A DNA stretch of 64,000 bases from Chloroflexota bacterium (GTDB lineage Bacteria > Chloroflexota > Dehalococcoidia > Lucifugimonadales > JADFKI01): the NCBI GenBank assembly GCA_027623195.1, contig JAQBUT010000001.1, positions 126,752 through 190,751 of the forward strand. The letters are read 5' to 3'. A model generated the notes under the pieces. It did not search any database, was not told the origin of the DNA, and saw only the letters and a list, made by a program, of their open reading frames with translations. Each line of letters opens with the position of its first letter. Position 1 is the first letter of the stretch. Shown piece after piece: positions 1 to 64,000 of the stretch. Made by a program: the position numbers and the translations under genes.

Positions 1-56
1 TACTCAGTGCGCTCCACTTCTTCGGCGACGAACTCCGGATGTCGGCGAGGTGACAT

Positions 57-584
57 TTGCCTGCGTATCTCAGCGAAATTGACCTAATATACGGTTCTGC
101 CTGCGATGGCATTCGTTTGGAATCGCACCAAAGAGCACTGATCCGTTTGGTCGCCCAGGCATCCAACCGAGAGGATTTAAAATTTGGGCTTCATGAAGAG
201 CGGGAGATTCAACTGGCAGCTTCCCTGATGATGAACTGGCGTCATATTGGCCTGCAAGCTGAGTTGGATTCATATTCCTCCAACGGTGCATCTCGAAGGC
301 CCGATTTCGGGATAGGGCTTCCGACAAGTAATAAATATTTGTTTCTAGAGCTTAAAGTGATTTGGCCGGGATCCAACAAAGATCAAGTTCTCGACGATCT
401 AAAAAAAATACAAACCATGTATGAATCCGGCGACCTTGCAGTCGGATTGATGACCGTTGGGTATGCCCAACCGAATACGAATCTCAAAATTTTCAATAAA
501 AGACATCACGATATGTCGCGTCAAATACTCGCCACATCTGAATTTGATGAAATTGGCATGAAAAAATCGATCTCAGCGACATAA
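57..584 (+). CDS. Hypothetical protein, possible PD-(D/E)xK nuclease fold; the C-terminus may continue to 643 across a frameshift
   Basis: TTG start after GAGGTG; motif RRPDF...FLELK; visibly more AT-rich than neighbouring genes. Confidence 0.5.
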   Translation: MPAYLSEIDLIYGSACDGIRLESHQRALIRLVAQASNREDLKFGLHEEREIQLAASLMMNWRHIGLQAELDSYSSNGASRRPDFGIGLPTSNKYLFLELKVIWPGSNKDQVLDDLKKIQTMYESGDLAVGLMTVGYAQPNTNLKIFNKRHHDMSRQILATSEFDEIGMKKSISAT

Positions 585-700
585 ATGTAGGTATTAAATA
601 CACTTGGGTTGGCATGTGGATTCCCAAACGAACTTGGCAATGAATGCAATTGACTGAATGGCGCTTAATGAAGTCCCATTTATCTTAGGAAAATAAAACC

Positions 701-3403
701 ATGACATTAACAATCGCAATCAATGGGAACGACGTTAGCGTTAACGACGGGGTGTCGGTGCTGGACGCTATCAACCAGTCTGGCACGTACATTTCGCAAC
801 TGTGCAAGGACCCGGACATGAAGGCGATCGGCGCGTGCCGCACGTGCCTGGTCCATGTGGAGGGCGTTCGCGGCTACCCAGCGTCGTGTTCCGTTCCAGC
901 AGCCGACGGCATGAAGGTGTGGACGAACACGCCGGAGGTCCAGGCCATGCGCAAAGGCGTGATTGAGCTAACGCTGGCCATGTTCCCAAAGAACGGCAAG
1001 AAAGACTATCGTGAGCTTTCCATAGCGGCAGACCAGCACGGCATCACCGAGCCGCGTTGGGAGGGCCGGGAGCGTCAAGAGACCGACGACAGCAGTCCAG
1101 TGTTCAACATTGCGATGGACAGTTGCATCCTCTGCCAACGCTGCGTGCAGGCCTGCCAGGACGGCCACCAGTTCATTGGCGCAATCGACGTATTGGGTCG
1201 CGGCACCGAGGGCAAAATCGGCACCTTCATGGACCGGCCTCTGGTGGAATCAGTATGCACCACCTGCGGCCAGTGCCTTTCGGTCTGCCCCACCGGAGCG
1301 ATTCAAGTGAAGGCCCCTCTGCCCAAGATTGCCAAGACCGTGTCCACCACCTGCCCATACTGCGGCGTTGGCTGCGGCGTGAAGGCGGAGGTCGACGAGA
1401 ATGATCGCATCATCTCCATGCTGGACGACCCGGACAACCAGTCCAGCTTAGGCATGCTTTGCGTCAAAGGCCGGTTCGGCTTCGGCTTCGTGAACCACAA
1501 GGACCGGTTGACAACGCCGCTAATCCGTAAGAACGGCGAGCTAACGCCCGCGTCCTGGGATGAAGCGTTGGAGCTAATCACAGAGAAGTTTGCCGAACAT
1601 CGAGGCGACGCCTTCGGGACGCTATGCTCTGCCAAGGCCACCAACGAGGACGGCTACATCCAGCAAAAATTCTCGCGACTCATCATGCAGAGCAACCACA
1701 TCGACCACTGCACACGCCTGTGCCACTCGCCTTCAGTAGAAGCAATGCTGACGGCCTTGGGTAGTGGCGCGACCAGCAACTCCTACCAGGACTACGAAGA
1801 GGCTGGTTGCCTGGTTATTATCGGCTCCGACGCCAACTCCAACCACCCCGTGGCTGCCTCGCGCATGCGCCGCGCCGTCGTAGAGAAGGGCGCGAAGCTA
1901 ATCGTCATCAACCCGCGTCGCATCGAGATGTGCGACTTCGCGGAGATTTGGCTGAGGCCTCGCCCCGGTACGGACGTGGCGTTGCTTAACGGCATGGCCA
2001 AGGTCATCCTGGACGAGGAGCTTGCCGACTTCGATTTCATAGAGAACCGGACTGAGGACTTCGAGGTTTGGCGCGAGACCGTCGACAAGTACAACCTGGA
2101 ATATGTAGAGCAGATTACCGGGTGCAGCGCCGATGACATCGCGCGGGCGGCCCGCATCTACGCCAAGCCCGCGTTCAGCGGCTCCTGCCTTATCTGGGGC
2201 ATGGGCATCACGCAGCACACCACGGGCACGGCCAACGCCCACGGACTGTTGAACCTGTCCTTCGTGGCGGGCCAACTGGGCAAGCCAGGTGGAGGCATCT
2301 CACCCTTGCGCGGTCAGAATAACGTTCAGGGCTGTGGCGACGCAGGATGTGTTCCCAACTCCTTCCCCGGCTATCAGGTGCTGTCAGACGCATCGGTAGC
2401 CAAGTTCCAGGAGGCTTGGGGCAATAACCCGTTGCCTCCCGAACCGGGGCTGGTGATCACCGACATGGTGCCTGCTATGGACGAGGGCCGCATCAGGGCC
2501 ATGTACATCACCGGGGAGAACCCTCTGCTGAGCGAGCCGGACCTTCACCACGCGGAAGCCGTCTTCAAGAAGCTTGATTTCCTGGTGGTGCAGGACATTT
2601 TCCTGCATGAGACTGCGGCGATAGCCGACGTAGTGCTTCCAGCCACAACCTTCGCAGAGAAGGACGGGACGTTCACGAACAGCGAACGCCGCGTCCAGCG
2701 AGTGAGAAAGGCCGTAGAGCCCGTAGGCGAAAGTCGCCCCGACTGGGAGATCATCTGCGACCTGGGACAGCGCCTAAGCCGCAAGCTAGCACTGGGGGCC
2801 GAGCAGGAGTTCCAGTTCAATCATCCATCAGAGATATGGGACGAGATGGCCAAACTTACGCCTTCTGTGGCTGGCATCTCCTACGACCGTCTAGAGAGGG
2901 AGGGCGGTATACAGTGGCCGTGCCCAACGCCGGACCATCCCGGCACGCGATTCCTGTATGAGAACGATTTCCCGCGAGGGCCTCGCGCCAAGTTCGTGCC
3001 CTTCGACCAGGGTCCGCAGGCGGCGGAGATGCCAAGCAAGCGCTTCCCGTTGTTCATGACGACGGGCCGTACTCTTTATCACTGGCATGGCGGGACCATA
3101 ACACGACGGTCTGATAACCTTCTGGCAAAAATGCCCGAGGTCCCGATTAACATGAACGCCGAAGATGGCGAAAAGTATGGCGTAGCCGACGGCGAGTGGA
3201 TTCGCTTGCGCTCCCGCCGAGGCGACATGGAGGGTAGGGCGATGTACACAGAGAAGATGCGCGCCGGCGAGGTGTTCGTGCCCTTCGTTAAACTGCAGGA
3301 GCACGCCGCCAACTTCCTGACCAACGCCGCGTTAGACCCCAACTCACGCATACCCGAGTACAAGGTCTGCGCCGTGCGGATCGAGAAGATAGAGGCCGAG
3401 TAG
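701..3403 (+). CDS. fdhF: Formate dehydrogenase alpha subunit (Mo/W-bisPGD, FdhF/FdsA-like), Cys-type
   Basis: N-terminal 2Fe-2S motif (GACRTC), two 4Fe-4S motifs (CILCQRC, CTTCGQC), CPYCGVGC, active site HCTRLCHSPS, PLRGQNNVQG, C-terminal PEYKVCAV. Confidence 0.92.
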   Translation: MTLTIAINGNDVSVNDGVSVLDAINQSGTYISQLCKDPDMKAIGACRTCLVHVEGVRGYPASCSVPAADGMKVWTNTPEVQAMRKGVIELTLAMFPKNGKKDYRELSIAADQHGITEPRWEGRERQETDDSSPVFNIAMDSCILCQRCVQACQDGHQFIGAIDVLGRGTEGKIGTFMDRPLVESVCTTCGQCLSVCPTGAIQVKAPLPKIAKTVSTTCPYCGVGCGVKAEVDENDRIISMLDDPDNQSSLGMLCVKGRFGFGFVNHKDRLTTPLIRKNGELTPASWDEALELITEKFAEHRGDAFGTLCSAKATNEDGYIQQKFSRLIMQSNHIDHCTRLCHSPSVEAMLTALGSGATSNSYQDYEEAGCLVIIGSDANSNHPVAASRMRRAVVEKGAKLIVINPRRIEMCDFAEIWLRPRPGTDVALLNGMAKVILDEELADFDFIENRTEDFEVWRETVDKYNLEYVEQITGCSADDIARAARIYAKPAFSGSCLIWGMGITQHTTGTANAHGLLNLSFVAGQLGKPGGGISPLRGQNNVQGCGDAGCVPNSFPGYQVLSDASVAKFQEAWGNNPLPPEPGLVITDMVPAMDEGRIRAMYITGENPLLSEPDLHHAEAVFKKLDFLVVQDIFLHETAAIADVVLPATTFAEKDGTFTNSERRVQRVRKAVEPVGESRPDWEIICDLGQRLSRKLALGAEQEFQFNHPSEIWDEMAKLTPSVAGISYDRLEREGGIQWPCPTPDHPGTRFLYENDFPRGPRAKFVPFDQGPQAAEMPSKRFPLFMTTGRTLYHWHGGTITRRSDNLLAKMPEVPINMNAEDGEKYGVADGEWIRLRSRRGDMEGRAMYTEKMRAGEVFVPFVKLQEHAANFLTNAALDPNSRIPEYKVCAVRIEKIEAE

Positions 3404-3486
3404 AGTATCGGGGCCACCACATAGTATAAAATGGCCGAAAATTTGGTTTCGCCTGTCCAGCACTGTTTAAAGGAGCTGTCCAAGAA

Positions 3487-4716
3487 ATGAAATTCTGCAT
3501 GTTCCATCTTATGCCGTATCGGGATTTACCGGACAACTTCGAGAACGACTATCACAGCGTCTGCGTGGACGTGCCGAGTAACCTTTACGACCCGGTCAAA
3601 GGCTCTCAGATGTACAACGACGCGCTGGACGAACTGGTTTACGCAGACAAGATGGGCATCGACGGCGTTTGCGTCAACGAGCACCATTCGCACATGTACG
3701 GCATGATGCCTTCGCCCAACCTGATGGCCGCCGCGCTGGCAAGGGAGACCGAGGACGCAGCCGTTATAGTGCTGGGCAACAGCCTGCCGCTATACAATCC
3801 CGCTATCCGCGTGGCCGAAGAGTTCGCCATGCTGGACGCCATCAGTGGTGGTCGGGTGATAGCTGGCTTCCCGGTTGGTTCCTCCCACGATACCAACTAC
3901 TCCTACGGCAAGGTGCCCGCTACTCTTCGCGAGCAGTATCGTGAGGCCCACGACCTTATCATCCAATCGTGGACCCGCGACGATGTGTTTTCTTTCAACG
4001 GCAAATACAACCAGCTTCGGTACGTGAACGTGCTGCCCAAGCCGATGCAGAAACCTCACCCGCCAATATGGGTTCCCGGCGGCGGCAGTATCGAGACGTG
4101 GGACTTCTGTCTGGAAAACGATTACGTCTACTGCTACCTGAGTTACTCCGGATACGAAAATGGCAAGTCCAGGCTGCAGGGTTTCTGGGATCGCGCCGAT
4201 GAGTTGGGCTATGAAAAGAATCCATTCCGGGCCGGATTTCTGCAACTGGTAGTCGTTTCCGAGACGGACGAACAGGCAGAGAAGGACTACGCGAAGCATG
4301 CACTTTACTTCTTCAAGAAGTGCCTGCACACCTACCCGGGATTCGCGGAAGCTCCCGGCTACCGCACCATGGAAACCATATCAAGGGACGTGCGCTCTGT
4401 GTACACGAACCTACGCCGTCAGCAGTCGTCGGAGTGGACATACCGCGATTACGTGGAGGCAGGCAACATCATCGCCGGCAGCCCGGACACTGTGCGTGAG
4501 CGGTTGAAAGAGGCGATCACGGGCCTGAACGTTGGCAACCTCATGGTGCTCCTGCACATCGGCAGCATGCCCAAGGAGCTAACGGAGAAGAACATCCGCT
4601 TGTTCACCCAGGAGGTTATGCCGGGCCTAAAGGACATGTGGTCCGACTGGGATAATCGCTGGTGGATTAAGCCCGTGGGGCAACAGTCGGATTCGATGGC
4701 CACGCCCGCGGACTAG
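3487..4716 (+). CDS. LLM-class (luciferase-like) flavin-dependent oxidoreductase
   Basis: NEHH, RVAEEFAMLDAISGGR, PKPMQKPHPPIW, GSPDTV motifs. Confidence 0.92.
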   Translation: MKFCMFHLMPYRDLPDNFENDYHSVCVDVPSNLYDPVKGSQMYNDALDELVYADKMGIDGVCVNEHHSHMYGMMPSPNLMAAALARETEDAAVIVLGNSLPLYNPAIRVAEEFAMLDAISGGRVIAGFPVGSSHDTNYSYGKVPATLREQYREAHDLIIQSWTRDDVFSFNGKYNQLRYVNVLPKPMQKPHPPIWVPGGGSIETWDFCLENDYVYCYLSYSGYENGKSRLQGFWDRADELGYEKNPFRAGFLQLVVVSETDEQAEKDYAKHALYFFKKCLHTYPGFAEAPGYRTMETISRDVRSVYTNLRRQQSSEWTYRDYVEAGNIIAGSPDTVRERLKEAITGLNVGNLMVLLHIGSMPKELTEKNIRLFTQEVMPGLKDMWSDWDNRWWIKPVGQQSDSMATPAD

Positions 4717-4795
4717 GGCTCAGAACCGATCATGTTAAGACCGACCAAAGTTCGCCGCAGTGGTAGTTTAGTGAACGATAATTAGGGGATGCAAT

Positions 4796-5473
4796 TTGAC
4801 TCTAGGCCAGATGCCCAGGCCTGAAGCAAACCAGTTCATGGGAAAGCGAAAGCTGTTCCTGGTTCCCAACTATATCTTTCCGCCGGGGATGCCTGACGAG
4901 GCGCAGAAGCTGGAAGAGCGCTACTGGTCCGAGGTACGCGACCACGTGCAGAACCTGGAGCGGTCACTAGGTCCAGTGCATCACGTCTTCCACGAGATGC
5001 TATATACGCAGGGCGACGAAGGCATGAGGCTGATAGAGGCCATGAACCCTCTGGGTTGCTCATTCATTCGCACCCTGTGCAGCTCGTCGGCAACACTACA
5101 AGTCACCGAGGACCAGGCCGTCTTTGAAGAAAACATCGACTGGCAGAGGTGTCTTTCCGTGGGTCTCATGAGCGAAAAAGTTATGACCCTCGCCACGGAA
5201 GGCGCTCAGGAGACTACGCAGAAGCGCTACGAACACATAGGCACTCGCATCGCCGAGACGCTGAAGGAAAACGACAACGGAGTTCTGTTCATTCGAGAAG
5301 ACCACCGGGTCCAATTCCCCTCCGACATTCAAGTCTTCTACGTTGCGCCGCCAGCCCTGGACGCCACCAAGCGCTGGATAGACGAGCAGAGGAAGAGCTA
5401 CGCGCAGGCGCAGGCCCAACAGCCATCAGAGGAATCTCAGAACGCACCAAATACTGAGGCGCCTTCAGAATAA
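4796..5473 (+). CDS. Conserved hypothetical protein
   Basis: 225-aa ORF with a TTG start after AGGGG; fills the gap between neighbours; natural amino-acid composition. Confidence 0.75.
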   Translation: MTLGQMPRPEANQFMGKRKLFLVPNYIFPPGMPDEAQKLEERYWSEVRDHVQNLERSLGPVHHVFHEMLYTQGDEGMRLIEAMNPLGCSFIRTLCSSSATLQVTEDQAVFEENIDWQRCLSVGLMSEKVMTLATEGAQETTQKRYEHIGTRIAETLKENDNGVLFIREDHRVQFPSDIQVFYVAPPALDATKRWIDEQRKSYAQAQAQQPSEESQNAPNTEAPSE

Positions 5474-5565
5474 CCCTCCGTCCCGCCTCATCGCCTACAT
5501 TTCGCGCCAGTCACGCACTTCCTTTATAATACTCTCCCGCACGTAACCAACATCAGGAGAGTTCA

Positions 5566-7287
5566 ATGGTAGACAGGAATGGCGCCCCGCTTCGCAGTCA
5601 AGAGTGGTTCGACACCCCCGAGCTTTACGGCTGGCTACGGCAGGCCGCATTTAAGGCTGAGGGGTTTGGGGAGCCGTCCTACCAGAACAAGCCCATCATC
5701 GGCATCTGCAACACCTGGAGCGAGCTTACCCACTGCAACGCCCACCTGCGCGGCCTGGCTGAGGCTGTCAAGCGCGGCGTTTGGCAGGCGGGCGGATTCC
5801 CCATGGAGTTCCCGGTAATGTCGCTGGGCGAGTACAACATGCGCCCGACCACGATGCTCTTCCGCAATCTTATGAGCATGGATGTAGAGGAGTCCATCAC
5901 GGCCAACCCCTTGGACGGCGTGGTCCTGCTGGGCGGTTGCGACAAGACAACTCCGGCGCTGCTCATGGGCGCTGCCAGCGCAGACATTCCCGCCATCCTG
6001 GTTACGGGCGGTCCGCAGCTCAAAGGCAACTGGCGCGGCGAGGAGCTAGGCTCCTGCACCGACTGCCGCCGCTACAGCGTAGAGTTGCGCGCGGGCACTA
6101 TCAACGAGGAGCAGTGGGCCGAGCTACAGAACTGCATCGTGCGTAGCCCTGGCCACTGTATGGTCATGGGCACCGCCTCCACTATGGGCTCCATGGGAGA
6201 GGCGCTGGGCATCGCACTTCCCGGCAACGCTGCGATACCGGCGGTGGACTCGCGGCGCACTCAACTGGCTGAGGAAGCTGGCCGTCAGATAATCGAGCTG
6301 GTCAAGCAGGACCTGCGGCCGTCCAAGATCATGACGCAAGAGGCCTTCGAGAACGCGATAACGACGCTGCATTCCATCGGTGGCTCAACGAACGCCATAA
6401 TCCACCTCACGGCCATTGCCGGTCGGCTGGGAATAGAATTACCTCTAAAGCTGTTCGACGATCTCTCCCGCACCACGCCATTCCTGCTGAACCTGAAGCC
6501 CTCGGGCGAGTACTTGATGGAAGATTTCTTCTACGCGGGCGGACTACCAGCCCTACTCAAAGAAATCTCCCCGCTGCTTCATAGGGAGTGCATCACAGTA
6601 ACGGGACGCACCATTGGCGAAAACGTAGCCTCTGCCCTGAACCACAATCCGGACATAATACGCCCCCTGGACAACGCTCTGAATCCTGAGGGCGGTCTGG
6701 CGGTGCTGTACGGCTCCCTGGCGCCTGGAGGAGCCATCGTCAAGCCCACGGCCGCCTCGCCGGCACTGCTGACGCACCGGGGCAGGGCGCTGGTGTTCGA
6801 AGACCATGAGGATATGGACCGACGCATCGACGACCCGGACCTGGAGGTCACGCCCGACGACGTTCTGGTGATGCGAAATGCCGGGCCTATTGGCGGGCCA
6901 GGCATGCCGGAGTGGGGTTTCCTGCCGCTGCCAAAAAAGATCCTGACTCGGGGCATCCGAGACATGGTGCGCCTCAGCGACGCACGCATGAGCGGCACTG
7001 CCTTCGGAACAGTAGTGGTGCACATCACGCCGGAGTCGACGTACGGTAGCCCGCTGGCAGCGGTTCGCACAGGCGACATGATTGAGCTGGACGTGGCCAA
7101 TCGCCGGTTGGACCTGCTGGTGGAGGATAGGGAAGTGAAGCGTAGGCTTGCGGAGATGCCGCCTATGAAGCAACACTTCACTAGAGGCTACGGCTGGATG
7201 TACTCCCAGCACATCTTGGGAGCGGACAAGGGCTGCGACTTCGATTTCTTGAGGGCGGAGAATCTGGTGGGGGCGTTGGCGCGGTAG
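5566..7287 (+). CDS. IlvD/Edd-family dehydratase, sugar-acid (L-arabonate/D-xylonate-like) branch
   Basis: ELTHCNAH, GCDKTTP, CMVMGTASTM, GGSTN, GGPGMPE, SDARMSGT; C-terminal GCDFDFL typical of pentonate dehydratases. Confidence 0.9.
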   Translation: MVDRNGAPLRSQEWFDTPELYGWLRQAAFKAEGFGEPSYQNKPIIGICNTWSELTHCNAHLRGLAEAVKRGVWQAGGFPMEFPVMSLGEYNMRPTTMLFRNLMSMDVEESITANPLDGVVLLGGCDKTTPALLMGAASADIPAILVTGGPQLKGNWRGEELGSCTDCRRYSVELRAGTINEEQWAELQNCIVRSPGHCMVMGTASTMGSMGEALGIALPGNAAIPAVDSRRTQLAEEAGRQIIELVKQDLRPSKIMTQEAFENAITTLHSIGGSTNAIIHLTAIAGRLGIELPLKLFDDLSRTTPFLLNLKPSGEYLMEDFFYAGGLPALLKEISPLLHRECITVTGRTIGENVASALNHNPDIIRPLDNALNPEGGLAVLYGSLAPGGAIVKPTAASPALLTHRGRALVFEDHEDMDRRIDDPDLEVTPDDVLVMRNAGPIGGPGMPEWGFLPLPKKILTRGIRDMVRLSDARMSGTAFGTVVVHITPESTYGSPLAAVRTGDMIELDVANRRLDLLVEDREVKRRLAEMPPMKQHFTRGYGWMYSQHILGADKGCDFDFLRAENLVGALAR

Positions 7288-7328
7288 AGGTTTCTAGCGG
7301 CAGAGGTTTCTATAGGTCTGGAACTCGT

Positions 7329-8324
7329 CTAAAGGTCGAAGTCCTCATCGTCGTCAAGGTCGTCTTCGTTGAAATCGGTCAGCACGATTTCCCGGATGAG
7401 TTCGCGCTCTTCGTGGGACATGACCCAGTCGAGGGCGTCGGCGTTCTCCTCAATCTCGGCCGGTCGACGGGTGCCAACCAGCCCCACAGTGACCGCCGGG
7501 TTGGAGATTACCCAGGCCAGGGCAAGCTGTGCCACAGTCATGCCTTTGACGTCGGCGATGGCCCTGAGGTCCTCCACCCTGTCCAGGTTTCGTAGAAAAT
7601 CATCGCCTCTGAACAGTGGCAGACCAAAGGCCATGAGGTTTCGCCGCCAGTCGTCTTCCTCGAATTCCGTCTCAGGATTCATAGTTCCACTGAGAAGACC
7701 GTGCGCCAGCGAGCCGTAGGCCATCACGCCTATGTCGTTGGCTTCGCAGAAGGGGAACAGCTTCGCCTCGGGCCTGAAATCGAACAGGTGGTAGCCGACC
7801 TGGTTGGTAATGATGGGGAACGTTTTCAGGCACTCCTCCACCTGCACCACGGAGAAGTTGCTAACGCCTCCGTAACGTATCTTGCCCTGCTCCCGAAACT
7901 TGGCAAAGGCATCCATAGGCTCGGACATGGGCCGTGATTCGTCAGGCCAGTGGATTAGATAAAGGTCGAGGTAGTCGGTCTGAAGGCGTTTCAGGCTGTC
8001 GTTCAGACCCTTTTCCAATGCTTCGTAAGAGCTGTCCCGCTTTTGCGAATCGTTGGGATCGTCCCACACGCGACCGCCTTTGCTAACGAGAACGACGTCT
8101 TCGCGTTTGCCTTTGAGCGCCTTGCCCAGAAGCTTCTCGCCTTCGCCCCAGCCGTATATGGCAGCGGTGTCGAAGAGCGTCACCCCGCATTCGATGGCGG
8201 CGTCAACCGAGTCCAGAACCTCTTCGCTATCGAAAGAGCCGTAGTGGCCTTTGCCCATGGGCCAGCCACCAAAACCTACAACGGAGGTTTCGAGATCCGA
8301 GTTGCCAAACTTACTGTATTCCAT
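7329..8324 (-). CDS. Aldo/keto reductase
   Basis: FDTAAIYG, SLKRLQTDYLDLYLIHWPD, GVSNF, AQLALAW. Confidence 0.93.
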   Translation of the reverse strand: MEYSKFGNSDLETSVVGFGGWPMGKGHYGSFDSEEVLDSVDAAIECGVTLFDTAAIYGWGEGEKLLGKALKGKREDVVLVSKGGRVWDDPNDSQKRDSSYEALEKGLNDSLKRLQTDYLDLYLIHWPDESRPMSEPMDAFAKFREQGKIRYGGVSNFSVVQVEECLKTFPIITNQVGYHLFDFRPEAKLFPFCEANDIGVMAYGSLAHGLLSGTMNPETEFEEDDWRRNLMAFGLPLFRGDDFLRNLDRVEDLRAIADVKGMTVAQLALAWVISNPAVTVGLVGTRRPAEIEENADALDWVMSHEERELIREIVLTDFNEDDLDDDEDFDL

Positions 8325-8353
8325 ACTCTTACCTGCGCCTGCGCACGCGGAAT

Positions 8354-9394
8354 TTACTGAAGAACCTGAACCTTGATAGAGCCAGTACTCTTATCGTACG
8401 CCGTCTCAAATCCCGTTTGGATTTCGTCCAGCGAATACCTGTGCGTAACCATCTTTGCCAGTGGTACTTTGCCCGACGCCATCATGTCTATAGCCACCTC
8501 GTAGTCGTGCCTTCCATCCTGGATTCCGTAGCACGATGAGAAGATGATGGTCTGCTCCTTGAGCATGGGCCGGAGCCAGTCCACGGTTACCGGCGTTCGG
8601 TAGCCGCCTATGACGACGAAGCGTCCTTGCCGCCTGGTTATCGTTATGGCCTGCTCCAGAGGGGCCGCGTTCCAACCGCCCACGGTCTCGATAGTCAGGT
8701 CAGCTCCTCGGCCTTCGGTAGCATCCGCTACCGCATCCACAAACGCAGGGTCGTCGGGCTGGAAAGCGTAGTCAGCCCCCAGAATCTTGGCCATGGAGGC
8801 CTGCTGTTCGTGTCGAGCCGTAACGAATATCTTGCCGGTGCCGATAGCCCTGGCAGCCGCCACCGCCGTAAGACCTATGTTGCCGGAGCCAAGCACAACG
8901 ACTGTTTCGTCGCCTTTTAGTTGGCCACGCCGCACACCGTGCAACGACACCGCGAAGGGCTCAACCAGTGCGCCCTCTTCCCAGGAGAGATTGTCGGGCA
9001 GAACGTAGCAGCCGGGGGCCTTGCGCTTGATGTACTCGGCGAACCCACCGCCAATTATTTCCGACATGTTCTGGCACTGCCTGTACTGGCCTATGCGGCA
9101 GTACCAGCAGGTGAGGCAGGCCTTGCCGTGACCGATGATCTCCATGGCCACGCGCTTGCCGATAAGCGACTCATCCACTCCGGGGCCGGCCTCCACTATC
9201 TCTCCCGCAACCTCGTGGCCAACGGGGTCCTGGTCTTCCTCCGTCTGGTCGGCCTTCATCTGCAGGTCAGAGCCGCATATCCCGGTTGCCCTGACTTTAA
9301 CCAGTACCTCGCCTGGGCCAACCACGGGCTTGGGGTACTCGGCTACATTCATCTTGCCTTTGCCGTCGTAAAAAGCGGCCTTCATCATTTCCAT
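8354..9394 (-). CDS. Zn-dependent alcohol/polyol dehydrogenase (MDR family)
   Basis: GICGSD, GHE, structural Zn CxxCxxCx7C, GSGNIG. Confidence 0.93.
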   Translation of the reverse strand: MEMMKAAFYDGKGKMNVAEYPKPVVGPGEVLVKVRATGICGSDLQMKADQTEEDQDPVGHEVAGEIVEAGPGVDESLIGKRVAMEIIGHGKACLTCWYCRIGQYRQCQNMSEIIGGGFAEYIKRKAPGCYVLPDNLSWEEGALVEPFAVSLHGVRRGQLKGDETVVVLGSGNIGLTAVAAARAIGTGKIFVTARHEQQASMAKILGADYAFQPDDPAFVDAVADATEGRGADLTIETVGGWNAAPLEQAITITRRQGRFVVIGGYRTPVTVDWLRPMLKEQTIIFSSCYGIQDGRHDYEVAIDMMASGKVPLAKMVTHRYSLDEIQTGFETAYDKSTGSIKVQVLQ

Positions 9395-9433
9395 GTCAAA
9401 CTCTCCAACCGGTGCAGGTTCCGCCTCGCTTTT

Positions 9434-10180
9434 TTACTGGTTGTTCTTAAGGAACTGCTCAGCAGTATTCAATATGGCGTCGTTTAATGGCATTGTGGTG
9501 AAGAGGTCCGAGAAGAGCTTGCGGCCTCGCGCATGAATCAGATCCCCGATGCGATTCTGCTCCGCCTGCACATCTGCGTGGTCCGGCCTGCCAGGATAAC
9601 CCATGGACTGGGCAAGGTCGTTGGTGCCCCATGCAAAAGCATCCAGGCCATCAACCGCCAGTATCTCTTCGATATTACCGAAGGATGTAGCGCTCTCCAA
9701 TTGGCACATCACGAGCATCTCCTTGTTGGCCTGTATCATGTACTCGGTGCGCTGGATGCCGGGCTGGTCGATAAGCCTGGGGTCGTTGTAATAGGTGCCC
9801 CGGCCGCCACCCCAACTGCGCTCGCCCTCAGGCGTGAATCGGCAGGCGTCCACAAGAGCCTTAGCCTCTTCGCCGTTCTCCACATGCGGTCCCAGTATGC
9901 CGATGACGCCCCTATCCAGGAACTGGTTAATGACCGCCGGGTTCTTGCCGGGTACTCTGGCGGTGGTCGTCAGGCCGTAGCCATCAGCCACACGGACCAT
10001 AGCGTCGATGGACTCGGGTGAAAACAGACCGTGCTCACCGTCCAGGTTAACGAAATCGAAGCCGCCCAGCATGCCGATCAGTTCCACGGCCTCGACGCAG
10101 GGGTAGACAAGGCCTATACCCAGGCCTTTTTTGCCCTGCCTGTTCTTCTCAAAGATGTTGTTCTTTCGGAAAGTTACCAT
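9434..10180 (-). CDS. HpcH/HpaI class II pyruvate aldolase family protein
   Basis: DGEHG, ARVP, QLES, GTNDL motifs. Confidence 0.88.
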   Translation of the reverse strand: MVTFRKNNIFEKNRQGKKGLGIGLVYPCVEAVELIGMLGGFDFVNLDGEHGLFSPESIDAMVRVADGYGLTTTARVPGKNPAVINQFLDRGVIGILGPHVENGEEAKALVDACRFTPEGERSWGGGRGTYYNDPRLIDQPGIQRTEYMIQANKEMLVMCQLESATSFGNIEEILAVDGLDAFAWGTNDLAQSMGYPGRPDHADVQAEQNRIGDLIHARGRKLFSDLFTTMPLNDAILNTAEQFLKNNQ

Positions 10181-10227
10181 CAGATTCTCCTCATATTCAT
10201 TTCTATTGAAACCAGACAGAGGGCAAT

Positions 10228-11208
10228 TTAAAGCGTTCGAATTTTGCCCAGTACTTCAGAGTTTACCACCCGTTGGGGGTCGCCGTTCATGAAGCCCCTA
10301 ACGTTATCTAACGTATCGCCGTAGAACAGCTTGTACGTTTCCTCCGTTACGTAGCCCATGTGGGGAGTAATCAGCGCGTTGTCGAGACCCAGCAGTGGAT
10401 GGTCCGAAGGCATAGGCTCCACCTCGAACACGTCGACGCCGGCTCCGGCAATGACTTTGCGCTTTAGAGCGTCGATGAGCGCAGCCTCGTCCACAATAGG
10501 CCCTCTAGAGGTGTTGACCAGGTAAGCCGTCGGTTTCATCCGAGCCAGGTCTTCCGCCTGCACCAGCCCCCTTGTCCTATCGCTGAGTTGCAGGTGTATG
10601 CTGACGACATCCGCTCGAGAGAACAGCTCTTCCTTGCTGACCAGCGTAGCGCCACATTCTTGCGCCCGCTCACCGGTCAGGTTCTGGCTCCAGGCGATTA
10701 TATTCATGTGGAAAGCTCGTGCCACCTCCGCCGCCTGTCCGCCGATCCGGCCTAGTCCCAACAGGCCCAGCGTTCGTCCTTCCAGACCTTCGCCCAGGGT
10801 CTGCTGCCAAACGCCAGCTTTGGTAGCGGCGTACTCCTGCGGAATCTTGCGTAACAGGCCGAGTATTAAGCCCCAGGTAAGCTCCATAGTAGCTCGGGGA
10901 GACCCGCCCGTGCCGCAAACGGCGATGCCCAGGTCCGTGGCTGCCTGCATATCAATCGAGGCGTTGCGAGCCCCAGCTGTGCCAAGCATCTTCAGGTTAG
11001 GCAGGCGCTCAAGAAGTGTTTTAGGGAAGGGCGTGCGCTCCCTGAGTGCCATGACGAAGTCAAAGTCCTTCAGCCTTTCGGCCACTGCGCTCTCGTCGAA
11101 CAGGTGGTCATGGAAGGCCTCGACAGTGCAGCCATCTGGCAATGTGGACCAGTCGGCCGACTCCATGGCAACGCTCTGGTAATCGTCTAGCAGTGCTAGT
11201 TTTGACAT
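10228..11208 (-). CDS. D-2-hydroxyacid dehydrogenase family protein
   Basis: LDDYQ, RERT, GLGRIG, NTSRG, TPHMGY. Confidence 0.92.
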   Translation of the reverse strand: MSKLALLDDYQSVAMESADWSTLPDGCTVEAFHDHLFDESAVAERLKDFDFVMALRERTPFPKTLLERLPNLKMLGTAGARNASIDMQAATDLGIAVCGTGGSPRATMELTWGLILGLLRKIPQEYAATKAGVWQQTLGEGLEGRTLGLLGLGRIGGQAAEVARAFHMNIIAWSQNLTGERAQECGATLVSKEELFSRADVVSIHLQLSDRTRGLVQAEDLARMKPTAYLVNTSRGPIVDEAALIDALKRKVIAGAGVDVFEVEPMPSDHPLLGLDNALITPHMGYVTEETYKLFYGDTLDNVRGFMNGDPQRVVNSEVLGKIRTL

Positions 11209-11344
11209 GTCGCCTCCGATTAAATCATTTCAAAATTGGTCGGATAGTTCGCGAAAATACAGATTGCAATCTGGGGCTATCGGGCGGGTTTCGCCCAGGG
11301 AGCAAACATAATCAGTAATTACAGTCGTACTTTGCTGCCTTCGG

Positions 11345-12025
11345 CTATACCGCCGGTGGGAGAACCTCATGAATCCACGGCACCAGGTCGTCCAGAACGT
11401 CCTGGGATATCTCGTGACCCATGCCGTACTCCTTGTATACCGACGTGTACCCCTCTGACTCCAGGAAGCTATGCGATGATCGAGCATCCGTAATGCCTAT
11501 CATGTGATCCGAGGTGCCGTGAGCAACGAACACCGCCTGCGATCTGTCTTCGGGTAGCATCTCACGCAGCAGGTCCATGTCTGGAGCGAGGCCGCTCAAA
11601 ATGACCAGTCCTTTAAAAAGATCGGGGCTGGTCAGGCCGTAGCGGTAGGTCATCATTCCGCCTTGGGAGAACCCTCCCAGCACAATCCTGCCGGCCTCTG
11701 TCTTGTACGCCCTTGTTACCTCTTCCACCAGCACCGAAAGTTTTTCCACCGACAACTCTATGTCCTCGGCTTCCCGTTCATCTCGGGGAGGTGTCCACGC
11801 ATACCCATTCATGCCGTTGCCTATCTCAACGGTTATGGGCGCATTCGGGCAGATGTAGATGTACCCTTCCGAGTTTATAGCAGGACACAGGCCTGCCAGA
11901 TCTCGCATGCTGGCCCCGTAGCCATGCAGGAGAATTATCATGGGGTATCTCAAAGTGGCGTCATAGCCATCTGGCTCTATGGCCAGATATTGGAGCGTTT
12001 TTCCTTCAAATTGTTTGGCTTCCAA
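11345..12025 (-). CDS. Phospholipase/carboxylesterase (alpha/beta hydrolase)
   Basis: LLHGYG, GFSQGG, HGTSD, MGHEI. Confidence 0.9.
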   Translation of the reverse strand: MEAKQFEGKTLQYLAIEPDGYDATLRYPMIILLHGYGASMRDLAGLCPAINSEGYIYICPNAPITVEIGNGMNGYAWTPPRDEREAEDIELSVEKLSVLVEEVTRAYKTEAGRIVLGGFSQGGMMTYRYGLTSPDLFKGLVILSGLAPDMDLLREMLPEDRSQAVFVAHGTSDHMIGITDARSSHSFLESEGYTSVYKEYGMGHEISQDVLDDLVPWIHEVLPPAV

Positions 12026-12082
12026 GTTCGGATTATCTCCCTAACTCTCGTCGTCTCTTAATCGTATACGTTTATGATTTAA

Positions 12083-12700
12083 TTAGCCCTGGCCCGGATC
12101 ATAGTTGGGCCGAGTCAACTCATAGGTGTCCGAGGTGCTGCAATACATGTTACCTGCCAGCCTACCGACGGCTTTGAGCTTCTGCTGATCGATGCGGTGG
12201 CCGTTGATAATATCATCTCGAATGTGGAGCAGGACTACCTCCGCTATTACCAACCCATGAGAGTTGTCTCCATCGCCGATTTCCACGACCTGGTTGAGCC
12301 TGCATTCCATGCTTACGGGGGACTCCGCGACACGAGGCGACTTCACCGTATCAGAGGGTAGGGCGGTTAACCCGGCGATCTCGAACTCGTCAACGTCTGC
12401 GGGATACTCAGCCGCGGTGCTATTCATGGCTTCGGCCAGGTCGTCGGAAACGATGTTGACGACGAATTCGCCAGTAGCCTCGATGTTGGCCAACGTGTCC
12501 TTTTCCTTCCAACCCGCATGCCTAGCCGCGCTAAAAACGATAGTGGGAGGGGCGTAAGAAACTGCGTTGAAAAAGGAGAACGGCGCGAGGTTAACTATTC
12601 CATCTGCCGAGATGCTTGAGACAAAGGCGATGGGCCTGGGCACGATCACGCCGGTGAGTACCCGATTAAAGTTTTCAAAGGTGTTGGGATTTATCTTCAA
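12083..12700 (-). CDS. Flavin reductase-like FMN-binding protein
   Basis: PRPIAFVS, NLAPFSFF, KDTLANI, VGRLAG; start moved to TTG at 12700, which follows a GGAG RBS. Confidence 0.9.
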   Translation of the reverse strand: MKINPNTFENFNRVLTGVIVPRPIAFVSSISADGIVNLAPFSFFNAVSYAPPTIVFSAARHAGWKEKDTLANIEATGEFVVNIVSDDLAEAMNSTAAEYPADVDEFEIAGLTALPSDTVKSPRVAESPVSMECRLNQVVEIGDGDNSHGLVIAEVVLLHIRDDIINGHRIDQQKLKAVGRLAGNMYCSTSDTYELTRPNYDPGQG

Positions 12701-12908
12701 ATGGTCGCTCCAAGTGCCCAGGTTTAGACCTACGAGTGAACAGGCACAAGGGTAATACTGCGCGTCATTATTGGCAAGTACGTGGCTTGAACTGCGGCAC
12801 ACCTTCATTTAGAATCGATTCGTTCATGTATCATTAAGGTACATTTTTCACCACGGGCGAGACCTCGAAGGCGAGTTGCCCGAATGCCAAATCTCAAATG
12901 AGGTAACG

Positions 12909-13697
12909 ATGAGCAAATTCGTCGAAATGCTGGAAAAAACCCGGGATATGACTCCCGAGCCGATGGGCTTTGGCGCAGCAAGACACTCCAAGAGAAATCC
13001 GTCGATTGTGCTGATAGGACAGGCCAGCGCCGATGACCTGGAAAAGAACGCCAAGTTGGCAGATGCGCAAGCAGACGCCATATTGCTGACGGTGGCTACA
13101 TCCAATGAAAAAGCTTTGGAAAACGCCAGCACTGTGCTGAAGGACAAGCTGTGGGGGGTACGCGTCGGGTCGGTGACCGAGCAGCAGGCGGCCAGCCTGA
13201 AGGAAAAAGGTTGCGACTTCATAGTTTTCGATCCGGAAAACACGGAAGCTGCGGTGTTAAACGACGAGGTCCTGGGCAAAATAATCGCTGTCAACTCCGA
13301 AATAGATGAGGACACGGGCCAGGCACTGCACCTCCTGTCCATTGACTGCGCCATGTTTACCTCGGACGAAAGCCTGACGCCTCTGACTGTCCAAAGGCTT
13401 TTGGACATTGAGATTGTGAGGGGCATCGTAGGCAAAATGTTCATCATGTCGGCGCCTGCTGACCTTGGCAAGTCGGAGCTGGAGGCGTTGCGCAACGGCG
13501 GCGTCGCAGGGCTGGTGGTGAATTTATCCGCTGCGGAAGACATCGCCAATACCAAGAAAACAATCGACTCGCTGCCACGCAGACCGGATCGTGGACGTGG
13601 CGGTCTTATGGCACAGGCGCCTACCGCTGGATTCGGGGCCTTTGCGTCGGCCAACGCGCCCGATGAAGAAGAGGACGATGAAGACGACGAGGAGTAA
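12909..13697 (+). CDS. Conserved hypothetical protein (possible degenerate TIM barrel) with acidic tail
   Basis: ATG after GAGGT RBS; alternating beta/alpha pattern; followed by a terminator. Confidence 0.75.
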   Translation: MSKFVEMLEKTRDMTPEPMGFGAARHSKRNPSIVLIGQASADDLEKNAKLADAQADAILLTVATSNEKALENASTVLKDKLWGVRVGSVTEQQAASLKEKGCDFIVFDPENTEAAVLNDEVLGKIIAVNSEIDEDTGQALHLLSIDCAMFTSDESLTPLTVQRLLDIEIVRGIVGKMFIMSAPADLGKSELEALRNGGVAGLVVNLSAAEDIANTKKTIDSLPRRPDRGRGGLMAQAPTAGFGAFASANAPDEEEDDEDDEE

Positions 13698-13728
13698 CCT
13701 CAGGACTACGTTAGCTGGCTAAAACAGG

Positions 13729-13767
13729 ATCGGCGGTGCCCAATTTAGACACCGCCGATTTTATTTT
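13729..13767 (+). terminator. Intrinsic terminator
   Basis: ATCGGCGGTG...CACCGCCGAT stem followed by TTTATTTT. Confidence 0.75.
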
Positions 13768-13798
13768 ACGAATATGCCTTCGCGTCCGTTGAGCATCG

Positions 13799-14530
13799 TT
13801 AGCGCCCCACTGTCAGTCGTTCAATGAGACGGTCCGGTAGTTTATGCAGGCGCATTTTTTCTTGAGTGGCGGGAATGTCGTAGGCCACTCGATGATGCAC
13901 GATTGTGGACATTTCAGAATCGTATATTGCGTAGCTGGCATTTGGGTTGCCATCCCTTGGCTGGCCAACAGACCCAGGGTTAATAATCATCCTGTCCTTG
14001 GTCAGAGCGATTGCGGCGTCCAACGGGAAGTCCACAAATGAGGCGCCACCCTCTGTGGGGCGGCAAAGGAACGGTATGTGGGAATGTCCCAAAAGGCACC
14101 AGTAAGAATCAAAGTGCATGAAGCTGGCCACCGCAGCCTGTTCTGAGATTACATACTCCCATACTGGATCGCGAGGGCTGCCGTGCACCAGCGTGAACTC
14201 ATCTAGCTCGAGCCTCAGCGCTTGTCCCTCAATGAACGATACGTCAGCAGTGGACAACTGGTCCGTTGTCCAAAGATTTGCTGCAGCCGCGACCGGGTTG
14301 AAAGCGCCCAACTCCAACTTGCCAATGGCCGCAAGATCGTGATTGCCTGCCACGGCCTGGTGAGGTCTGCTCCTCAAGAGGTCAATAACCGCAGCCGGGT
14401 CGGGGCCGTAGCCTACAAGATCACCCAGCGACCATATTTCGTCGACGTTGCCACGGGCCTCCGCGTCGGCAATAACGCTTTGAAAGGCTTCCAGATTGCT
14501 GTGCACGTCGGAAACGATCAGGGCCCGCAA
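13799..14530 (-). CDS. Metallophosphoesterase (calcineurin-like)
   Basis: SDVHSN, GDLVGYG, GNHD, HGSP, GHSH, NPGSVGQPRD; real start is probably TTG at 14530. Confidence 0.92.
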   Translation of the reverse strand: MRALIVSDVHSNLEAFQSVIADAEARGNVDEIWSLGDLVGYGPDPAAVIDLLRSRPHQAVAGNHDLAAIGKLELGAFNPVAAAANLWTTDQLSTADVSFIEGQALRLELDEFTLVHGSPRDPVWEYVISEQAAVASFMHFDSYWCLLGHSHIPFLCRPTEGGASFVDFPLDAAIALTKDRMIINPGSVGQPRDGNPNASYAIYDSEMSTIVHHRVAYDIPATQEKMRLHKLPDRLIERLTVGR

Positions 14531-14691
14531 ATTCCACCGCCGGTATGTTGTTATGGGGTTGAAATGGTGGCGTCGTACCCAGACGCCCGTTATACTTGGG
14601 GTGCTCGCGAGGCAGGGCCACCAATGCGACCGATATGATACAACGATGTGCCATTTTTTAATATGCGAACCCGTAATTTTGAGCCGGTGAG

Positions 14692-15174
14692 TTGGAGAGT
14701 CACGACAAGAGCAATAGCATAGACGTGAACTCCGATGGCCCCGAAGATACACAGGCCATCGGTCGTGTTTTAGGGGAGTCGGCAGAGCCAGGCGACGTAT
14801 TTTTGCTGGTTGGCGACCTAGGGGCGGGCAAGACCTGCCTGACGCAGGGCATACTGTTCGGACTTGGCTCAGACGAGTTCGCGCGGAGCCCCACCTTCGT
14901 CCTCGTATCACAGTACTCCGGTCGCCTTACCATGTACCACATGGACCTGTACCGGCTGAACAGCTTCTCTGAGGTGCTGGACCTGGGATTGGACGAGTAT
15001 CTGTTCGGCGATGGCGTGAGCGTGGTCGAATGGGCTGACAAGGCAGCGGGGGCCTTCCCGGAAAGCCACATGCTGGTTGAAATAGAATATACGGGCGAAG
15101 AGAGCAGACGCCTGAGACTTACCGCCCATGGAGACCGCTACCTGCAAATACTATCGGCCATAAATGCGCGCTAA
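14692..15174 (+). CDS. tsaE: tRNA t6A biosynthesis ATPase TsaE
   Basis: GDLGAGKT, SPTF, HMDLYRL, VEWA. Confidence 0.95.
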   Translation: MESHDKSNSIDVNSDGPEDTQAIGRVLGESAEPGDVFLLVGDLGAGKTCLTQGILFGLGSDEFARSPTFVLVSQYSGRLTMYHMDLYRLNSFSEVLDLGLDEYLFGDGVSVVEWADKAAGAFPESHMLVEIEYTGEESRRLRLTAHGDRYLQILSAINAR

Positions 15175-15264
15175 TATTTGAAAAAGTAGTTCAAGCAAAC
15201 GAGGGCTTTACGTTCAGGTCCTGCGAAGAACGCACTAGCCTGACAAGTCCACCATCTAAAACAT

Positions 15265-15948
15265 ATGGAACTTTCAATTGACACATCGACACGGTACGCA
15301 TCGGTCGCCATCTCCCGACAGGGAGGGACGGTTGCCGAGCTAACGTGGCGCTCGGAGCGAAACCACTCGGTTGAGCTTGTGCCTGCAATCCGCGAGCTGC
15401 TGGCACGCACGGGCGTGGAAACGAAGAGCCTGGAGGCCATGTTCGTCGCCAGAGGCCCCGGCGGGTTCAGCGCGCTCCGGGTCGGTATGAGTACGGCAAA
15501 GGCCATGGCAGTCTCCCTGGGCATACCGCTGGTAGCCGTTGGAACGCTGGACTTGGAAGTGGCTCCCTACCTGGGTCTGGGATATCCTGTCTGCGGCGTC
15601 ATTGAGGCAGGGCGGACACGGGTATACGTTGGTGAGTACATGGGAGGAAATGATCCCGTCTACAACGTGGTAAACACTGAAGAGTTCTTGCCGAAAGCCA
15701 AGGCGGGTTTCCTATATTGCGGTGAGGCTATACACGAGCTTGACCCGGAACTGAGGAAACGTCTGGGGAGCGGCTTTCTCGTGGCAGACGTTCCTCCGCC
15801 CACCCGGCGGGCAGGGGCGATGGCTACATTGGGCTATCGTAAGTTGCAGGCTGGCGAAGTGGAGGACGCTCTCTCGGCAGAGCCATTTTACCTTCGAAGC
15901 TCGCAGGTGGACATGGCGAAAAGCAACCAGTCAAAAACAAACAAATAG
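15265..15948 (+). CDS. tsaB: tRNA t6A biosynthesis protein TsaB
   Basis: IDTST, HSVEL, GPGGFSALRVG, EPFYLR; adjacent to tsaE. Confidence 0.93.
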   Translation: MELSIDTSTRYASVAISRQGGTVAELTWRSERNHSVELVPAIRELLARTGVETKSLEAMFVARGPGGFSALRVGMSTAKAMAVSLGIPLVAVGTLDLEVAPYLGLGYPVCGVIEAGRTRVYVGEYMGGNDPVYNVVNTEEFLPKAKAGFLYCGEAIHELDPELRKRLGSGFLVADVPPPTRRAGAMATLGYRKLQAGEVEDALSAEPFYLRSSQVDMAKSNQSKTNK

Positions 15949-15984
15949 AAAACTTATCTAAATAATTCAAGGAGTAATTTCGGA

Positions 15985-16437
15985 ATGGAACGAACTCTGG
16001 TGCTACTTAAGCCCGACTCGATTCAACGCGGCCTGGCCGGAGAGGTAATTTCGAGGCTAGAGCGACGCGGCCTAAAATTTGTGGCGATGAAGTTGATGAA
16101 AGTTTCAGATGAGCTGGCGAATCGTCATTACGGGGAGCACGCCGGCAAGCCATTTTTCGACGGCCTGGTGAAGTTCATTACGTCCTCGCCAATCGTGGCC
16201 ATGGTGGTGGAAGGCGAGAGCGCCGTCGAGGTTGTGCGGAACACTATGGGTACTACCAATCCCATTCAGGCAGGACCTGGCACCATTCGGGGAGACCTTG
16301 GACTGACTATTGGTATGAACCTCATCCATGGGTCAGATTCACCCGAGTCGGCCAAAAAGGAGATCGACACTTTCTTTAAGCCGGAGGAGATTGTCGATTA
16401 CACCAGGAACATCGATGCCTGGATTATTGAAGCCTGA
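15985..16437 (+). CDS. ndk: Nucleoside diphosphate kinase
   Basis: [25 protein letters not shown]. Confidence 0.97.
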
Positions 16438-16786
16438 CTATCTCGGTCGCGTCATGCCAGACCGACTCCAGGTCGTAGAACTCTCGCATCTCCGGGCCGA
16501 AGATATGAACAATTACATCGCCGAAGTCCAGGAGCATCCATCCGGACTGGGGTGTGCCCTCCCGGTGATGCTTAAACGAGCCTCTGCGTTCAAGCTCGTG
16601 CTCCAGATCCTCGGCCAGGCTGTTTAGCTGCCGGGTTGAGTCCGTGCTTATTATGACGAAGTAGTCGCAAAAATCGCTTACTTCATGAATATCCAGCAAC
16701 AGAACGTCCGAGGCCAGCTTGTCGGAAGCGTATTCTACGGCTATGTGGGCATAGTCCAAGGATTGCAGCACTGTTTTTTCTACCAT
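16424..16786 (-). CDS. rsfS: Ribosome silencing factor RsfS
   Basis: [29 protein letters not shown]. Confidence 0.95.
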
Positions 16787-16935
16787 AGACGTATTATAGG
16801 TATCATCCGGAATCAGGTCAACGAATCTCGAACCTGCAAGCCGTTATAATGAGTATTGTCAGCTTTTAATGCCGCCCGATGACTGGACAAAGAACTCCAT
16901 TGAGCAGCCAAGAAGTGATGTGTTAGGCTTTTTAT

Positions 16936-18057
16936 ATGAGTAAAGGTAGGGTTGTTGTAGCTATGAGCGGAGGGGTAGATTCCTCCGTGGCAGCTGCGTT
17001 GCTAAAGGATGAAGGATACGAGGTCATCGGCGTTACGATGCGCCTGTGGTCGGAAGAGGACAGCAACGCCGCTCCGCTTAGCAAACGCTGTTGTTCTGTG
17101 GAAGACGTTAACGACGCCCGACGCGTTTGCGACGCGATTGGTGCAAGGCATTACTTCTTCAACTTTGAGCGCGAGTTCCAGAAGCATGTGGTCGACTACT
17201 TCGTGCGAGAGTACGAACGTGGTCGCACGCCTCACCCTTGCCTGGCCTGCAACGACAAGATGAAGTTCGACTTCCTGTTGCGCCGTGCAACCCTCATGGA
17301 CGCCGACTACATCGCCACGGGCCATTACGCACGCATTCGGCACGACGCGAATGGCTACGGCCTGTTGAAGGGTGTGGACGCCGGTAAGGACCAGTCGTAC
17401 GTCCTATTTACGCTGACCCAGGCGGAGTTGGGACGATTGCTGCTTCCAGTCGGGGACTACCCAAAACAGCGCATACGAGAGTTGGCTTCTGAGGCCGGAT
17501 TGGCCGTTGCCGACAAGCCGGATAGCCAGGAGATATGCTTTATTCCCGACGGCGACTATCGCAAGTTTGTGGGAGAGCGGGCCAAGCCCAAGCCGGGTGA
17601 CCTGGTGGACCGGACCGGCAATGTTTTGGGAACTCATGCAGGCATCCAGTTCTTCACGGTTGGACAACGACGGGGATTGGGCCTCAAAGGCAATACGGGT
17701 GAGCCCCTGTTCGTTACCAGCATAAATGCTAACAACAACCAGGTGACTCTAGGCGCTCATGAAGACCTCATGCGCAGGGATCTCTGGGCATCCAGAGTTA
17801 ACTTCCCTGGCGGAACGGCACCTGACGGCCCAACAGAGGTCACGGCGAAGATACGTTATCGCGCCAATGACGCTCCGGCCACGATGAACCCCATGATCTG
17901 CGATGGCGAGGACTGGGCCGAGATCACCTTCCACGAGCCACAGAGAGCAGTCACGCCAGGCCAGGCGGTCGTCTTCTACCAGGGGGATCAGGTTTTGGGC
18001 GGCGGCATTATCGAGACTCAGGCGCCAATGCCAGCTACAACACTTTCGGAGGCTTAA
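16936..18057 (+). CDS. mnmA: tRNA 2-thiouridine(34) synthase MnmA
   Basis: SGGVDS, TPHPCLACN, ATGHY, KDQSY, DSQEICF, TVGQRRG, TPGQ. Confidence 0.97.
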   Translation: MSKGRVVVAMSGGVDSSVAAALLKDEGYEVIGVTMRLWSEEDSNAAPLSKRCCSVEDVNDARRVCDAIGARHYFFNFEREFQKHVVDYFVREYERGRTPHPCLACNDKMKFDFLLRRATLMDADYIATGHYARIRHDANGYGLLKGVDAGKDQSYVLFTLTQAELGRLLLPVGDYPKQRIRELASEAGLAVADKPDSQEICFIPDGDYRKFVGERAKPKPGDLVDRTGNVLGTHAGIQFFTVGQRRGLGLKGNTGEPLFVTSINANNNQVTLGAHEDLMRRDLWASRVNFPGGTAPDGPTEVTAKIRYRANDAPATMNPMICDGEDWAEITFHEPQRAVTPGQAVVFYQGDQVLGGGIIETQAPMPATTLSEA

Positions 18058-18059
18058 TC

Positions 18060-18572
18060 ATGGATTTTCGTAACGTCGTGGAGCTGGCCCTGGACGAGTA
18101 CATGCAGGACCTCCTAAAGGCATTGGACGGGCTGACTTCAGATGAGCGCCGGTACCAACCCGGCCCAGAGTCTAATCACATCGATTACACCGTATGGCAC
18201 ATGGCGCGGGTTGAAGATGGATGGATGAACCGAGGCATACGACGCGGCCCCCAAGTGTGGGACCGCGATGGGTGGGCCGCAAAGCTGGGACTGCCGGAGA
18301 GTGACAGCGGCTTCGGTTACACCGCAGAGCAGGTAACAGCCTTCCCTGCTTTCGACCTGGACGAGCTCATGAACTATTACAGGGCAGTTCGTGCAGATGC
18401 GTTGGAGCTAATTCAAAGCTTTTCGGACGAAGACCTGGAGAGGGCTCCCAATCCGGAACGCAACCCCGAAAACACAATTGCGAAAATTCTGAGCCACGTG
18501 CTTATTGAAGAGGCCGAGCATGTGGGGCAGGTAGCCTACATAAGAGGGTTACAACGCGGTCTGAGCAAATGA
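18060..18572 (+). CDS. DinB/DUF664 family protein
   Basis: WHMARVED and HxxxExxEHxGQ helical-bundle metal motif. Confidence 0.85.
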   Translation: MDFRNVVELALDEYMQDLLKALDGLTSDERRYQPGPESNHIDYTVWHMARVEDGWMNRGIRRGPQVWDRDGWAAKLGLPESDSGFGYTAEQVTAFPAFDLDELMNYYRAVRADALELIQSFSDEDLERAPNPERNPENTIAKILSHVLIEEAEHVGQVAYIRGLQRGLSK

Positions 18573-18578
18573 TAGTAT

Positions 18579-18609
18579 GAGGGCGGTTTCAACAGCCGCC
18601 CTTCTTTTT
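18579..18609 (+). terminator. Intrinsic terminator
   Basis: GAGGGCGGTT-loop-AGCCGCCCTT followed by CTTTTT. Confidence 0.65.
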
Positions 18610-18644
18610 GCCCCAGGTATCGCAGGAGGCCCTCCAAAGCTCTC

Positions 18645-19319
18645 ATGGTAAGAAGATCCCCAATACCCCTGAAGAAGAACAGCCCCACTTACAAAGAAGA
18701 GGCTTCACTTCTGGGCCAAGGCTACTCGCTCATTGCCGGGTTAGATGAGGTCGGAAGGGGTCCGCTGGCAGGACCAGTCGTGGCAGGGGTGGCCATCCTG
18801 GCCCCCAATCCCAGAGGCAAATGGCTTGGGCTAATCCGCGACAGCAAGCAACTCTCCGCCGCACAGCGCGAGGTCGCTCTGGACCATCTACGCGAACATG
18901 CCCTGGCACTGGAAGTCGGCGTTTGCAGTTCCACAGAGGTCGACAGCATCGGTATCGCCCCAGCAACAAGATTGGCCATGTCCCGCGCGCTGGATGCTTT
19001 GCATCTGAATCCACAGTTTCTACTGCTGGATGCCTTTCCGCTGCCTGAGGTTGCCTTGCCGCAGAAGGCTATCGTTGGCGGCGATTCGCTTTGCTACTCC
19101 ATCGCGGCCGCATCCATCGTTGCCAAAGTAACCCGTGACCGCATGATGACGCAGGCTGACGAGGTATACCCCGGCTATGGTTTCGCCAGGCACAAGGGCT
19201 ACGGGACCAGGGCACACTTCGATAGTTTGAAAAGTCTAGGCCCATGCAAGATTCACCGCTTCTCCTTCGCGCCCATCAAATACATGAAGGGCAAGACGAT
19301 GGCAGGAGCAGCGACGTGA
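18645..19319 (+). CDS. rnhB: Ribonuclease HII
   Basis: GLDEVGRGPLAGPV, DSKQL, SIAAASIVAKV, HKGYGT, HRFSF. Confidence 0.96.
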   Translation: MVRRSPIPLKKNSPTYKEEASLLGQGYSLIAGLDEVGRGPLAGPVVAGVAILAPNPRGKWLGLIRDSKQLSAAQREVALDHLREHALALEVGVCSSTEVDSIGIAPATRLAMSRALDALHLNPQFLLLDAFPLPEVALPQKAIVGGDSLCYSIAAASIVAKVTRDRMMTQADEVYPGYGFARHKGYGTRAHFDSLKSLGPCKIHRFSFAPIKYMKGKTMAGAAT

Positions 19320-19681
19320 ATGCGCGCCAAAGGACGGGACGACTAGGAGAGGAGTTGGCGCGGCGACACCTGGAATCGCTTGGGTTCCACATCCTGGCTA
19401 CCAACCAACGTTGTCCCTCCGGCGAGATCGACATCATCACCGAGCAAGGCCAGACTTTGGCCTTCGTAGAGGTCCGCACCCGTCGTGGCAACTCCCAGGG
19501 AAGCCCTGAGGAGTCCATAACCCCTCGTAAGCAGGCCCACATGGTCGCCACAGCCCAGGAATACCTGCAGGCCAACGCTATGGAGGACCGCCAGTGGCGC
19601 ATCGACGTGGTGGCAGTGGAGCTTGACCACAGGGACGGCCTCGTGCGACTGGACGTCATCGAAAACGCCGTAGAGATGTGA
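19316..19681 (+). CDS. yraN: YraN family (UPF0102) endonuclease-like protein
   Basis: GEIDII, FVEVRTR, RIDVV; GTG start overlaps the rnhB stop (GTGA). Confidence 0.9.
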   Translation: MNARQRTGRLGEELARRHLESLGFHILATNQRCPSGEIDIITEQGQTLAFVEVRTRRGNSQGSPEESITPRKQAHMVATAQEYLQANAMEDRQWRIDVVAVELDHRDGLVRLDVIENAVEM

Positions 19682-19774
19682 CCACGCCCGGATAATTGAT
19701 AGTGGTCACGCCCGCAGCCGCTCCGTGATAAAATCTACCCTCGAATCATGTGTTAAGTAGGTGCTCTTCGTACC

Positions 19775-20776
19775 ATGAACCCATTTGTTGCCGGGCAGAT
19801 CCACACCGCCATAGAAGACGTCCGTCTGTTAGAGGCCTTTATCACCGCGCCATTGGGCCTATATTCAGACATAAAGATGCTGCGGGAGTCGCTGCCGTTT
19901 CCGGACGCGGCGGAATTGCCCCGCGAAGAGCTTCGCGAAAGGCGCACAGCCTTTGGGCGGCTAACCGACTCTCCCCAACGACTGACCCTTGACACTATTT
20001 CGTCATTGAGGACGGTGGCGAATATCCTTGAGCAGGTGAAGGACGATCCAGAAATTGCCAAGCTTCGTGACGGGTGGATTCCTCGAGCCCGCATGGTGCT
20101 CCAAAGGTCCGAAGACCAGGTGGCCAGGGAGTTGAGGGCTGGCATTGCATCCAAGGTGCGTGGCCTTTACATCATCGTCGACCCTGAGGCCACTGGCGGC
20201 CGAGACGTTGTAGAGATTGCTGCCGCCGCATTGAAGGGCGGCGTATCCGTGTTGCAGTTGCGCGACAAGTCACGGGACAAGGGCGAGGTCGTTCCTATAG
20301 CCCGAGAGTTAAGAGACCTCTGTGATAAACATGACGCCCTGTTCATCATGAACGACGACGCGGACGTAGCTCAGGCGGTCGAAGCTCACGGTCTTCACGT
20401 TGGCCAGACCGACCTTCCGGTGGGCGAGGCGCGAAAATCGTTGGCGCTTCACCAGATCGTTGGCCGGTCCAACAATGGCATGGAGCAGGCCATGGACTCT
20501 CAGCAGCAGGGCGCAGATTACCTGGCCGTGGGTGCGGTATATTCAACGGCAACCATGGGCAAAAGCGGCAGGACGGCCGTGGGGCCAGAAACCATTCGCA
20601 AGGTGAAGGAGATGGTCGACCACCCCATCGTGGCTATCGGCGGCATCAACGAGAGCAACATCGCTGACGTGGCCCGGGCGGGAGCCGACTGCATCTGCGT
20701 TGTGAGCGCTGTTACATTTGCCGACGACCCTGAGGCGGCTGCCGCAAAACTGATAGAGATTATTAACTCCGCATAA
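19775..20776 (+). CDS. thiE: Thiamine phosphate synthase with an N-terminal helical extension
   Basis: QLRDK, NDDAD, HVGQTD, AIGGI; about 125 extra N-terminal residues. Confidence 0.9.
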   Translation: MNPFVAGQIHTAIEDVRLLEAFITAPLGLYSDIKMLRESLPFPDAAELPREELRERRTAFGRLTDSPQRLTLDTISSLRTVANILEQVKDDPEIAKLRDGWIPRARMVLQRSEDQVARELRAGIASKVRGLYIIVDPEATGGRDVVEIAAAALKGGVSVLQLRDKSRDKGEVVPIARELRDLCDKHDALFIMNDDADVAQAVEAHGLHVGQTDLPVGEARKSLALHQIVGRSNNGMEQAMDSQQQGADYLAVGAVYSTATMGKSGRTAVGPETIRKVKEMVDHPIVAIGGINESNIADVARAGADCICVVSAVTFADDPEAAAAKLIEIINSA

Positions 20777-20815
20777 CCACTTAACCGCTCAAGAGATGCA
20801 TAAAGGAACTTACCT

Positions 20816-21472
20816 ATGACATCCCAAATGGAGTCTGCAGAAAAGCAGAGGGCCAAGCTCCGACAGATTGCCGATGAGGCTCGCGAGGGCTTCTCGGACT
20901 TTCACCAGGCTAGGGAGCAGGCGCTTCGCCTTTCACGAGAGATAATCCGAAACTGCGCCAACTCCATTCGCGCGACGCACAGAGGGGAGTTCCAGCAGGC
21001 CAGGGAACTCATAAACACAATCAACGATCTTGCCGGTCAGTTCGATGACGTCAAGGAGTCTCACCCGGCCGTTTACTACGCCGGTTACGTGGAAGACGCA
21101 CTGAAGGAATATGTGGAAGCGAACGCCACATTGGCCTTCGCGGAAGGCAGCCCGCTGCCCATGCCGCAGGACCTGAAGGTAGGGCCGGCTCCTTATCTGG
21201 GCGGTCTCGCCGACACCGCAGGCGAGCTTCGCAGGTTTATCCTGGATTCCCTCAGACGAGATGACTTCTCCAGGTGCGAGGAGCTTCTGGATGTCATGGA
21301 CGAGATATACACAATACTGGTTACCATGGACTTCCCCGACGCTGTAACCAGGGGTCTGCGCCGGAACACGGATATGGTTAGGGGTGTTCTCGAGCGCACT
21401 CGGGGAGACCTTACCGTGGCCCTACGTCAACGCCGACTTGAGGAAAAATTAGCAGAAGCAAGGGAATCATAA
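20816..21472 (+). CDS. Translin/TRAX family protein
   Basis: RE...SREIIR, EYVEA, YLGGLADTAGELRR, LRRNTD. Confidence 0.85.
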   Translation: MTSQMESAEKQRAKLRQIADEAREGFSDFHQAREQALRLSREIIRNCANSIRATHRGEFQQARELINTINDLAGQFDDVKESHPAVYYAGYVEDALKEYVEANATLAFAEGSPLPMPQDLKVGPAPYLGGLADTAGELRRFILDSLRRDDFSRCEELLDVMDEIYTILVTMDFPDAVTRGLRRNTDMVRGVLERTRGDLTVALRQRRLEEKLAEARES

Positions 21473-21601
21473 GCCTACCCCTAACCTACATATTCCTTGA
21501 CTGCCTAGTACGGCTATGTTAGGTTTTGGCACGTCATAGTGCGAAGTTTCGCAACACTAAGGTCTTCCTAAAGGGGAGACCATTTTTGATGGAGGCAAAC
21601 C

Positions 21602-23647
21602 GTGCCGATAATATATATCGCCATCGCTGCGGGAATAGTGGCATTGATCTTCGCTCTGATTCTGACGATGGACATCATGCGTCAGGACCAGGGCAACGAG
21701 CAGGTCCAGTTCATAGGCAGGGCGATCCAGCAAGGGGCTTCGGCCTTTTTGGCCAGGGAATATACGCTTCTGGCCGGATTCGTAATCGTCATAGCCATAA
21801 TCCTTGGGGTGTTAATAGACTACGACGTAACGGGCAGGGTGGGCTCGACCCATTCATTACCCTCTACCGCCATTGCTTACCTTATCGGCGCTATAGGCTC
21901 AGGCCTGGCCGGATACATAGGTATGAGCATTGCCGTCCGGGCCAACACCCGAACCACGGTGAAGGCCATGGTAGGTCTGAACGCGGCGCTACGAGTCGCC
22001 TTTAACAGCGGCACCGTCATGGGCGTGTCCGTAGTGGGCATCGGCCTGATAGGCGTTACCGTCCTGTACCTGATATTCCAGGACATTTCCATCGTCGCAG
22101 GCTTTGGTTTCGGCGCTTCGTCCATAGCTCTGTTCGCCAGGGTCGGCGGTGGCATTTACACCAAGGCGGCGGACGTTGGAGCAGACCTGGTTGGCAAGAT
22201 CGAGCAGGGAATACCGGAAGATGACCCACGAAACCCTGCAACAGTCGCGGACAACGTGGGCGACAACGTAGGCGACGTCGCGGGCATGGGCGCGGACCTA
22301 TTCGAGTCCTACGTTGGATCGATCATCGCCACCATCGCACTGGCCGCTGTGGGCGCCGGCGCTCTTGGCATGGCCAACCCCACTGGAACCTTCGATTCTT
22401 CGCTGTTTTTGCTGCCCATCATAATCGCGGCCATCGGCATATTCGCCTCGATACTCGGAACGTTCCTGGTTCGCACCACCGAGGGCGCAAGCATGGGTCG
22501 GCTTCTCTGGTCATTGCGCACCGGCATATTCGCCGCAGGCGCGTTGGTGCTGATAGGCACAGCCGTTGCTATCAATCTAATGGACTTGAACTTCAACCTT
22601 TTCTGGGTAGTGCTAACCGGCCTGGTGGCAGGTCAGATCATTGGCACCTCATCGGAGTACTACACCTCTTTCGAGTACAATCCCACGAAATATGTCGCGA
22701 GCCAGTCCGAATCGGGTCCGGCCACGGTTTTAATCAGCGGCCTCGGTCTGGGAATGGTTAGCACAGTAATTCCGGGCTTAGTTATTATCATCGCAATGTG
22801 GATTGCCTACACAATGGCAGACACTTATGGAGTGGCTCTGGCGGCTGTGGGAATGCTTTCCACGCTAGGCATCACGCTTGCCACTGACGCATACGGGCCG
22901 GTAGCGGATAATGCCGGCGGTATCGCAGAGCAGGCTCACATGGACCCAATCGTTCGAGAGCGCACAGACGCACTGGACTCATTGGGCAACACAACGGCGG
23001 CGACGGGCAAGGGATTCGCCATCGGCTCCGCAGTGCTTACCGCCCTGGCGTTAATGGCCGCGTACTCTGAAGTAACTGAACTCACATTAGCGGATTTCAG
23101 TCTGCTTGAAGTGAAAGTACTCATGGGCCTGATAATTGGGGCGATGCTCCCGTTCCTGTTTGCGGCACTGACCATGCAAGCTGTGGGCCGGGCCGCCAAC
23201 GCAATGGTGCGGGAGGTCCGACGCCAATTCCGCGAGATCACAGGACTCCTCGAGGGCACGGCAGACGCGGATTACGCCCGCGCCGTGGACATTAGCACCA
23301 GGGGCGCCATGAAAGAAATGGTCGTGCCAGGCCTGCTGGCAGTCGTGGTTCCTTTAGTGGTGGGGGCTATACTGGGTGGGGCAGCTCTGGGAGGAATGCT
23401 CATTGGAGCAATCGCCACAGGCTTCCTGCTAGCCATTATGATGGCCAACGCCGGAGGCGCATGGGATAACGCAAAGAAATACGTTGAGGCAGGAAACTTA
23501 GGCGGCAAAGGGTCTGACAATCATTCAGCGGTCGTCGTTGGCGACACCGTAGGCGATCCCTTCAAGGATACGTCGGGGCCTGCGCTGAACATTCTAATCA
23601 AGTTAATGTCTATCGTAGCGCTGGTGTTCGCACCGCTTTTCTTGTAA
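21602..23647 (+). CDS. hppA: Membrane-bound pyrophosphatase, K+-dependent type (probably Na+-translocating)
   Basis: [38 protein letters not shown] (Ala at the K+-dependence site), [10 protein letters not shown]. Confidence 0.95.
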
Positions 23648-23664
23648 AAGGCGCAATCATCGAT

Positions 23665-23704
23665 AAAAAAAAGGCCCTGGACTGTAACAGTCCAGGGCCT
23701 TTTT
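23665..23704. terminator. Bidirectional intrinsic terminator
   Basis: A8-GGCCCTGGACTG-TAA-CAGTCCAGGGCC-T5 between convergent genes. Confidence 0.9.
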
Positions 23705-23717
23705 GATTATCAGGGTA

Positions 23718-24029
23718 TTAAGCTGTGGCGCACTCTGCGCATTCGCAAACCTGGGTATTCTTGAACAGCCCCCTGAACAGGTGGGCCACTAACTGCTTAT
23801 CCGTCAGGCCAAACGACTTGCCTATGGCCAGGAACTCGCGCATCCTTATCTGTCGGTCCATGTTTTCCTCCCTGGTCAGGTCGCCCCGGTCCACAAAGGC
23901 CTTGCGCAGGTAAGAGCGCAGCGCCGTCAGATGTTGGGACAATATTGTCTTCTTCACATCTTCGCGAAGAGTAGTCAGATATTCGGCCATGGCCTGCTTT
24001 GGGTCTTTGGAATAAATATTCTTCGTCAT
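23718..24029 (-). CDS. Hypothetical protein with a C-terminal CxCxxC
   Basis: 103-aa ORF ending at the bidirectional terminator. Confidence 0.65.
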   Translation of the reverse strand: MTKNIYSKDPKQAMAEYLTTLREDVKKTILSQHLTALRSYLRKAFVDRGDLTREENMDRQIRMREFLAIGKSFGLTDKQLVAHLFRGLFKNTQVCECAECATA

Positions 24030-24044
24030 AAAAATGCCTTTCCG

Positions 24045-24230
24045 CTATAAGGCGACTTTGGCCTGCTCAACCACACCTTCCAGGGCTTCTACGACATCGC
24101 TAGCCGTAGCGTTTTCATCGAAATCTGCAACGGCCGCCCCGCACTGAAAGCAGGAGACATAGGAGCCGAACTGGGCCTCTTCCATGTATAGATCGCCGCC
24201 ACATCGTGGGCAAGACTTCAACCAGACCAT
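24045..24230 (-). CDS. Small zinc-ribbon protein
   Basis: CPRCGG...CFQCG; GGGGG RBS. Confidence 0.75.
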   Translation of the reverse strand: MVWLKSCPRCGGDLYMEEAQFGSYVSCFQCGAAVADFDENATASDVVEALEGVVEQAKVAL

Positions 24231-24683
24231 CGTTCAACCCCCGTTAAATAGACTTACAAGTCGGTTTCATTTGCCTTACATATTCAATCTATTCCCAAGG
24301 TGGGAACATGCGGGGGTAAAGGCGGTGGACGGCCGGGGATATTGCGTGACGTATGGTGAGGAATCGTGACAATAACGTTAGGTTTCCGGTCGTGCCAGTC
24401 CATTACTTCGTTTCACATACCGGAGCGTCCCGCCACGCGCGCCCGTTCACGAGGCTGTGTACAGCCTTACATTTGCTTAGGTTGCAGTATTGGCAGGCGG
24501 TATTTCTTAAGGGAACACAAGTTAGGATACGTTGGCTGTTCGGAGATATACTCAGGCAAATGGAGACGAGAGCTATTCAAGAGGCCGAAGCAATCGTGTT
24601 AAAATGAAACCCGCTTCGAGCATACAACCGCGCAACGGTCTATCGACAGGAAGACCGGCAGGTTGCGAAACTGGCCCAAAATT

Positions 24684-24769
<86 letters not shown>

Positions 24770-24824
24770 GTTAACAATGGGCTCCGTGGGTATTTCCGCG
24801 AAGCCCGCTTTGTTGTTTGAATAA

Positions 24825-25259
24825 GTAGATCCACCTTATACCCTTATCGGCACTCCCAAAGGTGACATGCTAGTAGAAGAAATCGAAGCTGGGGCGAAGG
24901 TCTGGTCATTGACTGAGTATGGGGACAGGAGGATTGCCGAGGTGATAAAGGCTACGAGTATTGTGGCACCTCTCGGCCACAAAATGGTTAGCGTAGAGTT
25001 GGAAGATAGGCGAAGTCTACTTGCGTCCGCAGGGCACCCGCTAATTGATGAAAGTACTATAGCCGATCTAGCAATTGGTAGCGTCTTGGACCATAGTCGG
25101 GTGTCGATTTTAAATCATGTTACCTATGAAAGTGAAAGGACCTACGATCTTCTCCCAGATGGCGAGACCGGTTTCTTTTTCGCAAACGATATACCCGTAG
25201 CCAGCACTTTGATGAAAAATTGTAATTGTGCCGAAGAGCGGCAAAAGATTGGAAACTGA
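24825..25259 (+). pseudogene. Hint (hedgehog/intein)-domain fragment, N-terminally truncated
   Basis: TLIGTPKG..VEEIEAGAKVWS (block A lacking Cys1), SAGHP (block B), TYDL...FFFANDIPV (blocks F/G); in-frame TAA at 24822-24824. Confidence 0.7.
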
Positions 25260-25446
25260 CCTCAGTCTTTAAAGCGGCTGAACTACGATTGGTTGGGGGC
25301 AGTCTGGCGGAACTCGCTGCGTTATTCATTTCTCACGATCCATTTTCGCCCCTACACAGTTCCAGTCGCTTGTTCATAGAACTCGCCCGGTATACCATTC
25401 ATCGAATTAATCCCCTATACAAATCATATCGAGATGGCTAGAGACA

Positions 25447-27075
25447 GTGTGTAATACGGTTGAATCAGGTCGAGAGTCTTTTCAGCAGCACGCCTGGGAA
25501 GAGGCTTACAATCGACTGTCCGCGGCAGATCACAAGACACCGCTTAATATTGCCGATCTTGAGACTCTTGCGGTGTCCGCATACCTGATCGGTGCTGACC
25601 AAGACAGCGACAACGCCTGGGAGAGGGCGCATCAAGAATGCATGCGCACCGAGGACCTGGTACGTGCGGCTCGGTGTGCTTTCTGGCTTGCCTTAAACCT
25701 CCTGTTGCGGGGGGAAATGTCGAGGGGAGGCGGATGGCTTTCGCGATCGCGCAGGCTTCTCGAAGATCACCCAGATTGTGTGGAGCAAGGATATTTGCTG
25801 GTGCCTGTCGCCCTGGGTTGTATGAGCGAGGGCGATTTTTCCACTGCGAGTGACGTTTTCAGTCAGGCCGCCGATATCGGCGAGCGCTTCAACGATCCGG
25901 ATCTAGTCACCCTTGGACGGCTGGGCCAAGGTCAGGCCTTTATTCATCAGGGTCGTGTTCCAGATGGCTTGGCATTATTGGATGAAGCCATGGTGGCCGT
26001 CACGGCTGGCGAGCTTTCGCCGATGATCGCCGGAATCATCTACTGTTCAATGATCGAAGCTTGCCAAGAGACATTTGACCTGCGACGCGCTCAGGAGTGG
26101 ACTACTGCATTAAGTAACTGGTGTGACACCCAGCCGGAACTGGTCCTATACCGGGGGCAGTGCCTGGTCCATCGGTCCGAGATACTTCTGCTGCACGGTG
26201 ACTGGCCAGATTCAATGGATGAGGCTGACCTTGCGTTGAAACGGCTGTCCCAACCGTCCAACCAGCCAGCTGCAGGTATGGCTTTCTACCAGCAGGGAGA
26301 ACTTCATCGTCTTCGCGGGGAGTTTGCGAAAGCTGAAGAAGCCTATCGCAATGCAAGCCAACACGGGCGAGAACCAATGCCTGGTTTGGCACTGCTACGG
26401 CTGTCTCAAGGCCAGAGCAATTCCGCGGCAGCAACGATCCGCCGTTTAGTAGATGACGCCCAGGGCTGGGTTGCGCAGGCCAAGCTTTATCCAGCGTACA
26501 TTGAGATAATGCTTGAAACCGGAGAGGTTGAAGCTGCCCGTGTGGTGGCCGATCAACTATTGGGCCTCGCTGAGGAATTCGATGCGCCCTTCCTACGTGC
26601 CCTCTCAGCTCATTCTGCTGGGGCTGTCCTTCTCTATGAGGGCGAGTTCGCGATCGCACTAACTGAGTTGCGCCACGCCTGGACGGCCTGGAAGGATCTA
26701 CAAGTTCCATATGAAGCGGCGCGTGTGCGCATATTGATCGGACTCGTATGCCGTAGACTCGGAGATGAAGACACCGCCGCCATGGAATTTGATGCCGCAC
26801 GCACCGTACTCCAACAGTTGGGCGCCGCCCCCGAACTTGCCCGTGTGGAGGCGCTTTCCCGGCTGACTGCCACCCAGCCATCGGGAGGGCTGACCAAGCG
26901 TGAGGTTGAAGTGCTTCGGCTAGTGGCCGTGGGTAAAACCAACATGGCGATCGCAGACGACCTCGTTATCAGCCAGAAAACCGTTGCTCGTCACATGAGC
27001 AATATATTCACCAAGCTGGGACTATCCTCGAGGTCCGCGGTTACGGCTTACGCTTACCAGAACGACCTTCTTTAA
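25447..27075 (+). CDS. LuxR-family transcriptional regulator (TPR-like helical domain + C-terminal HTH)
   Basis: GLTKREVEVLRLVAVGKTN...TVARHMSNIFTKLG. Confidence 0.92.
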   Translation: MCNTVESGRESFQQHAWEEAYNRLSAADHKTPLNIADLETLAVSAYLIGADQDSDNAWERAHQECMRTEDLVRAARCAFWLALNLLLRGEMSRGGGWLSRSRRLLEDHPDCVEQGYLLVPVALGCMSEGDFSTASDVFSQAADIGERFNDPDLVTLGRLGQGQAFIHQGRVPDGLALLDEAMVAVTAGELSPMIAGIIYCSMIEACQETFDLRRAQEWTTALSNWCDTQPELVLYRGQCLVHRSEILLLHGDWPDSMDEADLALKRLSQPSNQPAAGMAFYQQGELHRLRGEFAKAEEAYRNASQHGREPMPGLALLRLSQGQSNSAAATIRRLVDDAQGWVAQAKLYPAYIEIMLETGEVEAARVVADQLLGLAEEFDAPFLRALSAHSAGAVLLYEGEFAIALTELRHAWTAWKDLQVPYEAARVRILIGLVCRRLGDEDTAAMEFDAARTVLQQLGAAPELARVEALSRLTATQPSGGLTKREVEVLRLVAVGKTNMAIADDLVISQKTVARHMSNIFTKLGLSSRSAVTAYAYQNDLL

Positions 27076-27214
27076 ATTCCTACATAAAATTACCCATAGA
27101 TTCGATTTCACATAATTGGGTATTCCATTCGATGCCGCCCTCAACGACAGCCCTTACTATTTCCTCGTGGTCAGTTAAAAGAATCCGGCCACCAAAGAAA
27201 GAAGGAGGAATAGT

Positions 27215-27646
27215 ATGGCTCCTAAGACTGAGGCAACCCCAACCGAATGGGAAATCGCTGAACGGCTGAGCCAACAGTTCGCCCATGTATTCGAGACGCA
27301 GGACGCAGGGAATAAAGTCTTCTCGGACGATGTCCTTTTCGACTTGAACATGCCAGTGTGGCGATTTCAGATACAGGGTCCCAGCGCATTTGAGACACAG
27401 CTCAAGCAGATTGTCGAGGGCGAGGTGCGGATCGACGTTCTCCGCACAGTCGCAACCGACTCGGGGTTCGTAACCGAGCACGAAGAGCACCAGGACGTAA
27501 ATGGGCAAGACTTGACCGCGCGCCGGCTTTGGCTCTGCGAGGTCCAGGACGGGTTGATTGCCGAGGCCGTCGGTTACTGCAGCGGCGAATGGGACGAGGC
27601 GTTGCGGGCCAGGCATGCAGCAGAAGCACCAATGATCCAGCGGTGA
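27215..27646 (+). CDS. NTF2/SnoaL-like fold protein
   Basis: AAGGAGG RBS; C-terminal beta-meander ending DGLIAEAVGYCSGEW. Confidence 0.7.
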   Translation: MAPKTEATPTEWEIAERLSQQFAHVFETQDAGNKVFSDDVLFDLNMPVWRFQIQGPSAFETQLKQIVEGEVRIDVLRTVATDSGFVTEHEEHQDVNGQDLTARRLWLCEVQDGLIAEAVGYCSGEWDEALRARHAAEAPMIQR

Positions 27647-27715
27647 GACTAGATTAGGCTGTGATTGCCGGCCCCATGATTTCTAACTTGAATAAAATAA
27701 TAGAGGAGAATTGTC

Positions 27716-28129
27716 ATGTCAGAACAAAACGTAGCAGTGGTCCAGGCGTTGCATGAGGCGATGGGCAATGGAGATGTATCGGCCGTCGACAAATATTATT
27801 CCCCTGACGCCATCTACCACGGCACCGGAGATATGGCGGACGCTGATATCGCCACATTCAGGCAGTTCATTAGCGCAGTTTTCGAGGCCTTTCCAGCATT
27901 TAAGGTGACGCAGGCGCAGGTTCTTTCAGACGGGGACAAAGTAACATACATCAATACATACAGCGGAACTCATAAAGGTGATTTCATGGGTATACCCGCT
28001 ACTGGCAGATCTATGAGCGTCAGATCCATAGGGGTCGCCAAAATCTCCGAAGGCAAGATCGTGGAAGAGTGGGAAAATTTTGATGAATTGGGGATGATGC
28101 AGCAGTTAGGTGTCATCCCGGCCGAGTAG
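27716..28129 (+). CDS. SnoaL-like ester cyclase
   Basis: GTHKGDFMGIPATGR, GKIVEEW, MMQQLG. Confidence 0.9.
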   Translation: MSEQNVAVVQALHEAMGNGDVSAVDKYYSPDAIYHGTGDMADADIATFRQFISAVFEAFPAFKVTQAQVLSDGDKVTYINTYSGTHKGDFMGIPATGRSMSVRSIGVAKISEGKIVEEWENFDELGMMQQLGVIPAE

Positions 28130-28333
28130 CCCGCAATGAGTCGACGACCCACTTCTTGTTGTTGTTCGCTCAAAATACGACAACAAACGAAATCTCGGGC
28201 CCATGGGATCCTTGTACTCAAAAGACGCGGCCCTTGAGCAAGCCTGTCGGCTTTCTCTTGGGCGCGTCTTAACCGGAGCGTCTTACAGCCAGCAAACCGT
28301 TCCGAATCTGCTGTTGGTTCACGGATGAGCCTC

Positions 28334-29022
28334 TTAGTTTACGTTAGTTGAAACCTCGTAGAACTGCAGTTGAAGCAGCTTCAGTCCGTTATTATCGTAA
28401 CCCCAGAAATAGCCCTGCAGCTCATCGCTGAACAGCGGGTAGAGCTCGGGATTATCTAGACCGTCGTCTGTAATGTCGGCATAGATGTAAAGAAGCTCTC
28501 TACTCACGTTCTCAAATTTCTGCTTGCCTTTCGTCCTCTCCACGGTCAGTTCATCGAGGGAACAGACCTCTTCGTCGCCAGCGGTTCCAAGAATACCGTC
28601 TGCACCTGGTCCCGTGGCGCATTTCACGATCTTAGCCTTGCCGCCAGGGGTCCCAAGGGCCCGGGCGTACACAGAGTAAACCGTAATGCCGTCTCCATCT
28701 GGATCGGGGTTAGGTAACTGGAACTTTGCCCCGTTGCCGTCCGTTCCGTTGGCATCCAGCACATTGAATCCATCGCCCTCAGCGAGCATGATCTTGGTCT
28801 TGCCTTGCATCTTCACAAATATTCTGTGTCCGTCATTGCTATCCATTGCAGCGGTTTTGTCTTTCGGCACTCCGATAATATTTAGGTTGTAGTGCGCGCC
28901 GTTGGGGCCCCATTTCCAGCACCGGCTTCCGCCCAGTTGGGGCTTACGACCGTGACGGCCAGGGCTAGAGCGGCGGCACTCAAACCCAATTTCTTCATTA
29001 GTGAAAATCTGCCTACCATCAT
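28334..29022 (-). pseudogene. Secreted hypothetical protein, frameshifted near 28904-28911
   Basis: Signal peptide MKKLGLSAAALALAVTVVSPNWAEA-GAGNGAP lies in a different frame from the body NGAHYNLNIIGVPKDK; one extra C in GGGGCCCC joins them. Confidence 0.65.
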
Positions 29023-29246
29023 CAACATTCCTCCATCCAATTTTCACGGATTAAGTAGCTCCGTCATTACTTTAAGGCACCGCAAGTGTTGCGTGAGTGT
29101 TAACCATGTAGGATAGTAGGGGTGCCTCGGTTTGATTCCGCCTTTGGATAGGCATATCGGCCTTTAAATGTTTACCCCGGCACCATCAAGTCAACTTAGA
29201 TAAGACATACTGGAGATGTAGTACGTCAACAAGCGGCGGAGGTTCC

Positions 29247-29648
29247 ATGAAGGGCAAGACACTCATAGTAGATGATGAGCCCCAAATGCGAAGCATGATG
29301 GCCGAGTGGCTAACTCATGCGGGATACGAATCTCTCACCGCATGCGATGGTGAAGAAGGGCTGATCTCGCTTCTGAAGGAACAGCCGGACGTCGCCGTGT
29401 CAGATGTATGTATGCCCAACATGGACGGGTACGAGTTCTGTCGTTTGGCCCGCGAAGGATCAGACGTAGCCGTCGTATTAATGTCAGGCTTTTCCAGTTA
29501 AATCGAAGTCCTAAAGTCAAAGGACATGGGATCAGACCTCGTGTTGACCAAACCCTTCGGAATGGAGGAGTTCCTAGAGGCCATTGACAATCTCATGGAG
29601 CAGCGAACAAGTCAGTCCAGTTTGGCGGATACCTCCAAAAGCTCCTAA
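29247..29648 (+). pseudogene. Response-regulator receiver domain with an internal TAA
   Basis: LIVDDE, SDVCMPNMDG, MSG, then TAA (29499-29501), continuing in frame to LTKPFGMEEF. Confidence 0.85.
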
Positions 29649-29949
29649 GATCTCCGGGTTTATCGGTATTCTGGCGAAATAACGGCGCCTGAACTTCTAG
29701 CGTCTCGAGGATTAATTAACCCCCATCCGGCAATTACCCAAGGCATTCCAATGGAGAACTGATAAATGGAGACTGCGCTGGTCGCGTCCATCATCAGGCA
29801 CCACTTCTGGCATGTAGCAGACCCGCAGGAGGCCGGGGTCGAAAGGCGCGACTTCGAGAAAAACATGGCGCTTATCGGCACATGCCTTCTCATAGCCTTC
29901 TTTGGCTCAGGGCCTTACAGCCTGCACTAGCTTGCCCTTTGTCCACGCA

Positions 29950-29989
29950 AACCGGCCTCCCAGGATTTTAATATCCTGGAAGGCCGGTT
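29950..29989 (-). terminator. Terminator-like hairpin downstream of the lactonase
   Basis: AACCGGCCTTCCAGGAT...ATCCTGGGAGGCCGGTTT on the minus strand. Confidence 0.65.
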
Positions 29990-30011
29990 CTATTAGAGTG
30001 TCAGAATTGGG

Positions 30012-30908
30012 TTAGTTAGATACTGGAACAGGTATACCCGGAATTTTCATCTGTATGCGCCCCATAGTGCGCCACGTTGTATAGAAAAGCGTTGTCCAGT
30101 CATCGCCGCCCCACGCCATGTTGGTAGTAGTGTCCTCACCGTGCACGACGGTTCCCAGGTGTTTGCCCGTTGGGTCCATCACCCAGATTCCGCCGGACCC
30201 GCCGCAGTACACGTTTCCTTCCACATCCACCTTCATGCCGTCTGGCACGCCCGGACGATCTCCAGACAGGTCGCAGAACACGCGGTCCGTCGCCAACGCT
30301 AACATGCCGTTGGGCTGCATATCGAATGCCCTTATGTGTCTCCTGCGGGTGTCGTTGATATAAAGACTGCTTTCGTCAGGCGAGAAGGCCAGCCCATTAG
30401 GCACAATGAAATCACCGATAAGGAGCGTCTGCGTGCCAAGGTCGGGTGTGACGCGATAGACGCCTGAGAAATCCAGATCCAGCCCCGCATCTGGCGCGCC
30501 GGGATCCGAAAAGTAAATGCACCCGTCGGACTTCACCACGGCGTCGTTGGGCCGGTTGAAGCGGGCGCCACGGTGGTTATTGGCAATGACCGTAATGCTA
30601 CCGTCGTGCTCCTGCCTCGTGACGCGACGGGCCCCATGCTCACAGGCAATTAGCCTTCCTTGCAGGTCGCGCGTGAGGCCGTTAGCCTGGTTAGTCCCTT
30701 GCTGGAACACGGTTGCACCCTCTCCGGGAGCCCATTTCATGCGTCTGTCCTGACCGATGTCGCTGAAAAGGAGGTACCCGCCCTCCTTCCACCATAGCGG
30801 CCCCTCGGCTGGCCACCTGTCGGCTGCCAGTCCGTCTGCTAACTGCTCCACTTCGGCATCAGCTGAAACGATGCGCTCTAGTTCTGCTGAGTTTTGTTCG
30901 ATAGGCAA
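30012..30908 (-). CDS. SMP-30/gluconolactonase family protein
   Basis: AEGPLW, FSDI, NRPND, PNGLAFSPD, PDGMKVD. Confidence 0.92.
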   Translation of the reverse strand: MPIEQNSAELERIVSADAEVEQLADGLAADRWPAEGPLWWKEGGYLLFSDIGQDRRMKWAPGEGATVFQQGTNQANGLTRDLQGRLIACEHGARRVTRQEHDGSITVIANNHRGARFNRPNDAVVKSDGCIYFSDPGAPDAGLDLDFSGVYRVTPDLGTQTLLIGDFIVPNGLAFSPDESSLYINDTRRRHIRAFDMQPNGMLALATDRVFCDLSGDRPGVPDGMKVDVEGNVYCGGSGGIWVMDPTGKHLGTVVHGEDTTTNMAWGGDDWTTLFYTTWRTMGRIQMKIPGIPVPVSN

Positions 30909-31197
30909 GGTTGTCCTCCTGATTTAATGAGACCACTGTGTCTTCCCCAGTATGTCTGGTTTACTCAGTGGCCAAGTTTGCGGCAATTATATGGCCTCAT
31001 GGCTTAGATTGCAGCCTGGCAATTCAAAGAGCGCCGTGACGCCCACGATGATCCCTAACCAGCACGTGAAGCCCCTCACGATTTCCTCATGGTGATTCCA
31101 ATATCGTGTTCATAATGCGGGGAGTAGGCTCTTGAATTTCGAGCCTCGGAAAATGGACGCAGGCAAGGTGAAGGCGCATAGAAGAAGGAGAGTGAGC

Positions 31198-32370
31198 ATG
31201 GCTTCTGTTACCTATATGGCTTGGCCCGAAAACGTGAGGATGTCCTACCACATCAGTCGCATTATTGGTCTATGCGAATTCGGTGCGGCAGACTTCACTG
31301 AGATATACCAGGCGGTGTTGCGCATTGATCCAACGGACGACGCCAGTTGGAACCGCGAGTGGCTCCGCATGGCAAATCTGGTGGAGGAGATGGCTGAGGA
31401 AGCCGAAGCCTACAGCAACTGGAGTTCGGCTCGATTCGCGTACCAGCGGGCGTCAAACTATTACCGCCTGGCCCAGGACGTGTTGGATCCTGACGACCCG
31501 AATAAGCTGCCCCAGTTGTGGAAGGCCAGGGAGCATTTCCTGAAATGCCTGCCGTACCAAGAGGCGAAGGCAGAGGTCGTGGACATACCTTACGAGACCA
31601 CGAATCTCACCGGTTTTTTTGTTCACGCGCGGTGGGGTGAGGGCCCTGCGCCGACGCTTATATGGCTCTGCGGCGCTGATTCGCTTTCTGAGGAAAACTA
31701 CTTCAATATGGGCATACAGGCGGCTGACAACGGCTACAACGCGCTGTTCTACGATCACCCCGGGCCAGGTCTTGCTCTTTACCAGCAGGGTCTGGGAACA
31801 CGATATGACACTGAGGCGTACGTAACCCCGGCGGTGGACTACCTGCTGACGCGCACCGAAGTAGATGCTTCACGAATAGCTATGGGCGGCCCTAGCTTCG
31901 CCGCTTACCACGTCTCTCGGGCAGCGGCGTTCGAGCAACGGCTGGCTGCGGCAGTCTCCGCCGGCGCAACGTACGAGTGGGGCGGAACCCAAGCGCTCAC
32001 TGGAGGCCACGCCAAAAGAATGCACAAGCTGTTCGGCGCTGCTAACGACGCGGAGTTCGAGGAGATTCGTTCTCGCTTTAAGCTGGGCGACGTGTTGGGA
32101 AAGATCACGTGCCCGTTCTTGGCCATCGTTGGCGTCGACGACTTCGTGCAGTTCCCAGCGTCCACCGCCATTAAGGTCATCAAAGGGGTGGGCTCGGCTG
32201 TCAAGAAAGCGATAGTCATCGAACGCGACAACGAGCTAGGCGGGGTGTTGCATTGCCAGAAGGACAACCTGCACCTCGTCCAAGCCGAGATTTTCAACTG
32301 GCTAAACGACGTTTTGGGTCACGCGCTACCCAGACCCCATCTAATGATGGCGGAAGCAGTGGCAGTCTGA
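31198..32370 (+). CDS. Alpha/beta hydrolase (FrsA/2,6-dihydroxypseudooxynicotine hydrolase-like)
   Basis: RASNYYR, DIPYE, GPSF nucleophile elbow, HCQ; ATG after AGGAG. Confidence 0.8.
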   Translation: MASVTYMAWPENVRMSYHISRIIGLCEFGAADFTEIYQAVLRIDPTDDASWNREWLRMANLVEEMAEEAEAYSNWSSARFAYQRASNYYRLAQDVLDPDDPNKLPQLWKAREHFLKCLPYQEAKAEVVDIPYETTNLTGFFVHARWGEGPAPTLIWLCGADSLSEENYFNMGIQAADNGYNALFYDHPGPGLALYQQGLGTRYDTEAYVTPAVDYLLTRTEVDASRIAMGGPSFAAYHVSRAAAFEQRLAAAVSAGATYEWGGTQALTGGHAKRMHKLFGAANDAEFEEIRSRFKLGDVLGKITCPFLAIVGVDDFVQFPASTAIKVIKGVGSAVKKAIVIERDNELGGVLHCQKDNLHLVQAEIFNWLNDVLGHALPRPHLMMAEAVAV

Positions 32371-32408
32371 TCACTGTCTAACCGGGCATTCATACAGAGC
32401 ATGACTTA

Positions 32409-32441
32409 ACAGGGCCCATGCGCATGCCGCATGGGCCCTGT
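32409..32441. terminator. Perfect 14-bp inverted repeat between convergent genes
   Basis: ACAGGGCCCATGCG-catgc-CGCATGGGCCCTGT. Confidence 0.65.
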
Positions 32442-32490
32442 CGGGTGTGACAAAGGAAAACCGATAGGAATCGGTGAGGCTGGAGCCAGA

Positions 32491-32829
32491 TCAGTCGGCC
32501 AGAGGCACCGTCATGGAGAGGCGGGGGCCGCCGCCAATTACTGCCGTGGTGTGGCCCTGGCCTGTGGTGTCTTCCGCAACCAGGACGTCGCCCACTCCAA
32601 ACCGGCGCTTCGTGCCATCCCCAACGATGATCTCCATTTCACCAGACAGGGTTACGACGTACTGGTTTTGCGGGGCGTGGTGCCAGTCGCTAAAGTAGCC
32701 CGCCTCGAATAGGCGAAACATCACGCCTTTGGCGGCCTGCATGGTCGTCAGGTTAGGGTGAGAATCCAAAGTCAGCTCCTCGAAATGGGACTGCCCGTCA
32801 TCGCCGGTGTATAGTCTTACAATTGCCAA
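32491..32829 (-). CDS. Small cupin-domain protein
   Basis: YTGDDGQSHFE, WHHAP, EDTTGQGH. Confidence 0.85.
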   Translation of the reverse strand: MAIVRLYTGDDGQSHFEELTLDSHPNLTTMQAAKGVMFRLFEAGYFSDWHHAPQNQYVVTLSGEMEIIVGDGTKRRFGVGDVLVAEDTTGQGHTTAVIGGGPRLSMTVPLAD

Positions 32830-32884
32830 TATCTTTTCTCCTAATTTCAGTCGTTAAATCGCTCTACCTGTTGCCCTCGAGGGA

Positions 32885-34114
32885 TCAATCTCTTCTTTGC
32901 GCCCTGGGTATGAGCAGCGTGTTGACCATCAGCCGCATACCCTTGTCTTCGGTGTCCTTGTGGGCACTCCCAATGGCGAACAGAACGTTTCCAGCTACCG
33001 TTTCCTGATAGAACCACGTGGAAAGCGTGTTCGAGTCCGCTTCCTCCTGACCTGGCTGTGCTGTGGCCGCTTCAAAGTAGTAGGCCTTCAGGTCTTCAAT
33101 AGCAAGCTTCAGCAGCGCGGGAGAGGTGAGGTCTCCTTTGGATTCAGGGATGCTACCGTCCTGAAATTCCGCGACGAAAGAACCCATAGATTCTGGGTCC
33201 ATGCCGCTAACGCCAACAGTGGTCCGATTGCGGTTATTCACCGCGCGGTCGTACCACGGATGCATCAGGGCGATTTCTTCGACGAGTTTCGCTTTCAGTT
33301 TTGCCGCGTCGCTGGCGTCAATCTCCGGAAGGGAGAAACTAACAGCACACGCCAGAGCCGCAGGACCTTCTACCGGCGGCGCGTCCTCAGGGTAGTCGAC
33401 AAGCACCGGCCCACTGGGAGCCTCAAAAAGCTCCAGGGCGGCAGTAACCACTCGCGTTTGGAATGCTGCGTCATCTGGCACTCCAAGCGGGCGTCCCAGT
33501 TCAAACGACACCCATAGAGCCCGTGGCGGCTTGATCTTCTCCGTGTGCTCGCGGATCAGGCTGATCTGTGTTGTGGGCACTCCCTCGTCCTCGATGTAAT
33601 ATGCAAGCCCGCCTACAGCGCGCGTACAGTTTGGTCAGACAGGGACGAGTAGTGCTGCGGTGACACCATCTCCTTTGAGGAGACCCGCGAGAGTTCGAGC
33701 AGCAGTCTCCATTTGCTGGGGAGCCGTGGCACCCATGAACGAGTAATGAAAATCTGCCACGCTGCCGATGATGCCTTGTTGTGCCATATCGTTAAGGCGG
33801 TCGAGAGGGAAGACGACATTCCAGTCCTTCTGAAAGCCGCTGCGGTCGTAATTGGTCGATATGTGGCTCATCACGAGGTCGTTGGCATCTGTGTCACCCG
33901 GAATGACCCGGTAGTCTCCCGGTATGTTAGCGCCGCCTGACCCTAGCGCGAAAGGGCGGTCATCGCGCAAGTGTAGGCCGGCGGTCGATATGATAGCGAC
34001 TCGCCGCTGTGCGACCGGAGGCCCCTGGACCCAAGGAAGACTGTCGAAGACTGGACATTCCAGATTGAGAGCACTCAGCCTGGAACCTTCTGGTAACTGA
34101 CTTAGTCGGACCAA
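32885..34114 (-). CDS. GrdB/PrdB-like reductase selenoprotein, 409 aa, Sec160 (UGA at 33635-33637)
   Basis: Two listed ORFs are in one frame, joined through LVPV-TGA-PNCTRAVGGLAYYIEDEG; GRDB-family motifs STAGLH, DWNVVFPLDRL, YSFMG, PPRAL, GRPLG; hairpin after the UGA. Confidence 0.88.
33602..33617 (-). promoter_or_regulatory. Candidate bacterial SECIS element
   Basis: UGUAGG-CGGG-CUUGCA hairpin starting 18 nt after the UGA. Confidence 0.55.
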
Positions 34115-34399
34115 TTCTCATCTCCTTCTAAAGAGCCCTGGAAGGGGCTCGCAAACGATTCCATGATTAGCCCTATGTAATCAATTAATTTACGCCCTCA
34201 TTATATCCCGTCAGGACAGCACGCGCTCCATGAGGGGCCGCATGACTCGGCCACGTCCAGTAGCCTACACTCCAAAACGAATTATGCGAGTTTAGCAAGG
34301 GCGTTTACGAGCGTCAAACGGGGAAGGGACTTTTTTACCCACAGTGGCCGGAATTGCTGCCCCCTTCAATCCAGCACGCGGAGAAGCATTGGCAGGCAC

Positions 34400-34432
34400 A
34401 AAAAAAGATGGGCCGCATTTAGCGGCCCATCT
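34400..34432 (-). terminator. Intrinsic terminator of nirK
   Basis: AGATGGGCCGC-taaat-GCGGCCCATC-T7 on the minus strand. Confidence 0.85.
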
Positions 34433-34453
34433 CATATCGGCTAGCTTATGAAT

Positions 34454-35539
34454 TTAGTTAATCGGGGCGGGTGGACTGACCACAGTCATGATATCTGTAT
34501 TCTCTGGCCCCTCAACTACCATTTGGACTGCCTGGCCCTTCTCCGTGGCCCTTATCAGTTTGTGATTTACGAACAGGTACATGCCTGGGTACCTGAAGGT
34601 GTACTCCACGACCGTCACGCTACCCGCCGCGACAGTCGTAGTCTCCACTCCATACTCAATGGCTGAGTTTGGATTGAAGGAACCGCGGGCGAATACCTTG
34701 TCGAAGTGTCCTCCGATTATATGTATCCACGACTCGTCGTTGGCCTGGCCGTAGAAGTAGCGAACGGTGTCGCCAACGTTGATCTTCAGCGCGTTGTCGC
34801 CGGTAAGCGCACCGACCTTGCCGTTGGTCACAACGAAAGAAGGGTTCTCGTTGGAGATCCGCTCAGGCGAGTACACATGCTTGGATGGATCGTCCTCCGA
34901 GGGCTTGGTGTAGAAATCGCCTTCCATCAGGTAGAACTGCTTGTCCACATCGGGGAGTCCACCAGTGGGCAGCACGATGATCGAGCCATACATACCTGAC
35001 GTCACGTGCATAGGTATCGGCGCAACTGCACAGTGATAGACGAAGGCCCCTTCTTTCAGAACCTGGAACCTGAAAGTAGTCTGCTTGCCGGGGCTTACTG
35101 TGGAAACGCCTCCCCCTCCAAGCGCACCGGTTGCAGCGTGGAAGTCGACGTTATGGGCGTGCCGTGATTCGGCAGGGTTCTTAAACGTAACTTCAACCCA
35201 GTCGCCCAGGCACACGACAATGGCAGGGCCTGGCACCGCGCCGTTGAAGGAGAGGAAGGGGAAGGTGATACCCGGCGCTATCTCCGCTTCGTATTCCTCA
35301 GTCTCCAGCGTGAAACGAACGTTGCGAGGAGTTCCGGTGCACTCGGGGAACTCCGGCAGATTGGGGGCCGGCACAAGTTGCAGGTCCACATTTTCTGGCT
35401 GTACCTCGGCAAATGACCTTGCCTGGTACAGCGCGTTACCGCCATCCTCCGACGCAGGAGCCGACACCTGGGTACATCCCAATGCTAACAATGTCAGCAG
35501 ACCGACCAGCAAGAGACTGGCTTGCACCTTAATAACCAT
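34454..35539 (-). CDS. nirK: Copper-containing nitrite reductase, predicted lipoprotein
   Basis: HNVDFHAA, YHC...H....M Cu ligands, HIIGGH, VNH; lipobox ALGC. Confidence 0.9.
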   Translation of the reverse strand: MVIKVQASLLLVGLLTLLALGCTQVSAPASEDGGNALYQARSFAEVQPENVDLQLVPAPNLPEFPECTGTPRNVRFTLETEEYEAEIAPGITFPFLSFNGAVPGPAIVVCLGDWVEVTFKNPAESRHAHNVDFHAATGALGGGGVSTVSPGKQTTFRFQVLKEGAFVYHCAVAPIPMHVTSGMYGSIIVLPTGGLPDVDKQFYLMEGDFYTKPSEDDPSKHVYSPERISNENPSFVVTNGKVGALTGDNALKINVGDTVRYFYGQANDESWIHIIGGHFDKVFARGSFNPNSAIEYGVETTTVAAGSVTVVEYTFRYPGMYLFVNHKLIRATEKGQAVQMVVEGPENTDIMTVVSPPAPIN

Positions 35540-35782
35540 TTTTCACCTCTATATCCGAAAATACGATTAATGCTGAGTATTCAGCTAAATACCGCTGCAG
35601 TCACTTGACAGGCAGGCGTGTGTGGAATTCGTGATTGTGAACAGCCTTTTTGTGTAAAAACGTGAGGGCTCAAGCGCTAAAACCAAAGCGAAGGAGTGCC
35701 CAGAAGACCGGCAGGGACGAAGGCGAGCCATAAAAGCCAGAGCGAGGGCGCAGCTAATTCTGTTAATCAGCGAAACGCGTGA

Positions 35783-37019
35783 CTACCCCTTCAGGGCAGG
35801 GCGCAGAGCCACGGAGACCACAGCCAGGAGGAAGCAGAGTCCAGCCAATAGAACGATCCCATCCTGAAAACCACCTGTGATGTCAGCTGCGACTCCCAGC
35901 ATAAGCGGCCCCAGGACGCCACCGACCTCTCCCACCGTGAAGTACAGGCCTCCTACGGCCCCCATTCGCTGAGGACTAATCTGCTTGGCATCCATGAGTA
36001 TCAGCAATATCACCGGCATCACACCTCGAGAAGCTACGCCCTGCAGAATAAGACCAAGCGTAAGCCACTGTCCCTGGCCGAAACCAATTACCAGCGCGCC
36101 AAGCCCAGCTACAACGAAGATGCCCATTAACAGGCCCAACCGAATCGTCGGTCTGGCAAGTTGGGGAATGATAAGTGTAGCCACCATTCCTATAACTACA
36201 GGGGGCGAGGCCCAAAGGCCGGCCTTAGAGGCCGTCATACCACTGGAACGAAGAATCTCGGGCAGCCAATTGCTAAAAGCGTGGCTGAACATGAATGTCC
36301 CAAGGCTCAGCACCAGGACGATCTGTACAACTTTTATTTTTTAGTAGCTCAGGAAAAACCTTCAGACCGGCGAGAAACGACTTGTCTGGAGCGTCAGATG
36401 CGTCGCTTTCGTCTGCGGCTTTGGCCATCACCCACCAGATGCCAGCAGCCAGCAGCGTGAACCCTGCGAAGGTGGCCAACGTCATATGCCAGCTATCGGC
36501 GAAAAGCGGCATAAGAATACTGTTGGCCGTTGCCAGTGCCAGAATACGTCCAACGCCGGACGCCGTCATGTAGACGCCCATAGCCGTGCCGCGATTGTGC
36601 TTATCGAACCAGGTGCTGATGAGCTTGGGAGCGCCGATTGATATGAACGGCCCACCCGCGCCAAATACGGCGACCGCTAAGAATAGCGTGCCGTAGTTCA
36701 CTGCCAGGGCGCGCAACAGTCCTGAAAGGGCTATCAGGAGAATACCAACCGCTACTGAACGCCTTAGACCAAATCGATCAATCAGTGCGCCAGCGGGTAT
36801 AGATGTTGCGACATAGATGAGGGGCCATGCCCCCAGAACGCTGCCCATGGCTGATCGGCCCAGGTGCAACTCATCGCTGACAGGGCCAATAAGAGGTGGG
36901 ATACCGCCCTGGATGAGACCAAAGCAGCAGTATGCCAACCAGAGACCTGCCAGCACTACCCATTTCTGTCTTGAACTGTTATCCCTGGCACCACGAATGC
37001 CGGTTGAAGTTCCCGCCAC
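35783..37019 (-). pseudogene. MFS transporter (CynX-like), split by a +1 frameshift in an A6 run
   Basis: GALIDRFGLR motif A in the 5' ORF; removing one A at 36337-36342 gives ELLKIKVVQIVLVLSLG, joining both ORFs. Confidence 0.8.
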
Positions 37020-37270
37020 TACTCACGCCTGTTCCGCCGCTAAATTAAGGATATCACAAGGGGGACCCTAACGGCATCGTGAGGCTGCGCGCCACGATTA
37101 CAGGGCCACTTCAAACTTTAGATCGTATCAGTTGACAGAGATGCTATCCTTTACACGCCGTGGCCAGCCACCGGCCCGCCGCCCGTTGTAGGCGTCGGAA
37201 GCGATGTGTTTGCTCGCGGTGATTGAAGCAGTGTAAGTTCTATACCAGAAACGCAAGGAGGAACGGGACT

Positions 37271-38755
37271 TTGTGCGCAAACCATGTAATGAAAACTGAC
37301 GTATTAATTGTAGGCTCCGGTGCCGCGGGAGTTACCGCAGCAATCGAGGCCAAAGAGGCCGGAGCGAACGTAATAGTAATCGAAAAATCGGGGCACCTGG
37401 GTGGCGCTGCAGCCATATCCGGGGGCGGGTGCTGTATGGTGAAGACCGCTCTGCAAGCTGAGAAGGGCATCGAGGATAGCGTAGACCTGGCCTTCGATGA
37501 CTGGCTGAAGTTTGGGGAGGGCTCGGCCGACGAGGAGTGGGCAAGGTTCTACCTGGAACACACCAATGCGGGCTTGTTCGAATGGGGACTTGCTCGAGGG
37601 GTGAAATGGGACTTCGTAAATCACAACGAGGGCAACACTGTACCCCGATGGCACCACCCCGTAGGCGGAGGCGCGGGAATCTGGCAAGCACTACACAAGA
37701 CGGCGCTGGAGCGCGGGGTCGACCAGTGGATTACTTCCACCGCCGCACGGGAGCTGATAGTGCAGGATGGCAGGGTTGCAGGAGTCCGAGCTGAAAACCT
37801 GGAGACCGGCGAAAGTACTGATTACATGGCCAAGGCTGTTGTTATGGCCAGTGGCGGCTTCAACTCCAACGTCGAGATGGTGATGGAGAATCGGCCTGAT
37901 CTCAAGGGCTTCCGCATATTGGAGGGCACCCACGTAGGCGATACGGGAGACGGCCATGGCATGGTCACCAAATTAGGCGGCACGCTGACCCACATGGATG
38001 AGATATGGTTTTACGTCTTCTCCATTCCCGACCACCGCGACGAACGTGGCAAGCGAGGATTGGCCGTGCGCGGCATGCCACATGCCGTTTGGGTGAACAT
38101 GCAGGGAGAGCGGTTCCACAACGAAGACTTGACCGGAGGAAACTCCGGCGCTCCTGCGGTTATGTCGCAGAACCCACCGACATGCTGGTCCGTGATCGAC
38201 GACTCCATGACAGGTGAGGTTACCGTCAGCGACCCGTACTACTACCAGCCTGGCACGTCCACCAAGGATCCCAGCAAAGTAGAGAAGTTGTTAAGAGAAT
38301 CTCCAAACATTAAGCACGGAAACACTCTGGAGGAACTCGCCGAGCAGATGGGCGTGCCAACGCAGACTTTCGTGGAAACGGTGAATCGCTACAACGGCTT
38401 CATCGACGGCAGTCTGGATGAGGACCCAGACCACGGCAAGAATCTGACTAACAAGAAGATGCTTGGGCAGCCGCCCTATCACGCGTTCAACTACTTCCCG
38501 CTAGCCAGGAAGAATTTCGGTGGGGTGAAGACGGATCTCCACTGCCGCGTCACTGACAAACACTACGAGGCCATACCGGGCCTTTACGCGGCGGGAGAAC
38601 TTGCCGGAATGGCCGGGGGCCACATCAACGGCAAGAACGGCCTCGAGGGAACAATGCTTGGGCCTTCTCTGTTCAGCGGCAGGGTCGCAGGGGCCTGGGC
38701 TGCCAACGAGGCTGGTTTCGGCGAAGGGTATGCAGGCACACCGACGCGAGACTGA
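37271..38755 (+). CDS. FAD-dependent oxidoreductase (flavocytochrome c/fumarate reductase/KstD flavoprotein-like)
   Basis: GSGAAG, ASGGF, GERFHNE, IPGLYAAGE; TTG after AAGGAGG (ATG at 37289 is an alternative start). Confidence 0.85.
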   Translation: MCANHVMKTDVLIVGSGAAGVTAAIEAKEAGANVIVIEKSGHLGGAAAISGGGCCMVKTALQAEKGIEDSVDLAFDDWLKFGEGSADEEWARFYLEHTNAGLFEWGLARGVKWDFVNHNEGNTVPRWHHPVGGGAGIWQALHKTALERGVDQWITSTAARELIVQDGRVAGVRAENLETGESTDYMAKAVVMASGGFNSNVEMVMENRPDLKGFRILEGTHVGDTGDGHGMVTKLGGTLTHMDEIWFYVFSIPDHRDERGKRGLAVRGMPHAVWVNMQGERFHNEDLTGGNSGAPAVMSQNPPTCWSVIDDSMTGEVTVSDPYYYQPGTSTKDPSKVEKLLRESPNIKHGNTLEELAEQMGVPTQTFVETVNRYNGFIDGSLDEDPDHGKNLTNKKMLGQPPYHAFNYFPLARKNFGGVKTDLHCRVTDKHYEAIPGLYAAGELAGMAGGHINGKNGLEGTMLGPSLFSGRVAGAWAANEAGFGEGYAGTPTRD

Positions 38756-38819
38756 GACCTTCCACCTGTTTTAGGCGCTCAATATAACCTATCTGACGCA
38801 ACAGCCAAGGAGCGATTTC

Positions 38820-41006
38820 TTGCAAAAACTTAAATCTAAGTGGACCTATCTTACCGCCGGGGCAACCTTGATTTTGGCGCTATCCTTGGCCGTCGCGGTT
38901 CTCTGGATTCCCGGCGCGGCCCTCGCCGGGAATGCTTCGGCCCCCTCGCCGGTTGTTAGTGAATCGATCATTGACTATTCACTATTGGCATCACCATCGG
39001 TCGGAAGGCCGTCGCCCACCTATGACCCGATAATTGAAGCGGCAATGAGTAGCATTGGCAGGGAAATCTCAGCCTCAAGCCCCGAGATTATCTCCTCTGC
39101 CATATTTGGGCTCCGCTCATTGCTTGCGTTCTTTGCCACTCTGCTAGCGTTGGCGGTAGTCACTTTCACGGTGTTGTTCGTTCGAAAAGACTCGCCCGCG
39201 ATACCTCTCATCGCTCCGGAGACGGCTCCCACAGGAGTGCCAACCTCGGACCCGAATGCGGCGCCTACCCCTCGGGTGGCGGTACAGCAGACCGACAGAG
39301 GCCCCATACCTGTAAGCGTAATAGAGGTTCCCAGAACGACTCCGGCCAACCCGGCCAAAGCCGTACAGGCCCCTGCCATACATACCTTTTCGGTGGGTTC
39401 CAACCCATCGTCTTTGGCCTTTGACGGCGATGGCATATGGGTGGCCAACCAGAACGACGACTCTATTTCCAAGTACAGCCTAGACGGCGAACTAATCAGC
39501 ACAAACCAGCTTCGCCTCTATCCGATTACCGTCGCCTCCGATGGGGAATCCGTTTGGGTAGGCACCTACTTTGCCGTATTCAAGATCGGCCCGGGGGACG
39601 CATTCTCGGCAGTGCCCGTCGAAATTCGAAGACCCACAGCCATGCTTTACGCCGGCGAGTACATATGGCTTGCCAACAGTGGCCGGGATACCGTTCTGCG
39701 TATCGGAGTCGACAGCCTGGAGACAGAAGTCATATCGGTAGGTAAAAGGCCGATGGCGTTGGCCACCGATGGTGAGTTCGTCTACGTGGCCAACAACGAA
39801 GGTAACACGGTGTCCAAGTTGTCCATGGACGGCCAGGTTGTTGGAACCTTCGCGGCCGGGAACGGCCCACGGGGTATTGCAGCGGGCGGGGATCATATTT
39901 GGGTGACGAATGCTCTGGATGGTACCGTGTCCAAGCTCAACCAAGCGGGCGAAACTGTGGGCACCTACCAGACCGGAACTCTCCCGGCCGATATCGTTTT
40001 CACGGGGGACTCGCTCTGGATATCCAACCGCACCGACCGAACGGTGTCCAGGCACGGCCTCGACGGCGAGCACATGGGAACCTTCCCTCTGGGCATGACC
40101 CCAGCGGCTTTGACGTTCGACGGCTCCTCCGTTTGGGTGGCCCATCCAAGCGACTCGAAAATATCCCGGCTGACCATGGATGAATCCACCTTATCTACGT
40201 TCCGTGTTGGCGATGCTCCTGAACCAATCATCTTTGACGGCGACAATATCTGGATAGGCAATGCTCAGAGCCATACCGTAACGAAGATGACTGAGGGCGG
40301 GGAGACGATTGGCACCTACGATGCCGGAGGACGCGAGCCCAACGGGCTGGTGTTTGACGGTACGGCGATATGGACCGCCAACCAGTATGATCACACGTCC
40401 ACAAGGCTGAGCATGGACGGCGAGATACTGGACACCGTCCCAGTGGCCTCGTTGCCCCGCACAGTTGTGTTCGACGGCACCAACATCTGGTCTTCGGGAT
40501 GTTGGGAGGAATTCCTGTACCGGCATGACAAGGAAGGCGAACCTCTCGAAAAGGTGCCGACCGACGGTAACGGTCCCATCGCCCTTTTCTTTGACGGAGA
40601 GTCCATTTGGTCGGCCAACGCGCATAGCGATTCCGTTTCCAAATTCACCCTCAGCGGAGAACTCGTGGGGTCTTTCGACGTGGGGGATGTTCCTATCGCT
40701 TTTGCCGATGACGGGGAACACATGTGGGTGGCTAACTGGCGAGACGACAGTGTAAGCAAACTCACTCGCGATGGCGAAGTTCTCGGAACCTATCCTGTAG
40801 GCAGGCTCCCGTACGGGCTCACGTTCGACGGCAAGAACGTTTGGGTGGCTAACAGCCAGGATGGTACCGTATCCCAGCTGGCTGACAATGGCGACATCAT
40901 TGCTACATACCCGGTCGGTGCGGCCCCGGCGAAAATCATTGCCGTCAATGGCTCCATTTGGGTAACGAATTCCAGCGACGATACCGTCGCCAAGCTGACT
41001 CCCTAG
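38820..41006 (+). CDS. Membrane-anchored double beta-propeller protein (YVTN/YncE-like)
   Basis: Two hydrophobic segments, a Pro-rich linker and 14 repeats of about 39 aa (PxxxxFDGxxIWVAN...SKL...G). Confidence 0.85.
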   Translation: MQKLKSKWTYLTAGATLILALSLAVAVLWIPGAALAGNASAPSPVVSESIIDYSLLASPSVGRPSPTYDPIIEAAMSSIGREISASSPEIISSAIFGLRSLLAFFATLLALAVVTFTVLFVRKDSPAIPLIAPETAPTGVPTSDPNAAPTPRVAVQQTDRGPIPVSVIEVPRTTPANPAKAVQAPAIHTFSVGSNPSSLAFDGDGIWVANQNDDSISKYSLDGELISTNQLRLYPITVASDGESVWVGTYFAVFKIGPGDAFSAVPVEIRRPTAMLYAGEYIWLANSGRDTVLRIGVDSLETEVISVGKRPMALATDGEFVYVANNEGNTVSKLSMDGQVVGTFAAGNGPRGIAAGGDHIWVTNALDGTVSKLNQAGETVGTYQTGTLPADIVFTGDSLWISNRTDRTVSRHGLDGEHMGTFPLGMTPAALTFDGSSVWVAHPSDSKISRLTMDESTLSTFRVGDAPEPIIFDGDNIWIGNAQSHTVTKMTEGGETIGTYDAGGREPNGLVFDGTAIWTANQYDHTSTRLSMDGEILDTVPVASLPRTVVFDGTNIWSSGCWEEFLYRHDKEGEPLEKVPTDGNGPIALFFDGESIWSANAHSDSVSKFTLSGELVGSFDVGDVPIAFADDGEHMWVANWRDDSVSKLTRDGEVLGTYPVGRLPYGLTFDGKNVWVANSQDGTVSQLADNGDIIATYPVGAAPAKIIAVNGSIWVTNSSDDTVAKLTP

Positions 41007-41084
41007 GTCGGCCAAACGGGTACGGGATGATTGGGGATGTTAACCTTTAATATGAATTCAACACGTAAATATTGTGAATAGATA

Positions 41085-41867
41085 ATGGAACTTTCTGCCA
41101 ATCCCAGTTGGGTGGAAGTATACGATTCCACCTGCTCGGACATCACAGACGACATACCCTTTTATGTAGATTTAGCCAGAAACGCCGGAGGGCCTGTCCT
41201 GGAGTTGGGATGCGGCACGGGGCGGATAACGATTCCACTAGCTGAAGCGGGCATCAATGTTGTAGGCGTAGATCCCTCGTCCGAAATGCTAGACGTCGCC
41301 CGCCGCAAAGTCCAAAGTCTCCATGAAAGCAGTGGCTCGGTCACTCTGGTACAGGCAGCGTTAAACGATTTCGCCCACGACGTTGGCCAGCGATTCAAGC
41401 TCATATTGATCCCTTATTCGGGATTCATGTCGCTGCTAACCGTGGAAGACCAAGAGCGGACCCTCAGAAGCATATTCCGCAGCCTGGAACCTGGAGGGCG
41501 AGTCGCCTTTGATGTGGCCGTGCCTGAACTTGATACCTTGGCGCAGGATGGTGACGTAGCCTACCACCTGAGGGATGCCACAGACCTGTACACGGGAACG
41601 AATTACGTCATCTGGCGCCAGGGAAGCTACGATGAGTTCGACCAGGTAGAGAAGGTGCGGACTATCGTAGAAGAGCTGGACGGGGAGGGCGCCGTTCACC
41701 GACGTATTCTTAACGATTCGCAGATTCGCTACGCCTTCAGGTGGGAATTGCAGCATCTCCTCATCCTCTCGGGATTCCAGGTTCTCGATCTATTTGGCGA
41801 CTTCGACCGATCGCCATATGATAGAGACTGCTCTGACATGATCTGGATCGCAGGGGCGCGATCCTAG
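41085..41867 (+). CDS. Class I SAM-dependent methyltransferase
   Basis: DIPFY, VLELGCGTGR, LEPGG, FGDFD. Confidence 0.9.
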   Translation: MELSANPSWVEVYDSTCSDITDDIPFYVDLARNAGGPVLELGCGTGRITIPLAEAGINVVGVDPSSEMLDVARRKVQSLHESSGSVTLVQAALNDFAHDVGQRFKLILIPYSGFMSLLTVEDQERTLRSIFRSLEPGGRVAFDVAVPELDTLAQDGDVAYHLRDATDLYTGTNYVIWRQGSYDEFDQVEKVRTIVEELDGEGAVHRRILNDSQIRYAFRWELQHLLILSGFQVLDLFGDFDRSPYDRDCSDMIWIAGARS

Positions 41868-41893
41868 AAAATAAAACCTGAGCTATCTGGATG

Positions 41894-42739
41894 TTATGGA
41901 AGGATAGCTGAAGACAAGAAATCAAGGGCCAGCGAATTGAACTCGCTGGCCCTTTCCATATGAGGCCAGCGGCCGCAATCGGCGAATACTTCTAGCCTGG
42001 CTGTCGGCACTAGCTTCGATGCGCGGTAGGCATGAGACACCGGGAACATCCTGTCCTGGTCCCCCCACACCAGCATGATGGGTATTCCTAATTCGCCCAA
42101 CCTATCGGTCAGAATGTAGTCGTCCCGAACACCTCCAAAATTAACGGTGTTCCGGAGAGTCCTTACGACGGCCTCCTTGGCTCCGGGCAAACTGCGCGTG
42201 CGGTGCAACTCGTCCACCATATCTTGAGTGGCCAGGGAACGATCCGAGAACACGCTTTGAAGCATCTGCCTGGTCCCGCCAAGACGATGCGACTGCAGAA
42301 CGTTGCCAACTAACGGCATAGACAGGAATTTTATGTATGGCGGCACCTCTTTGCCCAATCCTGAACTTCCCAATATTACCAGCCTGGAAACCAGGTCGGG
42401 AAACCTGATAGCCATCATCATACCCAGCGCACCGCCAGCGGAATTGCCTATGACAGCAGCGTTCTTCAGGCCTAGTTTTTCTGCTGCCTTACCCATGATG
42501 TTGGCGACGTCCCACGGGTAGTAACCGACGTCCGGCTTATCGGGGTCCACGTGACCCAGCGCGTCGAATGCGAATACCCGGTGGTTACTGGATAGCGCGG
42601 CCATGTTGTCCCGCCAAGTGAACACGGCTGATGCCAACCCGTGGTAAAGCAGCACAGGAGAACCCTGTCCAGCTTCCACGTAATGCAGTTTCATTCCGTC
42701 AACTGTAACGTGCCGCCACGTTCCTGTTAGTCCGTGCAT
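41894..42739 (-). CDS. Alpha/beta fold hydrolase (catalytic His apparently substituted)
   Basis: HG oxyanion motif, GNSAGG, WGDQD, CGRWPH. Confidence 0.82.
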   Translation of the reverse strand: MHGLTGTWRHVTVDGMKLHYVEAGQGSPVLLYHGLASAVFTWRDNMAALSSNHRVFAFDALGHVDPDKPDVGYYPWDVANIMGKAAEKLGLKNAAVIGNSAGGALGMMMAIRFPDLVSRLVILGSSGLGKEVPPYIKFLSMPLVGNVLQSHRLGGTRQMLQSVFSDRSLATQDMVDELHRTRSLPGAKEAVVRTLRNTVNFGGVRDDYILTDRLGELGIPIMLVWGDQDRMFPVSHAYRASKLVPTARLEVFADCGRWPHMERASEFNSLALDFLSSAILP

Positions 42740-42852
42740 ATTCCCAAACCAAGGCCCCCAAAAAGATGTCGCTCAACTATGGTGGTCTTCAAAGAGCATT
42801 GTGGGGTTCAAGAGGTAAAATTTATGCGTGGCGGACCAGTTGTAGGCGTTAT

Positions 42853-43914
42853 TTAAGCACGAGCGGAATTGGCTCTTCGATCCATCTCATGCCATTCAAT
42901 GAGACCGTTAATCCCATTGGCCACACTGATGCGGGGTCTGTAGCCTAGATCGCGTCTAGCCGCGCTAATGTCCAAGGTCTGCGAAAACCCAAATATACCG
43001 GCCAGGTTACGAGTAAGAGGGGGTTCGCCGGACTTATGGCATAGCCTCCAAGTCCACTCCATGGACCTGCCAATTTTCATAGCTTTGGATATGCTTAATG
43101 ACCGCGTAGTCCTGGGAACGTCCAACCCCTCCAGAAGATCGCCAAGCACGTCCCATGTCCGAAGATCCTCTCCGCCGGTAATAAAGTAAGTGTTCCCTAC
43201 GGCCTCCGGTTTATCCATGGCCAGGCGGATAGACTGAATTACGTCATGTATGTGAGTAAAGTTGGACAGGGCGGTGCCGTCCCCGATTATCCGCAAGTGT
43301 CCATTAAGGGCCGCGTCCATGATTTTCGGGAACAGATTGCTGTCCCCGGGCCCATAGAGCGCTTTCGGCCTCAATATCACAGTTTCGAGGGCGTTAGGGT
43401 CGACGCCCCTTACGCTTTCTTCAGCTATCCATTTTGACCTGGCGTATTCCGAGACAAACGAACTGGGCGCAGGTTCGCTTTCATTCAGGTTTATCTGGTG
43501 CGCGAATCGAGAGACAACGCAGGGTGTTGAGATGTGAACCAGGCGTTGAACAGAATTATTAATGCAGGCGTCTATGACATTATTCGTGCCGACAACGTTG
43601 GCCAACGTAAAGTCTTTTCTTCGACCCCAATGGGCCTCTAGCCCGCCACAGTGCACAACTACATCAACACCACGCATCGCTTCATTAATGGCAGTGGAAT
43701 CTGCTGGCTCCAACCTGCGAAAATCCGCCCCAAAAGCTATAAGGCTGTGTCCTTTGTCCCGGTTTCGACCGATTCCAATCACATCGAAGCCGCGGACTAT
43801 GAGGTCACGAGCTAAGACGCCACCTAGAAACCCGGTGGCTCCAGTCACCATTACCTTACGCTTCGGAGCGTAGTTGATTGCATCCTGCGGTCCGTGAATT
43901 TTGTATTTAGCCAT
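42853..43914 (-). CDS. NAD-dependent epimerase/dehydratase (3-beta-HSD/OleD-like extended SDR)
   Basis: TGATGFLG, NVVGT, YARSK, LRP..LYGPGD. Confidence 0.88.
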   Translation of the reverse strand: MAKYKIHGPQDAINYAPKRKVMVTGATGFLGGVLARDLIVRGFDVIGIGRNRDKGHSLIAFGADFRRLEPADSTAINEAMRGVDVVVHCGGLEAHWGRRKDFTLANVVGTNNVIDACINNSVQRLVHISTPCVVSRFAHQINLNESEPAPSSFVSEYARSKWIAEESVRGVDPNALETVILRPKALYGPGDSNLFPKIMDAALNGHLRIIGDGTALSNFTHIHDVIQSIRLAMDKPEAVGNTYFITGGEDLRTWDVLGDLLEGLDVPRTTRSLSISKAMKIGRSMEWTWRLCHKSGEPPLTRNLAGIFGFSQTLDISAARRDLGYRPRISVANGINGLIEWHEMDRRANSARA

Positions 43915-44048
43915 GAATAAATGTTCGCCTTAAGTTATCCATTAGTTTCATACTTTACGTTTGCCCGCATTAGCGTACAAGAATTGGCACGTACTCACAG
44001 AGGCACAACCAATTTCGAGTGTACCAACGCGAGGTATCAGCCATGAAG

Positions 44049-44798
44049 CTATCGAGCAATGTAGCCGCCGTCTATAACAAGTTCCGTACCCGTAATGAAG
44101 GAGGCGTCGTCCGAAGCCAAAAATAGCACGCCGTTTGCAACTTCAATCGTCTCGCCGGTACGGCGTAGCGGTGTCAGCTCAACTAGCTGATCTCGTATAG
44201 CAGGGTCGGACCTCCACGACGACTGCATTGGAGGCATAAATCCCGGGTGCACAGAGTTTACACGAATGCCCTGGGGACCGTATTTGACGGCCATGGCCTT
44301 GGTGAATATGCGCACCGCGCCCTTGGACGCATGATACGCCGGGTGGCCTCCTTCGCCGCCAACAAAGCCCATTATGGAGGATATGTTAACGATGGAGCCT
44401 CCTCCAGTTTTCAGCATCTCAAGCACCGCGTACTTGGTTCCCAGAAACACGCCTGTGGCGTTAACGTCCATAATTCGCCGCCAACCATCGGTATCCAATG
44501 GGTCTGAGACCAGTCCGCTGCTAAGGCCTGCATTGTTGACCAGTATGTCCAACCTCCCGTAATTGGCCAATGTCTGCTGAACAAGGCCCTGCCAGCTCTC
44601 CTCGCTTGTGACGTCAGTCTTCACGAATGTCGCCTTGCCTCCGGCCTCCGCGATCTGCGCCTCTACTTTTTTGCCTTCTTCCTCATTCATGTCGGCCACC
44701 ACGACGCTGGCGCCCTCTCGGCCAAACAGTCGGGCCTCCTCGGCGCCCATGCCTCGGGCCGCTCCCGAGATAATCGCCACCTTATTAACTAGTCTCAT
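44049..44798 (-). CDS. Short-chain dehydrogenase/reductase
   Basis: GAARGMG, NNAG, YHASK, VIDGG. Confidence 0.93.
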   Translation of the reverse strand: MRLVNKVAIISGAARGMGAEEARLFGREGASVVVADMNEEEGKKVEAQIAEAGGKATFVKTDVTSEESWQGLVQQTLANYGRLDILVNNAGLSSGLVSDPLDTDGWRRIMDVNATGVFLGTKYAVLEMLKTGGGSIVNISSIMGFVGGEGGHPAYHASKGAVRIFTKAMAVKYGPQGIRVNSVHPGFMPPMQSSWRSDPAIRDQLVELTPLRRTGETIEVANGVLFLASDDASFITGTELVIDGGYIAR

Positions 44799-45203
44799 TA
44801 AAACGTCTCCTGACAGGGATTTACCCCCATAAAGGCGTTCGCCTTCCTAGCTATAGGGGATTGTTTCATTTTCCCCCCATTTTGGCCCATGCGACCCTCC
44901 GTTGTCCACCAAGGCCACCGGCACGCCTAAAAAGCAGCTTTATGCATCCAGATGGCGGGCCTTCACAGATCAACGTAAATATTAAATTCTATCCATTTTT
45001 CGCTCCGAATATCGCGAACTGCTAAGTGTTCTGCGGGGACTTCAGATTGTTTATTCACAAAAAAGGTGCTAAGGTATTCAGGCGTTATTCTTCGCCTGTC
45101 GATGAGATACGCCCAATACTTTATGGGCGTTCCGCGCCGGTACACCGGCATAAACCTAATTCAACGACAACGGCGTCAACCTGCGCGCTATGAGAGTTCA
45201 TTA

Positions 45204-45524
45204 ATGAAGTTGGTTATCCTCGCAATATTCGCCGCTATTGTAATGGCGGCATGCTTACCGGACGTGGCAACAGAGTTGTCGGAAAAAGAGGCCAGGGCGC
45301 TTATCGAACGAGAGGTGCTCAATATCTGCGAGGGCAGAAGCACCAACTACATTGGGAACGTGTTGGATTCCGTTGATCGGTCCCAGGCCATAACCACGCG
45401 AGATTGGTGGATATTCCAGATACCATTGGCAGGCTCCGAAGACCCAAAGGAAGCCCTTGTATTCCCCTCCAAGATTGTCTCCGGGCCGTTCATAGTGGAG
45501 CTTGAAACTCGAACCTGCGGTTGA
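45204..45524 (+). CDS. Small hypothetical lipoprotein
   Basis: MKLVILAIFAAIVMAAC signal peptide/lipobox; followed by a terminator. Confidence 0.65.
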   Translation: MKLVILAIFAAIVMAACLPDVATELSEKEARALIEREVLNICEGRSTNYIGNVLDSVDRSQAITTRDWWIFQIPLAGSEDPKEALVFPSKIVSGPFIVELETRTCG

Positions 45525-45539
45525 CATTACTTCTGATCG

Positions 45540-45592
45540 ACTAAAAAGGCATCGGCCCATCTTAATCCCTGACGAGCCGATGCCTTTTTAGT
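45540..45592. terminator. Bidirectional terminator-like inverted repeat
   Basis: ACTAAAAAGGCATCGGC...GCCGATGCCTTTTTAGT, 17-bp perfect arms. Confidence 0.75.
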
Positions 45593-45769
45593 TTCCTGCA
45601 GTTCTGGGCCAGACAACGTGTATACCAGAACGCAGAGGTTACTCTGTTTTCCGTTACACTCATCTTCAACAAAAATGTTGGCCCATATCGTACGGAGAAT
45701 CTTTACGTATAAGCGCCGAGTCTATGGGCTAAAGCAACAATGACCTTGTTCCTCAAAGGGGAATACGGA

Positions 45770-45882
45770 AGAAAAATTAAGGGCCTGGACTACAAGCGAC
45801 ACTCATTCGCCGAAGCGACAGGTACTCGTAGGTGTTCAACCCAGGCCCGAAAACTCAGATATGCTTGGCCACACCGTGGATG
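45770..45882 (-). ncRNA. Candidate structured small RNA of unknown family
   Basis: 68-nt interrupted hairpin GGGCCUGG...CCAGGCCC with a C(UUCG)G cap, G-U pairs that work only on the minus strand and a U-rich tail; extended -10 TGGTAATAT just upstream. Confidence 0.35.
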
Positions 45883-45977
45883 GTGCAATATTACCATAGC
45901 GTCGCAGCGGGTGGTAGCATATATTGCACCAGGCCCACCAACAAATTGGGCCCTTAATTAAGGCAAAGGAACAGAAT

Positions 45978-47063
45978 ATGGGCAACACTTTCGGTCACCT
46001 TTTCAGAGCCACGACCTGGGGAGAGTCTCACGGCGACGCAATAGGCGTTGTAGTGGATGGCTGCCCTCCACAAATGCCGTTGCAGGTGGAGGATATCCAG
46101 AAAGAGCTGGATCGCAGGCGTCCCGGCCAGAGCGAGATTTCCACGCAGCGCAAGGAAGGGGACCAGGCCGAGATTCTATCCGGGGTTTTCGAAGGCAAGA
46201 CGCTGGGGACGCCCATCATGATCGGCGTTTGGAATCGGGACGCCCGTAGCAGCGACTACGAGCACATGCGAACTGCTTACCGTCCCTCCCACGCGGACTA
46301 CAGCTACGACGCCAAGTACGGCATCCGCAACTGGATGGGCGGCGGACGTGCCAGCGCCCGGGAGACCATCGGACGAGTGGCGGCGGGGGCAATCGCACGG
46401 AAGTTTCTCGCATTGGAATTTGGGCTGGAGATCGTTGGCTACGTTAAGCAGGTCTGGCAGCTTAAGGCCGAGGTGGACGCAAATACCGTAACCATGGAGG
46501 ACGTAGAGTCCAACATCGCGCGGTGCCCAGACCAGGACATGGCTGTGCAGATGATCGAGCGCATCAAGGAAGCCCGTAAAGACGGCGATTCTTTGGGGGG
46601 TATCGTGGAGTGCGTAGCGCGAAACGTACCGCTGGGACTAGGAGAGCCGGTGTTCGATAAGCTGGAGGCCGACCTGGCAAAAGCAGTGCTTTCCATGCCC
46701 GCGTGTAAAGGGTTCGAGGTGGGCTCCGGATTTGGCGGAGTAATCATGACCGGCTCCCAGCATAACGACCCTTTCTACAGCGAGGGCGGGCGCATACGGA
46801 CTCGGACCAACAACTCAGGCGGCATACAGGGCGGCATAAGCAATGGCGAAAACATTATCATCCGCGCCGCTTTCAAGCCCACAGCCACCATTATGAAGGC
46901 TCAGGAAACAGTTGATGTGGATGGCAACGCCACGGTGATGGAGGGCAGGGGACGTCACGACCCTTGCGTTCTGCCCCGCGCCGTGCCCATCGTTGAGTCG
47001 ATGATGGCGCTGGTACTGGCCGATCATGCGTTACGCCAACGCGGCCAGACTGGCGAGTTTTAA
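45978..47063 (+). CDS. aroC: Chorismate synthase
   Basis: GESHG, RRRPGQ, RPSHAD, RASARET, RHDPCV. Confidence 0.97.
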
Positions 47064-47074
47064 ATGGTCAGCTA

Positions 47075-47174
47075 AACTGACCTGCGCCCTTTGCAGGTCA
47101 GTTGATTTCGTCCAGAATCTTCCCAATGAATCTAAGTAACAAAAACAGGGCGGGCATTAATGCCCGCCCTGTTT
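47075..47174. terminator. Two hairpins between the convergent aroC and SDR genes
   Basis: AACTGACCTGC/GCAGGTCAGTT (47075-47103) and AAACAGGGCGGGCA-TTAA-TGCCCGCCCTGTTT (47143-47174). Confidence 0.75.
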
Positions 47175-47199
47175 AATTCTTAATTGCAAATTGCGTGGG

Positions 47200-47991
47200 C
47201 TAGACTACTGGGGACGCTCCGCCATCTATGTTCACGGATACGCCAGTGATGAAGGCTGCCCGTTCGGATACCAGGAAGGTGATGAGGTCGCCCGCCTCTT
47301 TGGTCTCGCCGACGCGACCCAGGGGAACTCTCTTGCCCATCTCCTCGTACCAGGAGTCCAGCGTCAGGCTAGCGTCTTTCGCGTTGGCTGCCTCCCATCG
47401 GCGCTCGTGCTGCATGCTCTTGATCAGCCCGATGCATACGGTGTTAACCAGGATGTTGTCCTTGGCGTAATCCTTGGACATCTCCTTGGTGAGGGCGATG
47501 CCCGCCGCACGACTTACTGACGTGGGCACGGAAGCCGCCGCCGGGGCTTTTCCCCCTGGCGTGGTGATATTGATGATGCGTCCGCCACCCTGGGCCTTCA
47601 TCAGGGGTATAACCTTATTGGAGCATCGGATAGCACCGAAGACCTTTAGCTCTATGTCGTACTTCCACGTCTCATCAGAGACCGTGTCGAAGACACCTGC
47701 TGCCGAGGTGCCGGCATTGTTCACGAGGATGTCCACACGCCCGTGTGCCTCCACGACCTTGCTGAAAAGGGCGTCTATGTCAGCCGGACTGGTCATATCC
47801 GCCGGCACGGTCATAACGTCGGCTCCTGTGGCGGCTTTAATCTCCTGAGCGGCCTTCTCAAGATTATCCGCTCGCCTGGCGCATATGACTACCTTCACTC
47901 CCTCGTGGGCAAGGCTCATGGCCGCAGCCTTTCCGATTCCATCGCTAGCTCCCGTGATTACGGCGACTTTGCCGCTCAATCCCATATCCAT
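47200..47991 (-). CDS. Short-chain dehydrogenase/reductase (atypical, no YxxxK)
   Basis: TGASDGIG, NNAG, TSVSRAA in place of YxxxK, NIDGG. Confidence 0.9.
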   Translation of the reverse strand: MDMGLSGKVAVITGASDGIGKAAAMSLAHEGVKVVICARRADNLEKAAQEIKAATGADVMTVPADMTSPADIDALFSKVVEAHGRVDILVNNAGTSAAGVFDTVSDETWKYDIELKVFGAIRCSNKVIPLMKAQGGGRIINITTPGGKAPAAASVPTSVSRAAGIALTKEMSKDYAKDNILVNTVCIGLIKSMQHERRWEAANAKDASLTLDSWYEEMGKRVPLGRVGETKEAGDLITFLVSERAAFITGVSVNIDGGASPVV

Positions 47992-48032
47992 GCGTTATAT
48001 CTCCTTATGATTAATTGCTTCCCATACAGGGC

Positions 48033-49355
48033 CTATTCTTTTGGCTCTAGTCTATACGATTCGTCAAGAAGGTCGGTAACGTAGCGAATTTTTAGGTCCA
48101 ACCCCTCGCGTTTCGCACCGTATTGAAGCTGCAGAAGACATCCTGGATTGGCAGTAGCGATTACGGTCGCACCTGTCTTTTTCACGGCGCTCATCTTGGT
48201 ATCCAATACCCTCATGGAAGAATCTCGTTCCGTGAGCGTGTAGGTGCCGCCTGCGCCGCAGCACATTGCGGCGTTGGAAAGCTCCACGAAATCGATGCCG
48301 GGTATGGACCGCAGCAGGGTTCGAGGCTGGGCCGTAACGCGCTGGCCGTTGGACAGATGGCAGGAGTCCTGGTAAGTGACCCTGTAGTCCAAGTGGCCCT
48401 TGGGCTCCTCGAAGGGCAGCTCCACGAGGAACTCGTGAATGTCCTTCACTTTTTCACTGAACTTCGCGGCCTTTTCGGCGTACTGCTCATCCTGCCTTAG
48501 CAGGTGGTCGTACTCCTTCATGCGTGATCCGCAGCCTGCGGAGGCCACAATCACGGCGTCTACACCGCTGGCGTTGAATGCGTCTATGTTCCGCTTTGCC
48601 AGATCCCTGGCCGTTTCAAGGTCGCCGACGTGGGTGTTGATGGCCCCACAGCATACCTGACCTCTCGTGACTACTACCTCGCAGCCATTACGGGCCAAGA
48701 CCCGCACCACGGCGTTCATCTCCGGACCGTTCACCAGAGGCATTACGCACCCGGACAGCAGGGCGACCCTTGCCCTCTTCTTGCCCTGAGCGGGTATCAC
48801 CTGGCCCTTGGCCTCAAAGACGCTCCTGGGCAGAACGGGGAGAGATGATTCCATTTCAGCTATGTCACCAGGGAATAGCCTCAGTACACCGGTCTTCCTC
48901 ACCATGTTTTGCAGGCCGGAGAGCTGATACATTCGCATCCCGCCTAGCAACAGCGCCAAACGGCCCTGATGTGGCAAAATTCCCTTGAGGGATACATTAG
49001 AGATAAGTTTTGTTAGCAGTCCCGTTTTTCGGCGGTGCTCAACCTGCTGCATTGTGGCCTCAATGAGACGGCCGTAGGGCACCCCGGAGGGACAGGCCAC
49101 CTCGCAAGCGCGACACTGGATGCACAGGTCCCAGTGACGAACAACCGTGTCCGTAATCCCGATGCGGCCCTCGTTTACGGCCTTCATCAAGGCTATCCGA
49201 CCTCTTGGCGACTCCGCCTCCAGACCCGTATCCACATAGGTAGGGCATGCCTGTAGACAGAAGCCGCAGTGAACGCATTTGTAGAGATCAGACTCTTCCG
49301 GGGCGTCCGGCCCAAAGAACAGGCTCAGGCCCGGCTTTACAGGTGGGCTGGTCAT
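48033..49355 (-). CDS. glcF: Glycolate oxidase Fe-S subunit
   Basis: CVHCGFCLQACPTY, SPRGRI, CIQCRACEVACPSGV, two CCG domains. Confidence 0.92.
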   Translation of the reverse strand: MTSPPVKPGLSLFFGPDAPEESDLYKCVHCGFCLQACPTYVDTGLEAESPRGRIALMKAVNEGRIGITDTVVRHWDLCIQCRACEVACPSGVPYGRLIEATMQQVEHRRKTGLLTKLISNVSLKGILPHQGRLALLLGGMRMYQLSGLQNMVRKTGVLRLFPGDIAEMESSLPVLPRSVFEAKGQVIPAQGKKRARVALLSGCVMPLVNGPEMNAVVRVLARNGCEVVVTRGQVCCGAINTHVGDLETARDLAKRNIDAFNASGVDAVIVASAGCGSRMKEYDHLLRQDEQYAEKAAKFSEKVKDIHEFLVELPFEEPKGHLDYRVTYQDSCHLSNGQRVTAQPRTLLRSIPGIDFVELSNAAMCCGAGGTYTLTERDSSMRVLDTKMSAVKKTGATVIATANPGCLLQLQYGAKREGLDLKIRYVTDLLDESYRLEPKE

Positions 49356-50683
49356 TAAATCCTCCCCATAAATCTGCCGGGGTTAATGATGCCTTGGGGA
49401 TCGTACTGTTCCTTCAGGCTGCGCATTATCTTGATTGGTTCGCCCACATCGCCCCACACATCGAAGTCCTGCTTGGCCTCGACAGGGCAGCGCTCTATTA
49501 TTAGGGTTCCTTCAAGGTTGAGGACGGCATCGCGGGCCTTTTCAATAACTTCCAACGCCGAGTTACCTTGGCCATCGTCGTCAAACCAACATACCTGGCT
49601 CATGCCGTATCCCGGTTGGGAAACCACCGCCACATCGTATCCGCCAGCCTTGCCTAGATCACTGGCAACGTTCACGACCCTGGTGGGCAGGACTCCCACA
49701 CGCCCCGTAATAACCGGACGAACGTCGCGGCCCCATCCGAAGTCGGTTAGCTTGCGCCAAAAGTCGCCAATGTCCGAACCCTCGATTTTCTCGACGGTTA
49801 ATGGACCGCCCTGGCTACATAATTTCAGGGCTTCTTTTTCGAAGCGGGCCAGGGTCCCGGGCCTTCCGCCCAGCCTAACGGCAAGAAAGTGGGTGCCTGG
49901 GACATCGACGATTGCACCAAGTCTGTTGGCGTTGGCATCGAAAGCCGTCAACGACAACGGCATAACGTCGCTGTTAAAGATGGCCATAGCCGTGGAATGG
50001 CACGCCTGCGCCGAGTCGAAGGCCGCCAGTACTGTGGACTCCTGCCTAGGCAGCGGCGTTAGCTTAAAAGACACCTCCGCAATGATGCCTAGAGTGCCAA
50101 TGCTGCCGATGTGTAGTCTTGCCATGTCGTAGCCGCTAACGTTCTTAACCACCTGCCCACCGCTCTTAACGACACGCCCGTCAGCCTGAACCAGCTTCAT
50201 GCCTATTACAAGGTCGCGAGGGCTCCCATGCTGCCATTTCAGAGGACCGCTTGCGCCGGAGGCCAGCGTTCCGCCGATAGTGGCGTCGTCCGGCATGGCG
50301 GTATCAAGCGCCAGGAATTGCCCTTGAGCAGCTAGCGTGCGTCGCAGGTCAGATAGCGTAATGCCCGCTTCCACGGTCACCGTGAGATCGGCCGCATTGT
50401 GCTGTATTACGTCGTTCAAACGAGTAAGGTCCGCGACCACATCAAGACGGCTTATGGTATTGCCCAGGTCGATGTGCGTGCCGCCTCCCCACGGTGTTAC
50501 GGCCAGGTCTTCCTGGTGTGCCGACATCATCACGCTTGCAAGCTCATCCACGCTGTTAGGCGTAACCACGACCTGCGGAGCAACCCCGTCAATTGATCGA
50601 GTGTCCACAACCTCGCTGACGTTGGCAGCGCCTATGGCGTGTTCCATAGCCTGTTTCGCAGATGGCTTGTTAGTAGTCATCAA
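49355..50683 (-). CDS. glcE: Glycolate oxidase FAD-binding subunit
   Basis: ATIGG, GGQVVKNVSGYD, DPQGIINPG; lies between glcD and glcF. Confidence 0.88.
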   Translation of the reverse strand: MMTTNKPSAKQAMEHAIGAANVSEVVDTRSIDGVAPQVVVTPNSVDELASVMMSAHQEDLAVTPWGGGTHIDLGNTISRLDVVADLTRLNDVIQHNAADLTVTVEAGITLSDLRRTLAAQGQFLALDTAMPDDATIGGTLASGASGPLKWQHGSPRDLVIGMKLVQADGRVVKSGGQVVKNVSGYDMARLHIGSIGTLGIIAEVSFKLTPLPRQESTVLAAFDSAQACHSTAMAIFNSDVMPLSLTAFDANANRLGAIVDVPGTHFLAVRLGGRPGTLARFEKEALKLCSQGGPLTVEKIEGSDIGDFWRKLTDFGWGRDVRPVITGRVGVLPTRVVNVASDLGKAGGYDVAVVSQPGYGMSQVCWFDDDGQGNSALEVIEKARDAVLNLEGTLIIERCPVEAKQDFDVWGDVGEPIKIMRSLKEQYDPQGIINPGRFMGRI

Positions 50684-50757
50684 ATGGCTCTCGGGAATAG
50701 ACGTTCGACGGTCATCTTGAGATCACCAACGCCTTTCAGGAGTATTCGTCGCGGAAT

Positions 50758-52203
50758 CTAAATCCACGCGTCGGGGCCGGCGCGGGAGATGGCGCCTGCC
50801 AGTGCTATGTCGTTACACGTGGCGCCAGTGGGGAATATTTTGGCGGGGTTGAGAAGATCGCGAGTATCGAAGGCAGGCTTCAGGCGGGCCATGGCCTCCA
50901 TGTCATCGTCCGTGAACATGAAGGGCATGTACTCCTGCTTTTCCAGACCGATTCCGTGTTCACCGGAAAGGACGCCGCCAGCCTCCACGCAGATCTTCAG
51001 GATTTCGCCGCCTATTTTTAGGATTGCCTCAGTGTCGCCCGGCTTACGCTCGTCGAACAGAATCGAAGGGTGCAGATTGCCGTCGCCAGCGTGAAGCAGG
51101 TTAGCGATGGGATAGCCCGTCTCTTGCGAAAGCCGCTTGATTCGGGAGAGAACCTCTACCAGCTTGGTGCGCGGCACGGTGCCGTCTACGAGAAGGTAGT
51201 TAGGGGCCAGGCGACCCAGTGCACCGAGAACACCCTTTCGTCCCGCCCAGAGTTTGTCGCGCTCGGAGGGATCCGTGGCGGTGCGTATCTCCATGGGATC
51301 GAACTCATTACAGACGCTTTCGACCTCTGCAAGCTCCTCCTCCACAGATTCGGACATACCCTCGATCTCTACCAGAAGCACGGCTCCGGCGTTCTCCGGG
51401 TACCCTGCGCCCACGGCAGCCTCTGCGGCCTTGATGCACAGGTCGTCCATCATCTCAATGGCCGCTGGCACAACGCCGGCGGCAATAATGCCGGATACCG
51501 CTGCGCTGGCGTGGTCTAGTTCCTTAAATACGGCCAGCAACGTCTTAACGGACTCCGGCTTCTTCAGGAGGCGCACGATGATCTTGGTAACGAATCCCAG
51601 TGTTCCCTCGGAGCCAATCATGATTCCGCGCAGGTCGTACCCGCTGGTCTCACGCGTCTTACCGCCGAACCACTGAATTGAGCCATCGCCCAGCACTACC
51701 TCCATGCCCAGAACATGGTTGGTGGTGACGCCATACGCCAGGCAATGAGGCCCTCCAGCATTTTCCGCGACGTTGCCACCCAAGGTGCAAGTCTTTTGAC
51801 TGGAAGGGTCTGGCGCGTAATACAGGCCGTGAGGCGCGACGTGTTCAGACAAATGCAGGTTGACGACACCGGGCTCTACCACGGCAATTCGGTTTTCAAC
51901 GTCAACTTCGAGGATGCGATTCATGCGGTTCAGGGAAAGCACGATACCGCCCCGTTCCGCAATTGCGCCGCCGCTGAGGCCTGTTCCCGCGCCGCGAGCA
52001 ACGATAGGCTGGTTGTAGCGACGGGAAAGCTTCACGACCTCGGAGACCTCTTCGGTTGAGCCTGCGACGACTACCGCCGTCGGCATCGCCTTATCCACAG
52101 ACCCGTCATACTCGTATACGATGAGATCTTCGGGTTTGTGGACAACATACTGCTCGCCAACAATGGCCTTTAGCTCGTCTAATATGCGGTCGGTGTCCGC
52201 CAC
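50758..52203 (-). CDS. glcD: Glycolate oxidase subunit GlcD (FAD-linked oxidase)
   Basis: RGAGTGLSGG, YAPDPSS, HAGDGNLHP, GEHGIG; GTG start after GAGG. Confidence 0.92.
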   Translation of the reverse strand: MADTDRILDELKAIVGEQYVVHKPEDLIVYEYDGSVDKAMPTAVVVAGSTEEVSEVVKLSRRYNQPIVARGAGTGLSGGAIAERGGIVLSLNRMNRILEVDVENRIAVVEPGVVNLHLSEHVAPHGLYYAPDPSSQKTCTLGGNVAENAGGPHCLAYGVTTNHVLGMEVVLGDGSIQWFGGKTRETSGYDLRGIMIGSEGTLGFVTKIIVRLLKKPESVKTLLAVFKELDHASAAVSGIIAAGVVPAAIEMMDDLCIKAAEAAVGAGYPENAGAVLLVEIEGMSESVEEELAEVESVCNEFDPMEIRTATDPSERDKLWAGRKGVLGALGRLAPNYLLVDGTVPRTKLVEVLSRIKRLSQETGYPIANLLHAGDGNLHPSILFDERKPGDTEAILKIGGEILKICVEAGGVLSGEHGIGLEKQEYMPFMFTDDDMEAMARLKPAFDTRDLLNPAKIFPTGATCNDIALAGAISRAGPDAWI

Positions 52204-52457
52204 GCTACACCTCAACTAGGATTGGAATTATCATAGAGTATTGAGTTTGGCGTTGCAAATTCAGACCGCGTGGCACGAAGGCGTTTGGAGAGCCGTGAAT
52301 CCCTACAGAGGAGTAGTTAAACATCCACTATTATCGCGGTCTGCTACCAAACCGATCCAGACAATTTCGTGTTTAATATATCAAAAACATTAGTGGAAGA
52401 AATAAGACGTAGGGCAGTTTATAGGGTGATAAAATCCAAAACGCGGGGGGGGTGCGC

Positions 52458-53516
52458 CTACGGACCACGTCCAGCCATGGCTTTTAACAATGTCTTCGTT
52501 CTTCGCCTTGGAAGGCCCCACCGGAATATGCCAAATATGAAGCCCAGTCCCCAACTCAGGTGCAGTGTAAATAGCACCAGAGGCATGGCTATCTGATAGC
52601 GGCGTCTCCGTGTGATTCTTCGAGAAGCAATGAGTAAATGCAGCAGGTAGAAACCAGGGGCTATCGTACCAGCTGGCCACGAGTACAGAAACAGCAGGGC
52701 CGATATCATAAACATAATTACCAGGCCCGGCGGGGCCAGGTGAGACGGCCGCAAAGCATCTGGATGACCTTTGATGGCCCTTGCCATCCTGATGCCATAC
52801 CCGCCATACGTCTTTATCACTCGAGGCAGAGAGCCGCGAACCCTGTAGGATGATCTAAGGGCAGGGGAGTAGAAGGCCTTCCCTCGCATTCTCCTCAGCC
52901 TGAAGCTCAGGTCGTAGTTCTCATCGTCTGCTAGATGGTCGTCGAACCCTCCCAGCGACTCCAAGGTCTCTCGCCACCAGGCGCCCAGGTAGATTCCGTC
53001 AACCCACTTCTCTTTCTGGGCATTGCGCAGCCTGGCGTCGCCGATGGCGTACGAGGAGTTGGTAGCAAGCGCCACAGCCCTGGTGAGGTAACTCACCCCC
53101 GTGGCTGTCTGCGCACCGCCCACGTTGACCGCCTCCGTATCTCGAAGCAGTTTCACAGAACGGGAAATGTAGTCCACTTCCATCACCGAGCCCGCGTCAG
53201 CCCGAATGATTACATCGCCTCCAGCCGCGTCAAGGCCCATATTAAGCGAGACCGATGGCAGGCGCTTCGGATTGACCAACATTCGGATGAAGGAATGCTT
53301 TTTGATGTAGCCACGAACGATGTCTGGTGAGGCGTCGGTACTCATGGAGTCCACAACAACAATCTCAACCAGGTCCGAAGGATAATCATTGGCCATTATG
53401 GCGTTGAGACAGCGCATAATTTCCTGCTCCGCATTGCGCATCGGCAGCAGAACGGTAACGGACACGCCGTCCGTCAAGGGTGTCACTTCGTTGTTCTTTT
53501 CTTCTTCTCTTAACAT
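52458..53516 (-). CDS. Glycosyltransferase family 2 (ExoA-like) with C-terminal TM helices
   Basis: VDSMSTD, NVGG, GGFDD, HLSWGLGF. Confidence 0.85.
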   Translation of the reverse strand: MLREEEKNNEVTPLTDGVSVTVLLPMRNAEQEIMRCLNAIMANDYPSDLVEIVVVDSMSTDASPDIVRGYIKKHSFIRMLVNPKRLPSVSLNMGLDAAGGDVIIRADAGSVMEVDYISRSVKLLRDTEAVNVGGAQTATGVSYLTRAVALATNSSYAIGDARLRNAQKEKWVDGIYLGAWWRETLESLGGFDDHLADDENYDLSFRLRRMRGKAFYSPALRSSYRVRGSLPRVIKTYGGYGIRMARAIKGHPDALRPSHLAPPGLVIMFMISALLFLYSWPAGTIAPGFYLLHLLIASRRITRRRRYQIAMPLVLFTLHLSWGLGFIFGIFRWGLPRRRTKTLLKAMAGRGP

Positions 53517-53555
53517 AGTTTTTATGTTTACCAGCTTGTGCCTAGTCGCCGGAGC

Positions 53556-54734
53556 TTAGGCCTCCAAGTCCAACCGCTCTCGGAAAGCGGCGATTCGCTT
53601 GATTCGGATGTGCCTGCCTACAACAACGGCTGCCATCAGCCATATCATCGGTTGGTACGAAATCGACAGCACAAGGGTGGCAATTACGGCCAGCACCAGT
53701 CCAAAAGTCCACACCTCTGAATGGCGATCAATGCTCAGATTCCAGAGAGCCTTTGCAGAGGCATACATTACAAAAGACAGCCACAAAACCAATGGCACGG
53801 CAGCTAAAAACCATCCGTTGCTCGAGGATACATGCGTTACATAAGATTCAGCGCCCACAAGAGCCGAAGGGTTAAATACTGTCCCCTGAATCGCATCGAA
53901 AGCCCCGTTGAAGAGGAGCAGTCCAGTTACAAGCGCAAAGGCCAGAAAGAGCCCGAGCCCCAATCGAGCCGATGTTGAAGAAGGCCTATGCCCTCTTCCC
54001 ATAGCGGCTTTCGCTGCCATTGCGATAGCCAGCGCAATTGCGACTATCGCTAACGAGTCGGGGGTCACTGCCAGAGATAAGGCAACGATTATTACGATGA
54101 GCCCTATCCAACGCGCAGGGCTTTTGTGATTACCGTCAGAAAAACCAGCCAATAAGGACATTGCCAGGAGACCAGGCAACAGGCCCAAGCCGATTTCATA
54201 GAAGACCACACCGAACATTGCTGTAAAAATGACCAGCCCTGAAACCAGGGTGCCCAGCGCGAAGGCCATACGATTTAGGCTTGCAAAGTCATGTGATTGC
54301 GCAACGAGAGATGCGACGACCATGAACAGAGTTAGTCCGGCTATTGCCTGCGTTGTAGCTGCAACGCCTGATATTGATCCGGGAGAAACAAGCGCTTGCA
54401 TCGCGGTCCAGATGAAAAGACCTACGAGGAACAGGCCGCCAGTGACTAACGTCGTGGGGATAGGAACCCGGTATCCGGAACGGACTGCCACGGCAGCCCA
54501 CATAAAGGCTACAACGATGGTAGAGGCAATCCAGGAGGGGAAGGTAAGCGCTCGCCCTATGGCCAAAGGCGCTAGCACATCGGCATAGAAACCGAGCAGC
54601 GCCACCGCCACGGACGCCACCGCCAGGGGGGCTAATGGGACTGAAAGCCCAACTGGACTCCGTCGACTCTGGGGGGCCGTTTTGGTGATCTGTCCGGCGC
54701 TAGCCTGATGAATCGTCAAGTTTACCCGCTCCAA
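53556..54734 (-). CDS. Polytopic membrane protein (possible degenerate Wzy/O-antigen ligase-like)
   Basis: About 10-11 hydrophobic segments; sits in a glycosyltransferase cluster. Confidence 0.55.
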   Translation of the reverse strand: MERVNLTIHQASAGQITKTAPQSRRSPVGLSVPLAPLAVASVAVALLGFYADVLAPLAIGRALTFPSWIASTIVVAFMWAAVAVRSGYRVPIPTTLVTGGLFLVGLFIWTAMQALVSPGSISGVAATTQAIAGLTLFMVVASLVAQSHDFASLNRMAFALGTLVSGLVIFTAMFGVVFYEIGLGLLPGLLAMSLLAGFSDGNHKSPARWIGLIVIIVALSLAVTPDSLAIVAIALAIAMAAKAAMGRGHRPSSTSARLGLGLFLAFALVTGLLLFNGAFDAIQGTVFNPSALVGAESYVTHVSSSNGWFLAAVPLVLWLSFVMYASAKALWNLSIDRHSEVWTFGLVLAVIATLVLSISYQPMIWLMAAVVVGRHIRIKRIAAFRERLDLEA

Positions 54735-54878
54735 ATGTAATTGAAATCGCCTGGGGCCTCACGATCTACGGCGCAAATAGCGCCTGTATGCCCGTAGGCT
54801 GAGACCAGCGCGAGGCTGTGACCTCACTCTGGACTCTGGCTGATACCTATACATATGGACGGAAAATCTCTTGTTATA

Positions 54879-56165
54879 TCACCTCAGGAATTTGCCGACG
54901 TCAACAGGGGCATGGGTCTCGGACAGGCATCCAGGAGGAACATCTGGCTTGACGGAACCAGCGGCGTTTTGGCCCTCGATCCAGACCTTCACCTTGGCCG
55001 CCTCTTGCATGCTCTGGTCCTGAAATTTCTTTACGATGAGCGCCTGGTCAATAGGAACCGACGCAACAACATCGACAATGGTCTGGGCCGACTTACCGAT
55101 GCCGTAAGGATGCTTCATGTTCTTCAGACCGCTTCGGAACTTCTCTGACAACGCTGTCGCCAGCGCCACCTCGATATCAGCTGACCCGTAGCCGCAGTCG
55201 ATAATATTATCGGCCTTGACCCGACCATTCTGCTTGTTTCCTATATTCACCACCGGCAGCTTGAAAAATGGAGCGTCGATTAGGCCGCTGGAAGAGTTGC
55301 CCACCATTGCCGCCGCAGAGCTTAGAAGGCTGTAATACATACTGGTGCCCAATCTCTTGGCCATCACTCTGTGATCTGGGTCCTCAGACGCGAACTCCTG
55401 GATTGCGTTGATGACAACTCTGCCGGAGGTATCGGCCTCCGGGTAGGTCAACACGACCGTGCCCAGGTGTTTACGAAGCACATTCAGCATCTCATCGATG
55501 TGGTACTGAGTATCTCTGTACTCCAGAGTCACCGGATCGAAAGTACTCATGATGAGAGGGTCAACGTATTTTATCCCCAGGGCCTCTTCCACCGATTCCT
55601 TGGACTGACGCTCGGTGCGGAACAGATTATCCAGGGAAGGGGAGCCAGTAACGATCACGCGCCAATGCTCTTCGCCCATTTGAAGAATACGAGTCCCGTA
55701 CTGTTCAGTGGCCGCGAAGTGGAGATGGCTCATCTTCGTTATGGAGTGGCGGATTGCCTCATCAATGGAGCCTTCTGTCGTGTCTCCGCCGTGGATATGC
55801 GCTATGGGAATGTTGAAAGGCATGGCGGCTTGCACGGCGGCCAACATCTCGAAGCGGTCGCCAATGACCATAAGGATATCAGGACGACGACGGGAGAAGA
55901 CCTGCGCGAAACTAAGGACTCCAAGTCCCAGAGCCTTTGCCATAGCCTGAGGAGTGTCCGAAGACAGGCCTATCTCTATGAAGTCGGCGACCTTCCACCC
56001 TTTCTGTGCTATTTCCATAGCCGTGGAACCGAATTCCGGCGACAGGTGCGCCCCGGACACGTACAAAAGCAGCTGTAGGTCTTCCCTTTCCAGAATTCTT
56101 TCAATCACCGGAGTGAACGTGGCAAGGTCGGACCTACCGACAGTCACTATGCCTATTTTTCTCAT
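54879..56165 (-). CDS. neuC: UDP-N-acetylglucosamine 2-epimerase (hydrolysing), NeuC-like
   Basis: GAHLSPEFG, GDRFE, HIHGG, IRHSITKMSHLHF, GNSSSG. Confidence 0.88.
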   Translation of the reverse strand: MRKIGIVTVGRSDLATFTPVIERILEREDLQLLLYVSGAHLSPEFGSTAMEIAQKGWKVADFIEIGLSSDTPQAMAKALGLGVLSFAQVFSRRRPDILMVIGDRFEMLAAVQAAMPFNIPIAHIHGGDTTEGSIDEAIRHSITKMSHLHFAATEQYGTRILQMGEEHWRVIVTGSPSLDNLFRTERQSKESVEEALGIKYVDPLIMSTFDPVTLEYRDTQYHIDEMLNVLRKHLGTVVLTYPEADTSGRVVINAIQEFASEDPDHRVMAKRLGTSMYYSLLSSAAAMVGNSSSGLIDAPFFKLPVVNIGNKQNGRVKADNIIDCGYGSADIEVALATALSEKFRSGLKNMKHPYGIGKSAQTIVDVVASVPIDQALIVKKFQDQSMQEAAKVKVWIEGQNAAGSVKPDVPPGCLSETHAPVDVGKFLR

Positions 56166-56286
56166 ATGAGTCCTCTGCTAACAGCCGACCCGCTAGGCCC
56201 AAATTGCATGCATACCGTAAATTTTCTAATTTGAAATATCCTTTCGGTCAATCGCATTTGGACCGACGCACCTGATCTGAATAGGA

Positions 56287-57000
56287 TCAGACAGCCAGTA
56301 TTCGTTTACCCGCTGGTGACTGCCCTTGGACAACCAGCAGTCCGTTAGAATCGCTAGCGGGCATCCATTTCTGTGAATCAACACTGCCTCGGCCAGGGTC
56401 GCTTTCAGGGCTCTGTGGACACCTGAAGTACAACGGTTGAGGCACACGAATCGGCTGCCTTTCGCTTGCCTTGATATACCTCTGGTAAACGTCATGCCAG
56501 CCGGAAATGGAAACGCTGGGACGGGGCAACGCGCTGAATATGTCCATCCGCAACACAGCAGCCCGACCAATGATTCCTACAGGATCGAAGCAGTCCATGC
56601 GAATATGCTTATGGGAGTTGTCCGCAAGTGTTACCTCGTGGTAATCGCAGTACGCGAGGTCTGCTACGTCTAGCTCCAGAGCGGCAACACACTCCCTCAG
56701 CATTCGTGGGTGCAAAGCATCGCCGGAGTCGAGGCTTGTGAAGTACTTTCCCCTTGCTGTCTGAAAGCCACGTTCCCACGCTGCGGGTTTCCCCTTATTC
56801 AAGGGCAGTCGCAGGTATCTTAGGTTCCCATGCTTTTTTTCGTATGACGCAGCCAGTTCCACGGTCTCGTCGGTGGAACCGTCGTCCACCAGCAAAACCT
56901 CAAATTCGTCGGACGGAAAATCCTGGGTAAGGGCACTATAGAGTGCTCCGTCCAGGGTATCCGCCGAGTTGTAAGAACAAATTATGATTGAAGCAAGCAC
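56287..57000 (-). CDS. Glycosyltransferase family 2
   Basis: SIIICSYN, VDDGSTD, NKGK, ARGKY. Confidence 0.85.
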   Translation of the reverse strand: MLASIIICSYNSADTLDGALYSALTQDFPSDEFEVLLVDDGSTDETVELAASYEKKHGNLRYLRLPLNKGKPAAWERGFQTARGKYFTSLDSGDALHPRMLRECVAALELDVADLAYCDYHEVTLADNSHKHIRMDCFDPVGIIGRAAVLRMDIFSALPRPSVSISGWHDVYQRYIKASERQPIRVPQPLYFRCPQSPESDPGRGSVDSQKWMPASDSNGLLVVQGQSPAGKRILAV

Positions 57001-57293
57001 TTAGTTCGTAGCTCCGTCCCGTGAGTCCCATTCAGATACAGGGGAACATCGACCATCTGCTGACACGAATGCTCACTGACAAGTCCCATAAGGCTTACCG
57101 AACGGGCTAAGTCCATTGGAAGCGAATTCCGTCATCGAAAGCATCGGTCTGGTCGAAAGTCCATCAAACCGCTTTGTGAAGCGGATCGATATCGGACTAT
57201 TATTCCAACGTATAAGTTGGTCTCAGAGCTATGAAAACACTGTGTGGAAGGGGTGTGGATTTGGTCGGAAGTGAGATGGCGTTTGCGGCCTAT

Positions 57294-58373
57294 TTACCTG
57301 AAGCGGAAGGTTTTTACGGCCACGATAGCAGTTCCAACAAGCCACCCGGCAAGCACCGAAAGTTGTGCCGGGAAATCAGTTAGAGACTTGGATTCCAGAA
57401 TCACTCCTCGGAAGGTCTCCAGCATGGGTGCCAGAGGCAGAAATTCTACCAAGGTCTGGAGAACCAACGGCAAGTTGTCAGTGGGAAAGAACACCCCGGA
57501 GAAGAACATAAGGGGAAGGACAACTGCATTGCCCAGACCGCTGGCCGCCTGCACCGTTTTGGCGTAGGCCCCGACGATGAAGCCCAGGTTTAAGAAGACG
57601 AGGTTTCCCATCAAAAGGAGCAGTGCTATTACTAGCAGGTTGCCCTCCACCGAAGCGCCGAAGGCCAGCACCCCCACGGACAGGATAATCGTCGCCTGAA
57701 TCAGCGCCAGAACTAGGTATGCAAGGACCTGGGAGGCAAAGAAAATACTAACGCTCAAAGGTGTCGCCAGAATCCTCGTCAGTATCTTCTTTTCTCGATA
57801 GGAAGAAATGGTGGCGGCTAGGCCGATTACCGAGAAGCTCATTACGCCCCAGACGGCCAGCCCCGGCAGCACGAAATCGAGGTAGTCCACCTCACGAATG
57901 GATACGCCTTCTATAGTTAAGGCCAGGCGTATGGGGGCATTGGACATTTCCAGGTTGGCCTGGTCAATAAACCTATCTACCAGACCTACGACGATTTCGC
58001 CGATGGGATTGGTATCATCATAGACGACTGTAACTCGGGCAGGAGGGTCGTTCTGAACGGTGGCCTGCAGACCTTCCGGAATGATCAACAGGTAATTCAG
58101 GTCGCCGTCGTTGAACTCCTTACGGGCGAGTCGCTCGTTCTCCCTCTCCTCCACGTTGAGGTCTTCCAATTCCCTAAGGTTGGATATGAGCTGGCGTGAA
58201 ACGTCGTCCTGAGCGTTATCAATCACAGCTATGGTTGTCGCGGTGTCGCTTTCGCCGAAGAAGGTGCCGAATACGACGACGAATATGAGGGGGAATGCCA
58301 GCGCCCAGAAAAGGGACTGACGATTGCGAGATATCATCTTCAGGTTGGCAATTGTTAAATGGAAGATAAGCAT
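57294..58373 (-). CDS. ABC-2 type transporter permease
   Basis: FWALAFP, YLDFVLPG, REKKIL, FFSGVFFP. Confidence 0.9.
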   Translation of the reverse strand: MLIFHLTIANLKMISRNRQSLFWALAFPLIFVVVFGTFFGESDTATTIAVIDNAQDDVSRQLISNLRELEDLNVEERENERLARKEFNDGDLNYLLIIPEGLQATVQNDPPARVTVVYDDTNPIGEIVVGLVDRFIDQANLEMSNAPIRLALTIEGVSIREVDYLDFVLPGLAVWGVMSFSVIGLAATISSYREKKILTRILATPLSVSIFFASQVLAYLVLALIQATIILSVGVLAFGASVEGNLLVIALLLLMGNLVFLNLGFIVGAYAKTVQAASGLGNAVVLPLMFFSGVFFPTDNLPLVLQTLVEFLPLAPMLETFRGVILESKSLTDFPAQLSVLAGWLVGTAIVAVKTFRFR

Positions 58374-58415
58374 GGGTCTAAAACGCCGCCACACGCCAGC
58401 CGGTATTCAACAAAA

Positions 58416-59354
58416 TCATTCCTGCAATCCGCGGCCCGTAAGTGAAAGAAAAACGTCTTCCAAATTGGACGGAGTGACCTCAAGGTGCTTCACCGGTGCG
58501 CCTGATTGGCCGGACCATGCCATAATCCCGGATACCGTTGCTGCAGCGTCCGAGGAGCGCATACGGACCGTGCCTTCTCCATCATCCACAACGTCCTGCA
58601 CGCCCGTCAGGTTACTCAGCGCGTCCAGATTGTACTCGCTGCCGGTGATTATCTTGACCTCGAAGGGAACAGGAAGGGCCCTGACCAGGTTTTCTGGAGA
58701 ATCCATTGCCACTATCTTACCGTTATCCATTATTGCGATACGATGGCAAAGAAACTCCGCCTCCTCCATGTAATGGGTGGTTAGCACCACAGTCCGCCCA
58801 TCCGCGTTGATGCTTTGAATAAAATCCCACAAACTTCTTCGTGCCTGCGGGTCCAGTCCCGTTGTAGGCTCGTCCAGGATAATGACCTCGGGCTCGTTGA
58901 TTAGCGTGGCGGCTATGGTGAACCGCTGCTGCTGACCGCCGGACAAGGTTTTGACCCTAGACTTAGCCTTGTCTAGCAAGCCAACGCGTTCCAGCAGCTC
59001 GCTTGTGGACGCGCGCCTCTTATAAAAACGAGCGAAAAGATTGAGGATTTCCTCTAAAGTAAGGTAGTCGAAGTATGCGGAAGCTTGAAGCTGAACGCCA
59101 ATGCGCTGCTTGACGTTCTCGGGTTCAATTTGGGTTTCCATCCCCAGCACGAAGGTGCGCCCTGAGGTAGGTTCCGACAGGCCTTCGATGCATTCGAGGG
59201 TGGTGGTCTTTCCGGCTCCATTAGGTCCCAAGATGCCGAATATTTCACCCTTGTGGACTTCAAATGAAACCCCGTCGACAGCATTCAGGTCGCCGAAGCT
59301 TTTCACCAAGTCTTCTACTTTTATTACCACGTCGTCGGATGACGAGGACACCAT
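58416..59354 (-). CDS. ABC transporter ATP-binding protein (DrrA-like exporter)
   Basis: GPNGAGKTT, LSGGQ, LDEPTTGLD, TTHYMEEA. Confidence 0.95.
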   Translation of the reverse strand: MVSSSSDDVVIKVEDLVKSFGDLNAVDGVSFEVHKGEIFGILGPNGAGKTTTLECIEGLSEPTSGRTFVLGMETQIEPENVKQRIGVQLQASAYFDYLTLEEILNLFARFYKRRASTSELLERVGLLDKAKSRVKTLSGGQQQRFTIAATLINEPEVIILDEPTTGLDPQARRSLWDFIQSINADGRTVVLTTHYMEEAEFLCHRIAIMDNGKIVAMDSPENLVRALPVPFEVKIITGSEYNLDALSNLTGVQDVVDDGEGTVRMRSSDAAATVSGIMAWSGQSGAPVKHLEVTPSNLEDVFLSLTGRGLQE

Positions 59355-59627
59355 TGCCGCTCCAAGCCTTCACCAGTCAGTGGGTCGTCGATTACCGACA
59401 GGTATGATAACCCATCAGGCGGTGCTTATGCGTCCGGCAAGGCAGCGAATTTGCTCAATGAGCTCCGTACGTCCACCGCCCTTCATCACGCCGCCGTGGA
59501 ATCATCAGGTTTGTCCATATTAACTACCCAAAAGAGCGCCTTTACTTCTGGGAATCGTATTAAGGGCCGCCACTTATAGTGTTAGATGCCCAAACGGTCT
59601 GACGCGCCTTGGCGGTTTAGCACTGAT

Positions 59628-61706
59628 TCAATCGACAAGCTGTTTGGCCAGTTCCGCAGGGTCGGTGACGGGTAAATTACAGACGTAGTTTTCACATACG
59701 TAAGCTGTGGGCTTGCCGCCGACCATAACGCGGTCTTGCAAAAGCGGTATTTCTTGAGCGGATTTGACATCCTCTGCATGGGCAACGCCCAAGAAGATAC
59801 GGTTGGCGATGTGATGACGAAAAACCTCCCGGCAGAGATCACCAGTCTGCTGGTCATCAGGCGACCCAACAATAACGATTTCCTTAGGGGTCGAAAGAAG
59901 AAAGTCTAGATCGCCCAACCAGTTGCCGGATCCAGTCGGATAGCTTGTCATCACATCTCGCACCGATTGAAGGCCAGCTATCGCCTTGTCCCTTAGTCCC
60001 TGATCATCAGTGATTATCGCCAGGCGTAACAGCACTCCCGACGCCATGGAACTACCAGATGGAATGGCGTTATCAGAGAAGTCCCTGGGCCTTACCACAA
60101 GGGTTTCGTGGTCGTGGCCCGTGTCGTAAAACTGGCCGGTTGCATCGTCCCAAAACAGCTCAACCATGTCACGACCGAGACGTATGGCCTCTGTGAGCCA
60201 GCGTTGCCCGAAACTGGCTTCGTGAAGGGCCAGAAGGCCATCTATTAGGAACGCGTAGTCCTCAAGATAGCCGTTTAATTTTGCTTCACCCGGTGCATGA
60301 GCGCCATCGGGGCCAGCCTTGTATGTACGGAGCACCCTTCCGCCCTTTACCATGCTGTCCAGCAGGAATTTTGCGTTTTGTTCTGCTATTTCGACATACT
60401 CACGAATGCCTAAAACGGCCCCAGCCTCCGCAAATGCCCTCAGCATCATGCCGTTCCAGGATGTCAGCACCTTGTCGTCACGCTGCGGGGCCACCCTTTG
60501 GGACCGCACTTCAAGAAGCTTTTTCTTAGTTCGAGAGATCAACTTATCGAACTCGTCGGCGGTCAGATTTTCGTCTCTTGCAAGATTTCCTGCGTCCATG
60601 GTTACGTGCAGAATATTCCGGCCTTCGAAGTTTCCATGAGGAGTGACGCCGTAATATTGATTCACAATTTCGGCATCGTCGTCACCAATTATTTCTTGTA
60701 TGTCCTGGGGCAGCCAGACGAAGAATTTGCCCTCGACACCCTCGCTATCAGCGTCCTGCGCTGAGTAGAAGCCGCCCTCCGGCGCCGTCATTTCGCGGGT
60801 CACGTAGGCCAGGGTTTCCTCCACAATGCGCCGATACATGGGCTTTCCAGTTACCTGATGTGCATGGAGGTACAGTTGGACGAGTAGAGCATTGTCGTAA
60901 AGCATCTTTTCAAAGTGAGGGACCAGCCAGAAGGTGTCGGTGGAGTACCGGTGAAAACCGCCGCCGATCTGGTCGTAGATGCCTCCCTTGGCCATTCTCT
61001 CCAGCGTGAGTTCCACCATCTCGAGGGCGTCGGCGTTTTCCGTACGCAGGTAATAACGCAGCAGGAATTCGTAGGTCATCGGCTGGGGAAATTTCGGCTG
61101 GATTCCAATGCCGCCGTACCTGTCATCAAAATCGCCCGAGATACCACTGAATGCCTGGTGCAACACCTCTTCCGTCATGGGAATGCCGGTGCCAGTGTTT
61201 ACCGATGCCATCTGCTCCATTCGTTCGATAAGCTGCTCTGTGGTCTTGACCACATTCTCCCTGTCGTTGGCGTATGCATCCGACAGCGCGGCGAGAACGC
61301 GAGGAAAAGCAGGCATGCCCCCCCGGTCGTCCGGCGGGAAATAGGTGCCGCCGTAAAAAGGCTTGCCGTCGGGCGTCAGAAAGACAGTCATTGGCCAACC
61401 GCCACGACCGGTCATGGCCTGGACGGCCGTCATGTATATGGAGTCGATGTCCGGACGCTCCTCGCGGTCCACCTTGATGCTTACGAACCCATCGTTCATC
61501 TGGGCCGCGATCTCGGGATTTTCGAAGGACTCTCGTTCCATGACATGGCACCAGTGGCAAGCGGAGTAGCCTACACTTAGCAGGATGGGCCGGTCTTCTG
61601 CTTTGGCCCGGTCCAAGGCCTCCTGGCCCCAGGGATACCAGTCCACGGGGTTATTGGCGTGCTGAAGAAGGTAAGGACTGGTCTCGTTGCTTAGTCTGTT
61701 GGGCAC
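59628..61706 (-). CDS. YyaL/SPATA20 (DUF255) thioredoxin domain + alpha/alpha-toroid protein
   Basis: [45 protein letters not shown]. Confidence 0.93.
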
Positions 61707-61776
61707 AGGCAGAGTTATCCTCTCTAGTTATGGTTGTTTACGTATCGGGACAGCCGCTTTGAAAAAGCCGCGCGAC

Positions 61777-63267
61777 TCAGAGGCCTGCCAGATCCAGCGT
61801 CGTTACCTTGAGACTTACCAGGTCGGCGACCCTTATCGCGTGGTTGTTGGTGTCGGCTATATACATTTTGCCTTGGGCGATGCTAATTCCAGCAGGTTCG
61901 TGGAACTGGACCTCATCTGCACGACCATTTGCCTCACCCGCAACACCCGTTCCTATGAAGCCATAGGCTTCTTTGGTGGCTGGATTAATCTTTTTGATCT
62001 TATTGTTGTATGTGTCGGTCACGTAAAGCATCCCGTCCAGCATTTCGATTCCGATAGGATGCTGGAGACGCACGTCTTCGCCAATGCCGTCCACATCCCC
62101 GAACTCGAACAGATGCAAGCCGACGATGGTCTCCACACGGCCCATGCGACTAAGGTCGGCGGTCCGTATGGCGCTGGTCTCGCTGTCTGTGAAGTAGAGC
62201 TTATCGCCGTCGGTGGCGATCCCGCTGGGTTGGGCCAACTCTGCCTCCGCCAGCGCGCCATCGACAATTCGTTCGCGGCCGTTGCCCGCGTAGGGCCTCG
62301 CCTCTTTCGTCGATAGCTCCAGGCTCCAAAGCTGATGGAAGCCTGCCATAGCGATGTACAGGACGCCTTCATTCAAGACCAGGTCCCAAGGGGAGTTGAG
62401 CTGTATAAGGTCAGCATTGCCGCCCCCGTGGCCCCCTCGCGCCTGCTGGCCGGTACCTGCAATGGTCTTAACCTCTCCACTGATCAGGTCGACCTCACGA
62501 ATGGCATGGTTCTTCGTGTCGGCCACATACAGCGTATCCCCATCAAGTGCCATTCCCTGGGGGTCGAAGAACTGCGCTTCATCCTTGGAGCCATCCCTGA
62601 GGCCTTCCTCCCCTGAGCCAATTACCTGCTGCACCTGGCCTTCCAAGGAGGCAACAAGAATACGATTGTGATTGGAGTCTGCGATGAACAGCCGATCAGA
62701 TGCGGCATCAGCCAAGACCTTGCCGGGGAACGACAACGGACGTTCCCACTCTTTTTCCTTCTCCAGGTGGAAAGTCAGAAGGCCTTTTTTCAACAAATTC
62801 TGGTCTTCGTATTTAGCGACCATGTCGCCCAGTAGCTTGTCGAAATCCGCTAGGTCGATCTCGCCCTCATGCTTACCGATGATCTTCCCCTGTGGGTCCA
62901 CGAACATGAGCGTTGGCCACGCACGCACGCCGTACTGCTGCCATATCTCAAAATCGCAATCGTTGACGACTGGGTGCTCCACCTCGTAGCGCAGGATGGC
63001 CTTGCGCACATTCGCCGAGTCCTGCTCCGCCGTGAACTTGGCGGAGTGGACGCCTATCACGGTCATCTCGTCCCGGTACTTCTCTTCCAATTTCCGCAAC
63101 TGCGGGAATACGTGCATGCAGTTAATTCAACAGTACGTCCAGAAATCCAATAGGACGATTCTGCCGCGTAGGTCTTGCATGGTCAGCGACTTGTCCGTGT
63201 TCAGCCAGTCCAAGTGCGTAGGAAAGTCGGGGGCGTCGTTCTTGCCTTGATACATTCTCGGGCTCAT
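61777..63267 (-). CDS. Thioredoxin-like + NHL-repeat selenoprotein (NHLRC2/SOQ1-like), 496 aa, Sec47 (UGA at 63127-63129)
   Basis: ATG 63267 after GGAGG reads [41 protein letters not shown], in frame with the listed 446-aa ORF; GVHSAKF, AWPT and NHL repeats. Confidence 0.9.
63090..63109 (-). promoter_or_regulatory. Candidate bacterial SECIS element
   Basis: AUUC-CCGC-AGUU-GCGG-AAAU hairpin whose loop starts 26 nt after the UGA. Confidence 0.65.
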
Positions 63268-63480
63268 GCGCGGCCCTCCATCTACAGGTGTTTGCGGATT
63301 CGATGCGAAGCGTATGCCGGCGGGTTTTGCTGCCGGGTGGAATCTAATGTACAGGTTTGGTAGGGAATTTAAAAGTTTGGCATGCTAAGAGGGAAACAAA
63401 GAGAGACGCAGCAATAAGAGGCTAGGCTAGCCTTGAATGCGAGGTTTTTTTGCCCAACATACAAGAATCACACCAGAAAG

Positions 63481-63969
63481 TTACACTGGCCAGGACTCCA
63501 TGTTGTAGGCCATCGTCCAGAAGAGGTATTCGTAACGAGAACTGGTGAGGAAAGCCTGCCGCATAGATTCGCGTACGGCGGGGCCGCCTTGTTCGGCAAA
63601 TGTGTCGACCAGGTCGCGCCATGCTGCGGTGCTCTCCTCCAGGAGGCCGGAATGGTATGCCTCTACCCATGCGTTGTATACAGGGTGGTCTGGCAAGGAA
63701 AGGCGATCGCCCAGCTCATTGTAGGACCACGGGCAGGGCAGGAGGGCGGCAGCGGCTTCGCCCACCCCTCCGGTAGCCGCGCTGGTGATAATGTGATTAA
63801 CGTAGGCCAGATTCGTCGGCGACGGGCCGACCCGATCCACCTCCGCTTGTTCGATTTCCAGCAGCTCGAACATTTTCGCGTGCAAGGGCCTTTCGATGGG
63901 CGTGTTCACACGACGGGCTAACTTACGAAGGGTATCAATGTCAGGACCTTTTGATAGGGCAATGGACAC
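63481..63969 (-). pseudogene. tenA: Thiaminase II TenA, 5'-truncated
   Basis: LLPCPWSY, YNAWVEAY, SRYEYLFWTMAY; in-frame TAA at 63988-63990 upstream and the N-terminal QD motif region is missing. Confidence 0.75.
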
Positions 63970-64000
63970 TGAGGTGGTATCGGTTTTTTAGACAGGTAGC
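63970..64000. mobile_element. Probable IS3-family terminal inverted repeat (element extends beyond the window)
   Basis: TGAGGTGGTATCGGTTTTTTAGACAGG begins with TG exactly where tenA similarity stops. Confidence 0.5.

Follow-up and report, generated by a model that had tools for sequence, protein, structure and literature searches.

A TGA-encoded selenocysteine predicted in the redox motif of a Chloroflexota protein of the NHLRC2/SOQ1 family

A Chloroflexota gene located in a 64,000-nt stretch of genomic DNA (the window, to whose positions all coordinates refer) very probably encodes a selenoprotein of the NHLRC2/SOQ1 family, in which selenocysteine (Sec) would carry the redox chemistry at residue 47. 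The minus-strand frame from 63267 to 61777 translates into 496 aa with a single internal stop, a TGA at codon 47 (63129-63127) in the context ...DFWTYC(TGA)INCMH...; reading this TGA as Sec gives a C-U-I-N-C motif, and we predict with near certainty that the codon is recoded in this way. The Sec variant of this known family is real and widespread, and its chemistry is not of a new kind; UxxC thioredoxin-fold selenoproteins are the commonest selenoprotein class.

Gene and reading frame

An earlier, sequence-only reading of this DNA had proposed that the frame opens at an ATG preceded by a ribosome-binding site, that the 446-aa ORF called at the locus starts inside a domain, and that standard annotation shortens the gene. 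All three proposals held: a GGAGG (63279-63275) stands 7 nt ahead of ATG 63267, the 446-aa ORF begins at ATG 63117 just past the redox motif, and public gene calls begin after the motif in 101 of the best 120 protein matches, the remaining 19 having Cys; the database proteins are shortened because the TGA is treated as a stop. No sigma-70 promoter match was found, and terminator matches are at chance level. The features of the locus are collected in Table 1.

Table 1. Features of the Sec gene, in positions of the window.
Feature	Position	Strand	Evidence
Full CDS, 496 aa with TGA read as Sec	61777..63267	-	translation; sole genomic match
Terminating second TGA of the 496-aa CDS	61779-61777	-	
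Shine-Dalgarno-like GGAGG, 7 nt 5' of ATG 63267	63275..63279	-	sequence
Gene-caller 446-aa ORF, beginning 3' of the redox motif	61777..63117	-	artefact of TGA-as-stop
Predicted Sec codon U47, equivalent to SOQ1 C431	63127..63129	-	conservation, alignment
C50, putative resolving Cys, equivalent to SOQ1 C434	63118..63120	-	alignment
SECIS-like hairpin, +19..+36 after UGA	63091..63108	-	conservation, folding
4-bp core stem, +22..+25 / +30..+33	63105-63094	-	folding
AGUU loop, +26..+29	63101-63098	-	folding
TlpA/DipZ-like thioredoxin domain, ~aa 10-156	62800..63240	-	Pfam PF13905, PF00578, PF08534 over cut-off; alignment to 6GC1
Six-bladed NHL beta-propeller, ~aa 176-491	61795..62742	-	Pfam, model, alignment

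A two-domain protein of the NHLRC2/SOQ1 family

The protein has the features of the family, a thioredoxin-like domain with an NHL propeller of six blades after it and a CC(I/V)NC motif in which Sec takes the place of the second Cys. Among solved structures it comes closest to SOQ1 (E 6e-136), followed by NHLRC2 (E 3.5e-111 over aa 11-491), and the AlphaFold model (pLDDT 82.9, low at residues 79-102) superposes on 7DJK with a TM score of 0.87 and on 6GC1 with 0.84. The lumenal region of Arabidopsis SOQ1 (7DJJ/7DJK) is 45% identical over aa 7-496, with SOQ1 Y429, C430, C431, C434, R478 and E859 corresponding to Y45, C46, U47, C50, R93 and E457; the earlier proposal that Sec occupies the attacking position of the CxxC is thereby borne out, as U47 aligns to C431. 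Unlike SOQ1, the protein has Sec for C431 and lacks the HAD domain, the membrane helix and the C-terminal domain with C1006 and C1012, which in the available text on SOQ1 is the electron acceptor and has reported Msr activity. Human NHLRC2 (6GC1) shares the CCINC motif and, as read off the alignment, its FINCA residue D148 aligns to D103, whereas Sec replaces its C90 and its C-terminal beta-stranded domain is missing here; the alignment also corrects the human motif, given in the sequence-only reading as WTYCCINC, to FTYCCINC.

Bacterial Cys-type NHLRC2 homologs, some of them without a C-terminal domain, have the same layout of thioredoxin-like domain and propeller, two-domain forms included, and no Sec form is mentioned in the available text (PMC6107167). 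They are 53-63% identical to our protein in the thioredoxin domain; unlike it, they have TGC or TGT in 80/80 loci listed and no hairpin core, in a control set of at least 80 loci that was found by a Cys pattern and is thus a Cys-biased control rather than a census.

We assembled 102 full-length Sec forms, leaving out L142, which is cut by a contig end; L170 and L171, in which the motif was unmatched, were also left out. C50 is Cys in 102/102 of these, and the Cys before Sec (position 46) is replaced by Gly or Ala in 19/102. R93, D103, P118 and E457 are conserved cleft residues, among which P118 is a cis-Pro candidate and D103 the equivalent of NHLRC2 D148 (alignment; invariant columns). The protein is probably cytoplasmic, since no hydrophobic N-terminal stretch was seen.

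No C-terminal beta-sandwich with a Cys pair follows the propeller, and a profile of this domain finds none in the genome, though at 87% completeness the assembly may have missed a separate copy. The same profile, which also detects the SOQ1 domain (E 1e-20), finds it in 1/102 Sec forms versus 67/89 complete Cys forms, having been built from 66 of the Cys tails later counted. Several Cys forms of the same class are also without the domain, whose absence may thus be a matter of lineage and not of Sec. The single Sec form with the Cys-pair domain, L210, has the three-domain layout closest to that of NHLRC2.

Proposed mechanism

From the anatomy and conservation of the locus, SelB would recognize the in-frame hairpin 22-33 nt past the UGA and insert Sec at residue 47. 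The U47 selenolate would then attack an oxidized substrate, most likely a protein disulfide or another oxidized sulfur center, C50 would resolve the mixed bond to give a U47-C50 selenenylsulfide, and a cellular reductant would reset the pair; these steps are modeled on thioredoxin-fold chemistry and on the data for SOQ1 C431 and C434. Substrate choice would lie with the propeller and the conserved interdomain cleft, and this would account for the failure of family members in the insulin assay, NHLRC2 and SOQ1 having no insulin-reductase activity according to the available text of bioRxiv 2024.11.01.621559. With the C-terminal acceptor domain lacking in the protein and no copy detected in the rest of the genome, the two-domain Sec module would have to act on a separate partner or substrate.

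The sequence-only reading had called the redox activity of the family poorly established, which overstated the case. In SOQ1, either C431S or C434S abolishes function in vivo (bioRxiv 2021.03.16.435614, available text), and the thioredoxin domain (-274 mV) reduces the protein's own C-terminal domain in vitro, a domain that itself carries Msr activity (bioRxiv 2024.11.01.621559, preprint, available text). A Sec predicted at the C431 position corroborates this already reported redox activity.

We are confident that U47 would serve as the redox nucleophile, and we lean toward an enzyme that reduces a specific protein substrate in trans. The main alternative accepts Sec insertion and takes the enzyme for a peroxide or sulfoxide reductase working on small oxidants, as peroxiredoxins or Msr enzymes do. 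Sec in general favors peroxide chemistry, and the PF00578 and PF08534 matches, the Msr activity of whole SOQ1 and the missing acceptor domain also speak for this alternative; we nevertheless think it unlikely, given that the Msr cysteines of SOQ1 sit in the very domain that is absent here (bioRxiv 2024.11.01.621559, available text), that T-Y-C-U-I-N-C is a UxxC and not the PxxxTxxU of Sec-peroxiredoxins, and that the large conserved cleft suggests a macromolecular ligand (PMC6107167, available text).

Conservation of the TGA codon

If the codon specifies Sec, relatives should carry TGA at the same column, and they do. Across 41 genomes (this one and 40 relatives), matches were found in 29 genomes at 30 loci, with TGA at codon 47 in 30/30. 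A sample of 301 genomes of the class gave 77 matches, 42 with one TGA and 35 with none; the TGA fell at the motif codon in 30/30 checked, out of the 41 TGA loci besides this genome. At the level of the phylum, the TGA pattern was matched in 47/301 genomes, and 29 pattern loci examined from its other classes comprised 20 full-length thioredoxin-NHL Sec forms and 9 stand-alone redoxins. Where the locus has no TGA, the column reads TGC or TGT in 97/97. In the phylum of G608, an Acidobacteria record, the pattern occurred in 1/121 genomes, as a stand-alone redoxin (L326), and the pattern matched no full Sec form there.

A SECIS-like hairpin downstream of the TGA

The hairpin with an AGUU loop that had been noticed after the UGA is supported by conservation: its 11-nt core (+22..+32) is identical in 60/60 TGA loci and present in 0/97 Cys loci, and in the wider set it occurs in 94/102 full-length Sec loci. 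With the bases closest to the UGA excluded from the fold, the core stem forms with pair probabilities of 0.86-1.0. Bacterial SECIS elements have a loop of 3-9 nt, a stem of 4-16 bp, a G in the first two loop positions and a distance of 16-37 nt from the UGA (PMC13188914), a geometry into which this hairpin fits with a 4-nt loop AGUU with G second, a 4-bp stem and 25 nt from the UGA.

The core spans codons for PQLR, and 93/94 of the Sec genes that encode these residues share the one set of four codons that forms it, including a Leu codon of 10% usage elsewhere; the share expected from each gene's own codon usage is 0.012, though kin are not independent. Across 17 distinct sequences, the outer stem pairs are T-A in some and C-G in others, whereas the four core pairs scarcely vary and give little evidence of covariation. 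Against shuffles, the hairpin region alone has no excess stability (z = -0.35 to +1.1), and what makes it significant is its conservation, not its stability. A genome-wide scan for TGA followed by an AGUU hairpin returned 115 matches in 85,276 TGAs, mostly chance, and is useless as a filter.

Mean fold energy is -11.0 kcal/mol at Sec loci versus -5.5 kcal/mol at Cys loci. Over the span +13..+45, the energy is -7.5 kcal/mol or lower, the value used as a criterion for bacterial SECIS elements, in 101/102 Sec-form loci; the hairpin of this genome is the weakest of the 102, reaching only -6.5 kcal/mol because of a C.A mismatch at +21/+34 that is found in this genome alone, and Sec insertion may be less efficient here. 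Some minimum-energy folds contain a competing stem that pairs +5..+12 with +24..+30, which we set aside since its 5' arm should sit within the ribosome during UGA decoding. Six Sec forms (L221, L232, L201, L177, L296 and L297) have other hairpin sequences at the same distance, which suggests SECIS turnover or independent gains.

Decoding of the TGA

The genome holds the Sec machinery that the proposal presupposes: selA (554 bits), selB (311 bits) and selD (385 bits) were all matched over the profile cut-offs, and a tRNA-Sec is present. The selD gene (G000:C46:6726-7649, L011) has an in-frame TGA of its own and is a predicted selenoprotein gene; its downstream hairpin is stable (-17 kcal/mol) and has a loop unlike that of the NHL-type Sec gene. 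Among 80 genomes tested, selA was found in 75, comprising 45/45 TGA carriers and 30/35 non-TGA genomes, and the 5 without it all carry the non-TGA form; the correlation is consistent yet a weak test, as 30/35 of the non-TGA class genomes also have selA. One genome without selA, G147, has the Cys form and belongs to the same order.

It is highly improbable that the TGA is a true stop, leaving either a pseudogene or two separate products of 46 and 446 aa, even though gene callers report a stop in those 101 matches and the hairpin of this genome is weak. In many families and classes the stop falls at the same catalytic codon, accompanied by a single conserved hairpin; the 40 codons 5' of the TGA are under purifying selection like those 3' of it (pN 0.10-0.25, pS 0.41-0.80 in 7 comparisons); and the 63267-61777 gene is the sole match to the 496-aa protein in the genome. 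Nor is there a GGAGG-like motif ahead of ATG 63117 to start the second product, and a split would cut the fold within the active-site helix. Still less credible is a reading of the TGA as Trp, Gly or Cys by an altered code or leaky read-through, for the gene itself terminates at TGA, the tRNA-Trp anticodon is CCA, the sole tRNA with a TCA anticodon is the tRNA-Sec, and non-TGA homologs have Cys alone at position 47. Sequencing or assembly error, conceivable in an incomplete assembly (87%), is the least probable reading and is refuted by the same TGA at 59 other genome loci and by agreement between contigs from 2 studies, codon 47 being an unchanged TGA in the assembled contigs (as distinct from raw reads) of 4 runs, one of them possibly the genome's source.

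Evolution of the Sec and Cys forms

The trees, which are unrooted, were computed from 56 and 49 rows chosen by hand, after masking of the Sec site and of the residues that the SECIS constrains. They reject the Sec forms as one clade (p-AU 0.0014), and the 49-row tree requires at least 11 Sec/Cys changes. Inside a group of 8 (support 99/96), in which the remaining 6 are Sec forms, lie two Cys proteins, P0008 and P0089. Past the motif they retain PQL, in contrast to the PDL of most Cys forms; known from protein sequences alone, they look like Sec-to-Cys reversions. SOQ1 is placed among Cys forms from outside Chloroflexota (92/98), nested in a branch (97/98) rich in Sec forms; in an unrooted tree, this placement would fit a single gain of Sec in Chloroflexota as well as a Sec ancestor of greater age. 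Dehalococcoidia records cluster with loci from the class of this genome, which, together with a 70%-identical protein assigned to a Chloroflexota bacterium, makes Dehalococcoidia the probable class of the host.

Stand-alone DipZ-like redoxins with a G-U-I-N-C motif, ending ~109 aa past Sec, were also seen (L176, L179, L180, L184, L185 and others; L315-L323; L326), and many of them share the hairpin core. The motif is absent among the deep-Sep representative sequences, and these redoxins may be a further unlisted subfamily or may stand under a generic entry. The same core occurs in 26/42 short stand-alone Sec redoxins from metagenomes, and could reflect common ancestry with the NHL forms, cassette exchange or convergence; a thioredoxin-only tree that takes in the stand-alone redoxins is weak, with an outgroup sampled for Sec forms only and 69 short or duplicate rows dropped. 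In L191 and L288, NHL-type Sec thioredoxin domains stop 101 aa past Sec and are possibly split from the propeller.

Gene neighborhood

Downstream by 70 nt on the same strand lies a DUF255/thioredoxin-domain gene (PF03190; 59628-61706, minus strand) with a CHWC motif, which we take to be YyaL/SPATA20-like. A DUF255 homolog stands beside the Sec gene in 18/30 close-relative loci, 3/30 class-level Sec loci (with short flanks) and 1/23 metagenome loci, and is adjacent in 0/97 Cys loci and 0/29 other-class loci. By synteny, the DUF255 protein is a possible candidate partner. Upstream is a TenA/THI-4 family gene (PF03070; 63481-63969, minus strand), adjacent in 25/30 close-relative loci and not in more distant ones; further downstream, an ATPase and a permease (57294-59354, minus strand) resemble an ABC-2 type transporter pair, with matches below the family cut-offs.

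Relation to catalogued selenoproteins

The catalogued UxxC selenoproteins resemble our protein in having an in-frame SECIS and in placing Sec where the attacking Cys of a TlpA-like CxxC would be; they are entered as Prx-like thiol:disulfide oxidoreductase (PF00578), redoxin family protein (PF08534) and thiol-disulfide isomerase-like (cd02966), and unlike our protein, none of their entries has an NHL propeller (PMC13188914, Table 1). This 2026 table of 119 families contains no NHL entry, and the NHL-type Sec form adds a subfamily missing from it. The representative sequences in the deep-Sep supplement hold no UINC/UVNC or FWTY/FWTF motif, the word 'NHL' is likewise absent from the supplements, and no NCBIfam 20.0 model scores over its cut-off for the protein. 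A word search found no 'NHL' in the available main texts of PMC9312934, PMC2398784, PMC13326102, PMC12013277, PMC7539508 and PMC13745706, and a literature search combining NHLRC2 or NHL repeat with selenoprotein or selenocysteine, whose scope took in few subscription papers, returned nothing relevant. BSepDB takes in any Sec/TGA tblastn pair at E 0.01, and NHL Sec genes may therefore sit there under a generic name.

Significance

NHLRC2, an essential protein in mice that is mutated in FINCA disease, has to our knowledge no known substrate. That Sec has naturally been substituted for the second Cys of CCINC, the first being Gly or Ala in some of the Sec forms, is an independent, evolutionary line of evidence for the second as the reactive residue, in agreement with the SOQ1 mutants. 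The Sec forms also represent the family in a minimal version of two domains, and as the acceptor domain is missing from them they would lend themselves to clean trapping of substrates. The truncation of those 101 matches amounts to large-scale mis-annotation, and the apparent Sec-to-Cys reversions are of interest because such reversions have been called rare in bacteria (2026 review with the 119-family table).

More speculatively, and we hold this to be a doubtful extension, the thioredoxin-propeller module of NHLRC2/SOQ1 might work throughout Chloroflexota as a substrate-specific selenoenzyme in its own right. Its Sec/SECIS signal, whose hairpin core the stand-alone redoxins share, would then be ancient and would have given way to Cys on several occasions, perhaps also on the SOQ1 branch. 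If that were true, identifying its substrate, with the DUF255 neighbor as a candidate, would show what human NHLRC2 does at its core independently of the C-terminal domain.
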